This document shows, piece by piece, positions 1-64,000 of a stretch of 64,000 nucleotides of DNA. The notes below the pieces were generated by a model that worked only from the letters and a program-made list of their open reading frames with translations, was not told where the DNA came from and made no database searches. The stretch spans positions 1,742,070 to 1,806,069 of the forward strand of contig MU004236.1 in NCBI GenBank assembly GCA_010405405.1. The letters are read 5' to 3'. The translations under genes and the position numbers were made by a program. Numbering within the stretch: position 1 is the stretch's first letter; each line of letters starts with the position of its first letter. Source of the stretch: Microthyrium microscopicum (taxonomy: Eukaryota).

Positions 1-755
1 ACTCCATCAAACCATCCGCCCGCGCCACAATCCTCGCCCTCCAACGTCTCGGCGTCTCCGCCTCCATCGTCGCCCGCGCAGTCGGCATCCCAGCCAAAAA
101 TGTCCACGCAGCCTGCACACCAGGCGACAAACAAGCTCTTCTCGAAACCATGCAAGCGCCTCTCAATGCTGGCGGCTCAGGCTATACGTGCGCCATGGTC
201 GGCGATGGCATCAACGACAGCCCAGCACTCGCTACCGCAGCCGTCGGTGTCGCGCTAGCCAGTGGCACTGATGTTGCAATGGAAGCTGCGTCCATAGTCC
301 TCATGAACGCCGGTGACCTCCTCGCCGTCCCAGCCTCCCTCCACCTCTCCCGCTACATCTTCGGCCGCATCCGACTGAATCTTCTCTGGGCATGCGGCTA
401 CAATGTCGTCGGCCTCCCCTTCGCAATGGGCTTTTTCCTTCCATGGGGCTACAGTGTCCATCCAATGGCAGCCGGTGCCGCAATGGCGCTAAGCAGTGTC
501 AGCGTAGTAGCTTCTTCGCTAGCTCTTAAATGGTGGTGTCGGCCATCGTGGATGCGCGTTAGCGTACTTGATCCAGGCAGTGCGGGTGCGGAGGATGAAA
601 TTATTGATGAGCCGGCGTGGCTGTGGGGTGAGGTCGTTGGTACTGTGGTTCGGACGCCCGGTCGGTGGGTTATGAGTGTAGTGGGACGGTTGAGGGGACG
701 GAAGGTGGAGGAGCGTGGTGCGTATGTGCAGTTGAGAGATATTGAGCAGCCGTAG
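1..755 (+). CDS. Copper-transporting P1B-type ATPase (Ccc2/CopA-like), C-terminal part; 5' end lies outside the window
   Basis: Frame open from position 3 (SIKPSARATILALQRLG...); hinge motif MVGDGINDSPALA, GTDVAMEAA, TM motifs YN and MAxSSVSVV typical of Cu-ATPases. The P-domain TGD motif appears missing (see findings). Confidence 0.92.
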   Translation, partial: SIKPSARATILALQRLGVSASIVARAVGIPAKNVHAACTPGDKQALLETMQAPLNAGGSGYTCAMVGDGINDSPALATAAVGVALASGTDVAMEAASIVLMNAGDLLAVPASLHLSRYIFGRIRLNLLWACGYNVVGLPFAMGFFLPWGYSVHPMAAGAAMALSSVSVVASSLALKWWCRPSWMRVSVLDPGSAGAEDEIIDEPAWLWGEVVGTVVRTPGRWVMSVVGRLRGRKVEERGAYVQLRDIEQP

Positions 756-1052
756 GGATTGATATTGTATGATAGTTCTTTTTCTTTTGTGTAGATAGGA
801 ATTGTGTTTGGTTTGTGAATGAACTTAAAGATTATGTACTTGTCTATTATCTGTGATGGCCAAAAGGTATATTATATTACACATTTAACGGCGCGGCTTT
901 CTTCATTGTATAAATATCCTTTTGCCACAGGCTGGGAGACCATGTTGATGGGGGCTGTCTTCAGCTTCACATCTTCGTGTATATCGTCCTTCATGTGTAT
1001 ATCGTTCCATCGTAAGTCTAATACATCGTTCCATCGTAAGCATATCGAGTCA

Positions 1053-1350
1053 TTAAACAGAACCTAGTGGTGCATTGCATCGGCCTTCCTCCTCAAGCCA
1101 AGCCAACACATCTCGACGAAGTCCTTCCCGTACCAAGTCTCGATCAGGATGGACGTCATTGCCCGCTTCCACCAAGAAGTTTTCAGGTGCGATGCCTGGG
1201 GCGACAGATGGGAGCCAGATGCCCCGAACACTCATCAATCTCTCTATAGATCACACAAGACTAGCTCATAATCTTCAGCCTAGTAACATAGTTTCCTCAG
1301 TTATTCGTAACTTTTGGTCCAAGATTAGTCAGATCTGGGGTAGATAGTTC
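1053..1350 (-). pseudogene. Decayed C-terminal fragment of a third APH/kinase-like paralog
   Basis: ORF 1053..1238 (APGIAPENFLVEAG...DRDLVREG...VLAWLEEEGRCNAPLG) aligns by eye to the C-terminus of the 1733..4387 gene (CPQFAPKLAMKEAG...DQTIVRNG...VKIWLSTEGRADPPAG); upstream SLV*SIERL matches GLTWSMAKI with TGA at the Trp; further upstream are stops and frame changes. Confidence 0.7.
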
Positions 1351-1732
1351 ATTCAACATTACACAATATATCCTGCTACCGTCGCGGATTTTACTACCAG
1401 CGAATTCTTGTTTTCAATTCTGGCTTCGTAGGGTTGGGAGCATCGGGCAGTCTTTTCAAGCGATGTGACGGGGCGTACTCGTTTGCGTTTTAGTCGGCGA
1501 AGCGCCCGTTCTTTATCGACCAAACGCGTCCGTCAACAACATTGTTCCTGGGCGGTTCGTACATACTGCAAAGAATATGGCAAAGGTTTGGGCGTCAATT
1601 ACCAACGTCGCGGGTCTTTGTCGATGATGATATATATACTCTCGCCGAATTATGTGAGCAATTGTGCTCATTAGGAGTATTTCCTCGAATCTCCAAGTGC
1701 GCCGTTATCCTCATAAGAAAGATATCGAGCCA

Positions 1733-4387
1733 TTACTGGAACCCAGCTGGTGGATCCGCTCGTCCTTCAGTACTCAGCCAAATCTTCACCGCTTCCAAAA
1801 TCCCGTTTCGAACGATGGTCTGGTCCTGGTTAGACGAATCACCGGCTTCTTTCATCGCAAGTTTGGGTGCGAACTGTGGGCAAGCTTCGGAGACGATCTT
1901 TGCCATTGACCAAGTGAGTCCATAGCAATCGTTGTTCTTCAGCGACTCGTATATGCTGCAGAGGACATGGGACAGACGAGGATGAGTATCGGTTGCAGCA
2001 CTACCGCCGCTCATATGTTTAAGCATAGATTCTGTGAAGGCTTTGCGGTAGCGCTTTAGCTCTTCGGTGGTGCTGCCTTGGCCGTTTCGACGATCCACTC
2101 GGTTGAAGTAACCGTAGTGGAAATCTTCCCAGAGAAAGAAGGGGTAGGATGTGGACCCCATGGCTGCTGGGACTGTTGAGAGGGTGTCCCAGTCTATGAA
2201 CCCGACGACGTTGAAGTTTTCGTCGACTAGGATGTTTTGCCAGTTTAGATCCGGATGCTTCAGGACAAAGTACTCGGTGCCTGGCGAGGCATTGGCCGAA
2301 AATAGACGTTTCTTGGCTTGGAGGAGATCCATGGTCAAAGGTTCTTTCTCTAGGTGCTCGAAGCGATTGTCGATTGAATCTGGCGAGTGTTTTGGGAAGT
2401 AGAGACGTAGGATCTCGGTAGACAGCCACATTGCGGCCGTGAACAAATGGGAATCTTCGCAACCGGCACGGTACTTACATGACTCGATCAAGTGCGCGTA
2501 TTGATCGGCCAGTACTTCATGGTACTGTTTACGGCAAGGGGTGAAGTATGGCTGTTCGTCATTGCCGTGATCCCCTGGATGGTAATATGGACCGATCAAC
2601 GGCATGGCGTAGAAGTTTGACTTCGAAAACCATAAAGATCCCGCCGCAGGAAATTGCACATCCTGGAACTCGGCAAGGACACTGGCCAAGCTGTCGAGCA
2701 TGTACAGACGTTTTTGCTCTAGACTTCGGCCATCTGTTGGAGCTTTTGTCCATTCGGAAGAGAAACTTGCTCCATCCATACATTCTTGAATTTCGAATGG
2801 ACGCTTCAAGTTGTTTTCGAAAGCGTATTCGGCGGCGAGGCTGAGAGGAGCGCGGATCTTTTTGAACACTTTATTGATCCATCGCGATTGATGGCACGAG
2901 TTTTCCAATTGCCAGGCATCGATCGAGGTCCAACGCTCAATAGTCGCCCGAATATCAACGCGAACGGCGAATTTGAGTCGCTTATGGCGATTATCGAACG
3001 TGACTAGCCAAACACGATGGAAGCTGCCAGAGGTGACATAAGACATAAAATACTTCCCGTCGTTGCCATAGCGGTGGATTGGATAGGGGTATTGGCGCAT
3101 AAGATTGAGAATGTGAACGTCTTGGATGCTGTTCAATTCGTTTCCGAATCCATTGGCTGACGCTGAGATCGATAGCGGCGTGCATGGCTCATAACTGGAA
3201 TCCGTGTCATTTCCGTTGTCTTTGACGGAGATTGCTTCAACATAATTTTTGAAGACCCGGTCTAGCCGATGAAGATTTCCTCCAGTGTTGTTTACGCCGG
3301 CGGATTGGGTCTCCTTTCCAGATCCAGGCTCTGCATAGTTCGAACCAGGTTCGTGAGCTGGATCGAGACCCCAGGTGTAATCCAGGCCGTCAGAAGTAGA
3401 CTGCTCGGAATTATGAGCAAGCCCAGGGGGAGACACAAAGTCATTTTTGGTTACTTGAGGAAGTGCTTGCGCAGTGGAAGCAACATTCTCCTTAGACCGG
3501 CCCTCTGTATCTTCTTTGTTCGTTAACTTCCCACCGTCATGAAGCTCTACGAAAGTAGAAGACTGTTCGACCACAGAAGCCAGCTGTTCTAACTCTTCAG
3601 AGATAGTATTTCTATCAATATTTGGATTATCCGAAGGTCCAGTGGGTGTGGCTGACTCATGTTGCCCGGAGGATATTACTGGTGGCTCAGAACTCGATGC
3701 AACATCATTTGAGCCATGGTTTGTAGATCCAGTTGGTACTTTCGGGGCAGTGTCAGTCGACTGAGCTGTGTTTCTAACGGGCATGATGGGAAGCACAGGC
3801 GGCGTATTTGTAGCAGTTACAATCTGGGCCACTAGAGCCGGAGAATGCCCACAGATAATTGCAGTGGTGGCTGTGCCAGTGGGAGAGATCGCGTTTTTGG
3901 GTGCTTCTCGCTCTCGCAGCTTCTTGAGTTGCTTTTTGGTGGTTTGATATGCTTTCCGGACTCGTTTGGTGGTTGCTTTCCCGACTCGCAAAGCAGCCGC
4001 TCGCAGAGAAGGATCAACTGAGACAAGAAATGGGAACATCGCGAGAGTGGTTGCAAGCACAGTCTGATATGATCTTATGGTCAGTGTAGACTCAGCAGCT
4101 TGCTGGACTGGGGCTCGACCGCGATCAGAATCTACAAGCAGTGAGAAAGGAGCAAACTAAAGACTCGAATCTTACGTACCGTCGGCCTATGCCACTAGAA
4201 GAAGCTCTTGTAGAATAGAGAGAAGCGTGATTAGGGAATTGGATCTGCTATAGTCAGGGGGGTTTGTAGGCGAATAGGAACTCTTGGGAGATTTCGAGGA
4301 TTGTGAGTGCTGTTGGAACGATGATTTGAAGGAGAAGTCAGAACTATAGGTTTCAAAACTGGGAAGACGCTCGGAGTACGCGTCCAT
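1733..4387 (-). CDS. APH-family phosphotransferase / protein-kinase-like protein, copy 1 (long low-complexity N-terminus; upstream exon carries an in-frame TAG)
   Basis: GSFHRVW loop, AVRV, Brenner motif HPDLNWQN, GFIDWD. Putative exon 1 4387..4180, intron 4179..4132 (GTACGT...CTCAC...TTGTAG, 48 nt), exon 2 4131..1733, all in one frame except TAG at 4187-4189; an alternative start is the ATG of MFPF near 4039. Confidence 0.8.
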
Positions 4388-5589
4388 CCTCGAGCCATCA
4401 CTTTCTTCACCTTGGGAGACGCGAAGGCTTGTTTACCCTCCAGTCCCTGACTTGGTGAAAGCCGCGCCATACCTGGGGAGGTGCTCGTGTCTATAGCTTG
4501 GAGGTGAAGCGTCACCTGGAATTGATGGAATTGACAGAAAACAGTCAAGTCAAGTAGAAGGTGAACGATACCTAACTCAAGTACCTTATGTCATGAAACA
4601 AAAGGTATGGATGACAGGAACATGTCCTTGGGAATGATAGAGACTTTTGGAACTTCAAGGACGCTTGGGCAAGAGCAAAAGACTATGATTTTCGCGATTC
4701 AGACTGGTATAATGGAGAACCAAATTCGATCAGTACAAAACTCTGAGACGGTGATAACCTTTATACCGACAATTGAGCTCCAAGACGGTCATTATAGGCT
4801 CTTCGTTTGTGAGCTCCTAGAGATCAATTCCTTACAATGAGAGAGACAATCGAACTCGTAATCCTGGGATGTACTACTAGTACTCATGGGAGTTTACAGA
4901 TCAACGGCTATGGCACTCTGTTTCAACTATAGTTATATTGCATTTTGCAAAACCAAGTATTGGGACGTTAACTTACCCCCGGTGCTTGATATATCTCGAA
5001 AGTAGACAGGCTACTCAGTACTAATGGGATGTTCTAGCTCTTACAAACGAACTCTCTCCAATATATTATGGATGGACTTATGTCTACTAGTATATACAAA
5101 TACAACCAGCAAACTTGATAAAATCTGGAACAACTCCATTTGAAGTTTGTCTACACCTTGTCTAGGTAGATTTGTTCTAACTCATAATCGATATGACATC
5201 CCCATTTCAGCTGACACTACCCTTGACCAGTCTCCAACATGTATCCTTCGTCTATACAAAGCAATAGAGATATCTAGGCATTCCGCCCACTGATATGATA
5301 CTCCTGACTTGCCACCAACCCGCAATACCAAACACCAACGTTCTTCAGCACCAATGCTTGCTCTCAGGTACCAAAATTGCTCTAAATGAGAATGGTGGCC
5401 AATTTCCTCTTGTGAATCCGGTCGAGAACCGTGGCTCACAATTTTATTGTGGCAAACTATGAGCCACAATCTCATACTCATGGATTCAGGAGAAAACCGC
5501 CCCTGTTCCATCGTTCTCTGGCGATAAATGTCCCTCATGACCCGCTCAAAAACCGTCGTCACATGGGGAGTCGCTTTGAAGGACTCATC

Positions 5590-8500
5590 TCAATCAGTCT
5601 GATCGGGTATGTCCTTAAACTTTAGCGAATCGAGCAGCCATTGGTTGACATATCCAAATATTTTATTCTCGGCTTCTTTGGTTTTGAGGAATTTACGATC
5701 TTCCTCTGGCTTCTCACGGTTCCTCGGGTCTCCTAGCTTGGTGCTTCCTATCATAGACAACCAATATGCCGCTGCCATCTCGGGTTGGGAACTTGTCTTT
5801 GGTAAAGCTTCGCACAGGATCCGTTCCGCCAGCCAATATAAGGAGCTGGCATCATGATAACCTAAATGCTCAAAGACACCGGACATGACGTGGGAGATTC
5901 GTGTGTATCGCGTGGCATTGGACAGTTCTGGCAGGCCGCGATGTTGCGCTCTGTTATCGAAATCAAAGACATTTGCCTCACGAATGAGATTCTGAGCATA
6001 CTATTCTCGGAACCTCTCTAGGTGGGCCTTGGTGTTCTTTGAAAAAAAGCAATGGCTCTCGCAGACGCGCTCTTTGTATTGATATCGCCAGTCATAGCGA
6101 AGCCACAAGGGGTACGATGCCCAGGAAACATATTCATTGACTGTGTCAACCGTATCCCAGTCATACAAGCAAACCACGTTGAGGTTTTCATCGAGCATGA
6201 TATTTTGGGCGTCGAGATCGTTATGTTTTATTTTGAAGTTTTCCTGTTGGGCCCCATCGGTGAGGGGATGAAGAGCTGCCATGACTTGTGCGGGAGTTTG
6301 GAATGGCTGGGGGCTCTGTCGAATTGCTTCCGTGCGACGATAATAAGCTTGTTCATTGAAGTCAGGCCATATGGTCTTCATAATGGCCGAGATCAGCCAT
6401 AATGACCCTGTCTGCTTGCGTTGCTCCACCGTGTTGTTTTCGCCACGAGGAATCCGCATCTCCATGCGAGCCCAATCATCCGCCAAACGATCTCCAAATG
6501 ATGCAAAAGAGGGGGAAAATTCTGGCAGTATATTAATTTCATGGTCTCCTTCATGAAAATAAGGTCCAACCTGAGGCTCAGACTCGTCGTCTGGGAAGTA
6601 GAGAGTTCCTGCAGCATTGAAGCTTCGCGCTCCCAGTCTACTGACTTTGATTGCTAGGCTTTCCATTATGTGCTTGCGTTTCAAATCCAGAGACTGATGG
6701 ACCTCCTGGCCAGGAACGAAACGATACCACTGCGACTGTATAGATTGACCATTGATGCATTGCATAATGGTAAAAGGGCGGCCGAGAACGTTGTCAAAAC
6801 CAGAATCATAAGCGTGAACCTGAGGAGCAAGCCCATAAGTCTTCCATATCCAGTTAGAAGTTCGAGCTTGCTGCTCAAGCTTGAAAGCATCTATCGCGGT
6901 CCAGCGATTCTTTGTTGCACGAATATTGACTCGAACGGCAACCTTAAAGGGATCTGCGAATGGAGATGTTGGAGCGACGACGGCTATGAACACTCGGTTA
7001 AAAGATCCCTTAGGCTTATTATCGAGGACGATAGCTTTGGCCTGGAAGACCTGAGACAAAAGCTGGCGAATTTCTTTGTCCTTGATATACCAGAGCTCGC
7101 CCCATTTGGTCTTTTCCTTTTCATCTGGGTCTATCGCTCCGTTTTCCAGTAGGCTATCTGGCAAGTCCTCATCGGAGTCCTCGTCGGAGTCGTCTTCGGA
7201 GTCGTCTTCGGAGCTACTTGCTGAGTCCTCCTCGGAGCTATCTGCAGAGTCTTGTTGTATATCCTTAGTCGATTCCGCTGCTGACTCCTGTGCTGGAACT
7301 TGCGTCTGAGTCTCGGAACTGTTTGAGCTATCGGTCAAGCTTAGCTCTGGCGATGAGTCTGACGACCTACCAGTGGATGGAATAGTTTTGAGACCGGGCT
7401 GCGCATCGTCGTTGTCCGGAATCGAGGGTCTGACTGTAGCCTCTGTGGATACCTTCACAGCAGAGCTCTTTGGTGGTGGAAGAGTTTCAAGGCCAGGTTC
7501 GCTGGTGACAAATTTTGAGCCTCCATGAACGGAGGAAGTAGTAACTGCATCGCCAAAGTGGGAAAGAGTGGGATCTGATTGGGCGACAATACCATCGCTG
7601 TCGCCTTGATAGGATAGCGTGGACGCGACAGGGTCTGGTATTGCTGGAAGTTGCTTCGATTCTTTAGCTTCTCGCTGCTCAGCTGCCAGTTGGGAGACCT
7701 CCTCTACTAGAAGTAGCGCATGAAGAAAGAGCCGAGTAGCCCTTCGAGCAGTTTCTTCTAATCGGCTCCCAGGATAAACGGCACATGATAGATCTTCATC
7801 GGAAACGGCAGTAGATGAAGAGATGCTGCTATAGCTATTCTGAGGAGACGTATCGCCAGAGACAGGGGGTGTTGGCGGCGCAGGGCCAACGAAGTTCCGA
7901 GAAGTCGTAGAGGACAAGTCGGCTGATTTCTCGTTTGGAGACCATTCTTCGGTACTTTGGATGATGTCACTCTCCAGGGGCTGTGCTATATCTTGCTTGA
8001 GCAGTGCGTCGCCAGAGATATCGCCTTCTGAGTTACATGGCTTCGACTCGTCTTCGGGTTTGGCAGTATCCTTGAGAGTTAGGCCTGCTTTGTCGATAAT
8101 GGGCGTTTCTGTTACACTTACAGAGGGTGTAGGAGACGTATTTTCTGCTTTAGTTGACTGCAGGATGGGCTGATGGGCTGGATCTTCTGTTCCATTCAGG
8201 AAAGGGGAGGGAGAGAATTCTTTCGCATCGGATTGTTGTAGAACGGATTGCTGGGGGTGTTGTTCGCTTCGTACTGAGGAAGGCACACGAGGTGATACCG
8301 CAGCTTCAATTGGTGGTAGCAGTGGTTTTACTTGACCAATTGGACTACATGATGTAGCAGGAGGGTATGTAGTATATACTGGTTCAGAGGGGTTTGGTTT
8401 GCGGAAGGAGCCTTGCGCTTTCTTGATCGCGTTTTGCAGCTTCTTAGAGGCGCCAGTGCGGAGGATCGAGAATTTTCCAGAGAGAGTCATTGTGAAAGGG

Positions 8501-8691
8501 TTGACACGGGGGTATGTGGCGTATGGAGCCGTTTTCTTGAGGAAGACTTAAAGAGAGGGCGTCGAGTCAAAAAGGGGAGACTGCGATAGCTGAAAAAGAA
8601 GACTGCTCGGCGGTTGGGGTGTTTGTTGTGAAGGAGACTTGGAGAAGAAGAAGTCCCATAAAGAGCTGGAGAATTGACTGAGTAGGGACAT
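5590..8691 (-). CDS. APH-family phosphotransferase / protein-kinase-like protein, copy 2 (interrupted by in-frame TAG at 6001-6003; upstream in-frame TAA at 8548-8550)
   Basis: GSFNRVF, AVRV, HNDLDAQN, CLYDWD. Frame continues past the TAG (RFRE*YAQNLIREA...RISHVMSGVFEHL...WLL) into ORF 5590..5886, homologous to the copy-1 C-terminus (RYRKAFTESM...RLSHVLCSIYESL). Main ATG at 8490; in-frame upstream ATG at 8691. Confidence 0.8.
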
Positions 8692-10223
8692 GGCGCGATG
8701 AACAGGTAACCATTGGCGTCGCTTCAGTGAAAGCTGAACGCGTTGAATGTTTTGAGTTTGAGGTGATGTGTACGCGACACAAACGTGGAGAATTTCAAGG
8801 TTGATACGAGAATAAACAGGTTAACGTTGGTGAAGACTGAGTAACGATATTATATAAGAAGAATACTACGTAGATACGACTTGCTTGAGGGCATAGTCGC
8901 ACCGTGCTTGATCGTCTTATGCGATATGATAAGGCCGTGATGATAGAGCGCACAAGTGGAATCTCGTCGCCGCTGGTCATAGAACGAGCACCGGCTGGCT
9001 GAACAATCGTGTTCAAGCGACTATATAATCTGCTAGCAGGCAAAAGCCTTGCCCTAGAATGCTCAACGTAGTCCAAGGCTAGATGTACTTATCCGCAGTA
9101 TGTTCTTGATCACTAAAAGGACTAACACTCGTTAACGCGGTACAACTCTCTAACAACATGGGGCAAGTCTATCAAAACCAAGAACGCATACAATTTTGAG
9201 CTTGAACTGTACATCGACCTGTAAATAAGCAGAAGTCCATCTCATTAGGGTCTGTAAGAGCCATGGATTGCCTTGAAGTGAGGTGTTACCTTATATACCC
9301 CCAACACTGAGCAAAAGATCCGCCGGTCATCCTGTAAGATGTCCAGAGTTAGGCTGCTAGATTTTGAAATGATATCAAGTCTAAGTATGTCAGGTGGTGT
9401 TTACATTCAAGGGGTAGTTGAGAAGCAAAGCATCGAGCGCAAGCTGTGACCAAACTCGATGTTGGTGTAAAGAGCTGCCTAGCTGGGAATATCGGTGAGA
9501 GATATTTGGAAACTAAACAGGAAATCCAACAAAGTCTTCATTGAAGACAATGAAGCATCAATTTGTTTGTCTCAACCTCAAAGGTCTTTCACAAGGACAT
9601 TCTCGATGCTCCGAGGCCATACCTGTCGTCGGGCTTTCGTAGTTGTCCGACCTTCTTATAAGGTAGTATTAGTTATGACGTATAAGATAAAAGAATTGGG
9701 AGAAAACAAGTCATAAATTCTTCAGTATGATTTGACCTTTGACTTCGCGGTTTGTTTACAATCATTCCATTATCTCGTGCTTACCAGACCCTCAAATAGG
9801 GGTTACTTGAGAACAGAGAGAACATCTGACCAACATTGACTTTTTCCAAATAATTTATGCTGTAAGGAATTTGATGATGGAATAAATTGAGGATTCAAAG
9901 CTAGATTTCTTCTGTTTGTTTTGAGACAGAAATACTGAATTAGTAAAGAATCCTCGAGAACCGATCTCGGCCGTGACATTCTATCCAAAGTCATGATGTG
10001 GATATGGCTTGGAATGCTTACTTCATCGCTTTCGCCGGCTGTCGAAGTCCATCTCCGCGGAATCAATAGACCTTTACAAATAACCTTAATTTCTGGATGG
10101 AAATATTGGTCATCTTTTTGAAGCCTTGAGTAACATTTTGGCGCCATTACGTCGCAGTGATATGGTATAATTTGCCAAAATTGTCCCTCACAGAGGATCA
10201 GCGAAACCGTCAACAACTGAACA

Positions 10224-11315
10224 ATGGCTCAAACACTTCGATCTCTCCGAGCTATATATCCATGGATATCAACACCACTAATTGTTCAGGCCCCAATGAA
10301 AGCTCTCGCTGGGCCACAATTGGCCGTTGCAGTCTCATCAGCAGGAGGTATCGGCTTCCTCGGCCCTGGCGACAAACCAGAAACTCTCCTCACCGAACTA
10401 CAAGAATCCAAATCCCTAATTGAACAATCATCTTTAAAGAAACACCTGACCTCCAGTACTCCAATTCTGCCCATCGGCTTCGGCATCCAAACCTGGACCG
10501 GTGACCTCCCAACCACAACAACAGTTCTCTCCAAGGTAGCACCCACTCACCCGCCTGCCATCGCCTGGCTCTTCGCTCCCCGCCACGGCCAAACTGAACT
10601 CGATGAATGGACGCATACATTTCGCACTGTATCTCCATCCACCAAAATCTGGATACAAGTCGCCAGTGTCGCGGATGCCCTCGCCGCTGCCTCATCGGCC
10701 CACGCACCAGACGTACTCGTCCTCCAAGGCACTGATGCGGGCGGTCATTCACGCACCACTGGCGCTGGTATCGCCACTCTCTTGCCCGAGACCGCCGACG
10801 CACTCGCTCGCGCCGGCCACGCCTCCATCCCACTAATCGCCGCAGGCGGTCTCGCAGACGCGCGCGGAGCGGCAGCAATGCACGTGCTGGGAGCCTCAGG
10901 AACTGCAATGGGCACGCGATTCCTCGCGACGCCCGAGGCACGTATTAATAGAGGATATCAGCGCGCGATACTGGCTGGCTCTGATGGTGGTCAAACTACG
11001 GTACGAACACAGCTATACAATCACCTGCGAGGCACGATGGGCTGGCCAAGCGACTATGATGCAAGGGGGCTGGTGAATGCGAGTTGGCGAGATCATATGG
11101 CGGGTGTGACGCTTGAGGAGAATCAGAAGATGCATGTGGAGGCGTTGAGAAAAGGAGAGGACGCTTGGGGAGAGGAAAGGGGACGGACAGCGACGTATGC
11201 GGGGACAGGGGTAGGATTGATACAAGATGTAAAAGATGCGGCGCAGATTGTGAGGGAGGTCAGGGAAGGCATGGGAGAGATTTTAGGGTTGGCGGTTCAA
11301 AGACTTACGGAATAG
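10224..11315 (+). CDS. Nitronate monooxygenase / 2-nitropropane dioxygenase family flavoprotein
   Basis: PLIVQAPM, AVSSAGGIGF, LQGTDAGGH (catalytic His), IAAGGLAD, MGTRF motifs; intronless 363 aa. Confidence 0.92.
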   Translation: MAQTLRSLRAIYPWISTPLIVQAPMKALAGPQLAVAVSSAGGIGFLGPGDKPETLLTELQESKSLIEQSSLKKHLTSSTPILPIGFGIQTWTGDLPTTTTVLSKVAPTHPPAIAWLFAPRHGQTELDEWTHTFRTVSPSTKIWIQVASVADALAAASSAHAPDVLVLQGTDAGGHSRTTGAGIATLLPETADALARAGHASIPLIAAGGLADARGAAAMHVLGASGTAMGTRFLATPEARINRGYQRAILAGSDGGQTTVRTQLYNHLRGTMGWPSDYDARGLVNASWRDHMAGVTLEENQKMHVEALRKGEDAWGEERGRTATYAGTGVGLIQDVKDAAQIVREVREGMGEILGLAVQRLTE

Positions 11316-11379
11316 GGGGCCAGACGGTGGTGCGTATGAATTGTACTATATTGTATAAGTGTCTATGGCACTGTCTACT

Positions 11380-12819
11380 CTATGCTTTCGCTCGCCACTT
11401 CCACTTGGTTGCGAACATTCGCGATATGAATACCAGCGCGGAGCCTACAAGCATCGTCAATCCACTCCAAAGTCGAGCGTTGGTATAGCTACCTGGCTGG
11501 CCAGCTATTCCTTGCAACAAGGCACCGGTGGTGGGAGCCCCAATCAAGCTGCCAGAGCCCATGGCTAAGAAAACAACCCCTATACGAGCACCAAACATGT
11601 GGATGTTTTGCGTCATTCCGGCCACAGCAGTGTTTGGTAGCGAGACCAGTGCTCCAGAGAAGAAGCCATATAGTACCGCTAGTATAATGGTTGGTACCAC
11701 AGAGTGGACACAGATCCAGGCAAGCACTGTTGCTCCGGCTAGAGCGATGGCAGGGACTTGAACATTAAGCGGACCCCAGTGATCAGCCATGAAGTTGGTA
11801 CTGATGCGGCCTACTATACTACCTGCATTGGCCATTGGAAGCAGATATATGGCCAAGTTGGCCGAAAGAAGCTGCTCGCTAAGAGTCCACGCGACGATAT
11901 TGTTGAAGAACATGAAGTACCCAAGAAAGGTGGCGAACATGCCTGCGACATAGAACGCGAACTGAGGATTACGGAGAGCTGGATAGTCGAACAGAGGTAC
12001 TTCGCGTACTGGATTTGGCTTCAGTCGTGGTCTCATAATCAAGTTTGCTGCGAGCAGGGTAACAAGCTGAATGCCAGTCACAATCCGAAGTGTCCAGGGG
12101 AATCCTATCCGCGGAACGAGATCATAGACGACGATAGGATAAACGAGCCCGGCCGACGAGGAGCCAGTGGTTACAATACCAAGAGCTAAACCACGACGCT
12201 TCTCGAACCATTGTCGTGGAATTGCCACTGATGGCACCAAGAACAAGCTCATTCCTAGACCGACCCAGAGTCCTTGTGTAATGATGATGTACACATATTG
12301 CTTGCAAAAGGATGCAGCCAGCATGCCGAATATAGCCATCAAAGTACCATAGCTGATCATCCAACGAAAATAGCCATGATCAACAATCTTCCCAGTCAAA
12401 GCACCACCTCCGAGTAGCAAAAATGCCTGTAAAGACCCAATCCATGCGATTTTATAGGGCGAAGATTGGTCGATGAGTCCTCCTTGGACATAGTAGTCTT
12501 GAAATGCGCCGAACGAATGGAGCATGCCCCAAGAATTGAACATGAGAAGCCATCCACCCAATACCTGGATCCACGGTCGCCATCCGACATCTACAGGATA
12601 TAGGTTTGATTTCGGTATCGCGGTTGCGTTGTTATCGCTGGGGGATATTGACGCATTTCGGCCTGCATGCTGCGCATTCCCATAGGTGGAGACTCGTGGT
12701 GACGCTGAGGGTGTGCTAGACTGCGAATGATACCAAGAAGTCAATTGCAGCTGCGGCAGAGTGCTGTGTGCGCTCTCGTTGCGACTCATTTTGGCCCAAG
12801 TATCCTGAGTGCCAAACAT
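11380..12819 (-). CDS. MFS monocarboxylate-porter family transporter (Mch4/Mch5-like)
   Basis: About 12 hydrophobic segments; NSWG..SFGAFQDYY, WIGSLQ, QWFEKRRGLALGI, NAGSIVGR motifs. Confidence 0.9.
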   Translation of the reverse strand: MFGTQDTWAKMSRNESAHSTLPQLQLTSWYHSQSSTPSASPRVSTYGNAQHAGRNASISPSDNNATAIPKSNLYPVDVGWRPWIQVLGGWLLMFNSWGMLHSFGAFQDYYVQGGLIDQSSPYKIAWIGSLQAFLLLGGGALTGKIVDHGYFRWMISYGTLMAIFGMLAASFCKQYVYIIITQGLWVGLGMSLFLVPSVAIPRQWFEKRRGLALGIVTTGSSSAGLVYPIVVYDLVPRIGFPWTLRIVTGIQLVTLLAANLIMRPRLKPNPVREVPLFDYPALRNPQFAFYVAGMFATFLGYFMFFNNIVAWTLSEQLLSANLAIYLLPMANAGSIVGRISTNFMADHWGPLNVQVPAIALAGATVLAWICVHSVVPTIILAVLYGFFSGALVSLPNTAVAGMTQNIHMFGARIGVVFLAMGSGSLIGAPTTGALLQGIAGQPGSYTNARLWSGLTMLVGSALVFISRMFATKWKWRAKA

Positions 12820-13855
12820 GATGGGCAGAAGGACGAGGACGAGGTTTAATGATGTAGTGCGTGTGGCAAGAAAAGTGACAGAGAGGCATGAGGTAAGGAC
12901 TATGCGAGGACAACCTGTTTGGGTCCAGCGACGTGTTATTTAAGGTGGGTATCCATGGTATCCACTACTACATGAGAGTTGAGGTGTACTCGTTGTGGAC
13001 CACTCAGATGGCTGATACGAACCTGATGGAGCAACCATGGAGACCGAACCGAGATTGGAAAAGTGACTTGTCAAGCCTTTACCGTTCAACCGTTTAACCG
13101 ATGGAACGCAGCTTTCTCAAGACTATGAAAATAATGGATACGAAAAGAGCGACGATAAAGAGGCGTCTGGGGTTTGGTTACACGGTATGAAAATGATGCA
13201 TCGTAATTGGAATCGAAGCGGTTGACCGCAGCATGGCCGCTGTGAACAGCTGCATTTCCAAATTATATGTTTGCTCTAGTATGGCACAGCATAATCTGAA
13301 GGGGACCTTGGGACTGGGGCAGATATGCAGGTCTTCGAGCCGATGATCTCTTTCGACATGATGCAGGAACAAGGCAAGGCTGAAATCTGAGACGGCAGGA
13401 CGGTTACAAGGCTGAGATCTCGATCTAAAAATATGTTATCGCGATCAATCTTATCTTAGCGTCGAGGTCTCGAGGGCGCACAGACACAATCAGATAAGTG
13501 GCGGCAGTTTCCATGAACCAGCTGCTAACATTCCATCAACAACAACAATTCAACAACTTCTCTTTTGCTCCTGCCGTGCCTCGCTCTCCTAGCGCTTCTA
13601 CGTCGGGCCATCTTGTACTCCACAACAGAGGTTGACGGACTTTGTGTGAACATTTGAGGCTTCGCTGCTTCTCTTTTGGATGTGAGTTTATTGTCACTCC
13701 TACCAAACCCTTATCACAATGTAAACAAACAAACATTGAACACTACCCGCCTGCAAGGCTGCAGCCTTCTGCAACAACTACAAAAGATAGGAAGCATGCT
13801 AATTAAAAAATCTACTTAGAATCACATACCTACTCATATTCGTATCTACCTAATT

Positions 13856-16633
13856 ATGTCCGATCCATCGCAATGGCATTCGAGTCGATGCTTGCGGCTC
13901 CTCCGACCCCTACGCGCCCATCTAGCAGCTTTGGAGAGGAGTTACGAAGCGAAGGCACAACAGAAAGAGATTGAAAATGCTGCTGGCTCTATGAAGGCTT
14001 TGGCGAAAGAAAAGCTGGCACATAATCCGGAGGCAGCCTACATGCCGGAGCGGCAATCAAAGCAAGCTAAATACTGCTCCAAGCTTTCGAGAAAACGCAA
14101 AAGGAATGCTCCAGTACCCTCAGCCACACCACTTCGTGGATACGTCGAGATGCCGACCATTTTCAGACAGCGGAATTCTGAGCAGGAAGAGACTGTCAGG
14201 ACTGAGAATCAAGAAAATGAAATCAAGGCTGTAGTGTCGAGACCACGCAAATCTCGCCAGCTGCCGTCTTTCAGTGGCTTGGGAATAGAGATTTATGAAG
14301 ACGGAGTCAAGCGAAGCTATCTTGCAATCCTGCAATTAATGGGCTCGCCATTGAAGACAAAATTCGCAACGGAAACCATTCCCAAAATAACGGTGAGGAC
14401 AAAGGTGCCTAGTCTCAGGACTATGGCCGTGAGAGCTCTGGCAGACGCACTTCACCAAGAAGAATCAGAGCAACGCAACATTCGTGCTGATGAGCGATGT
14501 GACGCCTCCGAAGAAGTATTTGGTGCCCTTAATGATCTACCAGCTGCTAGGGAAGCCGACATGACACTACAAATGCAACTCTTGCGCGCCTATGCGACAA
14601 CGCTAGTCTGCCAGGCCATTCGAGGGCGCCGTCTCACCCCAGAGTTTGGAATTCAGCTCGGGTCAGAGATAGGCTCCTGTGCACCTGAAGTCCGAGATAT
14701 CCTTGATGCTGCGGCTTCAGCTATTCGCCCAGACACAACTTTGAAAAATTGTAAGCGTAGCTCGATGATCTATACTATCGATCGAGTCTTGGATAAAGCC
14801 CAAGAATGGGCTGTATTGTCCAAACAACCTGATGGCCGGATACCAAAATCAATACTCTGTGAATTGCTGCAGAATCCTTCCTTCCCTGTAGATTTCCTGT
14901 CGTTAGCGAAATTCGAAGGCCACTGGGATCGGGTCGTCGAAGATGTTCTTTTTAGCAATTCCCCAGACACTGAATTTCTCCTCGACGCTCTTCGAAAAGG
15001 TTGCGGTATATCTTCCATGACATCCCGACAGCTGTGGGCGCTGCAGCATGTTCCCGCCAATGGATATCAGAACGGACACAGCCCCAACTATGATTGTACG
15101 ACTTGCAAGCATCATGGGCTACGACAAATCCGACCACTGCAAGAAAGCTTTACCGCCTTGACCGCGTCGCTGTTCTGTATCCTTACCTCACTGGTAGTTG
15201 TCGGCACCGAAGAATACACTACACGCCCGAAAGAGACCGATGTAGACGTTGAGTTGGACCTTTCAACAGGACAGCAACTCATTGTTACTGCAAAACAGAA
15301 TGTTAATCTTCTTGGAATTCGTTCTGTCCTCCATCGATTAGCTTGCGAAATTCTGGACTCCGATGTCGACGATTGGATTTTCGAAAAGCGCCACGCGAGG
15401 GAGTGCTCTATTCGATGCTCAACCGTCCTATTCTGCGCCTTGTTGATCGAGAACACCACGGATGTACCGGAAAGCCTAGGCCTACTCGATGTCAATACGA
15501 TTGTCAAATTTATGCTTGATATGGATTCCACAGTTTCCAGTCTGATGGAAGAAGAGTCCGGCATTCTCGAGACTCTACCTTCTTTGTTGGTCTCCATTTG
15601 CAAATCTTGTACCCAGTTGACAGACATATCCGTCGAAGAGTACCTCAAGAACATTGATGACTGTTTTGGATCGATGGCCTCGCTGAACAAGAAGTCTCAT
15701 AACTTTCTGCGCCGCGTATGCCATGATGCAGCAAACGAACTTGACATTGTACTGCCAAACAGCTCCCAAACGCGAAAAGATACCTCCTCAGTCACCAAAT
15801 CGACGCCGATTCGAGCTCGACGCACCTCTTTTGATGAGCAGGATGCAATGGCACTCAGGATGGGCTACAGATTCGAGTCAATGCTTAGCGAATGGGTCGC
15901 GGCAACACCAGCGCGACCAGCGCGACCGACACCGCGCAAGCCGGCCGCTTTATTGGTACCTCAAATGGAATTGTGTCCTCGAAAAGCACCAAACATACGG
16001 GAAACGCAGCCCAAGCGCGTTGCAGTAGTAATCAAGCAGTTTAGAGCAAGCACGATAAGCATGCCGCCACCTGCGCTCCCTGCTCAGCGCTCCGTCATAC
16101 CAGAACGTCTCACAAGCCGTAATCCGTGGCGAGCAACGAAGGGCAAAACAATCATCATCCCAGACTCTTCCTCCGAAACAGAATCTGATCAAGATGACAT
16201 TACTCTACCCAAGCCTAAGCGAGTTATGGGTTCCTTGAGTCGCTCATCTATCAATTCTTCCACCAGCTCTCTGAGCTCTTCATCTCCACGTAACCGTACT
16301 GTGCAGGTGGTTATCCCCTCTACAGCGGTACGAAAACATACACGCCGCATCTCAGACCTGATTTGGTCTTCATCTCCCACGAAACCTGAATTCTCCCCTG
16401 AGCCGCAACAACAACCAGAACGAATCTTAACCTCGGGCAGTCAAAAGCCCAAGCAAAAGCATATCCCTGATAAAGATGCCTATGATTGGAAAAGCTCAGG
16501 TAGTGATGAAGAGAATATTCAGCCCCGTCGTGGACCAGGACGACCACCAAAGGTGGCTAAACCATCACGACGCAGTTTGCGAGCAGTTGACAAGGTCGAT
16601 TATTGCTGGCATGCCGATGAACTGGCGATTTGA
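13856..16633 (+). CDS. Hypothetical protein (925 aa; helical core, S/P/K-rich disordered C-terminus)
   Basis: Long uninterrupted ORF with basic NLS-like stretch (SRKRKR) and an RRGPGRPPK AT-hook-like motif near the C-terminus; no family recognised. Confidence 0.75.
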   Translation: MSDPSQWHSSRCLRLLRPLRAHLAALERSYEAKAQQKEIENAAGSMKALAKEKLAHNPEAAYMPERQSKQAKYCSKLSRKRKRNAPVPSATPLRGYVEMPTIFRQRNSEQEETVRTENQENEIKAVVSRPRKSRQLPSFSGLGIEIYEDGVKRSYLAILQLMGSPLKTKFATETIPKITVRTKVPSLRTMAVRALADALHQEESEQRNIRADERCDASEEVFGALNDLPAAREADMTLQMQLLRAYATTLVCQAIRGRRLTPEFGIQLGSEIGSCAPEVRDILDAAASAIRPDTTLKNCKRSSMIYTIDRVLDKAQEWAVLSKQPDGRIPKSILCELLQNPSFPVDFLSLAKFEGHWDRVVEDVLFSNSPDTEFLLDALRKGCGISSMTSRQLWALQHVPANGYQNGHSPNYDCTTCKHHGLRQIRPLQESFTALTASLFCILTSLVVVGTEEYTTRPKETDVDVELDLSTGQQLIVTAKQNVNLLGIRSVLHRLACEILDSDVDDWIFEKRHARECSIRCSTVLFCALLIENTTDVPESLGLLDVNTIVKFMLDMDSTVSSLMEEESGILETLPSLLVSICKSCTQLTDISVEEYLKNIDDCFGSMASLNKKSHNFLRRVCHDAANELDIVLPNSSQTRKDTSSVTKSTPIRARRTSFDEQDAMALRMGYRFESMLSEWVAATPARPARPTPRKPAALLVPQMELCPRKAPNIRETQPKRVAVVIKQFRASTISMPPPALPAQRSVIPERLTSRNPWRATKGKTIIIPDSSSETESDQDDITLPKPKRVMGSLSRSSINSSTSSLSSSSPRNRTVQVVIPSTAVRKHTRRISDLIWSSSPTKPEFSPEPQQQPERILTSGSQKPKQKHIPDKDAYDWKSSGSDEENIQPRRGPGRPPKVAKPSRRSLRAVDKVDYCWHADELAI

Positions 16634-16931
16634 TTAACTGTCACCCTATCGATTCATTTCTCGGACGCATTCTTCGAAATCTATGAATACGGAGTTTTGG
16701 ATGAAGCTCCTTCGACCTTGGCGGCTTTTTGGATGTAACTATGATACCCCTGGTTTTTGTTGACGTTTTCATTATTATACAGCAACGGTTATGATCAATA
16801 AAGATTCAATACCCAATTCCGTTCCTTATTACAAATTATAGACGCTCCTCAACCAAGCCTGCGTGTTTAAATTATTAGATCCTTCCCAGTAGCTATAATT
16901 ATAACTCTAGGTCTGACACAGAATATAAACT

Positions 16932-17739
16932 CTAGGAACGTCGAGCTAATCTAATGCTGAAGCTCTTCTCCAATCTCTCGATTTCTTCAGCAATGATCAT
17001 CTCGAATCCTTGCTCCAGCTCCTGGTCAGTGATCCGACCAAATCTCAGGTTCAGGTAATAGTATGCGTTGATCAAGGATACCGAGCTGAAAGAATGTTAG
17101 TCCTTCAATCTTTTACGAGGAGCTACGTTGAACTTACAAAGCTATAGCGCCAATAGCACCACACGCCAGGATAAGATTTTGGAAAGGGGCCATCAATAGT
17201 CCCCTCAAGGTAGGCGTCACGAAGAAATTTGCAGGTGCAGGAACTTCCAGAACAATAACTCGGTGTTGGGTGGTAGCAGACGCAAACATCAACCCAAATG
17301 CTGTCGCAGTGCCTACAACATATGCCAGTCCCATTATCAGATTGCCGGCGGACACCCGAGAGTGAGCTGATTTTGGGCTGATTTGGATCATGTAAATTGT
17401 AGCAAGGGTCATCAGGACGCTCTACAATGGATGATTAGACACGCTTCACATGTTCGCTGGAGTTGAGGTATTTACAACAATAAGGTTTACTGTTGAAGCA
17501 ATGGCTAGTAGACCTTTTGGGCTCATGGCTAGAATGGCAGAACTTAGACCTAGCATTGTACCTCCACAGAGCCAGATTAGAATCCACCAGCCAAGCGTCG
17601 TTGAATAGGTATTTTTCAAGGCATTGTAAGGCTCTGACTTGACATCTGCTGATTTAGGGTCATCGGACTTGGAATCTGTCGACTTGGGAGATGTTGCGAA
17701 GCCGGCCTTTTCTTCATCGTATGGAGGTGGTGCTGACAT
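16932..17739 (-). CDS. Small multi-pass membrane protein (3 exons)
   Basis: MSAPPPYDEEK N-terminus (PPxY motif), hydrophobic segments in ORFs 17446..17769 and 17134..17412 joined by GT-AG introns with CTAAT/CTAAC branch points; last exon ends ...LARRS* at 16932. Confidence 0.7.
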
Positions 17740-18297
17740 TGTGTAGATTTGAGATTGTGTTTCCTGCAATTGATCCTTTATTGTATCGAATCCAACGGTC
17801 TAATTCCAACGGCGCTTTAAGTTTTTAAGTTCAAGGCACGCAGCAGAAAGGAGATCTTGAGGCCGTTGCAGAGTGGGGCTTATATTTGATCAGCTTCCAT
17901 ATCTTACTGCATTTGCTGCGCCCCGATGGCGCCCAAATGATCAAGCACGACAAGGCAGACAAGGAGCAGCAGTTGTGACTTTCAGAACATGTCGAACTAC
18001 CTCAATTGTGGGAGCAGTAATTAGTTCTGTGTTACTTATTATCTACAAGGTATGATTCGTGAGGAAAATTGGAATCAATCAATCATGACCCACTTTGGCA
18101 CTTTTGATACTGCAAATTGCCGGCATTATCGATTGCGAGTTATTCCAAGGTTCTATTGTTGATTCAGGGAGGAAGGTCATTATAGCATCCCCTTCAAGCG
18201 CAACTCGATACTTTTATGCCTGGTTGTAGGACCCATTGGTATAAAGTATGACTACAGCCTCATTTATGTGAGGGAATTCTTCCCACTCCAAAAATAC

Positions 18298-19990
18298 CTA
18301 GCTAATAGGATTGTAGAAGTTGAATAGACCTTTGGGGTCGTACTTCTTTTTAAGTTTCTTCAACTTCTCAACCCTCCATCCTTCTCCATATATCTGGTTT
18401 TCAGTCTCCAGGCCCGATGCATAGTTCACGTATACTGGTGGATCTCCTTTCATGCCACTGCCTATGAACAATGCGTCGCGGATCCGGTGAGAATATTCAC
18501 GACCTCTCGCATCAGCCTCTGCGAAAGCTATCGGATGGATGATAAAATTTCCCCTTTGAAAGTTAAGACTGGCTCGGGACAAGATTAAAAACTTACACCA
18601 GAATGTTATATGCCCGGTCAATCACCGCAGTGTTTTCTTCGGGTACAGCTTGGACAGCTTGCATCGAGTAGCTTTCGATTAGCATAAACGAGCGTGCAAA
18701 CGTGTCCTCAGCCGTCACTTTGTTGAATATACTATATGCTTCTCTCATAGCGGTGGCATTGTATGTGTAAAGACTGATAGGCCCAACGTGAATTGCACCA
18801 AATGGGCGACAAAACGGCCCTCCATCATACAGACTGGTCATTACTCCAAGTTGGGTATATTTTCCCACTTGTTCTTGTGAGAATATATGTTCTTTTTCGC
18901 GGAAGAGCTTAACGTATGGCTCGGCTTGATCTGGTGGCCCGTCGTATACGATACTCAAGCTGATAATTGCCTACATGGGATTAGATAACAGTGCAAAAAG
19001 TTGAAATAACTTACATTGTTCGGATCAAAATCTGGTAAGCGCACGATGCTTGTCTGATATGTCAACTCAGCAGGATGGCTGTGATCTTCCAGAGCGTTGA
19101 ATGTACTGAACACGTCTTCTAGTTTGTCCTCAGAGTAGATGAAAGATGCTACCGTCCATCTGTCGTCCACCTTTTTGTCATATACCTTATGCACAAACTC
19201 CGAAACGATACCAAAATTGTGACCGCCGCCACGTAGTGCCCAAAAAAGATCCGCATTGGTCTGCTCAGAAACAGTAAGAACACTGCCGTCCCCAATCACA
19301 AGCCGAGCTTCAACCAGATTATCAGCAATCAAGCCGTACTCTCCTTGTAAAACTCCATGTCCTCCTCCTAGCATCACGCCGGCCAAGCCTGTACATTCGC
19401 AATAGCCAGTGACTGCAAACAGAATGTCAGCAAGGATCGTCACTACAGCACATGCCTTATTAATGCATTACCTGTTCGTTTCCCGATTGCATCAAGAGCG
19501 TGGAGTAACTCTCCGCTTTTCCAGCCTGGTCCAAGTTTTGCAGTCGTGCCATCTTTTCGCAGTTCTACTGTCTTCATTCTTCTGGTTGAAATGGCGAGGC
19601 CGCCCTTCAACTTGGCCAATGTATTGGTCATCCCATGCCCCCCTCCAAGAGCAAGAAACGGTATTGAATGTAAATTGGCAAAGCGAATCTATATCAAATC
19701 AGAAGACATCATCTTTTGGCAGTTCAGGTGCTGCATACCGTCTCCTGGATGTCTTTTTCGGTGGCTACTTCAACGATAGCCCGATAAGATGGCGCAGCGT
19801 GCTCTTGCCACCTTGCTGTTGCATTCACCCATCGTGTGTCATCTGGGAGTAAAATTGTACCCGATATGAGGGGCCCAAGCTCCGCTGTAATATTTGGTGT
19901 TGAGAAATATAGGTTGAGCGGGTTCTGCCCGGAAAAGACTGAAGATATGGCTCCGAGCGCCAGAGTTCCAACGTACAGGACTGCCTCCAT
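18298..19990 (-). CDS. Secreted FAD-linked oxidoreductase (FAD_binding_4 + BBE domain), multi-exon
   Basis: Signal-like MEAVLYVGTLALGA; ARGGGHG (covalent FAD His), LGGGHG..GEYGLIADN, DLFWALRGGGHNFGIV, YVNY, LKKKYDPKGLF; exons separated by canonical short introns. Confidence 0.9.
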
Positions 19991-20582
19991 GTTGTTTTTG
20001 CTGGAAATCAAGACTAGCCTGGTATCCGGACGAGGAGACGTTGAAGGTTTCCGCACGAGGTTACGATCCGTCGTACAGTTTGAGGACCCGAATAAGCAGC
20101 CAGCCACCACTTCAGATCGACATGCATGTTGGTTGATTCTCTGATTGGCTGAGACGAAACCTGATTTCCAAGTCGCTTTGTGTATTAGCATAAGATAAAT
20201 GTTTACAGAATTAAGTCTCTCTAAAATATCAATGTTCCTAAAATATCGAGCGTATTATATGAGGCAATGCAAATAGAGATCAAAGTAGAATTGCTGTAAC
20301 TTGTAAGTGGCCGTATCTGCATAACGCCAATCGTAAAATGTATAATGGGAACATTATCTGAATACTAAGAACTCTTACAAAGCTAAATGCTCAATAAGAT
20401 GTTGTAAAAAGTGACCTCACCTGTCTTGCCACGAATGTCTTTTTTGCTGCTTGAGGTTCGTAATGCTGATCATCAAATGCTATTCACCAGCAAATGCGCA
20501 CACCGTGTGCCTACACAGCGAAACAGATACGCTTGGAATTGAAAAGCAGGTATGATCTTATGATATCTCTTATATTTCATCC

Positions 20583-22436
20583 CTAAATATAGATATAACA
20601 GAATTTGCCACCGTTTCCACCAAGTTGGTCCATGGCTTCTTTCAACTTGATTGGAGGTGCTAGCCATTCTAAATCGATCATAGATTCCATTGGATCCGCC
20701 CGACGTTGCTTATGGGAGTGGCCCACTGTTGGCAAAGCACTTAGACGAGTCTCGGGGTCCTGCATTTGCCAAATCCACCAAAGTCTGTCAAGCATGCCGT
20801 GATGGAAATAGAATACTGGATCCCCCGGCGATGTAGATGGATCACCACCTGGGTCTACAGGGAAGATATAATGGCCGGCGGTATGTATACCCCACGGATA
20901 GGGATCATTTTTGGGCGCTGGCTGGCCTAAAAGTCGGTTGTAAAAGCCGTTGACGGTTTTCTCGGTGACCAAATCATATTGATGCTTTGCTGTAGCTCCC
21001 ATGGCAGCGTCGCGGTTGATATCGCGACGTATACAACGTGGGTTTGAGCCTAATCCGTCGGATCGTGGATTTTTGGGGACGCTTGGATTCCTTGACATTA
21101 CAGGACCCAGGCTCACAACCATACTATCAATATGTTAGCCATTTCACTTCTCCCAGACCGTCAAAGAAGAAGGATGACTTTGAGATATCACAGACTCTTT
21201 GAAAGGCCCTTCGGTCATGCAACCTCCACCACCTCCCGACTTGATAATGCTGGGAGTGCGTCCCATCTGCGGCACTCCTTTGTAGTTGGGGTCATAGGCG
21301 CCGTTACCTCCCATGCTGGAAGCATTGCCATTAAACATTGGGTCATCTGGGTCATTTTTTGTATAGCGGTCATAGTCCATGTACTACCAGAGTATTAGTC
21401 TAAAAGAATCAATGATGACAACTTCACGTACCGGGTGGTAACCTTTGTATCCACATTCGTTTCGAAGGGCTTCCTCATAAACATAAAGAAAATATCGATG
21501 CGCTGTAAATAAATTGTTCGTGTTATGTAGCATTCCAGCGTGTGTTACGTGAAAAGCTACAAAATCATCAAATCGAGATATAGCGCCCGGGTATCTGGAT
21601 TGTTAGCGGAAAGCATCAGAGGGAAGCTCTTCCTGGTCAACATTGTACTGAAGCACTCGATACGCTACCGAAATGCCGTATTGGATGGCACTTGCCACCC
21701 TATACGGCTTCGCTGGAATATCAAGCGGCATCTTTACGATTGATATTGGCACCTGAAGAATCTTACTTGGTCTTGTTTGCCGTTGCGGGTTTCTTCATGA
21801 GGCATTTGACGGCTGCGACATAATCCAGTCGTTGACTTACAGTGAGATCGCCCCTAAGGTTTATCAATAGATTGTCAATCACGAAAAGCATTACCAAAAT
21901 CAATACGCCTCGGAAAGCCTTACAATCATTCAGCCTACGAGCTCGTGGCGCCCTATAGGCAGCTTGAGCTTGCTATGGGAGCCATGATTTGCGACACTTT
22001 GACCCACAAATATTGGCTCACGAGGAAACTCACCATTCTCGTCGGACTTTGGCATTTTCTATCGTGCCTTGAATGGTATTAGCAAGGGTTGGGGATGGAT
22101 TTTGAAGCGACCCACAGTTGTTGTTCGTTTTTGCTGCAATCTTTTTGTTCAACCAAGTTTCGACCTTTGGCATAAGCGATTCTTCCAGTTTATCCACAAC
22201 GTTCAAGGGATATTTTCCATTTCGGACGCTTCAGCATTTTGTCAGCAAGAAGGAGGTTTTTGCACGAGCGATGATGTAACGTACACTTCAATCTTGGGAT
22301 TATATTGAGCCGATACTGACGATGCCAATACTACAACTCCTGACGATGCGTTAGTACAAACTCGTTATTAACATTGATCTAGGCCGTGGGTTTTACCAAT
22401 AATGAGCGTAGTGGGCGCACCCCGAATAAAACGCAT
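20583..22436 (-). CDS. Secreted tyrosinase / di-copper-centre protein, multi-exon
   Basis: CuA: SRFDDFVAFHVTHAGMLHNTNNLFTAHRYFL...LRNECGYKGY (exon ~21432-21594); CuB: GIHTAGHY...SPGDPVFYFHHGMLDRLW; ATG at 22436 with signal-like N-terminus. Confidence 0.88.
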
Positions 22437-23893
22437 GCTGAGGCGACTATCTCAATAGCGACATGGAACGCCAAACAGTTTCTATAGGTTCAATCAGACC
22501 AGTGATTTGAAGGTGGAGAGAAAGATGCTCGGTTATCTATAAAGATGTTTAAAATGAATCAAGGATCATAAGATCAACTCGGCTCATCTAATTACGCCGG
22601 TGGGAAGGCGAGCGAGCAACGGCCTTTAAAGATGTTTGCATTTTGCAAAGTAGTTTGTGGAAAAATAAATCAACTATCAAACTTCCTCGGAGACATCACG
22701 ACCTGCTAAAAGAATTGAGATCAGCATACTACAATTTTTGGCTATTCTGCAGAAAAAGAATACATGTCCGCGCCTGGAACAATACGACCAATGGACGAAA
22801 AGATTCATAACGTATGAACTGAGTTTGAAGTTAATGAAGATGGGCACGGTTGGTGAGTGGCCCTCTGGTTGTTCAATGTTTACCAGATGCCTGTCCTTAC
22901 CTATTAGCCAATCACAGACACGAATCCTCAGCCTGATAGCTGTTTGGCTGCGCATAGTGGACGGAATATACAGCTTGCCTACTGTAGTTGCGATGCTTTT
23001 AGACACATTCCTTGCAAAATCTATATTCGAATCGTTATATAATACCCTTGCTATATTAAAACCCCTACCAAATTTGTCGACCAACCGATTGACAGAAGCA
23101 GGGGAGCAATCTTGTTACCTTGTTCGAAGGATTCCATACCCCAGACAAAAATGACCCTTCCGCCAGGTACATAAAGACTTGATATCTACCTCGAACTACT
23201 TCGCCAGCCAACATTTAAACATCTTCTGAAGCAAAAAATATGATCACGAAAGGCAAAAAGAAAACGTACAGCAGTAGGGATTCTCACGTGGTCACCCACC
23301 GCAATACTAATCTACCGGTTCGAAGCTTAAATAGGGCGGAGCGGACGGGACGCCTTGTATTCTTCGACCTATGGCCGTACGTGAAAGAAAATCGTAAGTA
23401 GCTGGTACATATAGCATTATATCTCAGAGCATAGTCACGGCCAAGTCTACCACCAGGCTCCACCAGATCAATGAGTGATGATGCAGACTATAAAACAAAA
23501 AACTTCAGACACAAAATAGGAACATTATTATGCTTAGGATGAATTACATCGGAAGGTTCCAGGTACAAGCTGTCGTTGGGCAGTTTGGGGAAATATCGTG
23601 AAAGCCGTAGCCTGACCAGAAGAGAGACTGAAATAAGAAATGAGAACAGCGTATCTCCAATCTTTATTCCTTAAAATAGGATAGTCTGATGGCTTTGATG
23701 AAAGGGCGTACCAAAAGTTACGACAGCTAGTACTCAAGTGAGCAGTCAGAACCTAATCATACTTTCCAATTACAAGTACTACTTCTTAGGTCCTGAAGTG
23801 CCTTCTACATGCCATCAACTGGGAAATTTTACTTGAGCAACGCTACTGCATTGGAAATATGTGTCTAGGGACCTAGGACTGGAAACAACTTTA

Positions 23894-25059
23894 CTACTTG
23901 TGGAAGTTGTCAATTGGCGCTTCTGCTTCGACTCCTTTCCAAAGCTCATTCACCCGCTCAGCAATCTTGTCGTCCAATGGCCCGGCACGGATATACGCAA
24001 TAGTTTGCTTCGTCTGTTCCTCATTCTTGGCACCAAAGATGATTCCATCACCCTCTTTCAGCGCAGAATGATACGTGGCCCAGCGGTAGGCGAGCTCAGC
24101 CTTGGAAATGTCTGCATCTTTCGCGATGACCTCCCACTTATCGAGTGCATCAAGATAAGTTGGCTTCACGTACAGACCGTGGTACAATTGACCCACTGCA
24201 TGGGTCGAATTGAAACGACCGGCTCCTGCCTCAACCTGGGACCGAGTTTTAGCGAGGAAGCCGCCAGCGATGGGGCTGTAGATGTTGTAAGCGATACCCA
24301 GTTTCCGCAAGGTTGGAAGAAGCTCGCTTTCGGATTTGCGGCCGACAGCAGAGTAGTTTCCTTGATAGAACTTTGGGAGTGGGTATCCCTTGGCTTTGGA
24401 AATGTCGTAGACTTCCTGGACCTGGGCGGGGGTGTAGTTGGATAGTCCTAGGTACTTGAAGGCGCCGGCTTTGTAAAGCTCATCTGGAGGTGTGTCAGTT
24501 GCCGAACTGGTGATTTGGTTTAGAGGCAAGAGCTATGCTTTTCCACCTTTTCACAAGCAGTGATAGTAGAGTTCAACTTCATTGATATACTTACTGGAAG
24601 CCTCGAGCTGTTCTTCAAATGGAACCTTGGTGTCAGGAGCATGAAAGTAGAGAATGTGGACCTGTTTAGTTTGGAGTCTGAAGTCATTAGCGGCCGTGTG
24701 AGACATGGTTGATATGAAGCTTCAGGCGGCTTTTGGGACCTTCCCTATGACCTGGCTTACCTTTCCAAATTTCCCTTTCCACCAGCAATGATTTGGTCTT
24801 TGGTTCTTGATTCGCCAAACCCTCCTGGGAGTTTGGTATCGACCGTGAACCTTTCGGTAGCTTTGTTGTAGGCAATCTCTTCCTCACTGCCGGGGTAGAT
24901 TTCTGCAGTATCAAGAGTGGAAATTCCCTCCTTCTCAAGAATTGCTAGGATGGCTTTGGAATAATCATGAAACGAGTCGTAGCCTTCTGGAGCGGCCAAA
25001 ATGGAGGAGAGACCGCCGCCACCGTAGATGATCTTGATACCGTTAGATGTAGTTGCCAT
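23894..25059 (-). CDS. Aldo-keto reductase (aflatoxin B1 aldehyde reductase/AKR7-like), multi-exon
   Basis: LDTAEIY, DTK, LYFHAPD, LGLSNY, YQGNYS, YSPIAGGFL motifs across three exons. Confidence 0.92.
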
Positions 25060-25709
25060 TTTGTTGGAATTAAGTGTGGAAAAGTATGAACATGCAGCGT
25101 CCACAGAAGCAGATGTCAGATGTATTTAAAGGAGTAAGGTTGATGTGATTATCAAGGATGATTAGCAATAATTACCACAGAGTTGCTTGTCTCCATGGCG
25201 ATCTTCGGAGTTTAGGGAGGGGAAGCTCTGCTAGATAATGGACCAGTTGTTTGCTTGCAAATGGCCCTACCTCTCAACCAAACAAACTTCCTTTTACATC
25301 TCACAAGAATGAAAGCTCTCAACACAAGAGCTAACCATTAAGCCCAATCGGAACCAGCTAATAGCCTACATCCACGTATGAGAAAGATCCAAATCAATCT
25401 TTTAATTTTCTCAGTAGAAGACACGATAAGTCGGTCCTTGAAACACCGTCAACTCAATTAATGAAATGGAATACTTCCATCAACACCAATGGCCTGCAAC
25501 CGTGTTCAAATCAGTTGGAAACATTCGATGTTTCCCAAACCAATCGACAAATTGTCCAAGCATTGACGCCGTCTATGGCAAATAAAGCACTCAATTCCAG
25601 ATTGTAGCTGATGGGGAGCATAGTTGATCAGAATTCGGATGAGCCATTTTTGGATAGGTACCTAAGTAGACGTTGGCACTATTTCCCAAAGACTCGACTA
25701 TCTTCCTAT

Positions 25710-27523
25710 TCAAGATTCGAAATGCTGATCGCAAACCTTTTGGAAGTATCGTAAGGTTGCCCCTTTATCGAGACACAAGTTGACATCATACTTGCTAGTC
25801 GAATCCACTGCCTGATCGAAAAGCGACCTAGCGAACACACGATCCTGGTCTGATTGCCTGTCGGGACGTGAAGATTGATATCTTTCAAAGCCTCTGGCAT
25901 AAGAATCCACTACCTCATCGAGATATATTTCGCGGATACGTGATAAACAATGGCCTCCATCTTCGTCCTCTTCATGTTGATCTTCTCCATCTTCGCCTTC
26001 TTCATCTCGGTCCACTTCATCCTGGTCTTCCTCTTTTTCGTTTCGAACTTCTTCATCCTGGTCTTGGTCTTGGTCTTGGTCTCCTTCACCTTGATCTTCT
26101 TCATCTGAGTATTCTTCTTCTTGCTCTTCTTTGAACTGCATGAGCTCGACAACAGCGTCATTGATAGCTCTAAGATCCGCTTCGCTAAGTCGATCGCTGC
26201 ACTTGATAACCAATGTCTCTAAGTAGCAATTCAAAGAATATCCAAGCCACGTAACAAAACTGTCCTGATTGCTGTTTTCAACAATGCCGGACAGGCGACC
26301 TTCGTAGCCTAGGAAAATATCGAATATGTCTAAAGTAAGAATTCGAATTGAACCCATATGCTGGACCACCTCATCGGGATCAAATTTGGAGCAGCGATAT
26401 CCAGTCAACCAGCCTGGTTCGTCACTCCAGAGTAACGTCTCTAAGGTCGATTGAGGCGTATCTTGCGCTAAAATGCCAATAGAAATATCGAAGTCATTAA
26501 ACTCGCAATCCTTGAGAATAAAGGTTTTGAGACATTTCGCGCTCGCTAGAATGGTGTTGACTGCATATTTGACTTCTCCCCCTTGTGCAAGTTCTAGGAA
26601 CAAATGTTGCACTGTTGATGATCGTTTGGGCAGACGTAAATCAGCAGCCCATGTTCCAGCTTCGGCTGCCGCTCCATGAAAAGCGAGCCCCCTCAGATAG
26701 ATTGAGCTGATATTGGGCAGAAGAAACACTGATGCCACGTTCATTGCATCAATTTCTGACACTGGTTCAGAGGGTTCAATGGGGCTTCTAATAATTATAT
26801 GCTGGAGACATTGGAACCCAGGAGACCAGAGAGGTTGAGGATCGATCTCAAGTGTAGCTCGAATGATATTGGAGAAGAGATTCTGATTAGACTGCTCGAT
26901 GTAACCTCCACTATTGGAAGTCAGTAAATTCACTTGCCAGTATCAGCAATTTGTATTCCCCGTTGAGCGACTTACTATTTCTCACTTTGCCTCCACAATT
27001 CATCATTGGTCTCTTGCTCCCTTTCTTCATCGCCAACGGCCACAGGGAGAGGGTAGTTCTCCAATTTAAGTGTGTGAAGCCCTGAAGAAAATGCAATCAG
27101 AGCAAACTGAAGTGCCTCAACATTTCCTTCTCGTATGCGCCGAAGGGTGAAGGCAGGTATGCCGTTCGCAGTCATAGCGGCATTGACAAGTCTTGTAACA
27201 GCCTGAAGGCTAGACTCGCTCACAGCATCAATAATTTCAGTTGTGCTATTATATTTCAGCTCGAGAGTCTGGACGTGCCATGCCGCAACGTGGTCAAAAG
27301 CCACAGTGCTAAGAAGATCAACTAGACCGACCCCATTGTTATCCCTGGACGTGCCAAAAGACCAATTTCGAAACGATCGACTGCATTTCTGATGGTTTTC
27401 CAGAGTGCTTTGAGACTGATTGAAAATTTTTTTGTTTGTCAAAGCAAAGTTCAGATGATAGGCCGGGTCAAGATAGCGGTAAATACTCTGAACGAGCTCC
27501 AAAGGAAGAGAATCAATGCCCAT
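25710..27523 (-). CDS. F-box domain protein with leucine-rich region and acidic tract (2 exons)
   Basis: N-terminal LPLELVQSIYRYL F-box signature; intron 26975..26911 (GTAAGT...CTGAC...AATAG) joins the two ORFs in frame (K-Y-G-G-Y); D/E/Q-rich tract incl. (GACCAA)n repeat near 26060. Confidence 0.75.
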
Positions 27524-28957
27524 AGCAAATGTCCAATAATACTTCTGATACTGCATTACGCAGATAGTGGGCGTTGTCTGGCCGCAGTAAAAGTATTTGG
27601 CTAGATTTTGATGTGGTTTGTAGTGTCTCCGCAGGGTGATTTAAGTGGTGATATCAGGTCATATAATAACTTTTTAATGAAGACGACCAGACAGCTAAAT
27701 CCTACGAAACCTACAAATTAGCAGGTAGCCTACCAAAATCGACCTCCCAATCATTCTATTTCCAACTTCAGGCAAAATTTTGTTCTCTCTACGAAAATCT
27801 GAGTGGTTAGAGAGATTTGCAGCTACTCAATCGTTTCTCACATTTGTGTTATGCTTCTGTTGTATGCCCTTTGCGCATTGACACATGAACAAGATTTGCG
27901 TCTTCAAGCGATTTCTAAAGTGTGGTGATACTACTCAGTATTGGCCTTGTCTGTGAACTTGCTCACTCCTTGTAATTGCTCAAGATGCCATATCCATTGG
28001 AAGTATCTTTCTCAATTCTTACTTACAAGACTGTCGAAACTAGCTTCCAAGTAGAAGTAATTCATCCACTCACCAGACAAGGTCCATGATACTGGGCGTA
28101 TATCCTGGGAAAAAGATACCCTTGATAGATAGCCAAAGTAGCAAGAGAGAAGCATAAACCAAATCTAAGACTTCTTATGCCGGCCGGTCGTTGATCCTCC
28201 CTGTAGTAAGTCTCGTCCACTCCACTGAGACCCGCGCTGAAAGCCACATTATTGTCAGCGCGGTAGGCTTCCAGGACATCTAGTACCGGTGTAAATTCTG
28301 TTGTTATATGAGATTAGCTGTGGAAAGACAAGGCAAATCATCCTTTTGGTGTTTACCATTTACTGGGTTATATTTCTCATCAATAATAGTCAGCTATAAA
28401 ACTTGCTACACTTCCGGCGAAGGTATCCGCACGTATTCATCAACAGTAACGTCAAGCGGTTCACCTATGTGTTGTGGTAGGCCTTACTTTAATCTTTAGG
28501 AGCGGTGAAGAAATGCTTGTTGGCCAAAAATGTGTGCCGCCTTATATTCATTCAGAAACCCGCTTGATTCGTTAAACCTCTCTCAATGTATCCAATGACC
28601 ATCTGATCCACTGTTCTGGGATATACAGCTACGTGCGTTCAGGAGATCCACCCTAGTCGAAGACTGATCTAGATCGCCACTTTCTATGATCCAACCGCAT
28701 TAGCTCAATAATGTACCAGCACGCGCTCCTTAACGAAAACTGCAGCAAGAATAACACGCAGCACGAATACCGATACAAATCATCTCAAACTGAGCAGTAT
28801 AGCCTCCTCTCTGAGGTCTCCTTTTACACTATCTACTTCTTGATCTAGAGCTCAACTTCTGCGCTCAATACTGGATATCTGAGCCGTGCAGGCTTGCTTG
28901 CTTTCTGCATTCCTGCATCGCCAGGCCATCAGGCTATTAAACTTGATCGGACGTGCG

Positions 28958-30825
28958 ATGCCTTATTACGGAAAAATCAGTTTAGCGTGCAGTTTATGTA
29001 GAACCAGAAAGATAAAGGTATTCAAGATATTCTCAAACTCATTTGGCATCATTGCTAACATAACCTTTCATCTAGTGTGACCAGTTACGTCCGTCATGTT
29101 CCCAATGTCTTAGGATAGTGAGTCCCCCAGCGCAAAAGTGTGGAAGTTGTCTCTCGACCCTGAACTCAGAAATTTGCTGCAATGTGCTCCATCGAGAACA
29201 AGGGGATGCGTTTTGACTGACACTCTACCGTGACATATCTGCAACAGCCTAGGCAGGATGTTGAAAGACATAACAATTCAAAAAATGTCCTTGGACTAAT
29301 AGGTCACAGTCAGCCACATGCACTGGTTACCGCGATCCAAAATCGACAGTCTTTCGACACTACAGTTACATTACAGAGAAGCGGAAGCCCCTTCCCGAGA
29401 GCTTCGAATCTGCGGATAGTGATATTGAAATGGCCCTGAAGTCTGTCACCAAGTCCCATCGACTAGATGGGTCGTTGTCAATCTCGACGAACGACCTGGT
29501 CACATCGCTATTCTACGGCTACTTCACAGTGGGAGGATCACCCACTGGTCACCTTTTCACCTCATGGCTCCCGAAGAACATACCAAACACAGACAATGAC
29601 GCCTCGTTAGCTGCATTTCGGGCCACTGGTTATGCGCTACTCTTCGCTATCACAAAATCTCAAGATCAGCTCGCTATGGCAAGGCAGAAATATAGCAAGG
29701 CTCTGTATCTTACTCGGCAGGCTCTTGAAAGCCCAGACACATCACAAACATGTTGGATTGTCAGAATTATTTGTAAGTATTTCTCGTCTTAAACCCTGTG
29801 TAGCAATATCTCAACTAATAAGCCAGTACTGTTGAGCCTATTTGAGGTTTGAAAGATGGTCTTCTTGATTCATTTGGAGACTGATATCTAGTAGACATTC
29901 GCCTGCACATCCTATGCCTCACTGCTTATGGTTCACCAACATTTTGCAGGGGCCGCCGCGTTACTACGTACTCAAGATTTATATAACAAGGAAAATCCAC
30001 TTAGCAAGGACGAGCTACAGGTCTTTTTACTTCTGCGAAGGCGCTTGGTATGCTCTGATCGATCAACATCGTTGCTAGTCACTAACCAAACCGCAGGTGG
30101 CTACTAGCCTTATGCGCAAAATGCCAATCGCCACAGCAGTGATTCGCTGGTCGGAAGCCGTAAAAAAGATCATGACACCAGACGAACTTTGGTCTTCGGA
30201 ACTCTGGGATGGCATTGCGCAATTGGCTAACCTTCAAGCAAAACTGGCCACCAATCAACCGGCCAACTATGCGAATTATATACAGCCTTTAGAACAACAA
30301 GATCGCCACCTAAGCACGTGGGCTAACAGACTGCCGCAATCGTGGAGATACGAGATCCGTAGTCGGCAATTCAAAGACGAGGACTATCCGACCTACTACT
30401 ACAAATACATCGACTACAATGTCGCACTAGATTGGACCCATTACCGAGTCGCGAGGTGCATCATACATCATACAATTTTGAAATTCTCACAGACAGCAGA
30501 CGTCACTATCCCATCATCAATTCTTTCAAACCAGATTGTTAACTCAGAACGCATCATACAGTCCTTATGTGATGACATATGCGCTACTGTTCCATACTTC
30601 CTTCGGCAAACCGATCAATCAAGCAGCTCCAAGCCAGGGATCGACGCACTTGACTTGGTATGGCCACTTCACATGACAGTTAATATGGACTGTGCTCCAT
30701 TATCTCAGCGTCTTTGGGCACAAGGAAAATTGCAAGAGATTGGGGAAACCATGGGCATTTCGCTGGCCTCTCAATTAGCAGCTGTTCTGAAGCCAGCATG
30801 GTTACAAGTCAATGCCAACCGATAG
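28958..30825 (+). CDS. Zn(II)2Cys6 fungal transcription factor, multi-exon
   Basis: ACSLCRTRKIK|CDQLRPSCSQCLRI|SATCTGYRDP binuclear cluster split by two introns; downstream fungal TF domain exons (LLSLFE, HFAGAAALL, DDICATVPYFL, VWPL). Confidence 0.88.
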
Positions 30826-32093
30826 ACATACTAACGGGCCTGCCCCATCCATTGTGCTGAGTCATATACGATCGCGTTCTGCTTGAGTGCTTTACTGTCA
30901 CGCAGTGCGTTATCCCTAGACATTTATTCGAACGCAATGGAAAACATAATACCTTGTGTTTTGATGGCGACCGTGGGAATAAGCGAAGCTGATGGGAGCA
31001 CGCTAATTTTTTTCTCCCTCAGTTGAACACTGCTTCAAAATCAGGAGTGTTTTTCCCATGGCTAGAGATATTCTCTGCATCCACATAGTCATATCAATAT
31101 TCATGAGAGTAATGTTGCATATTCCAAGCTTTGGGAATAACATAGAAACTGACCGATGCCCGATCTGGGTTCAAGAGAAAATTCAAGCAGCGTTCCTCTA
31201 CTTTACCATGCCTCGTACTCTCCCTATTGAATATCGGTAGCCATCAGAAATACACGGTTTCGCCCGAGCATCCTCGATCAAAGTGCTCCTTCCCGACCCA
31301 ACTTGCCCACTATCCGCAGCCTGCATCAACCAGCACGCCATTGGCCGAATGCTTCCTTAGCGCCACAAGGCTGAAACACATCACGCACAGACGTTAAATT
31401 CCAACCACATCTATCAAAATCTTCGGCGGCAATACAGCGGCTGTTTGGTATATTTAGGTTTGCTGGGAATAGCTAGCCTATCTTTCAAGCTGTAAAGAAC
31501 CAGGGTAGTTCTTTGGGTCTCGAAAAGGTCGGACGATGGGATAACAAGCAAGACAGGCAAGGTAAATTGATCGTGAAACGTTTAGATTCATGCTGGTCTA
31601 AGTATATCTCGTGCTATAATAATCGTATCCTTGATGCGGACCGGTTTGGTATCCTTCCTTCCTCTTGCATGCCCTTGTTATGCTTCAAAACAACATGCTA
31701 TAATAATAACTAGCAGTTGACATTTTGTGGGGGAGTGTAACGCCAACGTTGGAGTGCCTTGCAGCCTCATCCTTACATTCTGTTGGAACCTGAAGAAAAC
31801 ACACCGATGGTAATAGAAATAAAAACTAGCATTGAAACAGACTTGCCTCGGTGGGGAATTTGAAAGAAAAAACAGGAAACGTGAATCATGCTCGGCTATA
31901 AGTTCAAAAAGAAAAGAAAAAACAAAACATGGAAAGACATTACTTCGTAGCGCTCATGATAAAAGGTGTGAGCGAGGCTGAGGCCTCAGCCTCGCAGTAG
32001 GGAGCTCTTTGTTGTGATTGGCGCGTAATCGTAAAAGACGTGTTGTTGAACCTTGGATTTGGTAAGAGGGATTTTGGCTTCGCCCCCAAAAAG

Positions 32094-34968
32094 CTAAAAC
32101 ATGCCGCCATAATGCTCCATCATACTGGTACCGCCGAGACCAGCATAGTTGTTAGCTGTAGGGTAGCCGCCATTTTCAGAAGCGAGGGCGATGCGCATGT
32201 TGATTGGTAGGCCCAAGATATCCTCGTGTAAATCGTGGACTTGGCGTAGATCATTGTCTTCGGTGGTGTAGTGTGGTAAGGCATACTCGGAACAGGTGCT
32301 TTGGGACGAGTTGGTGGAGAGATCATTGGTGGAGGATCGGTTGCTGGTGTCAGAGGAGGCTTCGAATTGGCTGTTGAGGGATTGGGTGCTGTCGCAGGCA
32401 TAATCTGAGTGTTGGTGGTGGGTGCTTGTAGAGCAGAGGTCTTCAAAGTTGGCGAAGCCGAAGCTGTAGTCCTGGGTGTGGTCGTGAAAACCATTTGGGC
32501 CATTTAGTCCTTGCAAACCTAGGCCGTGGAGTTGCATTCCAGATTGGCTGGGTGTATCCAGCTGAGGGGTAGAAAGTGCGGTGTTGCTGAGTTGTGGTGT
32601 TGAAATTGGGGTTGATGCCGGGGAGGGTGGTTTCCTTGAATTGATTTCTGCGCTATTCATGTGCGAATCATGCTTTGAGCCTTCAAATGCGAGCTTAGAG
32701 ACGATTAAATCCGCACATGAGACAGTATTCGGCGTTGGTTCTGTCAGTTCAACTTTGACATGGGATATCGTTGTGGAGTCCTCGACAATTGGTTGTGAAT
32801 ACTCTGTTGAAAGATGACTCGAATCCCGCTGCTCAGCCTGATTGTCGACTTCCATACCAATACGCAGAGCAGTAAGTGGTCTGGACTCTGTTGATTCACA
32901 GACCGGTCCTTCAATGATCTGCTCTACCAAGCGGTCTTTCGTTACAGTTCTTGGCGAAACTGCTGCTGAAGCGCATGGATTTTCCGTGGTTAAGCTGGAG
33001 GTACCAAAGGCCTCACTGAAGATGGGAGGCTGCTCAGTTGATTCAATAGCTGTAACGGGCTCTTCGTTCTTGGCATCATCGTCGGTAATCTCTTCGACTC
33101 TGTTGTCAGGCACCCCGATAGAAAGTCTTTTGGAAATGGTAGGTCGTCGTCGTTTCGGTGCATCCTTTGCAGGCTTCTGGGACACTTGACACTACTTCAT
33201 GTCAGTATGATCTTTTCTACGATTTTAGATACTTCGATGGACGACCTGACTTACCTTGGAGACATGGCGAAACCACGTGGTTGGACCTTTCTTCTTGCTG
33301 CTCACCAAGCTCAACCACTCGCCACATTCGCCACACAAGCCCTCCCATGCGTCAACGTTTCCTTCAACCTGGGATAAGTTAGCATTTTAGTTGCAGATGA
33401 ATACCTCAGCAATCATGGAGGCATATGACAAGAAGAAAGCTCACCCTTCGAACGTGGTCTGGTGCCGCAAACGCCTGCCCCGTTTGGGCACATACACCAT
33501 GAGTAAACGACTTATCGTACCAATAAGCCGAGTTCTTCAGCACGAGCCATCGTCCAGGTTTGCAAAGACCACACCAGCCCTCCCTCTTATTACCATGACC
33601 TCTGACCCAGCGTGGAGTATACAAATCGCCATTCCATCGGAGTTCTTGCTCATGTGGAACAAGGTCCGGGTCTGTAGTCTTCATGTCCTCTTCTGGTGGG
33701 TCAGATGGTGGTTCCTGAAGTGAAGCAAATAGGTCCGGAGGGTCAGGGAGGTCTGCGTAGTGGCCACCAAAGGGGTTCATCCGATCCGAAGCTAGTAGAG
33801 GAAATAGAGCTTGAGAAGGTAACTGGCGTGGAGGTTCTGGGTAACCAACACCCCACATCATGGTTGATGGAATCGCTCGGTGGGAGTATGCGAGATTTTG
33901 ACCAGGGCCGGCGAAGGTGGTTACGCCACGGTCATTAGATACTGAAGTCAGTCCGTTATGTGGATTCAAAGGTGAGAGACCAATATATGAGGAATATCGA
34001 TTTGGTTGCTGATATGGGACCATTTGAGGGGTTTGAGCAGGCACATTCATGCCTGTTGACCATCTTTGCCGTCGATTACTGTCTCTTGTGTATGGAGAAG
34101 TGCGCATGTTATTATGTGGAACTGGTGAGGCACGAGATCGTGAGCCTGGTCTCATTGGTGGTGGACACGGCGATTCCATAGGTGAAAAGGTTCGCTGTGA
34201 CAAGCGTTCTGTACTGCTCCAGTCTGAATCGGAAGGATATGCCATCTCTGGTGTGGTGAGTCGAGTTGTTGCGTATGTGGAGTTTGATACTTGTGATGGC
34301 CGCCTTGAGTCAATATCTGAATGAAAGGGGTTATCGTGGGTTTCTTGTTCGCAATGGCCCATTCTTCGAAGGTCGACAATTCCATTTTCTTCATCGACCG
34401 CTGATAATGGAAGTGGTAAGTCTGTCATCTCAGAGTCGTATGAAGACATGTCCATTGAGTTTGGGCTCTTTTGTTGCCAAGGTCCTATATTTGTAAGATG
34501 GTGCTTTATTTGCTAATGAAAACTAACCTTCGAGAGCTTGATGAGGATGTACCATCTGTGGAGGCGGCATGCTAAAGCGATTTATATTTGGTGTTACAGC
34601 TAGACCTGTAGGCCGCGCTCTTCGGGCGGTAGCCATGTTTAACAAACCACTTGATCCCCATGTAGAATATGCTTGACTGGTGAATGGTGAATTCATTATG
34701 TTGGATGTAGGTGTGGTGGCTGAGTGGGAACTGGCAGGGTAGGATGTTGCACTGAACATGATTTGCGTATTTGGCGCCCCCGCTTGAGCTGCCTGAAAAC
34801 ACTGCTGTTGACCTTGAGGCTGTGAAATTGATGGTGAAGAATACACATCGTTTCCATTTAATCTAAAAATGCGAATATCGGTTAGTTAACGGTCAGTATC
34901 TGAACGGGGCGTAGACCATCAAGATCTAGCCAAGAAAGACCTTACTGCTGAATTGCATTGAATTCCAT
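32094..34968 (-). CDS. Rua1/Meu26-like transcription regulator (Rua1 C-terminal domain), 5 exons
   Basis: GDLYTPRWVRGHGNKREGWCGLCKPGRWLVLKNSAYWYDKSFTHGV, then WEGLCGECGEWLSLVSSKKKGPTTWFRHVSK|C; all exons join in frame via GT-AG introns. Confidence 0.85.
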
Positions 34969-36878
34969 ATCTACGAGGTCGTGTTCATCTGCGCTTAAAT
35001 GTTAGTAAAGCTTGATTTTCTTCATAGAATAGCTTCCAGAAACGGAGCCTTGCACGGGGCGAACAGCAAGGGGTACGGCAACGTACATGACGAACAAAGA
35101 GAGAAAAACGGCCCTCGTCAACGGTCAAATGATAAGATATCAGGTGATACAGATAATCTCTCCGTATAAAGTATGTCATAGGGCGCCTTATGGGGCGCAA
35201 ATGGTGGGATAATATATAGTATCTGGTGGACGGAGCTGGGAGAGAGATGGCTGGATTCGGAGGACAAGTCGAAGAATGCAATTGATAAGGCGAGGCTTCA
35301 GAAGGAGTGAACACCTTGAGATAATAGACAAAGCTTAGGACGAAGGAGTGACAGAGCTAAAGGGGGAAGGACAGCCGGGGCAAACAAGAGGGGCCTAGGC
35401 GAATAATAACAGACGGTTAACGGGCAGAGAGGAGACCGAGTCGGAAGGACAAACAGGAATAGAGGACGGATGGGACGTTTTGAGAATAGACACCTGTGTT
35501 GGAAACTGGAAAAGGATCTTGGTTAATGATTTTAGTTTAGATATGTTCAGTCAAGCTTTGACACCAGCCCTCTGGGCTCGCGGATATGTAGAGGTTTGCC
35601 ATCTCAATCAGAAGGCTGACTGCCCTCAAATCAAGCCGTTTCGGGGTGGTTGAGCGTCAAAACGAGGCTATAATAGAAAGTGAGTTAGGTAGATAGTAGC
35701 GATAGTAAGTTGCTAGGGGGTGGTTCAACAGATGTGGAGGGGGTATGTTTGTTGGTCGCGAGGGGAAAGAATTCCAGACGGATAGAGAACAAAGTGATGC
35801 GCACAGCGAATGAATCCAGGTGGACAGGGATGTGATGAGATTGATGAGACTTGAAACACAGAGAGCTGCTTCAAAAGCGCGTCGGCGAGTGCGACAACCA
35901 TGTTGCATGGCCGAAACTCTGAAACCAACTGAGAGAGCTTGCAGCTGCAGCAGCACAGACAACGTGCAGATTTACAGGTTTGCAGATGTACAGATGTGCA
36001 GCTAAAGCAGAGAGCTTGATTGAAGAAGCAATAGAAGACTGGTAGACTGAATCAATTGAAATAATAAGATGGTTGGTGATATAAAGATGAAGATCTGATG
36101 TCAAACTTGGGGTTAAAGGGGGCCAAGCAGACCGCGCTAAGGGGGTTTCTTGCCTCCCAACAGCAATATGTGGCGTCTGAGGGGCAATAGTTGGCAAAAT
36201 GCTCCAGATTCAAAAAAGAGTCGATTTCGAGGGCCAAAACGACCACCAATGAGAAAAATACAAATTCGTCGAATAGCTAAATTTAGAGTTGAAGATAGAC
36301 GCACGCTCGCGGAAGCTCTCAGACTGGGGGAAGGGGAAAGGCACGAGGGCGAAAAGTGCGAGGGACTAGGGTACAGTAACTGGCAAGCTCCTTCCTACGA
36401 TCAGCGCTGAGACAATGTCAAATCATACAACAAACCAAGATTCATTTTCCTTCTTCGCCGCATCTTTGCATGCTGTAATGGTGTTGACCCCACGAACTGA
36501 CAAGTATCAGTCGTTGTTGAGTGCAGCAAGCGCCGGCCTGCAACGGAGAGCCTCGCTGCGCGGTTATAAACTTATAACCTGCATATTGGCCCCACCACCA
36601 ACTCCAGCAAAGAACACAGTGTACGCGCCCTTGGATTCGAGTTTTAAGATAGTAACCGGACCCGCTTCTTGCATGGCCTGCCAAAAGACCTCTGCCCTGA
36701 GCCTCATCTGTCAACATGTCCAACACGTTGATCGACCTGTCAACCTTCATCACCAACCACGAATTGTAGACCAGCGCTCAGTGCCAACCCTGTTGGTGAG
36801 GGTATGCCTTGGTCAGTTCAAGTGACAAATTGCTTATGTTGAAGGGAGTATTTGCCTGCTGCAATATATCCAAAGCAT

Positions 36879-39803
36879 CCCTTACTACGTAGTAGACATT
36901 ATGGCGCTTCGCCACCTGTAAGGGTTCTACCACCGTAATACTAAAGCGGTTACTACACATACAATTCTTGTAGGGAATGTCTAGTGGGCTATTTACTAAA
37001 GGGGCGTTTAATTTGGAAGATATCTTGAGATCTAGATATAATAAAATAGTGAGATTTCTGGTATTAAGATGTTACTACTACCTAATCCTTCTATTAGTGT
37101 CTACGTAATTATTAGAGCCTTCTATTACTATATAATAAGTTAGCTAATTCTTATCTAAATAAGATATAAATTATATGCTTATAATGCTTATAGAAAGGAC
37201 GAAAACATCCTATATAAAGTAGGTAGTAATTAAGACATTTTGTATAATAAAACTATGTTTTTATAACGTGTCCTTATAAATAGTTTTGATACTTCTTTTA
37301 TTAACAAAAGAAGTAGTATTTATAACTACTCTATAATATAACTGCTATAGTATGATTACCTACAGCAAGTTAAGATCCTAAAAGTTTAGTGTCTATAGTT
37401 ACTCTTTTATAGAATCTATTATTTTGAATCTACTTAATCTTTTTAGTCTGATTTGAATTGATAAAGTCTATAGTGAATTTAGGTCCTTCTTCATTAAGCA
37501 TACTTTGCATATATAAATTCCAAGCTAATAATACGCAGTATTGCCTTAGATTTAAAGGATATTATAAAAAATACTTTTTAGGAAGTCGTGCGAGTAGAGG
37601 CTATAGCTTAGCTTTAATCGCTTAAGCTAGCATATTGCTATTAGTAGTAGTTACGTTAACTTCAAAAAATAATAAAGGTATCCAGTTTTTGTTACCTAAA
37701 CAAATATGCATTAGTATAGAATTTTAAGAGCTTTTAAATAGTACTATTTTTAAGAAAATTGGACTAAAGATAAGAAAGCTAAAAACTCTAGCGGCGTTCT
37801 TACTAATTTAATGTGCTATATAATATAAGCGCTGCTAGTCTGCTAGATTAACCCCATTTATATAAGAATTATATTTAATTATAACCACAGGTTGTTCTAG
37901 TGTTTTATAAGACTTAGAGCCTTAAAGACGATTAATTTCTTGCTTCTTATAGCCTATAGTCTTATTAAGAATTGCAGGCTTCGTTCTAATAGCTTTTTTA
38001 GTTGTACTAATACTATAATAAGTTGTTAAGAAGCGTATAAGAATATAATCTCGCTAGAGGAGAGAGAAGATATCTTAAACTACCTTTTTATCTGTTGTCC
38101 CCCATGGCTACTTATTCGACTTCTTCTCTATTAAAGCGTATTATTTAGGGTATTCTTTTTGATTAGTATAGGTAGTTTCTACAGTAGCTATATCGTAAAA
38201 ACGAAGCGCTGAGAATAGGCGTATAGAACTAAAGAAGTTATTATAAAAAATAATGAAGTTCTTTACGTCGTTAGGTAGAGATAGATATAGCTAAATAATG
38301 GCCCGCGCTATAGGCGTTAATTTAGTAAAGAATACGGGATAACCTTCTAGTAGACTTTATGAAAGCTTGTAGGTAGGAATATCAACGTTTTCGCTAGTAT
38401 GTTATGGTATGCCGCTACGGGTCGTATATAATAGGTCGTAAATATAGCTATGATTATATAAAGCAAGTATTTTATACCCCTTTGAGATTAGTTTACCCTT
38501 AATATATACTATATCTTTGGATCTGCCTATAAATTTTACTATTATCTTATTAATCGCGACGTGGCTTAATGGTATAATATACTCTTTAAAACGACGAAGT
38601 AGAGTAGAGGATAAGGGCTTAATTTTGGCAAAAATAGGTTCTGTAGGACGAGCTGAAGCTGCTAAAGACGCTTTAGTAGTTAATAATGAAGTTATAAAGG
38701 CCTTTATAGGAATTGGGCTAAGATGTAGATATTTCTTAATCCTCTAGAACCTAGCAGCGGGTATAAATGCTTAAATTAAGTAATAGGGATTAATACTATC
38801 TTAGGTCTATAGGTTCTTGATCTTTAAGATAGAATAGGCCCTTAGATAGATATAGATTCTAAAGAATATCTTAATGTTACTAATACTGATTAGATTAGGA
38901 ATAGCTTTAAAGGGAGGAATATCGTCCTTTAGGCGTATATAATCTATAGTGTTTTGAAAGATTTCTATAAAGTCTTTATGTTTAAAAAATAGGCTAAAGA
39001 ACAGTAGTAGTATATTAAATCTACTTATTAGATCGTTAACGCTAATAGGGCGAGTTTTATGGACCTATAGAGCAATATCTATGGTTCTAAAGCTAATTTT
39101 AATAGGAATTCTTTATAGAGTTCTCGTAAAAGGATTAAAGAAGTCTCTTAGTAATTGTAGCTATATTTTGGTATATTCTAGTACTAGCATTAGGTTGAAC
39201 TTATATTTATCGTATCTAAAAACTATTGGTTTACCCTCTATCTCTTGAACATTGAGGGCTTCGCGCTTACTAGGTAAGGGCTAACGGTTAGATAGAGATG
39301 TTAGAATAGGCCTATTGTCTTTAGAAGGCTAATTATCTTGTTGTTGCTTTATTGCTTCTAAAAAGGTATTCATTGAATTAGGCAGATTGCAAGCTTTAAA
39401 TTTAATATCGTAATATATAGATTCCTTATTAATCTATTACTAGAGTAACTTAGGATTAAATTCTATATTTGATATCTTGAGGGTAGTTGTATGAAGTGGT
39501 AAGAAGAAGAGGAATAGGTAAGGGTGAAGAGATTATAAAAAACTTAGAAATTTCATTACTAAAGGACTATAGTAGTAATTTAATACTAAATCTTTTGGAA
39601 ATTCTATGACGTATATAGCTTAAAAGCGCGCTTCTAATAAGCACAATTTTGTTAAGGGCAATGAATTAGGGGTTAAGAACAAGTAGTTGATTAGCGCAAA
39701 AATAAGCTTCGCTATTCTCTCACGACTCTATAATATTAGGCTAGATTGGGTAAGGCGCCCGTGCGCTAATGCAGTGTCTACTTGGGATTCTACGTAGTAA
39801 GGG
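36879..39803 (-). mobile_element. piggyBac-like DNA transposon, inactivated by RIP
   Basis: Perfect TIRs CCCTTACTACGTAG (36879-36892) / CTACGTAGTAAGGG (39790-39803); AT-rich, TpA-rich interior; minus-strand relic reads FFSLFF, IKIFFRIYIYL, RF*RIKKYLHLS, PLSHVAINKIIVKFIGRSKD..IKGKLISKGYKILAL (AAT AAG ATA ATA reverts to DEMM) and FYNNFFSS (DNFF), matching piggyBac DDD transposase motifs. Confidence 0.85.
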
Positions 39804-42278
39804 ATAGAGCTACGCGGTCCTGCATGAGGTCTGGCCAGTGGTAGAGGTCAGAGCTCGTGAGCTCCACTATTAGGCTGTGAGCCCTCTTTGGAGTTGCTTG
39901 ATGCTAAGAAGCTGCTGTACAGTCCACTATTGATATACTTCTTTACAACGTAATTTTTTTGCTAATGTGCTATCGTCTTTGATTAGAGTTTAGACTACAA
40001 TACAGCATACACTTGTCATAACATCCATTTCTGCTATAAAAGACGAAGCAAAATAGAGGTCATGAATGTGGCCAACTCCAAACAGGTTAAACCAATGTTT
40101 TAGCGCCCTAAGCTAGCCCACATATAGATTCGTTTCCCCCCTTCTGACAGCCTTGCACGGCCCTTGAGCCCCCTTTCCATAGTCTAAGAGTCTCCATGAT
40201 CTCCATCGGGGTATCTTGATGTCGACTGAGCATCCCTCTCCAGTGTCCATCCACCCGGTTACGTTGCGCTTAACAAACACCGATATACCTCGAGCACTGC
40301 CTGCTAGGCTACCCCAAACCTAGTGCATCTGCTCAACTCCACATGTAAGCATACCACCAATCCCTGTATCCAGAAGGTAGTGTTTCCCGCGCCGTGCTAT
40401 AACAGCACAGTACTACTACTAACAGTTGAAAATTTACGCCCGAGTTATGGCGTACAATGACTAGTTTCGATTCTGCAGGACGCCGAAATCGAACTTGCAC
40501 ACATGAGGAATGTCGCTCAATCGATGAAAGATGACCGTATTGATCCCTCTTCCGATAAATCTGCAGTCGGATATTGACTCTAGACTTGTAAGGTTGGTAG
40601 CCGAAACCTCGCTTTTTTTCATACGCTTGCTCCCGCGTTCTTGGGTTGCACATAAACGCGCGTTGGACCAAAACTGGCAATTCTACGACTGGTTTATCGT
40701 TCATGTGGCTCGAATGGAGTTAGTAGACTTTACAAAAGCGGTCAAACTCACACATCGGTCTGCATATTGTCGGAAGCAAGGGAGAGCATTCAATAAGCTG
40801 AATTTCGTTCTTCATGGATAGTTCGACATGTTACACAGATGTCGGAGAGGCCGGTGAACCTAATCCAACAAGAGTAGCATTTCTCGGAAACTGAACAAGT
40901 CAAAGAAAACAGAACAAATTAGGTGGGAGAAGTGTCACACCCGCTCTACCAGTACTCCTCTTCATCATCTCAGACATTTTCCAGATAATTCAATCTTGGA
41001 CACGTTGTATAGATAGAACGCACAGAGCGTATAAAGGTTTTGTGATATTGAATTCGTGTGTAGCATGAATTTGCTCATCCTAGTCATATCTGCCAAAACC
41101 CATAATCATATGCAACCCACATAATTCTTTCCAGCATCAGATCGTCTGCTCTAGCAAAAAGCCATCTACCTTTCTCCGCACGCCATCTTGCGGATAATCC
41201 GATCTGTTTGCATCAAGAACCAGCCATCTATTGCTCTGTGCGCCTGCTCTCGCTGCCTTTCAGCCTCGTTGGCGTGCTCCCACACTTCCTATCAACTACG
41301 ATCACCCGCGAACACAATTTCCCCGCACAGTTGACATATACGCAGTCTGGCTTACTGCATTACAGACTGGCTGTAAAGTTCGAAAATCAATCATCCCATG
41401 TGAAAAAGTGAATCAATCGAGTACAGTAAGCCAGTCATTGTACGCTATATGCCAACCAGCCTTCTCGAACAAGACTAGCACATCCACCCAGAATTGTACC
41501 GCATCCTGTGCCCTGAAGACAAGATACATCATTGTCACCGTGCCACGTGTGTAAGCGGCAGGGTTAAAGAAGTTGTTGTGCGTTGCTTAATGGACTCTAA
41601 CGTCGCGACATATCCCCTTGCCTGCGGAGGTACCCGTGCGCCATCCCGCGCTTCGTGCCGCGCAGTCCTCGTCAAGTCATGGAGTATAATTCTCTCGCCG
41701 ACTTGAATGAATTGATTACGCCGACGATTCTCTATGGAGTGACGACTTGCTTATTGGCAGGTGAGTTGTGTGTGTGTTGCGCTAGTTGGACCAGCGGTCT
41801 TAATACATGTGATATAGGGATCTCAAACACGCGAATGTTTGAAATTGTTTTCTAGATCGTGGCGATTAGACCAATAAGACGACTTCAGAGGTGAACAAAA
41901 AGTAGCTCAAGTGGTCTAGGCGGAAGCACCATCCGAACAGCCCGCTATGAATCTCCTCTCGAAAGTGGCAGGAAGAAATTCTCCGCTGAGCTATAGATTC
42001 CTTGATGTTTGACGCTATCACTATAGCAGGCAGTACTAAGCTCATCTGACATATCAACGGCAACGCCACATCAAACAGATCACGCAATGTACTGACCAAC
42101 GAACAGCAGCCAAAGTCCCTCTTTGTACTCCACAAGTCCACAAGCAACAGATCATCAGCAACCCCTCCCCCATCCAGGCTCCTAAGTGGTACATCGAGGA
42201 AACATGCCCATGAACTCCTGCAGACTTCTGCGCATCCTAACCTCCTCACCATAGCGAAAAGAGGGAGAAGTTTTTTCT

Positions 42279-43811
42279 TTACGAGGCAACGGTGAACCGC
42301 ACTGATCCACTCTCAGCTCTGCAGAGCGTGCTACCATCCCCTTCTCCCCTTTCCGCCTCAACGTAGCCTCCAATGAACTTCCTATCTTGCTTGATGATAT
42401 GGACATCTGGGCCACCTACTGCCACACGGCCTACTGCTGAAACGGCTTCTACTACTCCTTCCCATGTCTTAGGATATGTGACGTCCACTTCGCCTGCATT
42501 CGATGTATGTCGGCTGTCCAGCCGTGCCAGTGGCATCTCAGGTTCGTTGAGCGGCGTTAGCAAGTTAATCATCTGACGACCCGCGTGCGAAACCGTCGCC
42601 ATGTCAGAGGGGTAGCGGTCCGCAGCGAATGGCAAGATGTTCGCGCGGATATTGCCCACGGCTGTTTGAAGGCTCGTCAGTGAGCCATGCAAAACGGATC
42701 CGGAAATGTGGCCTAGACGGCTGCTGATGTTCACTTGGTAGTCGCGCTCGGGGAACGAGTGCATGCCGGCGGGTGGCTGGTACTCTACATGGACACCACC
42801 CGCTTCAGTGGCGATGGTGAGTTTGGCGGATCGAGCGACCTCGCCGAGTTTTGTTTCGCGGGGCACAATGTCGGCGGCGACTGTGCCGGCGGCAGCCTGG
42901 ATGGATAGCTCATTGTGTAGAGGGAATGTACCTTTGACTGAGCCAGCAGCAACGTGGATGTAGGTGTTTGTTGCTTCAAACATTGGATCTGCGTGCATCG
43001 AACCAGCGAGCAATGTAAAATTAGCAGTGGTGGCTGTCAAGCTAACTGGTTCAGGTATCGTGATTCCAAAGATCCAAGACTCGACTGTCAGTTCATCGAG
43101 TTTCAATTCGGGTCGAACATAAATCGTCGTTTGACTTTCGATACATTGCTCTCCATATGGCCCGTTCCTATCTGTGTCTGGATCAGGATAGCGAATGGTC
43201 AAGGTGCTGTCAGTTGCGTCAAGCACCAACCGCTTTAGGAGGCTAGGATTTGTGACGTTGAAAGTAAACCGAACGACGATATCATCGGTCTGATCTTTGT
43301 CCGCGGCAAGGATATGGACGTTGGAGTTTTGGAAATGTTCATGACCGTGCTCGTGGTGTTTCGCAGGTCGGATTTGGTTCCTGATCGTGAATGTTTTCAA
43401 GTCGTGGAAAGACCAAGTTCTGGTCAAGTTGGTAAAATGTCCGCATCGGTCCTTACTGGATTCTTGAGCAGTGATATCTGATTTCAAGTCTGCCTTGCTC
43501 AAACCAAAAACGTTAAAGTTCGAGAATAACACTATGAGCATAACAATCGAAACCATGCGGAATAAGACCACGCAAGGGTTTCTTTTTTTCTGGCGATATT
43601 TGTAGCTGCCATCGTTAAAAACATTTTCCGAATTCTCATCCGTTTTTTCATAATCTACAGTCTTGAATGACCGAAGGAACTGACTTGTCCAGCTTGGACG
43701 AAGCACTTCATATTTGCTATTCTGAATTGCAGGATCATCACTTGATGGTACGAACTGCACCGGATATTGTGGCAAAGGCTCTTTTTGGTCGTCGGAAACA
43801 GAAGTCTGCAT
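42279..43811 (-). CDS. Type II membrane protein with putative adhesin (DUF4097-like) beta-rich domain
   Basis: Single TM near aa 80-100 followed by repeated xxGSV/xxGTV/xxGHI beta-strand motifs and YPKTWEGVV near the C-terminus. Confidence 0.7.
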   Translation of the reverse strand: MQTSVSDDQKEPLPQYPVQFVPSSDDPAIQNSKYEVLRPSWTSQFLRSFKTVDYEKTDENSENVFNDGSYKYRQKKRNPCVVLFRMVSIVMLIVLFSNFNVFGLSKADLKSDITAQESSKDRCGHFTNLTRTWSFHDLKTFTIRNQIRPAKHHEHGHEHFQNSNVHILAADKDQTDDIVVRFTFNVTNPSLLKRLVLDATDSTLTIRYPDPDTDRNGPYGEQCIESQTTIYVRPELKLDELTVESWIFGITIPEPVSLTATTANFTLLAGSMHADPMFEATNTYIHVAAGSVKGTFPLHNELSIQAAAGTVAADIVPRETKLGEVARSAKLTIATEAGGVHVEYQPPAGMHSFPERDYQVNISSRLGHISGSVLHGSLTSLQTAVGNIRANILPFAADRYPSDMATVSHAGRQMINLLTPLNEPEMPLARLDSRHTSNAGEVDVTYPKTWEGVVEAVSAVGRVAVGGPDVHIIKQDRKFIGGYVEAERGEGDGSTLCRAESGSVRFTVAS

Positions 43812-44900
43812 GTCCCGATGGCTATTAGGGCCCGATGAGGCTCGTGGGTGAGGCTCTGTGTTGCAAAATTGCCCAAATTAGCTAAACCCTCAAAAAATGA
43901 AGAAACGGGGCCAGATTCTCGGCATGCTGAGTGAACAGATTTGTTTCCACCACCAAGATGTGTCAGATTGCCCTCGGCTGGCGTTCAGCCCGATGAACAA
44001 CGTTTATAATTGCCTCAGAGGATCAATAAGGATTCTAATAAATACCTTGGATTGGTTTGGTGGTATCCAAGTGTACGGAAACAAACTCTGAAAGGTGTTC
44101 GTTCGGATTCTGTGGTGACATGGTGGAGCTGAACAAGGCTGATTTGGCAGGTCGGAGTTTCCCCGAACCTTTTGACCGCTGGATCGGAGGACGTGATTTT
44201 AAAACTTGTCGAAGGAAACTTCAAGTTTGACAAGCTCAATATAGTTGATATTATATTCAATAGTTGGGTTCATGAGGTATGATTGATTCGATGTTGGAGG
44301 AGAGCTGTTGGCTGGGATAATTGAAGGATTGAGGGGTGCGTCTAGGCAGCTGCCAAAGATGAATTGGAATTGGGGCTCAGTAAACAGGGATAGTTTCTGG
44401 TAGTACAATTTAATAGCTGGTTGATGTTTATGGGGTAGGGGGATGAAGTTGATTGTAGAGCTCGCTAGGCTGTTGCCTTGGGACGCCAGTCCAGACTCCA
44501 GAGAAGATGTAGTGGTTTGAATGTAATGTTGTGGGATGATGATGCCTGAACTTGATCCTTCAAAGGATTTGAAGGATCAGAATCTTTTCTCTCAGACATG
44601 TGCCAATTGCAATATAAGTTATTTTTTGATTACCGGGGAGCTCTGGTACACACTAAGAAATATGGATCTCGATGAGCGGACATCACGTCAGTGTCATATC
44701 ATGACTTTTGTTTCTCCGCTCTGATTCAGTAATTTGAAGGGACCACTGACGCTTGTGCGTCAGAAAAGAAAGCTCCTGGCGAGAGCTGTTAGTTGAGGCA
44801 GATCCTCCTATCAACATATTCACACATCGGAAGCCGCTCGTCGTGATCAAGAGCAAGAAGTGAGAGCCACGCAATCCAGAGTTCTTCGTGCATGACAACC

Positions 44901-45518
44901 TCAGTTTTGTCTAGGCTTTACAATGCCATCATGAGCAACGTAATATACAACAGTGCTATCATCCGACAGAATAGCAGCAAGTAAATGCTTGGTGCTTCTC
45001 CATTTGTTCTGTAGTGGTTGGCCAGGTTCGTAACCATCAGGCCCAGGCGGCTCAGAGGGGATCGCATCGAAAATGGTTGCCAAACGACGAAGCGACCATT
45101 CTTCTTGTAGATGCATGGGTAGCACCCATTCAAGCTCTGGTGAGAGCTCGATAGGCTCGTTGGGTATTCTATCCCCAGAAGTCTGAGCTCTCTGTACTTT
45201 TCGCTGTGATTCTTGCTTTAGTAGCTCTATTTGCTCGTCCGGATGAACATAGACTCGACGAGGTGGAAGTCCAGACACTATTGGGCGAGCTAGTGGCTGA
45301 CCGGTCAGGGGAGAGATGGTATGGATTTTTAGTTGCGTCCATCGATGTTCGAATTCTAGGTTGTGTTGAATCTGAAGAGCGAGTTGGTGGTAGGAGTCAT
45401 CCGGTCTCGTGGCCAGTAGCTGCATCAGTTGAGATGGCGCCGACGGAGTAGCAACAGATGTGGTCCGCATCTTGCCCGTGACGGGATTTTGAGGAGAGAG
45501 AAAATCTGTAGTCAGCAT
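44901..45518 (-). CDS. SEN15: tRNA-splicing endonuclease subunit Sen15
   Basis: HNLEFEHRWT, SGLPPRRVYVHPDEQ, EWVLP, DDSTVVYY..HDGIVKPRQN C-terminus characteristic of Pezizomycotina Sen15. Confidence 0.85.
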   Translation of the reverse strand: MLTTDFLSPQNPVTGKMRTTSVATPSAPSQLMQLLATRPDDSYHQLALQIQHNLEFEHRWTQLKIHTISPLTGQPLARPIVSGLPPRRVYVHPDEQIELLKQESQRKVQRAQTSGDRIPNEPIELSPELEWVLPMHLQEEWSLRRLATIFDAIPSEPPGPDGYEPGQPLQNKWRSTKHLLAAILSDDSTVVYYVAHDGIVKPRQN

Positions 45519-45644
45519 TGATATTGAGATGTGGTGAGAATGAAAGAAAGTTGTCTTGGGTGGCTAAGCCCAAAGAGGAAAATGCGATGCTTCAAGAGGC
45601 CCAAGCGTCTTCAGAAGTTGAGATGCAACTTCCTTTGACTTTCC

Positions 45645-45744
45645 TACGGAAGCGCATTGCGGCCTACCCTTCCACATCAGCAAAACCAAAATCTGATTTT
45701 GGATGTTGCTGATGTGGAAGGGTAGGCCACAATGCGCTTCCGTA
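45645..45744. repeat. Near-perfect 100-bp palindrome flanked by TA (MITE-like / hairpin)
   Basis: Left arm TACGGAAGCGCATTGCGGCCTACCCTTCCACATCAGCAAAACCAAAATC; right arm reverse-complements it with one substitution plus a small mismatch/indel near the centre; 1-nt loop. Confidence 0.9.
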
Positions 45745-46215
45745 CTTTCCCACTCTTACCAACTACATCAACATCTCTCTCAAGAGTCAAGACGAAGAAC
45801 AGCCATTGTTTTGGACCTGGTTTTGAAATGTCGATTCCCAATTTTATCCCATCGTCGAAAGCTAGCAGGGAATTATAACAGGTAGGAATCTAAGCTTCGA
45901 GACCATACAAGAGAGCAATGTCTTATAAAGTTAGTAAAGAATATTGAGATCAGGAGACTTAAGAAGTCATAAATCATATAATTTTACTATTGCAACCGCG
46001 AAATGCGACGGGTACAATCTTAACCGATGAATATTACGACCAATACCGTAATCCACACAGTGCAATGACATGAGCGTCTTGCAAATGCTAAGCTTGAGAA
46101 GTGGTCTCAAATTCCTTCCAGATAATAAGACTCTTTGCTGAGTCGAGATCTTCCGCAACTACTTCACACAATTGGCAAAGTAAGAAAGCAATACCATAAT
46201 TCTTCCAAAGGTTCT

Positions 46216-46896
46216 CTACTTCGCACTCTCAACCTTCTTAACAACATCATCAAACGTCGCCATCCCCCGTTTCGTAATCTCCATAACAATAGGCTACACG
46301 CACAATTAGCTTCCCATCGAACCACTGTGCAATCAAAAACTTACCATCCCATCAGCATAAGTTCTCCACCTACGCAACTTCAACCCCTTATGACCAGTAG
46401 CATCCTTCACATACTCAAACCAAAACGCCCCCGTACCTTTGAAATCCCACTCTCGACCTTCCAGATCCTTAACCTTCTCCGCGCCGTCCAGTGGGACCGG
46501 GAATTTCGCATACATATGAGCCGGCTACCGCATTAGCACCGAAATTCCTCTTGACTTGCTTGTCCAAGAGCCGGGAATATACCTGCCCACTCAGCATCCA
46601 ACCACCCTCAACCTCCCAAATGATAAACTGAATCGGCTCATGATAATGCCCCGTGAAGGGGGCATACATCCCCTTCACCACATCCCAGGCCTTGTCCCCG
46701 GTGACCGTATCACCAGCTGGCGTCACAAACGTGAAGTCATCCTCGTACCATTTCGGATCAAGCGATGTCTTGGATTTGGCATCGCCAAAGTCAAAGGCCC
46801 GCTCTTGAACGAAAACCCAGTCGAAGACAGGGCGGGTTCTGTGCTTAGTTTCCCAGCCGTGGGTTTCGTGCCAAAATAGGCGGAGACGTTTGTCAT
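46216..46896 (-). pseudogene. Small conserved-looking fungal protein gene (3 exons) with an apparent 1-nt frameshift near the 5' end
   Basis: ATG at 46896 in CAACAACAATG context; coding-like frame (HETHGWE...YAPFTGHYHEP...EGREWDFKGTGAFWFEY...) begins only after a shift at the T-run 46873-46876; two canonical introns; stop at 46216. Confidence 0.6.
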
Positions 46897-47634
46897 TGTT
46901 GTTGAGATGGTATGGATTGGATGGGGAGGAGTTGGAATGGGAGTGGCGATGGTGATGACTGGGTGCAGAGTGTGGATTGAAGAGTGTACTGACTTATGTA
47001 GAGCGATGGTACCATGAGTCTACGATGGGCGGTCGGTAGTAAACCAGTTTCAAGGAAGCCATGCAGTCGAGCTGTGGTATCACCGCTTCGAGGCATACAT
47101 ATCGGTTGCCATGACAGTACTCATGACTTTGCTAGAGTCAATCAAGCGAGGAATGATGCCAAGAGCACAGTCGAGAGGTATTGGAATTTGCAGCCAAGGA
47201 CTTCGGGCGCACAGGCGTGCTCTTAGCACCGAGAAACCTGGGGTTGGACATGAAGCTACAGACTACAGTGGTCTTCTAAGCAAAATTTTCGTGATAGGTG
47301 GGAGCTCCAAGCTACGAATAAAGCTTGGAACGTGGTAGCGAGGAAGCTTGGTGAGGCTGAAGAACCATGTTGACGAGCTGAGAACATGGCTGATCAGCTG
47401 CAATTCCTAGGAAATCTAGAGCGGGAGCTACAGTAAGTCGACTAGACATGTAAGGGTCAACAACAACTAATCGTGAGAGGACAGCTTTGGAAATGTATAG
47501 AGCAACCATGATCAGGGAGATCTCTTTTCAGACATAAAGGATACATTAATACCTACAAGTGCTGCATGTATACTTTTCATACACTAATGATATTAATAGA
47601 CAATTCTTGGTCGATTCCTCAGACCGTTCCCATT

Positions 47635-50005
47635 CTATCGTCTACGGCTTGGAACAGGACGAGCAGGCTCGGCTTTAGGACTGCCATGGACAGTAACATT
47701 CTTGATGACTTGGCAAAGTGGGCAGTACCATTCCGCTCTACGAGGAGGAATTGTTTTGAGACCCACGCACTCAAGATGGAACCATTCTCTTTCGCACTGC
47801 TATAACAATTAGCTGAGGGAAAAAATTAGAAGATTGTGAAAAACTGACCATATCGTTCGAGCAAGCCACCATTGTGCCGTAGCTGACATCGTCGCATAAG
47901 CAATACGTCTCCTCATTTGGATCAACAACATCTTCCTCATCCGCAGCCTCATCAGCACCAGCACTCTTTCTTGATCCAGTTGTCTTCTTGACTTCCTGCT
48001 TCTTTGGCTTGTTCTTGCGTCCAGCTTGACTAACTTTGCTTGTGGCATTGTCTTCAGACGTGACGAAGCCTGGTACTGTTCTCCGGCCACCACTTCTGGT
48101 TGAACGCGGCGGAATCACAGGCGGAGTCGAGGCGTTGATACTGAGTCTTCTAGGCTCACGAACATCACGCTTCGAAGGGGCCGGTTCAGCAGAGGCAGCT
48201 TTGACTGTTTTGCGGATACGACCGCTCGATCTAGTGACTGGGGTGTCCATCTGCATTGGAGATGGTTGAGGCTCGGCGGAAGCAGCTGCATCCTTGGGCG
48301 CTGTCGAGATACGGCGAGGGCGAGATTGAGCTGCGGTTGGAACGGGTGTGGGTACGCGCTTTCGAGACTCCTTGACTTCAGTTGGCGTTTCGATTGACTC
48401 AACTTGAGCGTCAACATCCAGTTCCATGGGCACTGGTGAGGAAGGACCTTCCGGTGCTAGAGGCACTGTAGTACTCGTCGTTGTCACCTTGACGGGTGAA
48501 ATTGCTTTTGACCGAGATGCTCGAGGAGATCTAGATGGTAATACAAGTTGGGATGGTTTATCAACTTTTTGCCGCTTCGGGTCGCGCTTGGGACTTGTTG
48601 TGGATGGTGTTACAACTTGAGCAGACGGAGTATCCTTGGCTCCTCGTTTGCGTTTCTTTTGAGCACCCTTAGCCTCTGGAGTGATATCAAAAAAGTTTTT
48701 CATGGAAAGAGAAAGATCTTGGAGTTTAGTGATGTGGTCTTCAAGAGGTAGTACCTGTCCAGATGATTGTCGTGTGTGACGCCTAGTCTGCACATGCGAC
48801 ACTTCAGGAGTGTCAACATTCTCTCCTCCAACACCTTGTTGATCACTAAGACGCGCTTCCTTTTTCTTCTTCTTTGCCTCATTTAGTTTCATACCCGTAT
48901 TGGTGATCACACCATCTTGTGGTGAACTCCAGTCAATATTGATACCAGACTCGGGATCTGTATCTTTAGAATCAGGTTTTTCGTCAAGAAAAGGCAAACC
49001 TTCAGCTTCAGCTTCGGCTTTAGCAGCTTCGTAGCTCTTTTTATCACGTTTATCGTTGGCAAGTTCCCGTTCCACCATTTGAGGCGAAGGTTGCCAGGCG
49101 ACATTTTTCTTCATCATTTTGCGGATTTTAGCCATTTCGAATTGAGTGAGCTGTAGCCAAGGTCGCCATTTGCTGCCACGAGGCGCATTTTCTGGCGGAG
49201 GTGTCAATTGTGCTAGTTTAGCGCTGGTGGAAATCTCCTGGACACGATAGTGAAGAACTTGGCCGTCAGGGCCTAATCTTCTCGGTTTAGGAGTTTTCGG
49301 TTTTGGTGTTTTGGGAGCATCCGCCCGTGGCGCGGCTTGCTTCTCTCCCTCTACTGCCTCTTCGTCTTCCTCGACACCCTCCATTTGTTGCTCAGTCACG
49401 GGCTCATCTATTTCCGCGCCAGAAGCAGCTTGCTCGAGTATAGGTGGATTAGGCACAGTCACCTTTTTAGGTGCTTTAGGTGTCTTGTCTGTCTTATCGG
49501 CAACACTACTCTTGAGCTTGACGGGTGATGCAGCCTTTCGAGATCGAGTAGACTGCAACACAGCTGGTGGAGTAGGATCACGAGATGGAGGCTTGGGTAG
49601 AGCTTGAAGCTTTGTCTTGATCAAGCCCAAGCGGACCTGATGTTTCTTGACCACCTGACTAATGCGTGTAGACTCTGCGAATGAAGCCTCGCGACAACTC
49701 ATAGCCCGATCAAGTGCGCGTGATATTTCTTGTCGCATCGCTTGCGCGTCGGGTCGCTCTGGAGCAGGTATTTGAGGTAAGGTGCCATAGCGAAGAGTCA
49801 AGTCGTGAACTTTGGCAGAAGCGTCGTTGTAAGCTTGGTCAAGCTGGCGTATGAGGGTAAAGGAGCGTATAAGGTCTGAAGGAAGGTATTCGGTGTAGTC
49901 CAAGAAATCGGTGATGACGGCGTGGGCCTCAGGATCTGTGGCTGGCTCATCGAAAGTAAGAGCGCTGGTATGGATAGCATCGGGCAGCTCGGTATCATCG
50001 GCCAT
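47635..50005 (-). CDS. ING-family chromatin reader with C-terminal PHD finger
   Basis: N-terminal ING domain DFLDYTEYLPSDLIRSFTLIRQLD; PHD YCLCDDVSYGTMVACSND|CEREWFHLECVGL...WYCPLC split by one intron. Confidence 0.9.
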
Positions 50006-50667
50006 GAAGGGCAACACGTCGAATTCGGGCCAAAACACGTCGGGACGCGTCTAGATAGTATTGGAATTGTGCCGAAATGTTCCGATGGGACGAGCTTTGT
50101 CGGTAGGTGGGAAGATTTGCTGTTGTGGGGTAGGAATATGCTGTGATGCTTGACGGTGTCAGAAGACAATTCAAGCAGGTGACTAGTCCGCGATGAAATG
50201 GTAGCTGTATAGGTGGATGTGAGGCAATGCAGTTGCAGTTGTTGGGAGGTAAATGCACAGGCCAGGTGGATGAGCTACAGGCGCGACCTGGTTTAGAGTG
50301 CCAAGAGTTGCTAAAAGCAGGCACGATTGGCGCGATTGGAAGGCGCGAGGGCGGCCTCACGTGCAGGGGGCGTCTGTCGCAACTTCCAGATCTGGTAATT
50401 CAATTCCAACTTCATCATTTCCTTCTTGGGCTCATTCGGATGTATTCCACTTGTTCCTGATTGGAAACATCAATGTTGAAATGATAATGAGCTGAGCAAC
50501 TGAAAGTCTGTGGGTTGCGGTTGACCGCATGAGAAGACGAACAATTCCCTTTACACCTACTGTCTGCAATCTACACCGCCCTTCCTCCAACTTAAAGCAA
50601 CTAATCACTTTGTCCCAACCCTCTAACCTCCCGTAACCTTGCTGCGCCGTCGCCATCAATCAAAACC

Positions 50668-51912
50668 ATGGATCAAAATGAAATCGATAAAGACGACGTC
50701 GAGCTCATGCTCAAGGCTGCCAAACTAACCGTGAATCCTCCGCCCAAAGATGAATGGCAAGAACTTATCGACGAGTTCCCTGACTCCACCTCTCCTCAAC
50801 AGTCAAGCCTAACACAGGATCCTGCCATTGAGACAACCCCCGAAGCCGTAGAAGAGCAACTCCCTGCTCCTGTCGAAGAGCATACCGCCCACCCATCTGA
50901 GGCTAGAGATTCAGACGCTGCGCCATCTTCTCCCAAAAAGCCATGGCCTACCAAAGAGGAACGCAAGCAGAAGAAAAAAGCCAAGCGTCAAGACAAAATC
51001 GATGCCATAAACGCCGAGTTCAAGCGCGCTCAGCACTACTTCGGCCTCCGCTGTCGACCAGAAGAAGCAGCACTTCCCGGGCCGCCAGGTGATGAGGAGA
51101 ATCAGAAGCCCGAGCTAAAGGAGATCGACACCGCTGTAGCCCGCGAGAAGATGCTCAGAGACGAGCTCTTTGAGCAAAAGTTCAGCATCGACAATCCGCC
51201 ACCATACGAGCCATCTACATATCCAATACTCGTCTCCGTTGATGTTGAGGCTTGGGAGCGCAACCACAACTGTGTTACAGAAGTCGGCGTATCAACTCTT
51301 GACACCAAAGTACTGAATGATATGCCGCCGGGTGAACTTGGTGCCAACTGGATGGAAACCATTGACGCCAAGCACTGGATCATGCTAGATTATATCGATC
51401 TCCACAATACCGAGTTCACCGCCGACGGTGATGGTAACCACAAATTCGACTTCCAACATGGTGAGAGCCTAGAGTTTTACATCGAGAAACTGCCTGCTCG
51501 ATTTAACGAAGTGCTTGAAACGGTCTCTGATAATTGGAAGCGCCCCATCGTACTCGTCGGCCATAATATCGCCTCTGATCTCAACTTCATTGACAATGTC
51601 TTTGCGGAAATTGAGCGGGCGGATGTGTTGGACACACAGCATCTGTGGCAAGCGCTGAATGATCACTCGCCGCAGGCCACGCAGGTTAGTCTAAAGAACG
51701 TGTGCGGTGATCTAGGCCTGAAGTGTACTGGCTGGCATAACGCGGGAAATGACGCAAGGAACACGATGCAGGCCTTGGTGGCCATGATGGTGTGTGAGGC
51801 GAAGATGCGGCATGAGATGGCAATGAAGAAGTATGCGCAGATCAAGGACGATGAGGATCAACCATCTGCGCCCCTACCAGCCGGCGTGTTGGAGGACGAG
51901 TCTTCTTTGTAG
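50668..51912 (+). CDS. DEDDh exonuclease-like protein (QDE-2-interacting protein QIP / Gfd2-YDR514C family)
   Basis: LVSVDVEAWE..HNCVTEVGVSTLDT, LVGHNIASDL, LDTQ, HNAGNDA motifs. Confidence 0.82.
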   Translation: MDQNEIDKDDVELMLKAAKLTVNPPPKDEWQELIDEFPDSTSPQQSSLTQDPAIETTPEAVEEQLPAPVEEHTAHPSEARDSDAAPSSPKKPWPTKEERKQKKKAKRQDKIDAINAEFKRAQHYFGLRCRPEEAALPGPPGDEENQKPELKEIDTAVAREKMLRDELFEQKFSIDNPPPYEPSTYPILVSVDVEAWERNHNCVTEVGVSTLDTKVLNDMPPGELGANWMETIDAKHWIMLDYIDLHNTEFTADGDGNHKFDFQHGESLEFYIEKLPARFNEVLETVSDNWKRPIVLVGHNIASDLNFIDNVFAEIERADVLDTQHLWQALNDHSPQATQVSLKNVCGDLGLKCTGWHNAGNDARNTMQALVAMMVCEAKMRHEMAMKKYAQIKDDEDQPSAPLPAGVLEDESSL

Positions 51913-52240
51913 CTACAAAACTTGTCGAAAATCTTACCTACCTTGCATCCTACACCTCTCATCTCAAGTCAGACATTCGTCAACAGATTGCCTCGAAATT
52001 CTGGAATTTTGAACCATTATGCTCTAATAAAACGTGGTTGACTCAACGCAATAGCAACAACGGTTCAGCTTTTATGTTAAATTAGTAGTTCAAATCAGAT
52101 TGGAGTCAGTGGAGTTAAGCATTACATGAACCACCACTTGAAATGGGAAACAACTTTTGAATTAGATATTAAGCGATATACGACATCTCTAGCACATTCA
52201 ACATTTTGCAAAAACAGAAAAAATCCTGAATATCGAAGAT

Positions 52241-55200
52241 CTACACTCCTGGTAAAGGATAGAAGTATGGATCATTAGGCCAACTACCAAACGTACCATC
52301 CTGTCCGATCCTGACCCACTGACCTATACTTGGAGTCGGCCCATCCAGTACAAATAACTTGAACCATCCAGGTGGGCAAACATGAGAGTTGGGAGGCGAA
52401 ACAATGGTGCATGTTGTTCCTGCACAAGAGAACTCTGGGAATATTGTCCGTTGGCCCATACTGTTCCCATGCGTCGAAGAGACGGCGCCTAACAGACTAA
52501 CACGTAGGCTCCCAGTGCTACCAGAAGTAAGCGTAAACTGGACCGATTGTCCATGAGCCCAGTCTTTCTCCGTGATGCTGAATGATGGACGAGGCAACCC
52601 AGAGCGAAGGTAAGCTGGGATGAACACCTCGACGCGATATTCTTCTGGATATGTGCCGGTTTGATCTTGTGGATCGGAGCCAGTGACAAGAACTCGTCCG
52701 TCCAAGAGGGTAATAGCTTCCGAATGATACATACGAGCGACGATCGTGCTGTTCATCTTACTCATTCGCTGACCAATTGGCTTGCTTGGGTCGTATAGTA
52801 CTGCGTCGTAGTTTGGATTTATGGCGAGCCCAAAGCCTGCGACACCTTGCATAGCTCCATTCAGGATTAAGTAAGTGCCGTCGGGTAATTCTGCTATGCA
52901 GCTCATCACGCGCTTGGACGGCATACGCTCGATTACCCAATCTGCACCATTCACTTCGGGTTGGGTAGATATACCTAAATAATTAGAACGGATTATAGTG
53001 ATGCAGACTGTAGAACTCACAATTGTCTATCGCCTCGCCTTGGCCTTGCGTCGATCCTCCGCAAATCAACACAGTGACAGGATCTGTATAAGGTGCTTTC
53101 TGGGGAAGTAGAACCATTGTGCCTTCCAATGGGTAGGTGCGCCCGGCTGTCAGATCATTGTTGACATTACCAGGAATGGGTGGCAATGTCCTGGTCGTCG
53201 CGAAAGTTTTCTCGTCCAAGATGATCGCTTCATTGAAGTAGCAAGCAAAGATCCCACCTGATGGAAGCACGGCCATGAAAGGGTAGAGGTTCCAGGGATC
53301 AGTTCTTTCGAGCCATTCCATGTACAACGGTGCTCCTACAGCTGGGAGTAGTTCCAAAGTCGGCACTGGGGGAGCATTGGATCCAGATTCACCACCTACA
53401 ATCAGAGCGGATCCGTTGGCCATGATCATAGCCGAAGGATACCATCTTCCATCCTGCGAGGCAAGAATATCGGGGTTCTCAAGCCAGTCGTTCGTTCCAT
53501 TGACGCCGGCTGATCCGTCAGGGGTATATAAGCGGACACCATAAGTAGACGTGCCTGACCAACCTCCGATGTTGAGTTGACGACCAAATTTGTCGGGGAG
53601 GGTGAGCGCTGCAGAACAAAAGACATCACTGGCAGGATGCATGACTCTCCATGCTGAGGAGAAATCATCAGTCAAGGTGAGGTCGAGCTCATATCCTCCG
53701 GTCGAATTGATTGCGCCGGTTCCTACTTTCTCCAGGAAGGTCACCTTGCCATTGACTCCAAGGGTCGTAATTAGCGGGACTACAACTCCTCCGATTAAGT
53801 TCTGATATTCACCCGGGTCTGTCGGGGTATTCCACACGTAAAATGGAGTGCCTTGCCAAGTGTAGTACGCAATTATTCGAGGACCTCCGCAGTATGTGGT
53901 CTGCATATAGTTAGTACAGGAAGACAATAACGAGAAAAGAAAATCATGAGCTTACCGCATTGCCAGAGCAGACAAAATTGCATTGGCCATCAGCCACAGG
54001 GGTCGAGCCGGACTCCACGAGGTTTGAAGGGTCTCCGCAATAACACTCGCTTCCATATTCTAATCCGGCAGAAGGATATCCGTATTTCTGACATTGCGCA
54101 AGACAACCGGCTACCGTAGTATTGGTGTCTGACACAAGTTGCCAGGGTAGAGCGCGCGCAGTGTTGTTATTGTCCGTCATGCAGCCAGAGTAAGTCCAGT
54201 TCCCTATTCCAGTCTTTTGAATCTGTGGCACAGGAAGTACAGGTACAGTCCCATTGATTGAGCTATACAATGACAGTCTATTTGGACCTGCGATGTGTTA
54301 GTCAACCAAAATAAAGAAGGAAGAATTTCATGGCGATAAACACATACCACCGCAAGTTTCAGTAGAATCGCCAGCACATGCTGTTGAGCAGTCCGACTCA
54401 ACGCCCGGTGGAGCGCCGTTGCGAATGAAGTTATCACAGAAGCATTGATAGCTATACTCCATGCCAGCAATCGAATAACCCAAGGCTTGACACTCTGCCA
54501 CGCAGCTGGCAATTGTCATACTCTGATCATCGGTCTGTTCATTGCCCATGCTGCGACCTAGATTATTGTAATTGTCCTGCCAACAGCCCTTGTAGGACCA
54601 GCCAGCAGGGATTCCGAGGCCAGTAGGAGTCGGAGGCGCGCTGGATGAAGTGGCAGAAGCTCCTGGTGCTGCGAGATATTGATAAGCATTCAGCCTAAAA
54701 GATCCACCGCACATTTCGGTTGCATTTCCTTGACAAGCCATATTACATCCCACGGATCCATCCGGTGCTGGGCCACCACCATTCCGGGGGGTAGAATCAC
54801 AGTAGCACTCATCCGCATATTCAACACCAGCGTACGTATAGCCCTTTGCAAGGCAAAGACCTTGGCATACTTCTACAGTCATCTTGACACCACCTGGAGG
54901 GTTGATTCCATTGGCAAAGGTTCGCTGGGCCGCGTCCGTCCAGCAACCAAGACTTTGCCAGCCAGTAGGGGCGGCTGACGAGGCACTCGAAGAGCTAGAG
55001 GATGTCATTGTCGCAGGTGACGAAATCGATGAATTAAATCCTATTGATGATGATGTGTTCATTGCGCTTGCCGAAGATGATATAGAGGAGTTGGAATAAT
55101 AGGACGAGGTTGGAGCGGTCAAGTTTGCGTAAGAGAAAATTGACGAATTCGACGTGATGTATGAAGTTGTAGTTGCCATGGAGGACGTAATTGTCGAATT

Positions 55201-58082
55201 GGGAGAGAATGTTGATGGAACTGTTAAACTTGCTGACGAGTATGATGGAATGATTGAAGATGAAATAGTTAGGCTTGATGCAGTGGTGGTTGAGGAATTT
55301 GCAAGCAAAGACAGCGACAACGACGAAATAGTCGAGCTTGCTGACGAGGCGAATGAAGAATTAGACATTATTGATGAGGAGGGAGTCATTAGACTTGCTG
55401 ATACTGAAGCCGACGAATTGGCTGCCATGACCGAAGAAGACGCAGTTGAGCTTTGCGAAAATGAGACTGAGGAATTGGATGACAGCGTAGAGGCTACCAT
55501 CAAGCTTGCCGAAGATGAAATTGACGAGTTGAAAAGGACATTCGATGAAGCAGACGCAGATAAAGAGCTCATGGAGGAAGTAGTACTGATCGTTGAGTTG
55601 GCCATGGCCAACGACAAGCTGCTAGACACAATCGTGCTTGATGCTGTGATAGAGCTGGAACTCAAGGAAGTAGAGTTACCAACGGATGAAGTTGTTGACG
55701 ACTCGGAAGAGCTGGTCAATACACTGGCTGAGGATGTCGCTGTTGAGCTTGTCGACGAAACCATGACTGTGGAGGGCACAATACTAGTCCCCGATGAGGT
55801 AACAGACGACGACGTTGAAGAGACAATGGCGCTGGATGACGAGATAGCGCCGTAACTATAAAGGTTCAAGCGGTCCGGGCCGCCGCACAGTTCGTTTCTT
55901 TGAAATGGTCAGTACTGGTACTTGTTATAGCCGTATATGACTTACTTGTTTCCATTGCATCCCATGTTGCATCCAACAGAACCGTCGGGTGCTGGGCCAC
56001 CTCCATTTCGAATTTGATTATCACAGTAGCACTCTCCTCCATACTCCACGCCAGCCAGTGTATATCCAGAAGAAAAACATGCGGAATTGCATAGCTCCAC
56101 AGTCATGCCACCATTTACAACACCAATCTGACTCAGAGATCGAGTGTTGACAGAGTCAGTATAGCAGCCCAAGCTAGTCCATCCAAGATTACTCTGTGCA
56201 GATGCCGAGGCAGATGGAGCCGATGAAGCAGAAGAGCTGGACCCGGCAGACGGTGCGACATACTGAAAGAAAGTCAAGCGGTCGGGTCCGCCACATATCT
56301 CCAGAGTATTTCCGTTACATTGCATATTACAGCCAGAATTGCCATCAGGGGCAGGACCACCGCCGTTCTGTATGCTGTTATCGCAATAGCACTCGCCGCT
56401 GTATTCAACCCCAGCAAGATTATAACCAGCAGCTTCGCAAGATGACTGACAGTTCTCCTGGGTCATATTTTGCGCGCCACCGAGAACTTGCATCCCCACG
56501 GACAGTGATCTCTTCGCTACAGAATCCGTGTAACAGCCGAGAGCTTTCCACACGGGTGTGTCCGGATTTGGAGCTCCAAGTTGATAAGTGTTCAGTCTAA
56601 ATGAGCCTCCGCAGTACTACTCAGAATCGTAAGCTACTATTGAGACACAAGAGTTAGAAAAGTAGAAATACTCTTACCTCAGACGGTGCTCCAGCGCAAA
56701 CCATATTACAGCCGGCTTCTCCATTGGGGGCAGGTCCATAACCAGCGCCAATTGCGTTATCGCAATAGCATTCTTGACCATATTCTACGCATGAACAGTC
56801 AGCATAAAATCAGCGCGAAAACTAGGCTGAATAGTTCAGCTTCTGCTGACATGGACTATGGAATACAGCGTTCGAGCAGAAAAATCGCTTTCAGAAAATG
56901 AACCACTGGCAGGGAGTACTCACCGACGCCGGCTAATGTATAGCCATTGCTTTGACAATAGCTCGTGCATGTTTCAACGCTGGTACTCGACGCACCGCCA
57001 GGTAATTGAGCGCCCACGGCCAAAGCTCGAGGGTAACCATCGCTAGATACTTGTAAGCACATTGACTAGGTACTGGTGCCTGTAGATGAACTTACGTATA
57101 ACAGCCGATGTATCCCCAATTGTTCGTGCCACCAAGTGCTTTCGGAGCAGCAGGCACAGCAACTCCAGGAGCACCACTATAGAATACTGAAAGACGATTA
57201 CCGGCCCCGCAAGGTTCCGTGGCTAAGAACCTATCAGCAAAAAATTGAGAAAAACCGTGGGATAAGTCAAGACAGTATGGAGACCCCCGAATGTGGTGCT
57301 CGCGTTCACTTCCTGGGCACACTAGTAGCCATTGAATACAACAGGGCTACTAAGAGTGTTGGGAATAGAAATGTGGCAACAAAATGTGCTCCGTCAGAGG
57401 GAAAGCTTACCATTGCCTCCACAGCTCATATTACAGTCAGTATCCGGCTCGACAGTTCGAATATTCAGGTTGCTACCACAATCTTGAAGATCCTGGTTAG
57501 CCCTGCAACTATATCAAATAGTGAGTTTACTTACAGCACTGGAGTTCGTTAGAACAAATTGAGAGGATTAATCACCCAATGATTAGTAATTGCGCGGTAT
57601 GACTGTATGATGGACCGCTCCCAATAACGCCTATATGTTGGAACATTATACAGGAGCCTTCCGGCATACTATCGCCCATGTCGAATGTGAAATGGGATTG
57701 CACGGGGGACTTGCCTCCTTTGAGTACTCAGTACCAGCATAAGCAAATCCTTTTGCAGAGCAAAAAGACACACATTCCTCGTTGGTCATGTCGTCTGCTG
57801 TGGTGGTAGACCCGGTAAGTGTTCGAGAGTTGACAGAATCGCTTCAAAGCATCAGTTCGTCAGTTAACATATAGACTAGAGTTGTGCGCACTAATAACAT
57901 CCATTATAATTATAGGCTCCAATCGAACTTGAAGGCGTCGCTAAAGCTCTACGGAAAAGAGTGCGTGAATCGGGAAGGGCGGTCTACGATTGTCAGTCCG
58001 TAGTTTGGAACCTATGATGGAATCTGCTTACTGCCAGAGAGTGTATGGACAGCAAAACTGTCACTGAAAAAAGATGGACCAT
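52241..58082 (-). CDS. WSC-domain copper radical oxidase (glyoxal oxidase-like, AA5_1) with about 7 WSC domains and a Ser-rich spacer; many introns
   Basis: Signal peptide [17 protein letters not shown]; repeated GCY.D...AG.EY..ECYC...C...C.G...E.CGG..RL WSC units; catalytic set DVFC, RWYP, RMYHS, STHG present. Confidence 0.92.
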
Positions 58083-58537
58083 TTTGAAATAATAGTCGGT
58101 TCGCAAGAAATGTAGAGTAAACCAGTGTTAGGCTGAACTGAAAGATTAGTAGTAAAGTATAGGAAAATAATTCATTGAAGGTACATTGATTGTAAAATGA
58201 GTGTAACGGTGTAAGGCACCAAATGAATTAACGACAGTGTTCAGGCGAGTGTGAGGAACGAAGATTCAATCAGAAATTGTGTTCATCGCGACAAGAATAC
58301 ATTTGCGAAGGCACAAGATACAGGATGGGTAGGAGTATTGCATTAGAACATGCAAAACAGGCCAGTCTCGCTTAGCTCCGAGTAGCCTCCAAGGTTCATT
58401 AACGTAGCAGACTCTACCGCTCCGACTGATCCGATCCAGACCTGGATATTGACCTACGCATTTGATCGCGCAGTCTACATTTTTGGCTCACATTGGACAA
58501 AGGCCCAGATGGAGCCGCAGCCCCTTTCAATGGCAGA

Positions 58538-59188
58538 CTATATTGGTTGGGAAACCGCCAAGGCGTAGATAGACGTGACAGGCTGATAGCCGTCAAAGAC
58601 GACGCAGCAGAGCAGCTGAGGAACGAACTGTTCTGAGTGTTTGTGGTGTGAAGTGGATGGGGCAAGGCTGTGATCCAGTATTTCCACAGTCAAAGCATCC
58701 ACTGACGTTCGAGTGTACCATGGCGCATACGGTAGATCTGTCGAGTCCCTACCAAAGGCGCTGGTCTGGTCCGCGAAGGCCTGAAAAGAAACGAAATCTC
58801 TAGGAATGGTGGCAGTCAAAGTGGTGGAGCTCATTTGGCCCGTAGCAGGATCAATAGCGCGTCCTGAGTCCTGAGGGCGTTCATGAAGAAAGACCTGGAA
58901 TAAGAAGTTGGCCATCACTGCGACCGACATGCCGCCCGGCGCCTGAACAGTCAAGGAGCCGGATGGCTGAGAGCCTGAGATTGCAAAGCTCTCTAAGCTC
59001 TCGCCAAAATATTCAGGGTCTTCTAGAATTGCGGCCATGAGAGATAACAACGGGTACCTGCAGAAGCGCCATGGAATCATGACCTCGTGAGGAAACTGTG
59101 CGATTTGACACTTCTCTTTGGAGATGTGTACAGGTGCCACAGATAGACAGACAACCAACCACAGCCTGGTTGTCAACCGCAGGCGCAA
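58538..59188 (-). other. Unassigned 216-codon ORF between the peroxidase and the copper radical oxidase
   Basis: Long open frame co-oriented with the neighbours (first ATG internal); no family motif recognised with confidence. Confidence 0.25.
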
Positions 59189-59622
59189 TCGGTCAGGCTG
59201 AAAGCTTTGACATTAGATGGATGAAGTTGCGCCAGAACTGATGGTTGATGGAGGGCGTTTTCTCCGTGTGCAGATCTTTGACCGTGGGGGTTGGCCAATG
59301 CTCAAGACTAGTGGTTTTTGCACTCACTTGGCTAATTGCGTTAGCGCCAGACACCCATGCACGCATTCAACCAATCATTGCTTACAGTGAATTATTACAT
59401 ACCTACTCTCGCACACTATCTGGCAAATTTTATTGTCTAACGGCCAGGCAGACTCTACGGTACGCCCCAAAGGACGGACAATATCTATGCCATTGCGCGC
59501 GAGAGAAGATGGCGTCAAACGATTTCGAAAGGGCATGGAATGATAAAGTGCAGTCATTGGAAAACATCGTAGTCGATGCTATGAACCGGGTGTTTGCCGA
59601 CTCAACGACAGTCTAGCGTTCA

Positions 59623-62600
59623 TTATTGCTTCGAATATAATGATAATCTATTACCGGCGCCACATAGTTCTCCGGCTCCCGCACATTTGAAATCACAATC
59701 AGACTCTGCAGCTATCGACGTCGTGTAGGCAAAGCTGTTGGCGCAGTAGCATTCTTGACCATACTCAGTGCCAAAGTAGTTATAAGACTCACAAAATTCG
59801 GCGCAAGACTCCACAGTCATAGCTGAGCTGTCATAGTAGAATGTTGCATTGAGCAATCGGCTGCCTGCAGAATCTGGATAGCAGCCAGCGTATGTGTATC
59901 CAGGGATGGTTGGGTTGACTGGTGTCGTTGGAATCACTGCATCGATGAGCTCAAACATGCTAAGCCTATTGCCTGCCCCGCAAGTCTCTGAGACATTTGC
60001 AACACAAGCCATGTTGCAATCTGTATCAGGCTCTATCGTTGTAGGATTGGCGAAACTGTTCCCACAGTAGCACTCTGCCGCATACTCCAAGCCGTAATAA
60101 GTAAACGAACTGGAGCTACAGAATTGCTCACAAACTTCATGAGTCATAGTGTTACCACCTGTGTAGCTTCCTTGTAGTACTCGATTGCTTACAGTATCGG
60201 AGTAACAACCCGTATAACGGTATCCTCCCGCAGTGGTCGGCCGTTCGTAAAGACTGAGACGACTTCCGGATCCACACAGGTTTGTCTGATTTCCGGAACA
60301 GCTCATTGAGCAATCTGACTCTGGAGCTTGTGTGCTTGCAGCCGCCAAAGAAGCTCCGCAGTAGCACTCTCTTCCATACTCCATACCAAAGTAAGTCGGA
60401 CCCGGTCCACAAAACGCTGCGCAAGTCTCTGGGGTCATAGTGTTGCTCGCTGTTGACGCTCCAGCGAGTGCTCTGGGATTAAGCGGATCCGTGAAGCACC
60501 CCGCGTATTGATATCCGGCTATGGTTGGATTGACTTTGGGCACGTACAGTGCGTTCTTATAGACGCTCAAGCGATTGCCATTTCCACAAGTCTCCTCGAC
60601 TTCGCCTCCACAAGGCATAGAACAGTCGCCTGACCGAGCTGGGCTTCCGGTATTTGTACTGCCACAATAGCATTCAGCGCCGTACTCAAGTCCGAAGAGG
60701 GCGAAACTTGAGCAGTAGGTCGAGCACTTTTCTATGGTTTGTGCCGAGTCTCCACTATAGTCCCCGACAATACTGCGATTTGACGCCGAGTCAACGAAGC
60801 ACCCGAGATAGGTGTATGCTGTAGACGAAGGAGAGGCCGATGAAGTAGCTGAAGTTGCTGTTGCCACTGCGACAGAGGAGGAGGCCGGAATGGCTGATGA
60901 CGTAAGGCCCGACAAAGACGCCAAACCTGACGACGACGGAGAGATCGTCGAGGAGAACACCGAAGAATAGATTGCCGTACTCAAATTTAATGCTGCACTA
61001 TATGTGGCTATAGGTGAACTTGATGTAGTGGATTTGTTGAAGACAGCAGACGTCGATGCTAGAGTTGTACTTGGCATGGAAGATGTGTTGAGGTAGGAAG
61101 ATATTCCACTTGAAGCGGAAGAAATAGAGCTCGACAAAGATGAGCTCGAAATATTCGTAACAAAAGATCCGCAGGTTGCACTCAAGTAATCAAGACCTTG
61201 AAAAGTAATAGATTGCGTAGCTCCGTTTATGTCGAGCCGAACTGAATTTCTTTGGGCTGCCGGAATGGCATAAGTGGCTGAAAATATTAAGTAGGGGCCA
61301 ATTGTGCTGTTTGAAGTCATTGAAACACTTTTGAATGTCAGAGAAGGCACTGGAACTGGTAGTCTTGTAACTGGGATGGTGAGATTTAGAGACGGTGTTG
61401 GGCTAGATGCTGTGGTAAGGACAGCAGCAGTTATTGTGAGAGCCAAATTGCCGGAGGAATCTGGTGTTCCACTAACACAACTTTGAGCACGTTGATATAG
61501 CACCGTATCTTGAACCGGAAAGCCCAGACCATTGTTGTTGTTGATGTGGTTTCCTCCATTACTGAATGTGACAATCACACGGAAGGAAGATATGGATGAG
61601 CTTGCAGGAATTTGAGCTGAGAATCCGTAGAACTAAAGTGCAATAGTCAGTGACTCCGGTTTGGAAACATGAGTATAGGATCTAAAGACGTACCGCAAAA
61701 GTGTTATCAAAACCAGTAGCAGCTCCAGTGAATGCTGTGTTGATGGTGCATCCACTGCATGCGGCACCAGAACGGTCATTGTAAGCCAGTTGAACCGTCG
61801 AAATTTGGTCGAAAGGAGCAGTGGTCGTCAAAATCCGAATCTCCCCACTAAAGATCAAAGAAGTGCCATCGCCGCTTATGGCCAATTGAAGATCTACTGG
61901 CTTGACCTCGTAGACGGTAATGGGATCAGTCAGAGCAACGCCAGTGGGAACTATTTCGATCAATTGCTGAAGAACAGTCGCGCAGGTGCTACGATAAGTT
62001 CCAGGATCCGCCATTTGCTTGATGGTAACATTGTTGTCCGCTCCGAAGATTACTTGGTCAGAGCATCTACCAGACGCATGACAATTTCCGGATAGCAGTG
62101 GATCTTTGCTGGTTCCAGTTGTGTATTCCACTGCTATCTTTTCATCATATGCTCCAGTTGTGCTATCAAAAGTCTGCACATCTCCTGGATATGTGCCAGC
62201 TTTCACAATGAGCGGGAAATCAACGGAATGGACTCCGCCTAAGGAGTGTCCGCAAACGACAAGTTGTATCATCGCCGCATCTGTCGCGAATCCCATACGT
62301 TGGAATTGGTTGCGAAATGTGTCGATCGAGTTTTGAGGTTGTGGTACGCCGGAAGGCCCATGGGCAGTTGCATCAATTCTTCCAGTTCGAATCTGGACAA
62401 TGGGTCCACCGCAAGCTCTGACGGCTGTATATACTCCGAGTGATAGCAAATCGGCTATGGATGATCTCGACGACAGGAAAGGCGCAAGATGAACGAGTGT
62501 AGAATTGAAGGCTGCTCCCACGTTATCGGCTCCGAAGACTCCAGTGAGCTCGAACATTAGAGAAGCATCCATTCCGCCAATGCCCTTGTTGACTCCAACT

Positions 62601-62848
62601 GCACTTCCTGGCGAAGCATCATGAAATGCTGATCGGAGCCATTCTGCAGCGGCATTCCGTCCTGCTCCATCAGCGGAAGATCCGCAGGGAGTTACTGGCC
62701 CCGAGAAAGCACGAGCGCGATATCCTGTATTAAGAAACATTATATCCTCCAATTCGTCGAAGGCAGATGGCCATGTTGGAGCCGTTGAGGCGCGAAACGG
62801 TAACCAGAGAACGCACGAGGCCAGAATCAAAGAGAGTGAGGAAGGCAT
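59623..62848 (-). CDS. Secreted heme peroxidase (peroxidase-catalase superfamily, hybrid-B type) fused to 4 C-terminal WSC domains
   Basis: Signal peptide; distal EWLRSAFHDA, GGMDASL, GRIDAT, proximal CGHSLGGVH; intron 61693..61633 joins TFA|FYGF in frame; Ser/Thr linker then four WSC repeats. Confidence 0.9.
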
Positions 62849-63691
62849 GATTGAACGAGTGACTTGAGTTAGAAGTGAAAACTAAAATTCTTCAGAGAGT
62901 GAATATACCCATCATGACTATTTTCTACTAAGAATAGAGATAATCATGAACGAGCGTGCATCACGACAACAGGAGATAAAAATCTGGATTTTGAGTTAAG
63001 TCGGACCAACTCCGTAGTGCGAATTGCTAACATGGCGTGCATGGCTAGAGTATCCGTAGCGCGTGCGACACTGCCTGCGATGGGAACGGCGACTATGTTG
63101 AAATCAGAAACGACATATGGCTATCTCCCCTTAATGCTTCATGTTGGCCAGAACCCATTCGTGGAGTTTTTGAAATTGTCAACTTACAGGGGGGAGATAG
63201 GCGTTGCCAAAAATGGACAATGGACAAGCCGAGAAGAATCCCATGAAGAGTGCAGTAGGTATTTGAGATGTGGTCGTGAACATGGCTTGCGTTGAAGGTG
63301 AGGTTGGACCCAGGGGTTGGCACTAATCGCTAGCGTCACACTAAGCCTTGCTTTTTTTGTGGCCCGGGCATTTCCACTTCACCAACTGGCAACCACCAGG
63401 TTGACCGTACCACGTTCGACATCCGGTCTAAACTTGTAGGTTGCAACCAATATTATTGTGCGCACAAGACCAATCTGGCATCATTTTATTCATGTTCTTG
63501 GAATCCTCCATTCTACCAAGACTTCATGGATCCAACGCTTGACTGGAGAATCAATTATCATCCCTTATCATCCTTGACATTAATAGGTACTCTCGTCGTA
63601 GAGTTCCTCCAGTAGTATCCGTATTATATGTCCACCCAATGAGAACCCGGATGACGCCCTTTCCGTCCAAGTGATAACGAATGGAAAGAGC

Positions 63692-64000
63692 TCAACTGCA
63701 CTTGCCTTGCTGCCACATTTTTACCGATTTCACAATCATTCCGGAATCTGAACCTTTTCCCCAGGTTGGGTACCATTGATCTTTGGCTAGAAACTTGTTA
63801 GGCCTGAGCATGATACTGGGATCGATGAAAGTCTGAAATACCTTTGTAAAAGTCTGCGCCTGCAGTAGTTCCATCATCAACCCAAGGCTTTGATCCAGTA
63901 CCGTCTCTGCCAAGCATTGATTAGTATGTACATAAGTTGCACGTCCGAGGTAGCTGTTGACTTACGGGAAGTACCCATTGCGGCCTCCAACTGCAACATT
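63692..64000 (-). CDS. GH16 beta-1,3-glucanase / glucan-binding protein, C-terminal exons (5' end outside window)
   Basis: Spliced reading NVAVGGRNGYFP|DGTGSKPWVDD...DFYK|AKDQWYPTWG...MIVKSVKMWQQGKC, the typical fungal GH16 (GNBP/laminarinase-like) C-terminus. Confidence 0.82.

Follow-up and report, generated by a model that had tools for sequence, protein, structure and literature searches.

A premature TAG codon in one of two diverged APH-fold kinase-like paralogs of Microthyrium microscopicum: a putative young nonsense allele

The premature-stop-correction (PSC) genes known from Neurospora and from Fusarium graminearum, with the kinase-like gene PUK1 among them, belong to the closest described counterparts of copy 2, the gene at issue here. 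In these genes, as in copy 2, an in-frame UAG lies in the conserved coding sequence of a kinase-like gene, the A, preceded by U at −1, is located in a hairpin loop, and an intron has been added by annotators (PMC4817773 and PMC11156358, in their available sections). According to the accessible part of PMC4817773, U occupies −1 in 85.7% of the edited sites of F. graminearum, no triplets are edited more than UAG and UAA, 62.4% of the Fusarium sites are in a hairpin loop, with stable hairpins edited better, and stop-avoiding introns were annotated in 69 genes. A-to-I mRNA editing is documented in Sordariomycetes and one Pezizomycete, Pyronema, and was not found in Aspergillus nidulans (Eurotiomycete) or Botrytis cinerea (Leotiomycete), and for the Ame1–Tad3 interaction an origin inside the Sordariomycetes is reported (PMC11156358 and PMC11087585, as far as their available text extends). 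Duplicated Ame1 orthologs are suggested in PMC11087585 to mark lineages that edit. Copy 2 differs from the PSC genes in that no A-to-G change has been observed, and in its Dothideomycete host. PUK1 carries a tandem UAG UAG and is a eukaryotic protein kinase, whereas copy 2 has a single stop and an APH fold.

With respect to the protein, the comparison is with the APH (aminoglycoside-phosphotransferase) and choline-kinase-like kinases (PF01636; 3dxp, choline kinases, APH(4)-Ia, 25-hydroxy-steroid kinase). The bilobal fold with a C-terminal helical subdomain is common to these enzymes and the copy 2 model, and their HxDxxxxN and DWD motifs are present in both copies 1 and 2. However, identity between copy 2 and the solved structures is only 8–14%, with TM-scores of 0.3–0.5, and both copies, unlike solved APH-type kinases, have long non-conserved N-terminal regions (approximately 325 and 480 aa). 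Neither copy gives any indication of aminoglycoside resistance. The third system consists of young unitary pseudogenes and nonsense alleles in expanded fungal families, where a single disabling point mutation hits one member of a multi-copy family, as in copy 2, and a decayed fragment adjoins, as beside copy 1. Copy 2 differs from typical young pseudogenes in that relaxed constraint downstream is not detectable yet.

The window, the whole analysed stretch of 64,000 nucleotides, had been described in a sequence-only reading as containing two co-oriented paralogs with catalytic motifs, free of frameshifts. This description is borne out. Copies 1 and 2 both lie on the minus strand and are 31% identical over 419 aa (E 5e-54), the translations run without a frameshift in either frame, and they contain HPDLNWQN and IDWD in copy 1 and HNDLDAQN and YDWD in copy 2. 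D278, N283, and D297-W298-D299 reach at least 90% conservation across 61 sequences. The Pfam APH profile PF01636, whose cut-off is 23.2 bits, covers only the catalytic-loop segment in both, scoring 32.9 bits with copy 1 and 20.0 bits, below the cut-off, with copy 2. A single contig of 2,415,436 bp bears at least four gene models of the family, among them P0001 (copy 2), P0003 (copy 1), and the further paralogs P0002 and P0004 (BT63DRAFT_440860). P0004 is the closest paralog of copy 2 (49% identity), and P0002 is the closest full-length one.

The AlphaFold2 model of copy 2 (pLDDT 87.5, pTM 0.88) gave 93 PDB matches at E ≤ 1e-3 with Foldseek, the best being 3dxp (E 8e-7), and every match listed belongs to the APH kinases, the choline kinases, or related small-molecule kinases. 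In the Atlas, the neighbouring clusters come from ascomycetes and bear names of APH-domain or kinase-like proteins. Judging from the alignments and the predicted fold, the locus holds two long-diverged paralogs from an APH-fold, small-molecule-kinase-like family of ascomycetes. The PDB search by sequence gave no match at E ≤ 0.01, and neither this search nor the profile search found a characterised close relative. A word-index protein search returned two relatives only, both from Microthyrium microscopicum; the protein search with P0004 as the query returned only P0004 itself, and a 111-aa query centred on TAG 6001 gave no match. In a metagenome protein scan, 96 pattern stretches matched and none was confirmed, and a 26-nt pattern with A or G at the stop gave 0 matches in the metagenome scan.

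Copy 1 (1733..4039, minus strand) is intact, encoding 768 aa from the ATG at 4039-4037 to the TAA at 1735-1733. The public model P0003 (768 aa) corresponds to its stop-to-stop ORF in the window translation (1733..4156, 807 aa) starting at MFPFLVSV. The N-terminal region of approximately 325 aa shows no conservation and is followed by the kinase-like domain (approximately aa 326–768). The decayed third copy proposed earlier was recovered by tblastn as a weak minus-strand relic of the C-terminal part only, in two pieces at 1062-1199 (39% over 46 aa, E 3e-5) and 1403-1591 (30% over 63 aa, E 3e-4), and is overlapped by a plus-strand spliced transcript. Since this decayed fragment adjoins copy 1, family members do die at this locus.

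Copy 2 (5590..8490, minus strand) has 967 codons from the ATG at 8490-8488 to the TGA at 5592-5590. Its stop-to-stop ORF (6001..8547, 848 aa) continues in frame through 5590..6000, and the only interruption is a TAG at codon 830 of 966. The kinase-like domain of 486 aa is encoded at 7050-5593, while the N-terminal region of approximately 480 aa shows no conservation.

Four isolated in-frame stops had been reported as the gates of a tandem array. The coordinates of all four are correct; as for breaking a gene, TAG 6001 is the only one that does so when the homologous proteins are aligned, and the other three are ordinary gene boundaries explained without recoding. TAG 4187-4189 ends an ORF of 66 codons (4187..4387, minus strand, ATG 4387-4385), 148 nt upstream of the P0003 ATG (4039-4037). 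This ORF has a codon score of 0.097 bits/codon, and a contig of run X6 lies over it at 4327-4516. TAA 8548-8550 ends an ORF of 47 codons (8548..8691, minus strand; codon score −0.028), 58 nt upstream of the P0001 ATG (8490-8488). Neither ORF has a Pfam match, and comparison of the two with one another and with 150 family proteins showed no similarity (best E 0.37). On these comparisons both are 5'-leader ORFs, that of copy 1 lying outside the protein. A candidate intron of 48 nt (4132..4179, minus strand; GTACGT...CTCAC...TGTAG), recognised by sequence reading in the 5' leader of copy 1, would take in two of the in-frame stops that immediately precede the long ORF. N-terminal extensions of the proteins through TAG 4187 and TAA 8548 were considered and rejected: the added segments show neither conservation nor a Pfam match, the public models, like the relatives, begin further downstream, and both stops lie outside hairpins of the kind described later.

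The third boundary, TGA 5590-5592, is the natural stop of copy 2 as judged from the paralogs, since in the alignment the ends of copy 1, P0002, and P0004 each fall no more than a few residues away from it. The in-frame open frame that follows it (5182..5589, minus strand, 135 codons) is of a length reached by 50 of the 5592 inter-stop stretches of the window; its codon score is near zero (0.027), no homologue was found, and a run X6 contig lies on 5208-5462, just beyond the TGA. This frame is unexplained as such and is probably 3' UTR. A C-terminal extension through TGA 5590 was rejected on the absence of a homologue, the codon score, and the equal end position of the paralogs. The result is mostly a correction: what is left of the supposed stop-gated array is a single nonsense codon, carried by one of the paralogs.

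The position of TAG 6001-6003 (minus strand, A at 6002) should be noted. It corresponds to residue 350 of the 486-aa domain, inside a predicted helix (341-367), and homologous coding sequence is found on both sides (HLERFRE*YAQNL against LDKYREWYAQYI in the paralog P0002). In the six frames of the window, only three stops are flanked by at least 100 open codons on each side, TAG 6001, TGA 5590, and TGA 48115. Sequencing runs X1, X4, X5, and X6, four of the seven listed and none recorded as RNA, were compared with the window. Over 1000-9200, both X1 and X4 are represented by DNA contigs, at depths of 100 and 1079, which show 0 differences at 6001-6003 and agree with the assembly. Both runs are probably from the assembly's own sample, and they therefore exclude an assembly slip while leaving a culture-specific mutation in play.

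The column occupied by the stop is variable. Among copy 2 and 74 matches, it contains D in 18 sequences, A in 11, V in 10, I in 8, L in 5, F in 4, W in 3, Y in 3, other residues in 12, and X in 1, and Trp is accordingly not demanded there. P0002 has Trp and P0004 has Tyr at this column; a single transversion converts the Tyr codon of P0004 to TAG. The P0004 gene model breaks off at the codon homologous to TAG 6001.

The sequence after the stop (5593..6000, minus strand) forms 136 open, in-frame codons for the C-terminal helical subdomain, with no second stop or frameshift. Its codon score is coding-like (0.146 bits/codon against 0.220 upstream), and its pLDDT values in the AlphaFold2 model are mostly above 90. 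In place of dN/dS, a crude three-paralog comparison of branch lengths gave copy 2 a branch share of 0.17 after the stop (96 columns) and 0.25 before it (332 columns), with no lengthening downstream, a weak test with saturated distances. Downstream decay or relaxed constraint is not detectable yet.

With somewhat better than even confidence, we regard copy 2 as hit by a recent loss-of-function point mutation, fixed in the culture that was sequenced, which would make the gene a pseudogene of young age or a truncated allele. The family is redundant and lineage-expanded, with copy 1 intact and a single nonsense codon in copy 2; this TAG, codon 830 of 966, would remove the last 136 residues, approximately five helices of the C-terminal subdomain, and the public annotation would mask the stop by an artificial in-frame intron of 63 nt. 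The presence of the stop in DNA, the redundancy of a family of four models, the unconstrained column, the decayed neighbouring fragment, the lack of any published report of A-to-I mRNA editing from Dothideomycetes in our literature search, and the recoding-free explanation of the other three stops all favour the young allele. The unusual hairpin around the stop, the undecayed 136 codons, the choice of TAG over TAA or TGA, the Trp in P0002, and possible transcription go against it. With regard to transcription, run X6 yielded one spliced contig, which indicates that X6 holds RNA. The contigs of X5 and X6 are short and of low depth, and none covers 5658-6479; those on copy 2 or just past its TGA (6572-7648 and 5208-5462) suggest that the gene may still be transcribed. 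The youth of the stop and the absence of a rescue are what we infer here.

The alternative that survives best, though we consider it unlikely, is that the UAG of copy 2 is edited A-to-I to UGG in sexual development to give a 966-aa protein with Trp at 830, vegetative cells making only a truncated or NMD-targeted product, as for PUK1 and approximately 70 other edited-stop genes of F. graminearum. In sequence and structure alike, the site bears every mark of an edited stop. The A of the UAG is preceded by U (−1) and followed by G (+1), and a hairpin is predicted around the triplet (5983..6019, minus strand) with a stem of 10–12 bp containing a 1x1 internal loop and a 9-nt loop, AAUAGUAUG (6005-5997), which carries the UAG. 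For a stretch of 81 nt, the minimum free energy comes to −25.1 kcal/mol (z −3.63), and 0 of 200 dinucleotide shuffles equalled it. Hairpins of this quality are found at 30 of the 1639 TAG triplets of the window (top ~2%) and in 26 of 2000 synonymous recodings (top 1.3%), while the copy 1 site aligned to TAG 6001 has no such structure (z −0.75). Besides this placement of the A in a hairpin loop, the Trp at the stop column in P0002, the undecayed 136 downstream codons, and the stop-avoiding intron put in by annotators, as in edited Fusarium genes, are all consistent with editing.

On the other hand, position 6001 is covered by DNA runs only, with no RNA contig over it. The host belongs to the Dothideomycetes, a class for which our literature search found no report of A-to-I mRNA editing, and the machinery known for it arose as an innovation of the Sordariomycetes. 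The variability of the stop column, with W in 3 of 75 sequences and Y in the closest paralog, P0004, likewise speaks against a need to restore Trp, and the other three stops (TAG 4187, TAA 8548, and TGA 5590) are not in such hairpins. Moreover, hairpin loops could be hotspots of C-to-T deamination in DNA, and this loop could itself be one, which would weaken the hairpin as evidence for editing. Were editing true, mRNA recoding in the sexual stage would be seen for the first time in a Dothideomycete, adding a third lineage to those that edit, and would point to fungal mRNA editing having arisen once more or far earlier; an APH-fold kinase-like protein would then be gated to the sexual stage. 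From its model broken at the equal codon, P0004 could be a second edited-stop case.

We think it very improbable that the 63-nt intron of the public model P0001 (5951..6013, minus strand) is real, as a newly intronised exon whose removal takes out the stop and 20 flanking codons to give the 945-aa P0001. The segment, FRE*YAQNLIREANVFDFDNR, does have GT...AG ends, a length that is a multiple of three and usual for fungal introns, and a place in the public annotation. However, its donor, GTTCCG (acceptor AACAG), has neither the usual purine at +3 nor G at +5, and it is buried in the hairpin stem. Six other introns of the window, inferred or supported, have donors of the form GT[AG][AC]G[TA], that is, GTAAGT, GTACGT, GTGAGT, or GTGAGA. 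The sole motif resembling a branch site, ATAAC, lies 3 nt away from the acceptor. The segment is coding in all paralogs and contains the YRxxYA motif, at least 90% conserved in 61 sequences, which the intron would delete, and with the RNA contigs giving no cover there, no junction is seen. These features suggest that the intron in P0001 is an invented one, probably an annotation device dodging the stop. An alternative donor overlapping TAG 6001 (TA|GTATGC) was rejected because its only in-frame acceptor recreates TAA.

Readthrough of the UAG, programmed or leaky, would give some full-length protein, and the intact, coding-like downstream frame is compatible with it. Known readthrough contexts are UGA-CUA and UAG-CAR-YYA, and stimulating structures normally lie downstream of the stop. 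The context here, UAG-UAU-GCU, is not among them, and the structure surrounds the stop instead of following it, which makes readthrough very unlikely.

The least credible proposal, to which we assign hardly any weight, is that RIP-type mutation or an assembly or sequencing error made the stop: TGG to TAG is a TpG-to-TpA change, and a RIP-like AT-rich block is present at approximately 37,000-40,000 (TpA/ApT 1.35-1.58), but one transition alone is not assignable to RIP, the dinucleotide indices of copies 1 and 2 are non-RIP (TpA/ApT 0.59 and 0.65; (CpA+TpG)/(ApC+GpT) 1.27 and 1.36, against RIP thresholds of > ~0.89 and < ~1.03), RIP requires copies far more similar than 31% protein identity, at which these are too diverged as targets, and the 100x and ~1000x contigs show no variant at TAG 6001, which excludes an error. 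RIP, which the sequence-only reading had named as an example of the competing explanation, early pseudogenisation, is not supported in the two genes. Elsewhere in the window, the 37-40 kb block meets the RIP thresholds.

The window is of fungal origin. Copy 2 has just two close database matches, both of them NCBI proteins of the Dothideomycete Microthyrium microscopicum that sit on one 2,415,436-bp contig. The two co-oriented kinase-like genes described from the sequence alone are indeed paralogs on the minus strand. The long frame of copy 1 spans 1733..4156, and that of copy 2 spans 6001..8547 and extends in-frame through 5590..6000. The similarity lies in the C-terminal halves of about 450 aa each (31% identity over 419 aa, E 5e-54), and the catalytic motifs HxDxxxxN and DWD are present in both copies, as claimed. 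The match to Pfam APH (PF01636) is confined to the catalytic-loop segment in both, with scores of 32.9 bits (copy 1) and 20.0 bits (copy 2) at a cut-off of 23.2. A three-paralog profile retrieved 1603 proteins at E ≤ 1e-3 from 1.84 billion representatives. In the ESM Atlas, the neighbouring clusters come from ascomycetes and bear APH-domain or kinase-like protein names. AlphaFold2 modelled the copy 2 domain with confidence (pLDDT 87.5, pTM 0.88), and the model resembles solved structures of the APH, choline-kinase, steroid-kinase, and related types (93 PDB chains, E ≤ 1e-3); a sequence search of the PDB found no relative. No ortholog was found in the protein and metagenome collections searched.

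The sequence-only observation is borne out in part: of the four in-frame stops, only one, TAG 6001-6003, is genuinely premature. TAG 4187 and TAA 8548 are located in 5' leaders, because the public models of copy 1 (P0003, 768 aa) and copy 2 (P0001) start at ATG 4039 and ATG 8490, respectively, and the more distant relatives P0005 and P0006 also start shortly ahead of the same basic N-terminal motif. The two stops close upstream ORFs of 66 and 47 codons, respectively, which show no likeness to each other or to 150 family proteins (best E 0.37), no Pfam match, and weak or absent coding signal (0.097 and −0.028 bits/codon). A canonical-looking candidate intron of 48 nt (4179..4132, minus strand; GTACGT, CTCAC, TGTAG), predicted from sequence, begins just past TAG 4187 in the copy 1 leader. 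TGA 5590 is the natural terminator of copy 2; copy 1 and the paralogs P0002 and P0004 end within a few residues of its position. Beyond it, the frame stays open for 135 further codons (5182-5589, minus strand), a length found in only 50 of the 5592 inter-stop stretches of the window. This open frame has no homologue, no Pfam match, and a codon score of about zero. A contig of the RNA-containing run X6 lies within it (5208-5462), and it is probably 3' UTR.

TAG 6001-6003, codon 830 of 966 in copy 2, is alone among the four in interrupting homologous coding sequence (...KAHLERFRE*YAQNLIRE... in copy 2 versus ...PYLDKYREWYAQYIEE... in P0002). DNA contigs, probably from the assembly's own sample, cross this region in full at depths of 100 and about 1079 and show no difference from it, and therefore the stop is no assembly slip. 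Among the runs aligned to the window, only DNA contigs reach the site. In the deep DNA run X4, the contig breaks at 2569-2659 in the copy 1 coding region into short alternatives, of which the minor forms (depth 6-49 versus about 860) each have one differing letter. This is a low-frequency variant or error bubble, and X4 shows none like it at TAG 6001.

We lean toward TAG 6001 being a young nonsense allele masked by an artificial intron. The family is redundant here, with four models on one contig, and a decayed C-terminal fragment adjoins copy 1. The residue at the stop column varies across copy 2 and 74 hits (D18, A11, V10, I8, L5, F4, W3, Y3, and others), and Y occupies it in P0004, the closest paralog (49% identity over 356 aa). 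Our literature searches turned up no report of A-to-I mRNA editing in Dothideomycetes. According to the available text of two sources (PMC11087585, PMC11156358), such editing is known in Sordariomycetes and Pyronema, went undetected in Aspergillus nidulans and Botrytis cinerea, and requires an Ame1-Tad3 interaction that reportedly evolved in Sordariomycetes.

Correction of the stop by A-to-I editing is unlikely, though several features point to it. The A of the stop is flanked by U at −1 and G at +1; this UAG triplet is the one favoured in Fusarium, according to the available text of PMC4817773. The A is predicted to lie within a 9-nt loop (AAUAGUAUG) on a hairpin stem of 10-12 bp, and the surrounding 81-nt fold has an MFE of −25.1 kcal/mol (z −3.63), equaled by 0 of 200 shuffles. 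While 443 of the 1639 TAG triplets on both strands of the window lie in hairpin loops, only 30 have a hairpin of equal or greater stability. When the same peptide was recoded synonymously 2000 times, 9 of the variants reached the MFE and 26 the hairpin, and the aligned codon in copy 1 has no comparable structure (z −0.75). Single-stranded hairpin loops may also be hotspots of C-to-T deamination in DNA, in which case the hairpin itself could have promoted the mutation. The 136 codons past the stop are free of additional lesions, their usage remains coding-like (0.146 versus 0.220 bits/codon upstream), and the branch-length share of copy 2 is not raised there (0.17 versus 0.25 before, a weak test with saturated distances). 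This lack of decay is compatible with a stop of very recent origin as well as with translation that still proceeds past it. We regard translational readthrough as very improbable.

It is similarly hard to believe that the intron is real. P0001 (945 aa) lacks exactly FRE*YAQNLIREANVFDFDNR, a 63-nt GT..AG segment (6013..5951) that includes a Y-R-x-x-Y-A motif at least 90% conserved across 61 family members. Its donor is GTTCCG, and those of six other introns in the window (one backed by a spliced X6 contig, five predicted from sequence) are GTAAGT, GTACGT, GTGAGT, or GTGAGA. We read the segment as a gene-caller device; stop-avoiding introns are described for 69 Fusarium genes with edited stops in the text available of PMC4817773. 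RIP, the rival origin named in the sequence-only reading, or sequencing error is scarcely credible. Against RIP, dinucleotide indices are non-RIP in both copies, which are far too diverged to serve as RIP substrates. A small share of the probability is assigned to none of these readings. The likeliest reading, a nonsense allele, is an ordinary finding, and the site offers a one-amplicon test for mRNA editing in a Dothideomycete.

Two paralogs outside the window deserve mention. The alignment of P0004 (BT63DRAFT_440860, same contig) to copy 2 ends two residues past the stop column, after which the model skips about 80 residues to a C-terminal tail; it may evade a lesion at the matching place. 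P0002 (BT63DRAFT_456342, 1324 aa) carries, ahead of its kinase-like part, a long N-terminal region containing hydrophobic stretches, and may be a fusion of two genes, because the kinase-like N-terminal motif (MPQLKDIRVAAARFREATKK) starts only at about residue 720.

Within the window, an X6 contig at 996-1216 (plus strand) connects 1011 to 1068, omitting a 56-nt intron (1012-1067, GTAAGT...CTAG), and therefore represents a spliced plus-strand transcript antisense to the third-copy kinase-like relic. This transcript probably forms the 3' end of a gene with a HAD-like hydrolase segment at 3-755. About 30 kb from the two copies, an AT-rich block at ~37,000-40,000 (GC 0.25-0.39) is likely a RIP-degraded repeat, with RIP-like values of both indices (1.35-1.58 for TpA/ApT, 0.38-0.92 for (CpA+TpG)/(ApC+GpT)). 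The gene context at 10221-62881 is ordinary for a fungus, with a nitronate monooxygenase, an MFS transporter, a Rua1-type regulator, an ING-domain protein, a DEDDh exonuclease, a glyoxal oxidase with WSC domains, and a peroxidase.

What the first reader, a model, noticed from the sequence alone, without database searches (positions are those of the whole stretch)
52241..64000. Co-oriented GH16 + WSC-heme peroxidase + WSC-copper radical oxidase: putative glucan-tethered redox module
Seen: three neighbouring minus-strand genes: GH16 glucanase-like, a secreted peroxidase with 4 WSC domains and a secreted AA5_1 oxidase with about 7 WSC domains; catalytic residues of both redox enzymes are present. 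Established: AA5 oxidases produce H2O2 and need a peroxidase for activation; WSC domains bind beta-glucan/cell-wall polysaccharide; an AA5_2 alcohol oxidase plus tandem peroxidase pair is known in Colletotrichum/Magnaporthe, but with different enzyme subfamilies. Inference: a distinct self-activating oxidase-peroxidase couple co-anchored on beta-1,3-glucan, with GH16 supplying or exposing substrate (wall remodelling, oxidative masking of glucan elicitors, or attack on other fungi).
Basis: partly seen in the sequence, partly recalled or inferred. Interest (0 to 1): 0.75.

Follow-up and report, generated by a model that had tools for sequence, protein, structure and literature searches.

The report
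Wall-tethered peroxidase and oxidase gene pair
A fungus carries side by side the genes for a heme peroxidase and a hydrogen-peroxide-making copper oxidase, both with sugar-binding WSC repeats; the two may work as a team, while the glucanase gene next door looks like a chance neighbour.

Summary
The window matches Microthyrium microscopicum proteins at 100% identity. On the minus strand it carries three genes.

- **Peroxidase:** complete Hybrid-B heme peroxidase, 1054 aa, with 4 C-terminal WSC domains.
- **Oxidase:** complete WSC-type AA5_1 copper radical (aldehyde/glyoxal) oxidase.
- **GH16:** only the last 64 codons of a 412-aa, membrane-anchored, laminarinase-like gene.

Spliced contigs of one public run confirm every intron I predicted. 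They show the oxidase is 1621 aa with 7 WSC domains, not the deposited 868 aa. Catalytic residues of both redox enzymes are intact.

The peroxidase/AA5_1 pairing recurs in Malbranchea cinnamomea, Aspergillus tanneri and one lichen-fungus-like metagenome lineage. In Talaromyces atroroseus it is deposited as a single 1536-aa fusion protein. It is not general: 0 of 16 distinct metagenome loci have the oxidase downstream and 1 of 19 upstream. GH16 lay beside the peroxidase in 0 of 80 loci, so the three-gene module is not supported.

Best reading, about 50%: a surface-tethered H2O2 source/sink and activation couple. This would be a new variant of known oxidase-peroxidase pairs. Four of my five full-text searches addressed this pairing; none returned a paper reporting it.

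The parts
63692..64000 (-). 3' end (last 64 codons plus stop) of a GH16 laminarinase-like gene. Exon pieces 64000-63966, 63906-63842 and 63786-63692. The rest of the gene lies beyond the window.
   Evidence: My hand-spliced reading matches the C-terminus of P0240 (412 aa, PF00722 E 3.9e-12). Introns 63907-63965 and 63787-63841 are absent from contigs of X1. Best solved relatives are laminarinases, E about 1e-20.
62849..63691 (-). Spacer between the GH16 stop and the peroxidase ATG. It holds the peroxidase promoter and a 5' UTR.
   Evidence: The peroxidase contig of X1 reaches up to 63217. No Pfam hits on ORF pieces here.
59623..62848 (-). Hybrid-B heme peroxidase CDS, 1054 aa. Exons 62848-61694 and 61632-59623 (stop included).
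   Evidence: Model. It has the same length as the deposited P0001, whose first 385 residues are 100% identical. Intron 61633-61693 is absent from X1 record 2, which spans 59453-63217.
61859..62848 (-). Hydrophobic N-terminus (62848-62783) and heme peroxidase domain, with distal RSAFHD and proximal CGH motifs.
   Evidence: PF00141. R72, F75, H76, D77 and H201 are invariant in alignment A1. Motifs as defined for Hybrid B peroxidases in PMC8945051.
60817..61858 (-). Hybrid-B-specific middle domain (about residues 331-560) and Ser/Thr-rich linker (561-657, 50% S+T).
   Evidence: Holds the two Hybrid-B-only motifs in near form: LIFSGEIRILTT and LTITAAV. Linker composition. The fold was not tested here.
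59635..60816 (-). Four WSC domains of the peroxidase.
   Evidence: PF01822, 4 stretches, E 1.8e-71. Domain borders.
58083..59622 (-). Spacer between the peroxidase stop and the oxidase ATG. It holds the peroxidase 3' UTR (to 59453). The stretch 58083-59130 is contiguous with the oxidase contig, so it is either a long 5' leader or a merged neighbouring transcript.
   Evidence: X1 records 1 and 2. The ORF 58538-59212 has no Pfam family. The Atlas holds it only as a sequence from its residue 59 on, with a poor model (pLDDT 0.31) and no relatives.
52241..58082 (-). WSC-type AA5_1 copper radical oxidase CDS, 1621 aa, 13 exons.
   Evidence: Model. All 12 introns are absent from X1 record 1. The deposited model P0121 (868 aa) starts at an internal Met in the linker.
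57535..57538 (-). 4-nt micro-exon (TGCT). It restores the conserved Cys-x-Cys of WSC1. The intron before it has a GC donor.
   Evidence: Joint 57482->57715 in X1 carries the 4 letters AGCA (plus strand) between its two sides and has ends CT..GC. Predicted.
55858..57914 (-). WSC domains 1-4 of the oxidase, preceded by a hydrophobic N-terminus at 58082-58032.
   Evidence: Pfam WSC hits. Borders.
54961..55857 (-). 299-residue Ser/Thr-rich linker (57% S+T) between WSC4 and WSC5.
   Evidence: One open exon runs from the end of WSC4 through the linker to WSC6. Composition.
53862..54960 (-). WSC domains 5-7 of the oxidase.
   Evidence: Pfam. Borders.
52244..53861 (-). AA5_1 catalytic module: seven-bladed propeller plus C-terminal E-set domain.
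   Evidence: PF07250 and PF09118. The deposited model P0121 matches PDB 9N3U (FgrAldOx) at E 1.1e-200, with all copper ligands and the Cys-Tyr pair aligned.

Best explanation
Shown:
- The locus encodes two complete genes, both covered by spliced contigs of one run. Both products carry hydrophobic N-termini and look secreted.
- The upstream gene is a Hybrid-B heme peroxidase: peroxidase domain, family-specific middle domain, Ser/Thr linker, 4 WSC.
- 1.5 kb downstream, on the same strand, lies a WSC-type AA5_1 aldehyde/glyoxal oxidase: 4 WSC, a 299-residue Ser/Thr stalk, 3 WSC, then the copper-radical catalytic module.
- Both active sites are intact.

Inferred mechanism:
- The WSC arrays and O-glycosylated stalks hold both enzymes on one polysaccharide surface. 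This could be the fungus's own wall or the plant litter it grows on.
- The oxidase turns small aldehydes and O2 into acids and H2O2.
- The peroxidase uses that H2O2 on the spot. By one-electron oxidation it also keeps the oxidase in its active Cu(II)-tyrosyl radical state, as lignin peroxidase does for glyoxal oxidase and the tandem peroxidase does for AA5_2 alcohol oxidase.
- The GH16 gene upstream is an ordinary membrane-anchored beta-1,3-glucanase-like neighbour and is not part of the unit.
For: Identity.

Recurrent linkage:
1. T. atroroseus UA08_07338 (P0037, 1536 aa) carries PF00141, 4 WSC, PF07250 and PF09118 in one deposited protein, in the same order as the two genes here. Its first two WSC are peroxidase-type. 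Its last two are orthologous to oxidase WSC6 and WSC7.
2. Malbranchea cinnamomea: the peroxidase is tag _8183 and the oxidase _8180.
3. Aspergillus tanneri: tags EYZ11_012008 and EYZ11_012005, both listed with contig length 12,895.
4. One metagenome lineage (L004, L006, L027, L058; nearest named relative a lichen fungus at 75%) has an AA5_1 about 7 kb upstream.

Other points:
- Between L004 and the window, tblastx finds only these two genes shared, and their relative orientation differs. The pair therefore persists without the surrounding synteny.
- Of 13 named species in which both top-120 lists held a protein, 4 show linkage.
- By my own estimate, random placement would give well under 1% per species.
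- Literature: peroxidase activation of copper radical oxidases and tandem AA5_2/peroxidase genes (PMC9770985). WSC-bearing cro genes inside the lip peroxidase cluster of Phanerochaete carnosa (PMC3463431). A WSC heme peroxidase and five copper radical oxidases together in the Phialocephala scopiformis secretome (bioRxiv 10.1101/354365). Slow activation of an AA5_1 enzyme by HRP (PMC13610856).
Against: - Linkage is patchy. Among 59 distinct (>=90% nt) metagenome peroxidase loci, 0 of 16 with >=9 kb downstream have an AA5_1 downstream. Only 1 of 19 with >=8 kb upstream have one upstream.
- The unlinked loci include two of the closest relatives of this peroxidase: the L001 group (58%) and the L008 group (57%).
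- In 8 named species the listed peroxidase and oxidase sit on contigs of different length: Gyalolechia sp. 2, Claussenomyces, Agyrium, Xylogone, Cadophora, Cladobotryum, Metarhizium rileyi and Coccidioides (different strains, not evaluable). In Ustilaginoidea virens they share a chromosome but lie about 1000 locus tags apart. This is weak evidence, because paralogues outside the top 120 were not seen.
- The three Eurotiomycete cases may be one inherited event.
- The T. atroroseus fusion could be a merged gene model.
- There are no co-expression data. One run covers both genes, and contig depth cannot rank them.
- The arrangement here is head-to-tail with separate upstream regions. Those regions share no 11-mer or longer, with 0.5 expected by chance.
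- Single-WSC constructs of FgrAldOx and CgrAldOx bound no polysaccharide tested (PMC13094651).
- The Hybrid B literature proposes peroxide defence instead (PMC5571214).
Confidence: 0.5

Rival explanations
1. The two genes are merely neighbours and work apart. The Hybrid-B peroxidase removes external peroxide or oxidises phenolics for defence. The AA5_1 oxidase detoxifies reactive aldehydes or shapes the hyphal wall, with some other activator. The adjacency seen in a few lineages is left-over synteny or chance.
For: - Most peroxidase loci lack an AA5_1 within 10 kb: 76 of 80 loci; 0 of 16 and 1 of 19 distinct groups.
- Neighbours of the peroxidase in 11 long loci are heterogeneous and mostly housekeeping.
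- There is no shared upstream motif.
- The Hybrid B papers argue for oxidative-stress defence (PMC5571214).
- The AA5_1 papers report roles in morphology and virulence without a partner peroxidase (PMC13390370; PMC13610856).
Against: - Linkage occurs in at least three configurations or lineages: tandem here, fused or tandem in T. atroroseus, and divergent with a gene between in L004. No other shared synteny accompanies it.
- That is hard to get by chance for two gene families with few copies per genome.
Confidence: 0.35
2. One reading: GH16 exposes or supplies beta-1,3-glucan, and the peroxidase and the oxidase are co-anchored on it and act on it.
For: - The three genes are co-oriented and contiguous here.
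- All three are covered by spliced contigs of one run.
- Some WSC domains bind chitin/beta-1,3-glucan (Oide 2019, as summarised in PMC11611005).
- A loose bacterial parallel exists in Streptomyces, where the copper oxidase GlxA works with a glycan synthase and needs the peroxidase DtpA (PMC11022532 and PMC4736821; only the search listing was seen).
Against: - A relative of the GH16 (tblastn with P0240, E<=1e-5) is found in 0 of 80 peroxidase loci.
- No PF00722 appears among 109 neighbour ORFs.
- L004 shares only the two redox genes with the window.
- The GH16 is a type-II membrane protein, not a co-secreted enzyme.
- AA5_1 enzymes characterised so far prefer small aldehydes and act poorly on carbohydrates (PMC13390370).
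Confidence: 0.06
3. The adjacency is a structural by-product. WSC repeats promote recombination, so WSC-bearing genes end up next to each other, swap repeats and occasionally fuse, without any functional coupling.
For: - Oxidase WSC1 is most like peroxidase WSC3 (57%, against 35-46% to the other oxidase WSC domains).
- The T. atroroseus junction lies at the end of a WSC repeat, where both parents share a CGG..RL.LY-like motif (my reading).
Against: - The same WSC1 type sits at the N-terminus of AA5_1 proteins of other fungi. The best match outside the window is P0199 residues 43-130, at 53%, and 12 of the 20 nearest domains come from oxidases. It is therefore an old feature, not a local swap.
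- No other WSC gene lies in the 64-kb window.
Confidence: 0.06

Closest known systems
Tandem peroxidase / AA5_2 alcohol oxidase pair of Colletotrichum and Magnaporthe (Bissaro et al. 2022, PMC9770985; also Sclerotinia, PMC13610856)
   Same: A secreted heme peroxidase gene sits next to a secreted copper radical oxidase gene. The proposed logic is the same: the peroxidase activates the oxidase, and the oxidase makes H2O2.
   Different: - The oxidase here is AA5_1 (aldehyde/glyoxal type), not AA5_2.
- The peroxidase is Hybrid B with WSC domains, not the class II 'tandem peroxidase' clade.
- The genes are head-to-tail with 1.5 kb between them, not head-to-head on a shared promoter.
- The pairing is patchy, not near-universal within a genus.
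- That paper states that its tandem peroxidases are never found with other CRO types (passage read). Its figure S1 and tables were not seen.
Glyoxal oxidase / lignin peroxidase coupling, and WSC-bearing cro genes inside the lip cluster of Phanerochaete (PMC3463431; Kersten 1990, seen only as a cited title)
   Same: An AA5_1-type oxidase supplies H2O2 to, and is activated by, a secreted heme peroxidase. WSC-bearing copper radical oxidase genes are physically linked to peroxidase genes.
   Different: That case is in Basidiomycota, with class II ligninolytic peroxidases lacking WSC, in a multi-gene lip cluster. Here it is an ascomycete, the peroxidase is Hybrid B, both partners carry WSC arrays, and it is a two-gene unit.
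Hybrid B heme peroxidases, WSC clade (Zamocky et al., PMC5571214 and PMC8945051)
   Same: Same family and architecture: N-terminal peroxidase domain, family-specific middle domain, multiple C-terminal WSC.
   Different: In the passages returned by my term look-ups, those papers do not mention a neighbouring copper radical oxidase. 'Glyoxal' and 'copper radical' occur 0 times in PMC8945051. The proposed role there is peroxide defence.
WSC-type AA5_1 aldehyde oxidases: FgrAldOx (PDB 9N3U), CgrAldOx, VdaAA5_1 (PMC13094651, PMC13390370)
   Same: Same catalytic module (E 1.1e-200 to 9N3U), the same copper ligands and the consecutive Trp-Tyr, and N-terminal WSC domains.
   Different: This protein has 7 WSC domains split 4+3 by a 299-residue Ser/Thr stalk. 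The characterised enzymes have 3 to 5. No partner peroxidase is described for them in the passages I read.
Streptomyces GlxA with the DyP peroxidase DtpA and the glycan synthase CslA (PMC4736821, PMC11022532; search listing only)
   Same: A glyoxal-oxidase-like copper radical oxidase depends on a heme peroxidase and acts at the hyphal wall beside glycan-handling enzymes.
   Different: It is bacterial, with a membrane-bound oxidase, an unrelated DyP-type peroxidase and no WSC domains. The likeness is one of logic only.

Membership tests
Hybrid B heme peroxidase (peroxidase-catalase superfamily) | N-terminal heme peroxidase domain (PF00141) | tested here: met
   E 5e-19 on exon 1 and 2.3e-18 on P0001.
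Hybrid B heme peroxidase (peroxidase-catalase superfamily) | Distal R-x-x-F-H-D and proximal L/M-V-A-C-G-H-T/V motifs (PMC8945051) | tested here: met
   RSAFHD at residues 72-77. The proximal motif reads LVVCGHS, with two conservative departures. R72, F75, H76, D77, C199, G200 and H201 are invariant in 25 relatives.
Hybrid B heme peroxidase (peroxidase-catalase superfamily) | Family-only motifs of the second domain: [LIV]-S-F-x-G-x-[IV]-R-[VI]-R-T-T and [LMV]-T-[IV]-[TS]-A-A-V-R-... | tested here: met
   LIFSGEIRILTT fits 10 of 12 positions. LTITAAV fits the first 7 positions of the second motif, and the remainder diverges.
Hybrid B heme peroxidase (peroxidase-catalase superfamily) | C-terminal non-catalytic carbohydrate-type domains; multiple WSC in clade 8 (PMC5571214) | tested here: met
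   4 WSC, E 1.8e-71. 118 of the 120 listed relatives carry PF00141 plus PF01822.
Hybrid B heme peroxidase (peroxidase-catalase superfamily) | Placement inside the monophyletic Hybrid B clade | not tested
   No tree with class II/III outgroups was built. Solved class I peroxidases match only weakly (E 4e-5).
CAZy AA5_1, WSC-type aldehyde/glyoxal oxidase | Glyoxal_oxid_N propeller plus C-terminal E-set domain | tested here: met
   PF07250 E 2.4e-23 and PF09118 E 1.3e-24. PDB 9N3U matches at E 1.1e-200, and no AA5_2 structure matches at E<=0.001.
CAZy AA5_1, WSC-type aldehyde/glyoxal oxidase | Copper ligands (Tyr, Tyr, His, His), the Cys of the Cys-Tyr cofactor, and the Trp next to the cross-linked Tyr | tested here: met
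   C1179, W1237, Y1238, Y1460, H1461 and H1546 align with C450, W509, Y510, Y738, H739 and H826 of FgrAldOx.
CAZy AA5_1, WSC-type aldehyde/glyoxal oxidase | N-terminal WSC domain(s); WSC-bearing AA5_1 form one clade (PMC13094651) | tested here: met
   7 WSC. Clade placement itself was not tested with a tree.
CAZy AA5_1, WSC-type aldehyde/glyoxal oxidase | Oxidation of aldehydes with H2O2 release | not testable with these tools
   Needs an enzyme assay.
Tandem Perox-AlcOx pair (Bissaro 2022) | AA5_2 alcohol oxidase partner | tested here: not met
   The oxidase is AA5_1.
Tandem Perox-AlcOx pair (Bissaro 2022) | Peroxidase of the class II 'tandem peroxidase' clade | tested here: not met
   The peroxidase has Hybrid B architecture and motifs.
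Tandem Perox-AlcOx pair (Bissaro 2022) | Head-to-head genes on a shared promoter | tested here: not met
   Both genes are on the minus strand, with the peroxidase upstream and 1.5 kb between stop and ATG.
Tandem Perox-AlcOx pair (Bissaro 2022) | Pairing conserved across related species and co-expressed | tested here: inconclusive
   The pair is linked in 4 of 13 named species where both lists held a protein, and in 1 of 19 / 0 of 16 metagenome groups. Expression evidence comes from one run only.
GH16 laminarinase-like glucanase | GH16 fold (PF00722) with the E-x-D-x-x-E catalytic motif | tested here: met
   Met for the whole protein P0240 (PF00722 E 3.9e-12; EIDIME read in its sequence; laminarinase structures at E about 1e-20). 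The 64-codon piece inside the window alone gave no hit.

The most novel reading that the evidence does not exclude
Hybrid-B WSC peroxidases are the natural partners and activators of WSC-type AA5_1 oxidases in ascomycetes. On this reading the two form an old redox unit that has stayed linked, or become linked again, in Dothideomycetes, Eurotiomycetes and lichen-forming fungi. In Talaromyces atroroseus the unit has become one polypeptide by in-frame recombination between WSC repeats. It would be a self-contained, surface-anchored machine that makes and uses its own H2O2. It would also be the AA5_1 counterpart of the AA5_2 AlcOx/PerOx pair.
Probability: 0.3. Interest if true: 0.7.

Novelty: new variant of a known kind. 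Interest (0 to 1): 0.55.

Why it matters
The biological role and natural activator of AA5_1 oxidases outside white-rot fungi are open questions. Recent work on Verticillium looked for partner peroxidases of its copper radical oxidases and found no clear one (PMC13390370). Hybrid B peroxidases in turn have no established function.

A recurrent gene pair, plus one deposited fusion protein, gives a concrete hypothesis that links the two orphan problems. It is cheap to test: does the Hybrid B peroxidase activate the WSC-AA5_1 oxidase and use its H2O2 on a polysaccharide surface?

The work also corrects the deposited oxidase model from 868 aa to 1621 aa, adding a hydrophobic N-terminus and four more WSC domains.

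Tried and rejected
- **Whole genome:** none is held for this window. I used contig lengths and locus tags in the protein tables and 80 metagenome loci.
- **Cluster members:** The listing of cluster members for accession numbers was unavailable.
- **Earlier findings:** three look-ups returned nothing.
- **GH16 pieces alone:** no Pfam hit at E<=1 and no PDB hit at E<=10.
- **RNA runs:** no RNA holder is listed as such. The one holder, X1, is marked 'RNA?' as a guess, and I rely only on what its contigs join.
- **Complex prediction:** oxidase catalytic module plus heme plus peroxidase domain gave no verdict (score 0.00 against a mark of 0.34). This is neither for nor against contact.
- **Recent WSC exchange between the two neighbours:** rejected, because the same WSC1 type is found in other fungi's AA5_1 proteins.
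- **Shared upstream motifs:** 0 shared 11-mers or longer, with 0.5 expected.
- **A recurrent oxidase next to Hybrid B peroxidases in general:** I scanned 109 of the 236 ORFs of >=170 aa that I had extracted, covering 11 of 23 long loci. Three further L004 ORFs had been scanned. The only redox neighbours were a superoxide dismutase (L033), a catalase (L038), an AA14 LPMO (L013) and a flavin amine-oxidase-like gene (L004). The other 12 loci were not scanned.
- **More fusions:** none of the best 150 of 879 representative proteins exceeds 1119 aa. Only 1 of 125 peroxidase hits and 1 of the 120 listed oxidase hits (the same protein) carry both enzymes.
- **Literature:** four searches on this pairing found no paper describing a Hybrid B peroxidase/AA5_1 gene pair. 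A fifth search concerned Streptomyces GlxA. Subscription journals and supplements were not covered.

Full report
**What is there**

Stop-to-stop ORFs and Pfam show a fungal, intron-bearing region with three minus-strand genes.

I built spliced models by hand from GT/GC-AG borders.
- The peroxidase has 2 exons (62848-61694 and 61632-59623) and 1054 aa.
- The oxidase has 13 exons between 58082 and 52241 and 1621 aa.

Protein searches found sequences 100% identical to the queried exons, named for Microthyrium microscopicum, on a 2.4-Mb contig.
- The peroxidase is deposited at 1054 aa (P0001), the same length as my model.
- The oxidase is deposited at only 868 aa (P0121). That model starts at a Met inside the Ser/Thr linker and lacks a hydrophobic N-terminus.

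One public run, X1, holds the locus. It is not on record as RNA; 'RNA?' is the tool's guess. Its contigs lack every intron I predicted.
- All 12 oxidase introns are absent.
- One joint carries four letters between its two sides. This is the 4-nt micro-exon, and the intron before it has a GC donor.
- The single peroxidase intron is absent.
- The two introns in the GH16 tail are absent.

One 7.7-kb contig runs through all 13 oxidase exons. The 7-WSC, 1621-aa form is therefore the supported one, and the deposited model is truncated at its N-terminus.

The same contig continues upstream of the ATG to 59130 and downstream into the convergent neighbouring gene. Contigs of adjacent genes can merge, so I do not read the upstream stretch as a proven 5' leader.

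**The peroxidase**

Its layout is a hydrophobic N-terminus, a PF00141 domain, a middle domain, a Ser/Thr linker and four WSC domains.
- The distal RSAFHD and proximal CGH motifs are intact. They are invariant across 25 relatives.
- The two motifs described as unique to Hybrid B peroxidases are present in near form (PMC8945051, passages).
- 118 of the 120 listed relatives have the same peroxidase-plus-WSC make-up.
- This is the multiple-WSC clade of Hybrid B peroxidases (PMC5571214, passages).
- I did not build an outgroup tree, and I did not fold the middle domain.

**The oxidase**

- The deposited model P0121 matches the 2026 crystal structure of the Fusarium graminearum aldehyde oxidase (9N3U) at E 1.1e-200.
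- The Cys-Tyr pair, the axial Tyr, both His ligands and the neighbouring Trp all align.
- No AA5_2 structure matched at E <= 0.001.
- According to that paper, WSC-bearing AA5_1 enzymes form one clade and prefer small aldehydes. Its single-WSC constructs bound none of six polysaccharides, laminarin included.
- Other WSC domains do bind chitin, beta-1,3-glucan or xylan (summarised in PMC11611005).
- Tethering to a polysaccharide is therefore plausible for arrays of 7 and 4 WSC domains, but it is not shown. The target polymer is unknown.

**The GH16**

Only 64 codons lie in the window. My hand-spliced reading of them matches the C-terminus of P0240 (412 aa, PF00722). P0240 carries the EIDIME catalytic motif, has laminarinases as its best solved relatives, and has an N-terminal membrane span. 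'GH16 glucanase-like' is correct, but the gene is essentially outside the window.

**Surroundings**

- Below the oxidase lie a DEDDh exonuclease-like gene and an ING-domain gene.
- No further WSC-coding sequence exists in the 64 kb.
- Between the two redox genes is a 1.5-kb spacer. Its one long ORF has no family, no relatives and a poor predicted structure.

**Is the trio or the pair conserved?**

No fungal genome collection could be searched, so I used two proxies.

*(a) The protein tables.*
- Talaromyces atroroseus UA08_07338 (P0037, 1536 aa) contains the peroxidase, two peroxidase-type WSC, a Ser/Thr linker, two oxidase-type WSC and the AA5_1 module in one deposited protein. It is either a real fusion or a merged model. 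Either way the two genes are adjacent and co-oriented, in the same order as here.
- In Malbranchea cinnamomea and Aspergillus tanneri the two proteins have locus tags 3 apart.
- In eight other species that appear in both lists the two proteins sit on contigs of different length. For Coccidioides the two came from different strains.
- In Ustilaginoidea virens they share a chromosome but lie about 1000 tags apart.
- These negatives are weak, because only the best 120 of 1099 oxidase relatives were shown.

*(b) Metagenome loci with up to 10 kb of flank.* The scan kept 80 loci with a Hybrid B peroxidase, which fall into 59 distinct groups at >=90% nucleotide identity.
- tblastn with the oxidase catalytic module hit 4 of 80 loci, all from one group: L004, L006, L027 and L058.
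- In that group the oxidase lies upstream on the opposite strand, with a flavin amine-oxidase-like gene between.
- That makes 1 of 19 groups with >=8 kb upstream, and 0 of 16 groups with >=9 kb downstream.
- tblastx between L004 and the window finds only the two redox genes in common, in a different relative orientation.
- The GH16 was found in 0 of 80 loci.

**Reading**

The pair recurs too often, and in too many arrangements, to be chance. It is also absent from most lineages, including close relatives of this peroxidase.

I put about 50% on functional coupling: H2O2 source and sink, with activation of the oxidase. I put about 35% on independent functions.

The three-gene module with GH16 has no support beyond adjacency in this one genome.

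Other checks were negative or gave no answer.
- Recent WSC swapping between the neighbours is not supported.
- The upstream regions share no motif.
- No partner oxidase of another kind recurs near the peroxidase (11 of 23 long loci scanned).
- No further fusions were found.
- The complex prediction gave no verdict.

**Comparison with what is known**

- Peroxidase/copper-radical-oxidase pairs are known for AA5_2 with class II 'tandem' peroxidases, arranged head-to-head. Those authors state that these peroxidases are never found with other CRO types (PMC9770985).
- WSC-bearing cro genes lie inside the lip cluster of Phanerochaete carnosa (PMC3463431).
- Neither the Hybrid B passages I read nor four full-text searches on this pairing mention a Hybrid B/AA5_1 pair.
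- I therefore rate this a new variant of a known kind. Its interest is moderate because it turns two functionally orphan enzyme groups into one testable hypothesis.

Noticed in passing
window 57535-57538 and intron 57539-57714 (minus strand): A 4-nt micro-exon (TGCT), preceded by a 176-nt GC-AG intron, supplies the Cys-x-Cys of the oxidase's first WSC domain. The joined form, with the four letters between its sides, is present in a contig of run X1.
   Followed up: yes
window 52241-58082, against the deposited protein P0121: The deposited oxidase model (868 aa) starts at an internal Met and lacks a hydrophobic N-terminus. A spliced contig supports a 1621-aa protein with four more WSC domains and a 299-residue Ser/Thr stalk.
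   Followed up: yes
window 58083-59130: The oxidase contig runs about 1 kb upstream of the ATG. The only long ORF there (58538-59212, minus strand) is held by the Atlas from its residue 59 on. It has no family, no relatives and a poor predicted fold. The stretch may be a long 5' leader or an orphan gene merged into the contig.
   Followed up: partly
window 50605-51912 (+) and below 51900: The oxidase contig continues about 1.5 kb below 51900, into the convergent DEDDh exonuclease-like gene. This suggests overlapping 3' ends or an assembly merge.
   Followed up: no
P0037 (Talaromyces atroroseus UA08_07338), residues about 720-810: The junction of the deposited peroxidase-oxidase fusion falls right after a WSC repeat. 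The end of that repeat resembles both the peroxidase-type and the oxidase-type repeat ends, as an in-frame recombination between repeats would give. The oxidase's own N-terminus and first WSC are missing.
   Followed up: partly
L004 6562-8067 (minus strand): A flavin amine-oxidase-like gene (PF01593, E 3e-10), possibly another H2O2 maker, sits between the AA5_1 gene and the Hybrid B peroxidase in the one metagenome lineage where the two are linked.
   Followed up: no
L033 7140-7748; L038 15740-16879; L013 19129-19902: Other redox genes lie near Hybrid B peroxidases in single loci: an Fe/Mn superoxide dismutase, a large catalase and an AA14 lytic polysaccharide monooxygenase. None recurs.
   Followed up: no
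L001 14056-18506 and L013 13711-18198: Two Dothideomycete-like peroxidase loci share EAF and ribosomal protein S15 genes downstream of the peroxidase. This local synteny is not shared by the window.
   Followed up: no
oxidase WSC1 (window 57914-57182) and peroxidase WSC3 (60222-59953): The first WSC of the oxidase is closer to the peroxidase's WSC domains (57% to WSC3) than to the oxidase's other six (35-46%). The same type heads AA5_1 proteins of other fungi, so the relationship is old.
   Followed up: yes
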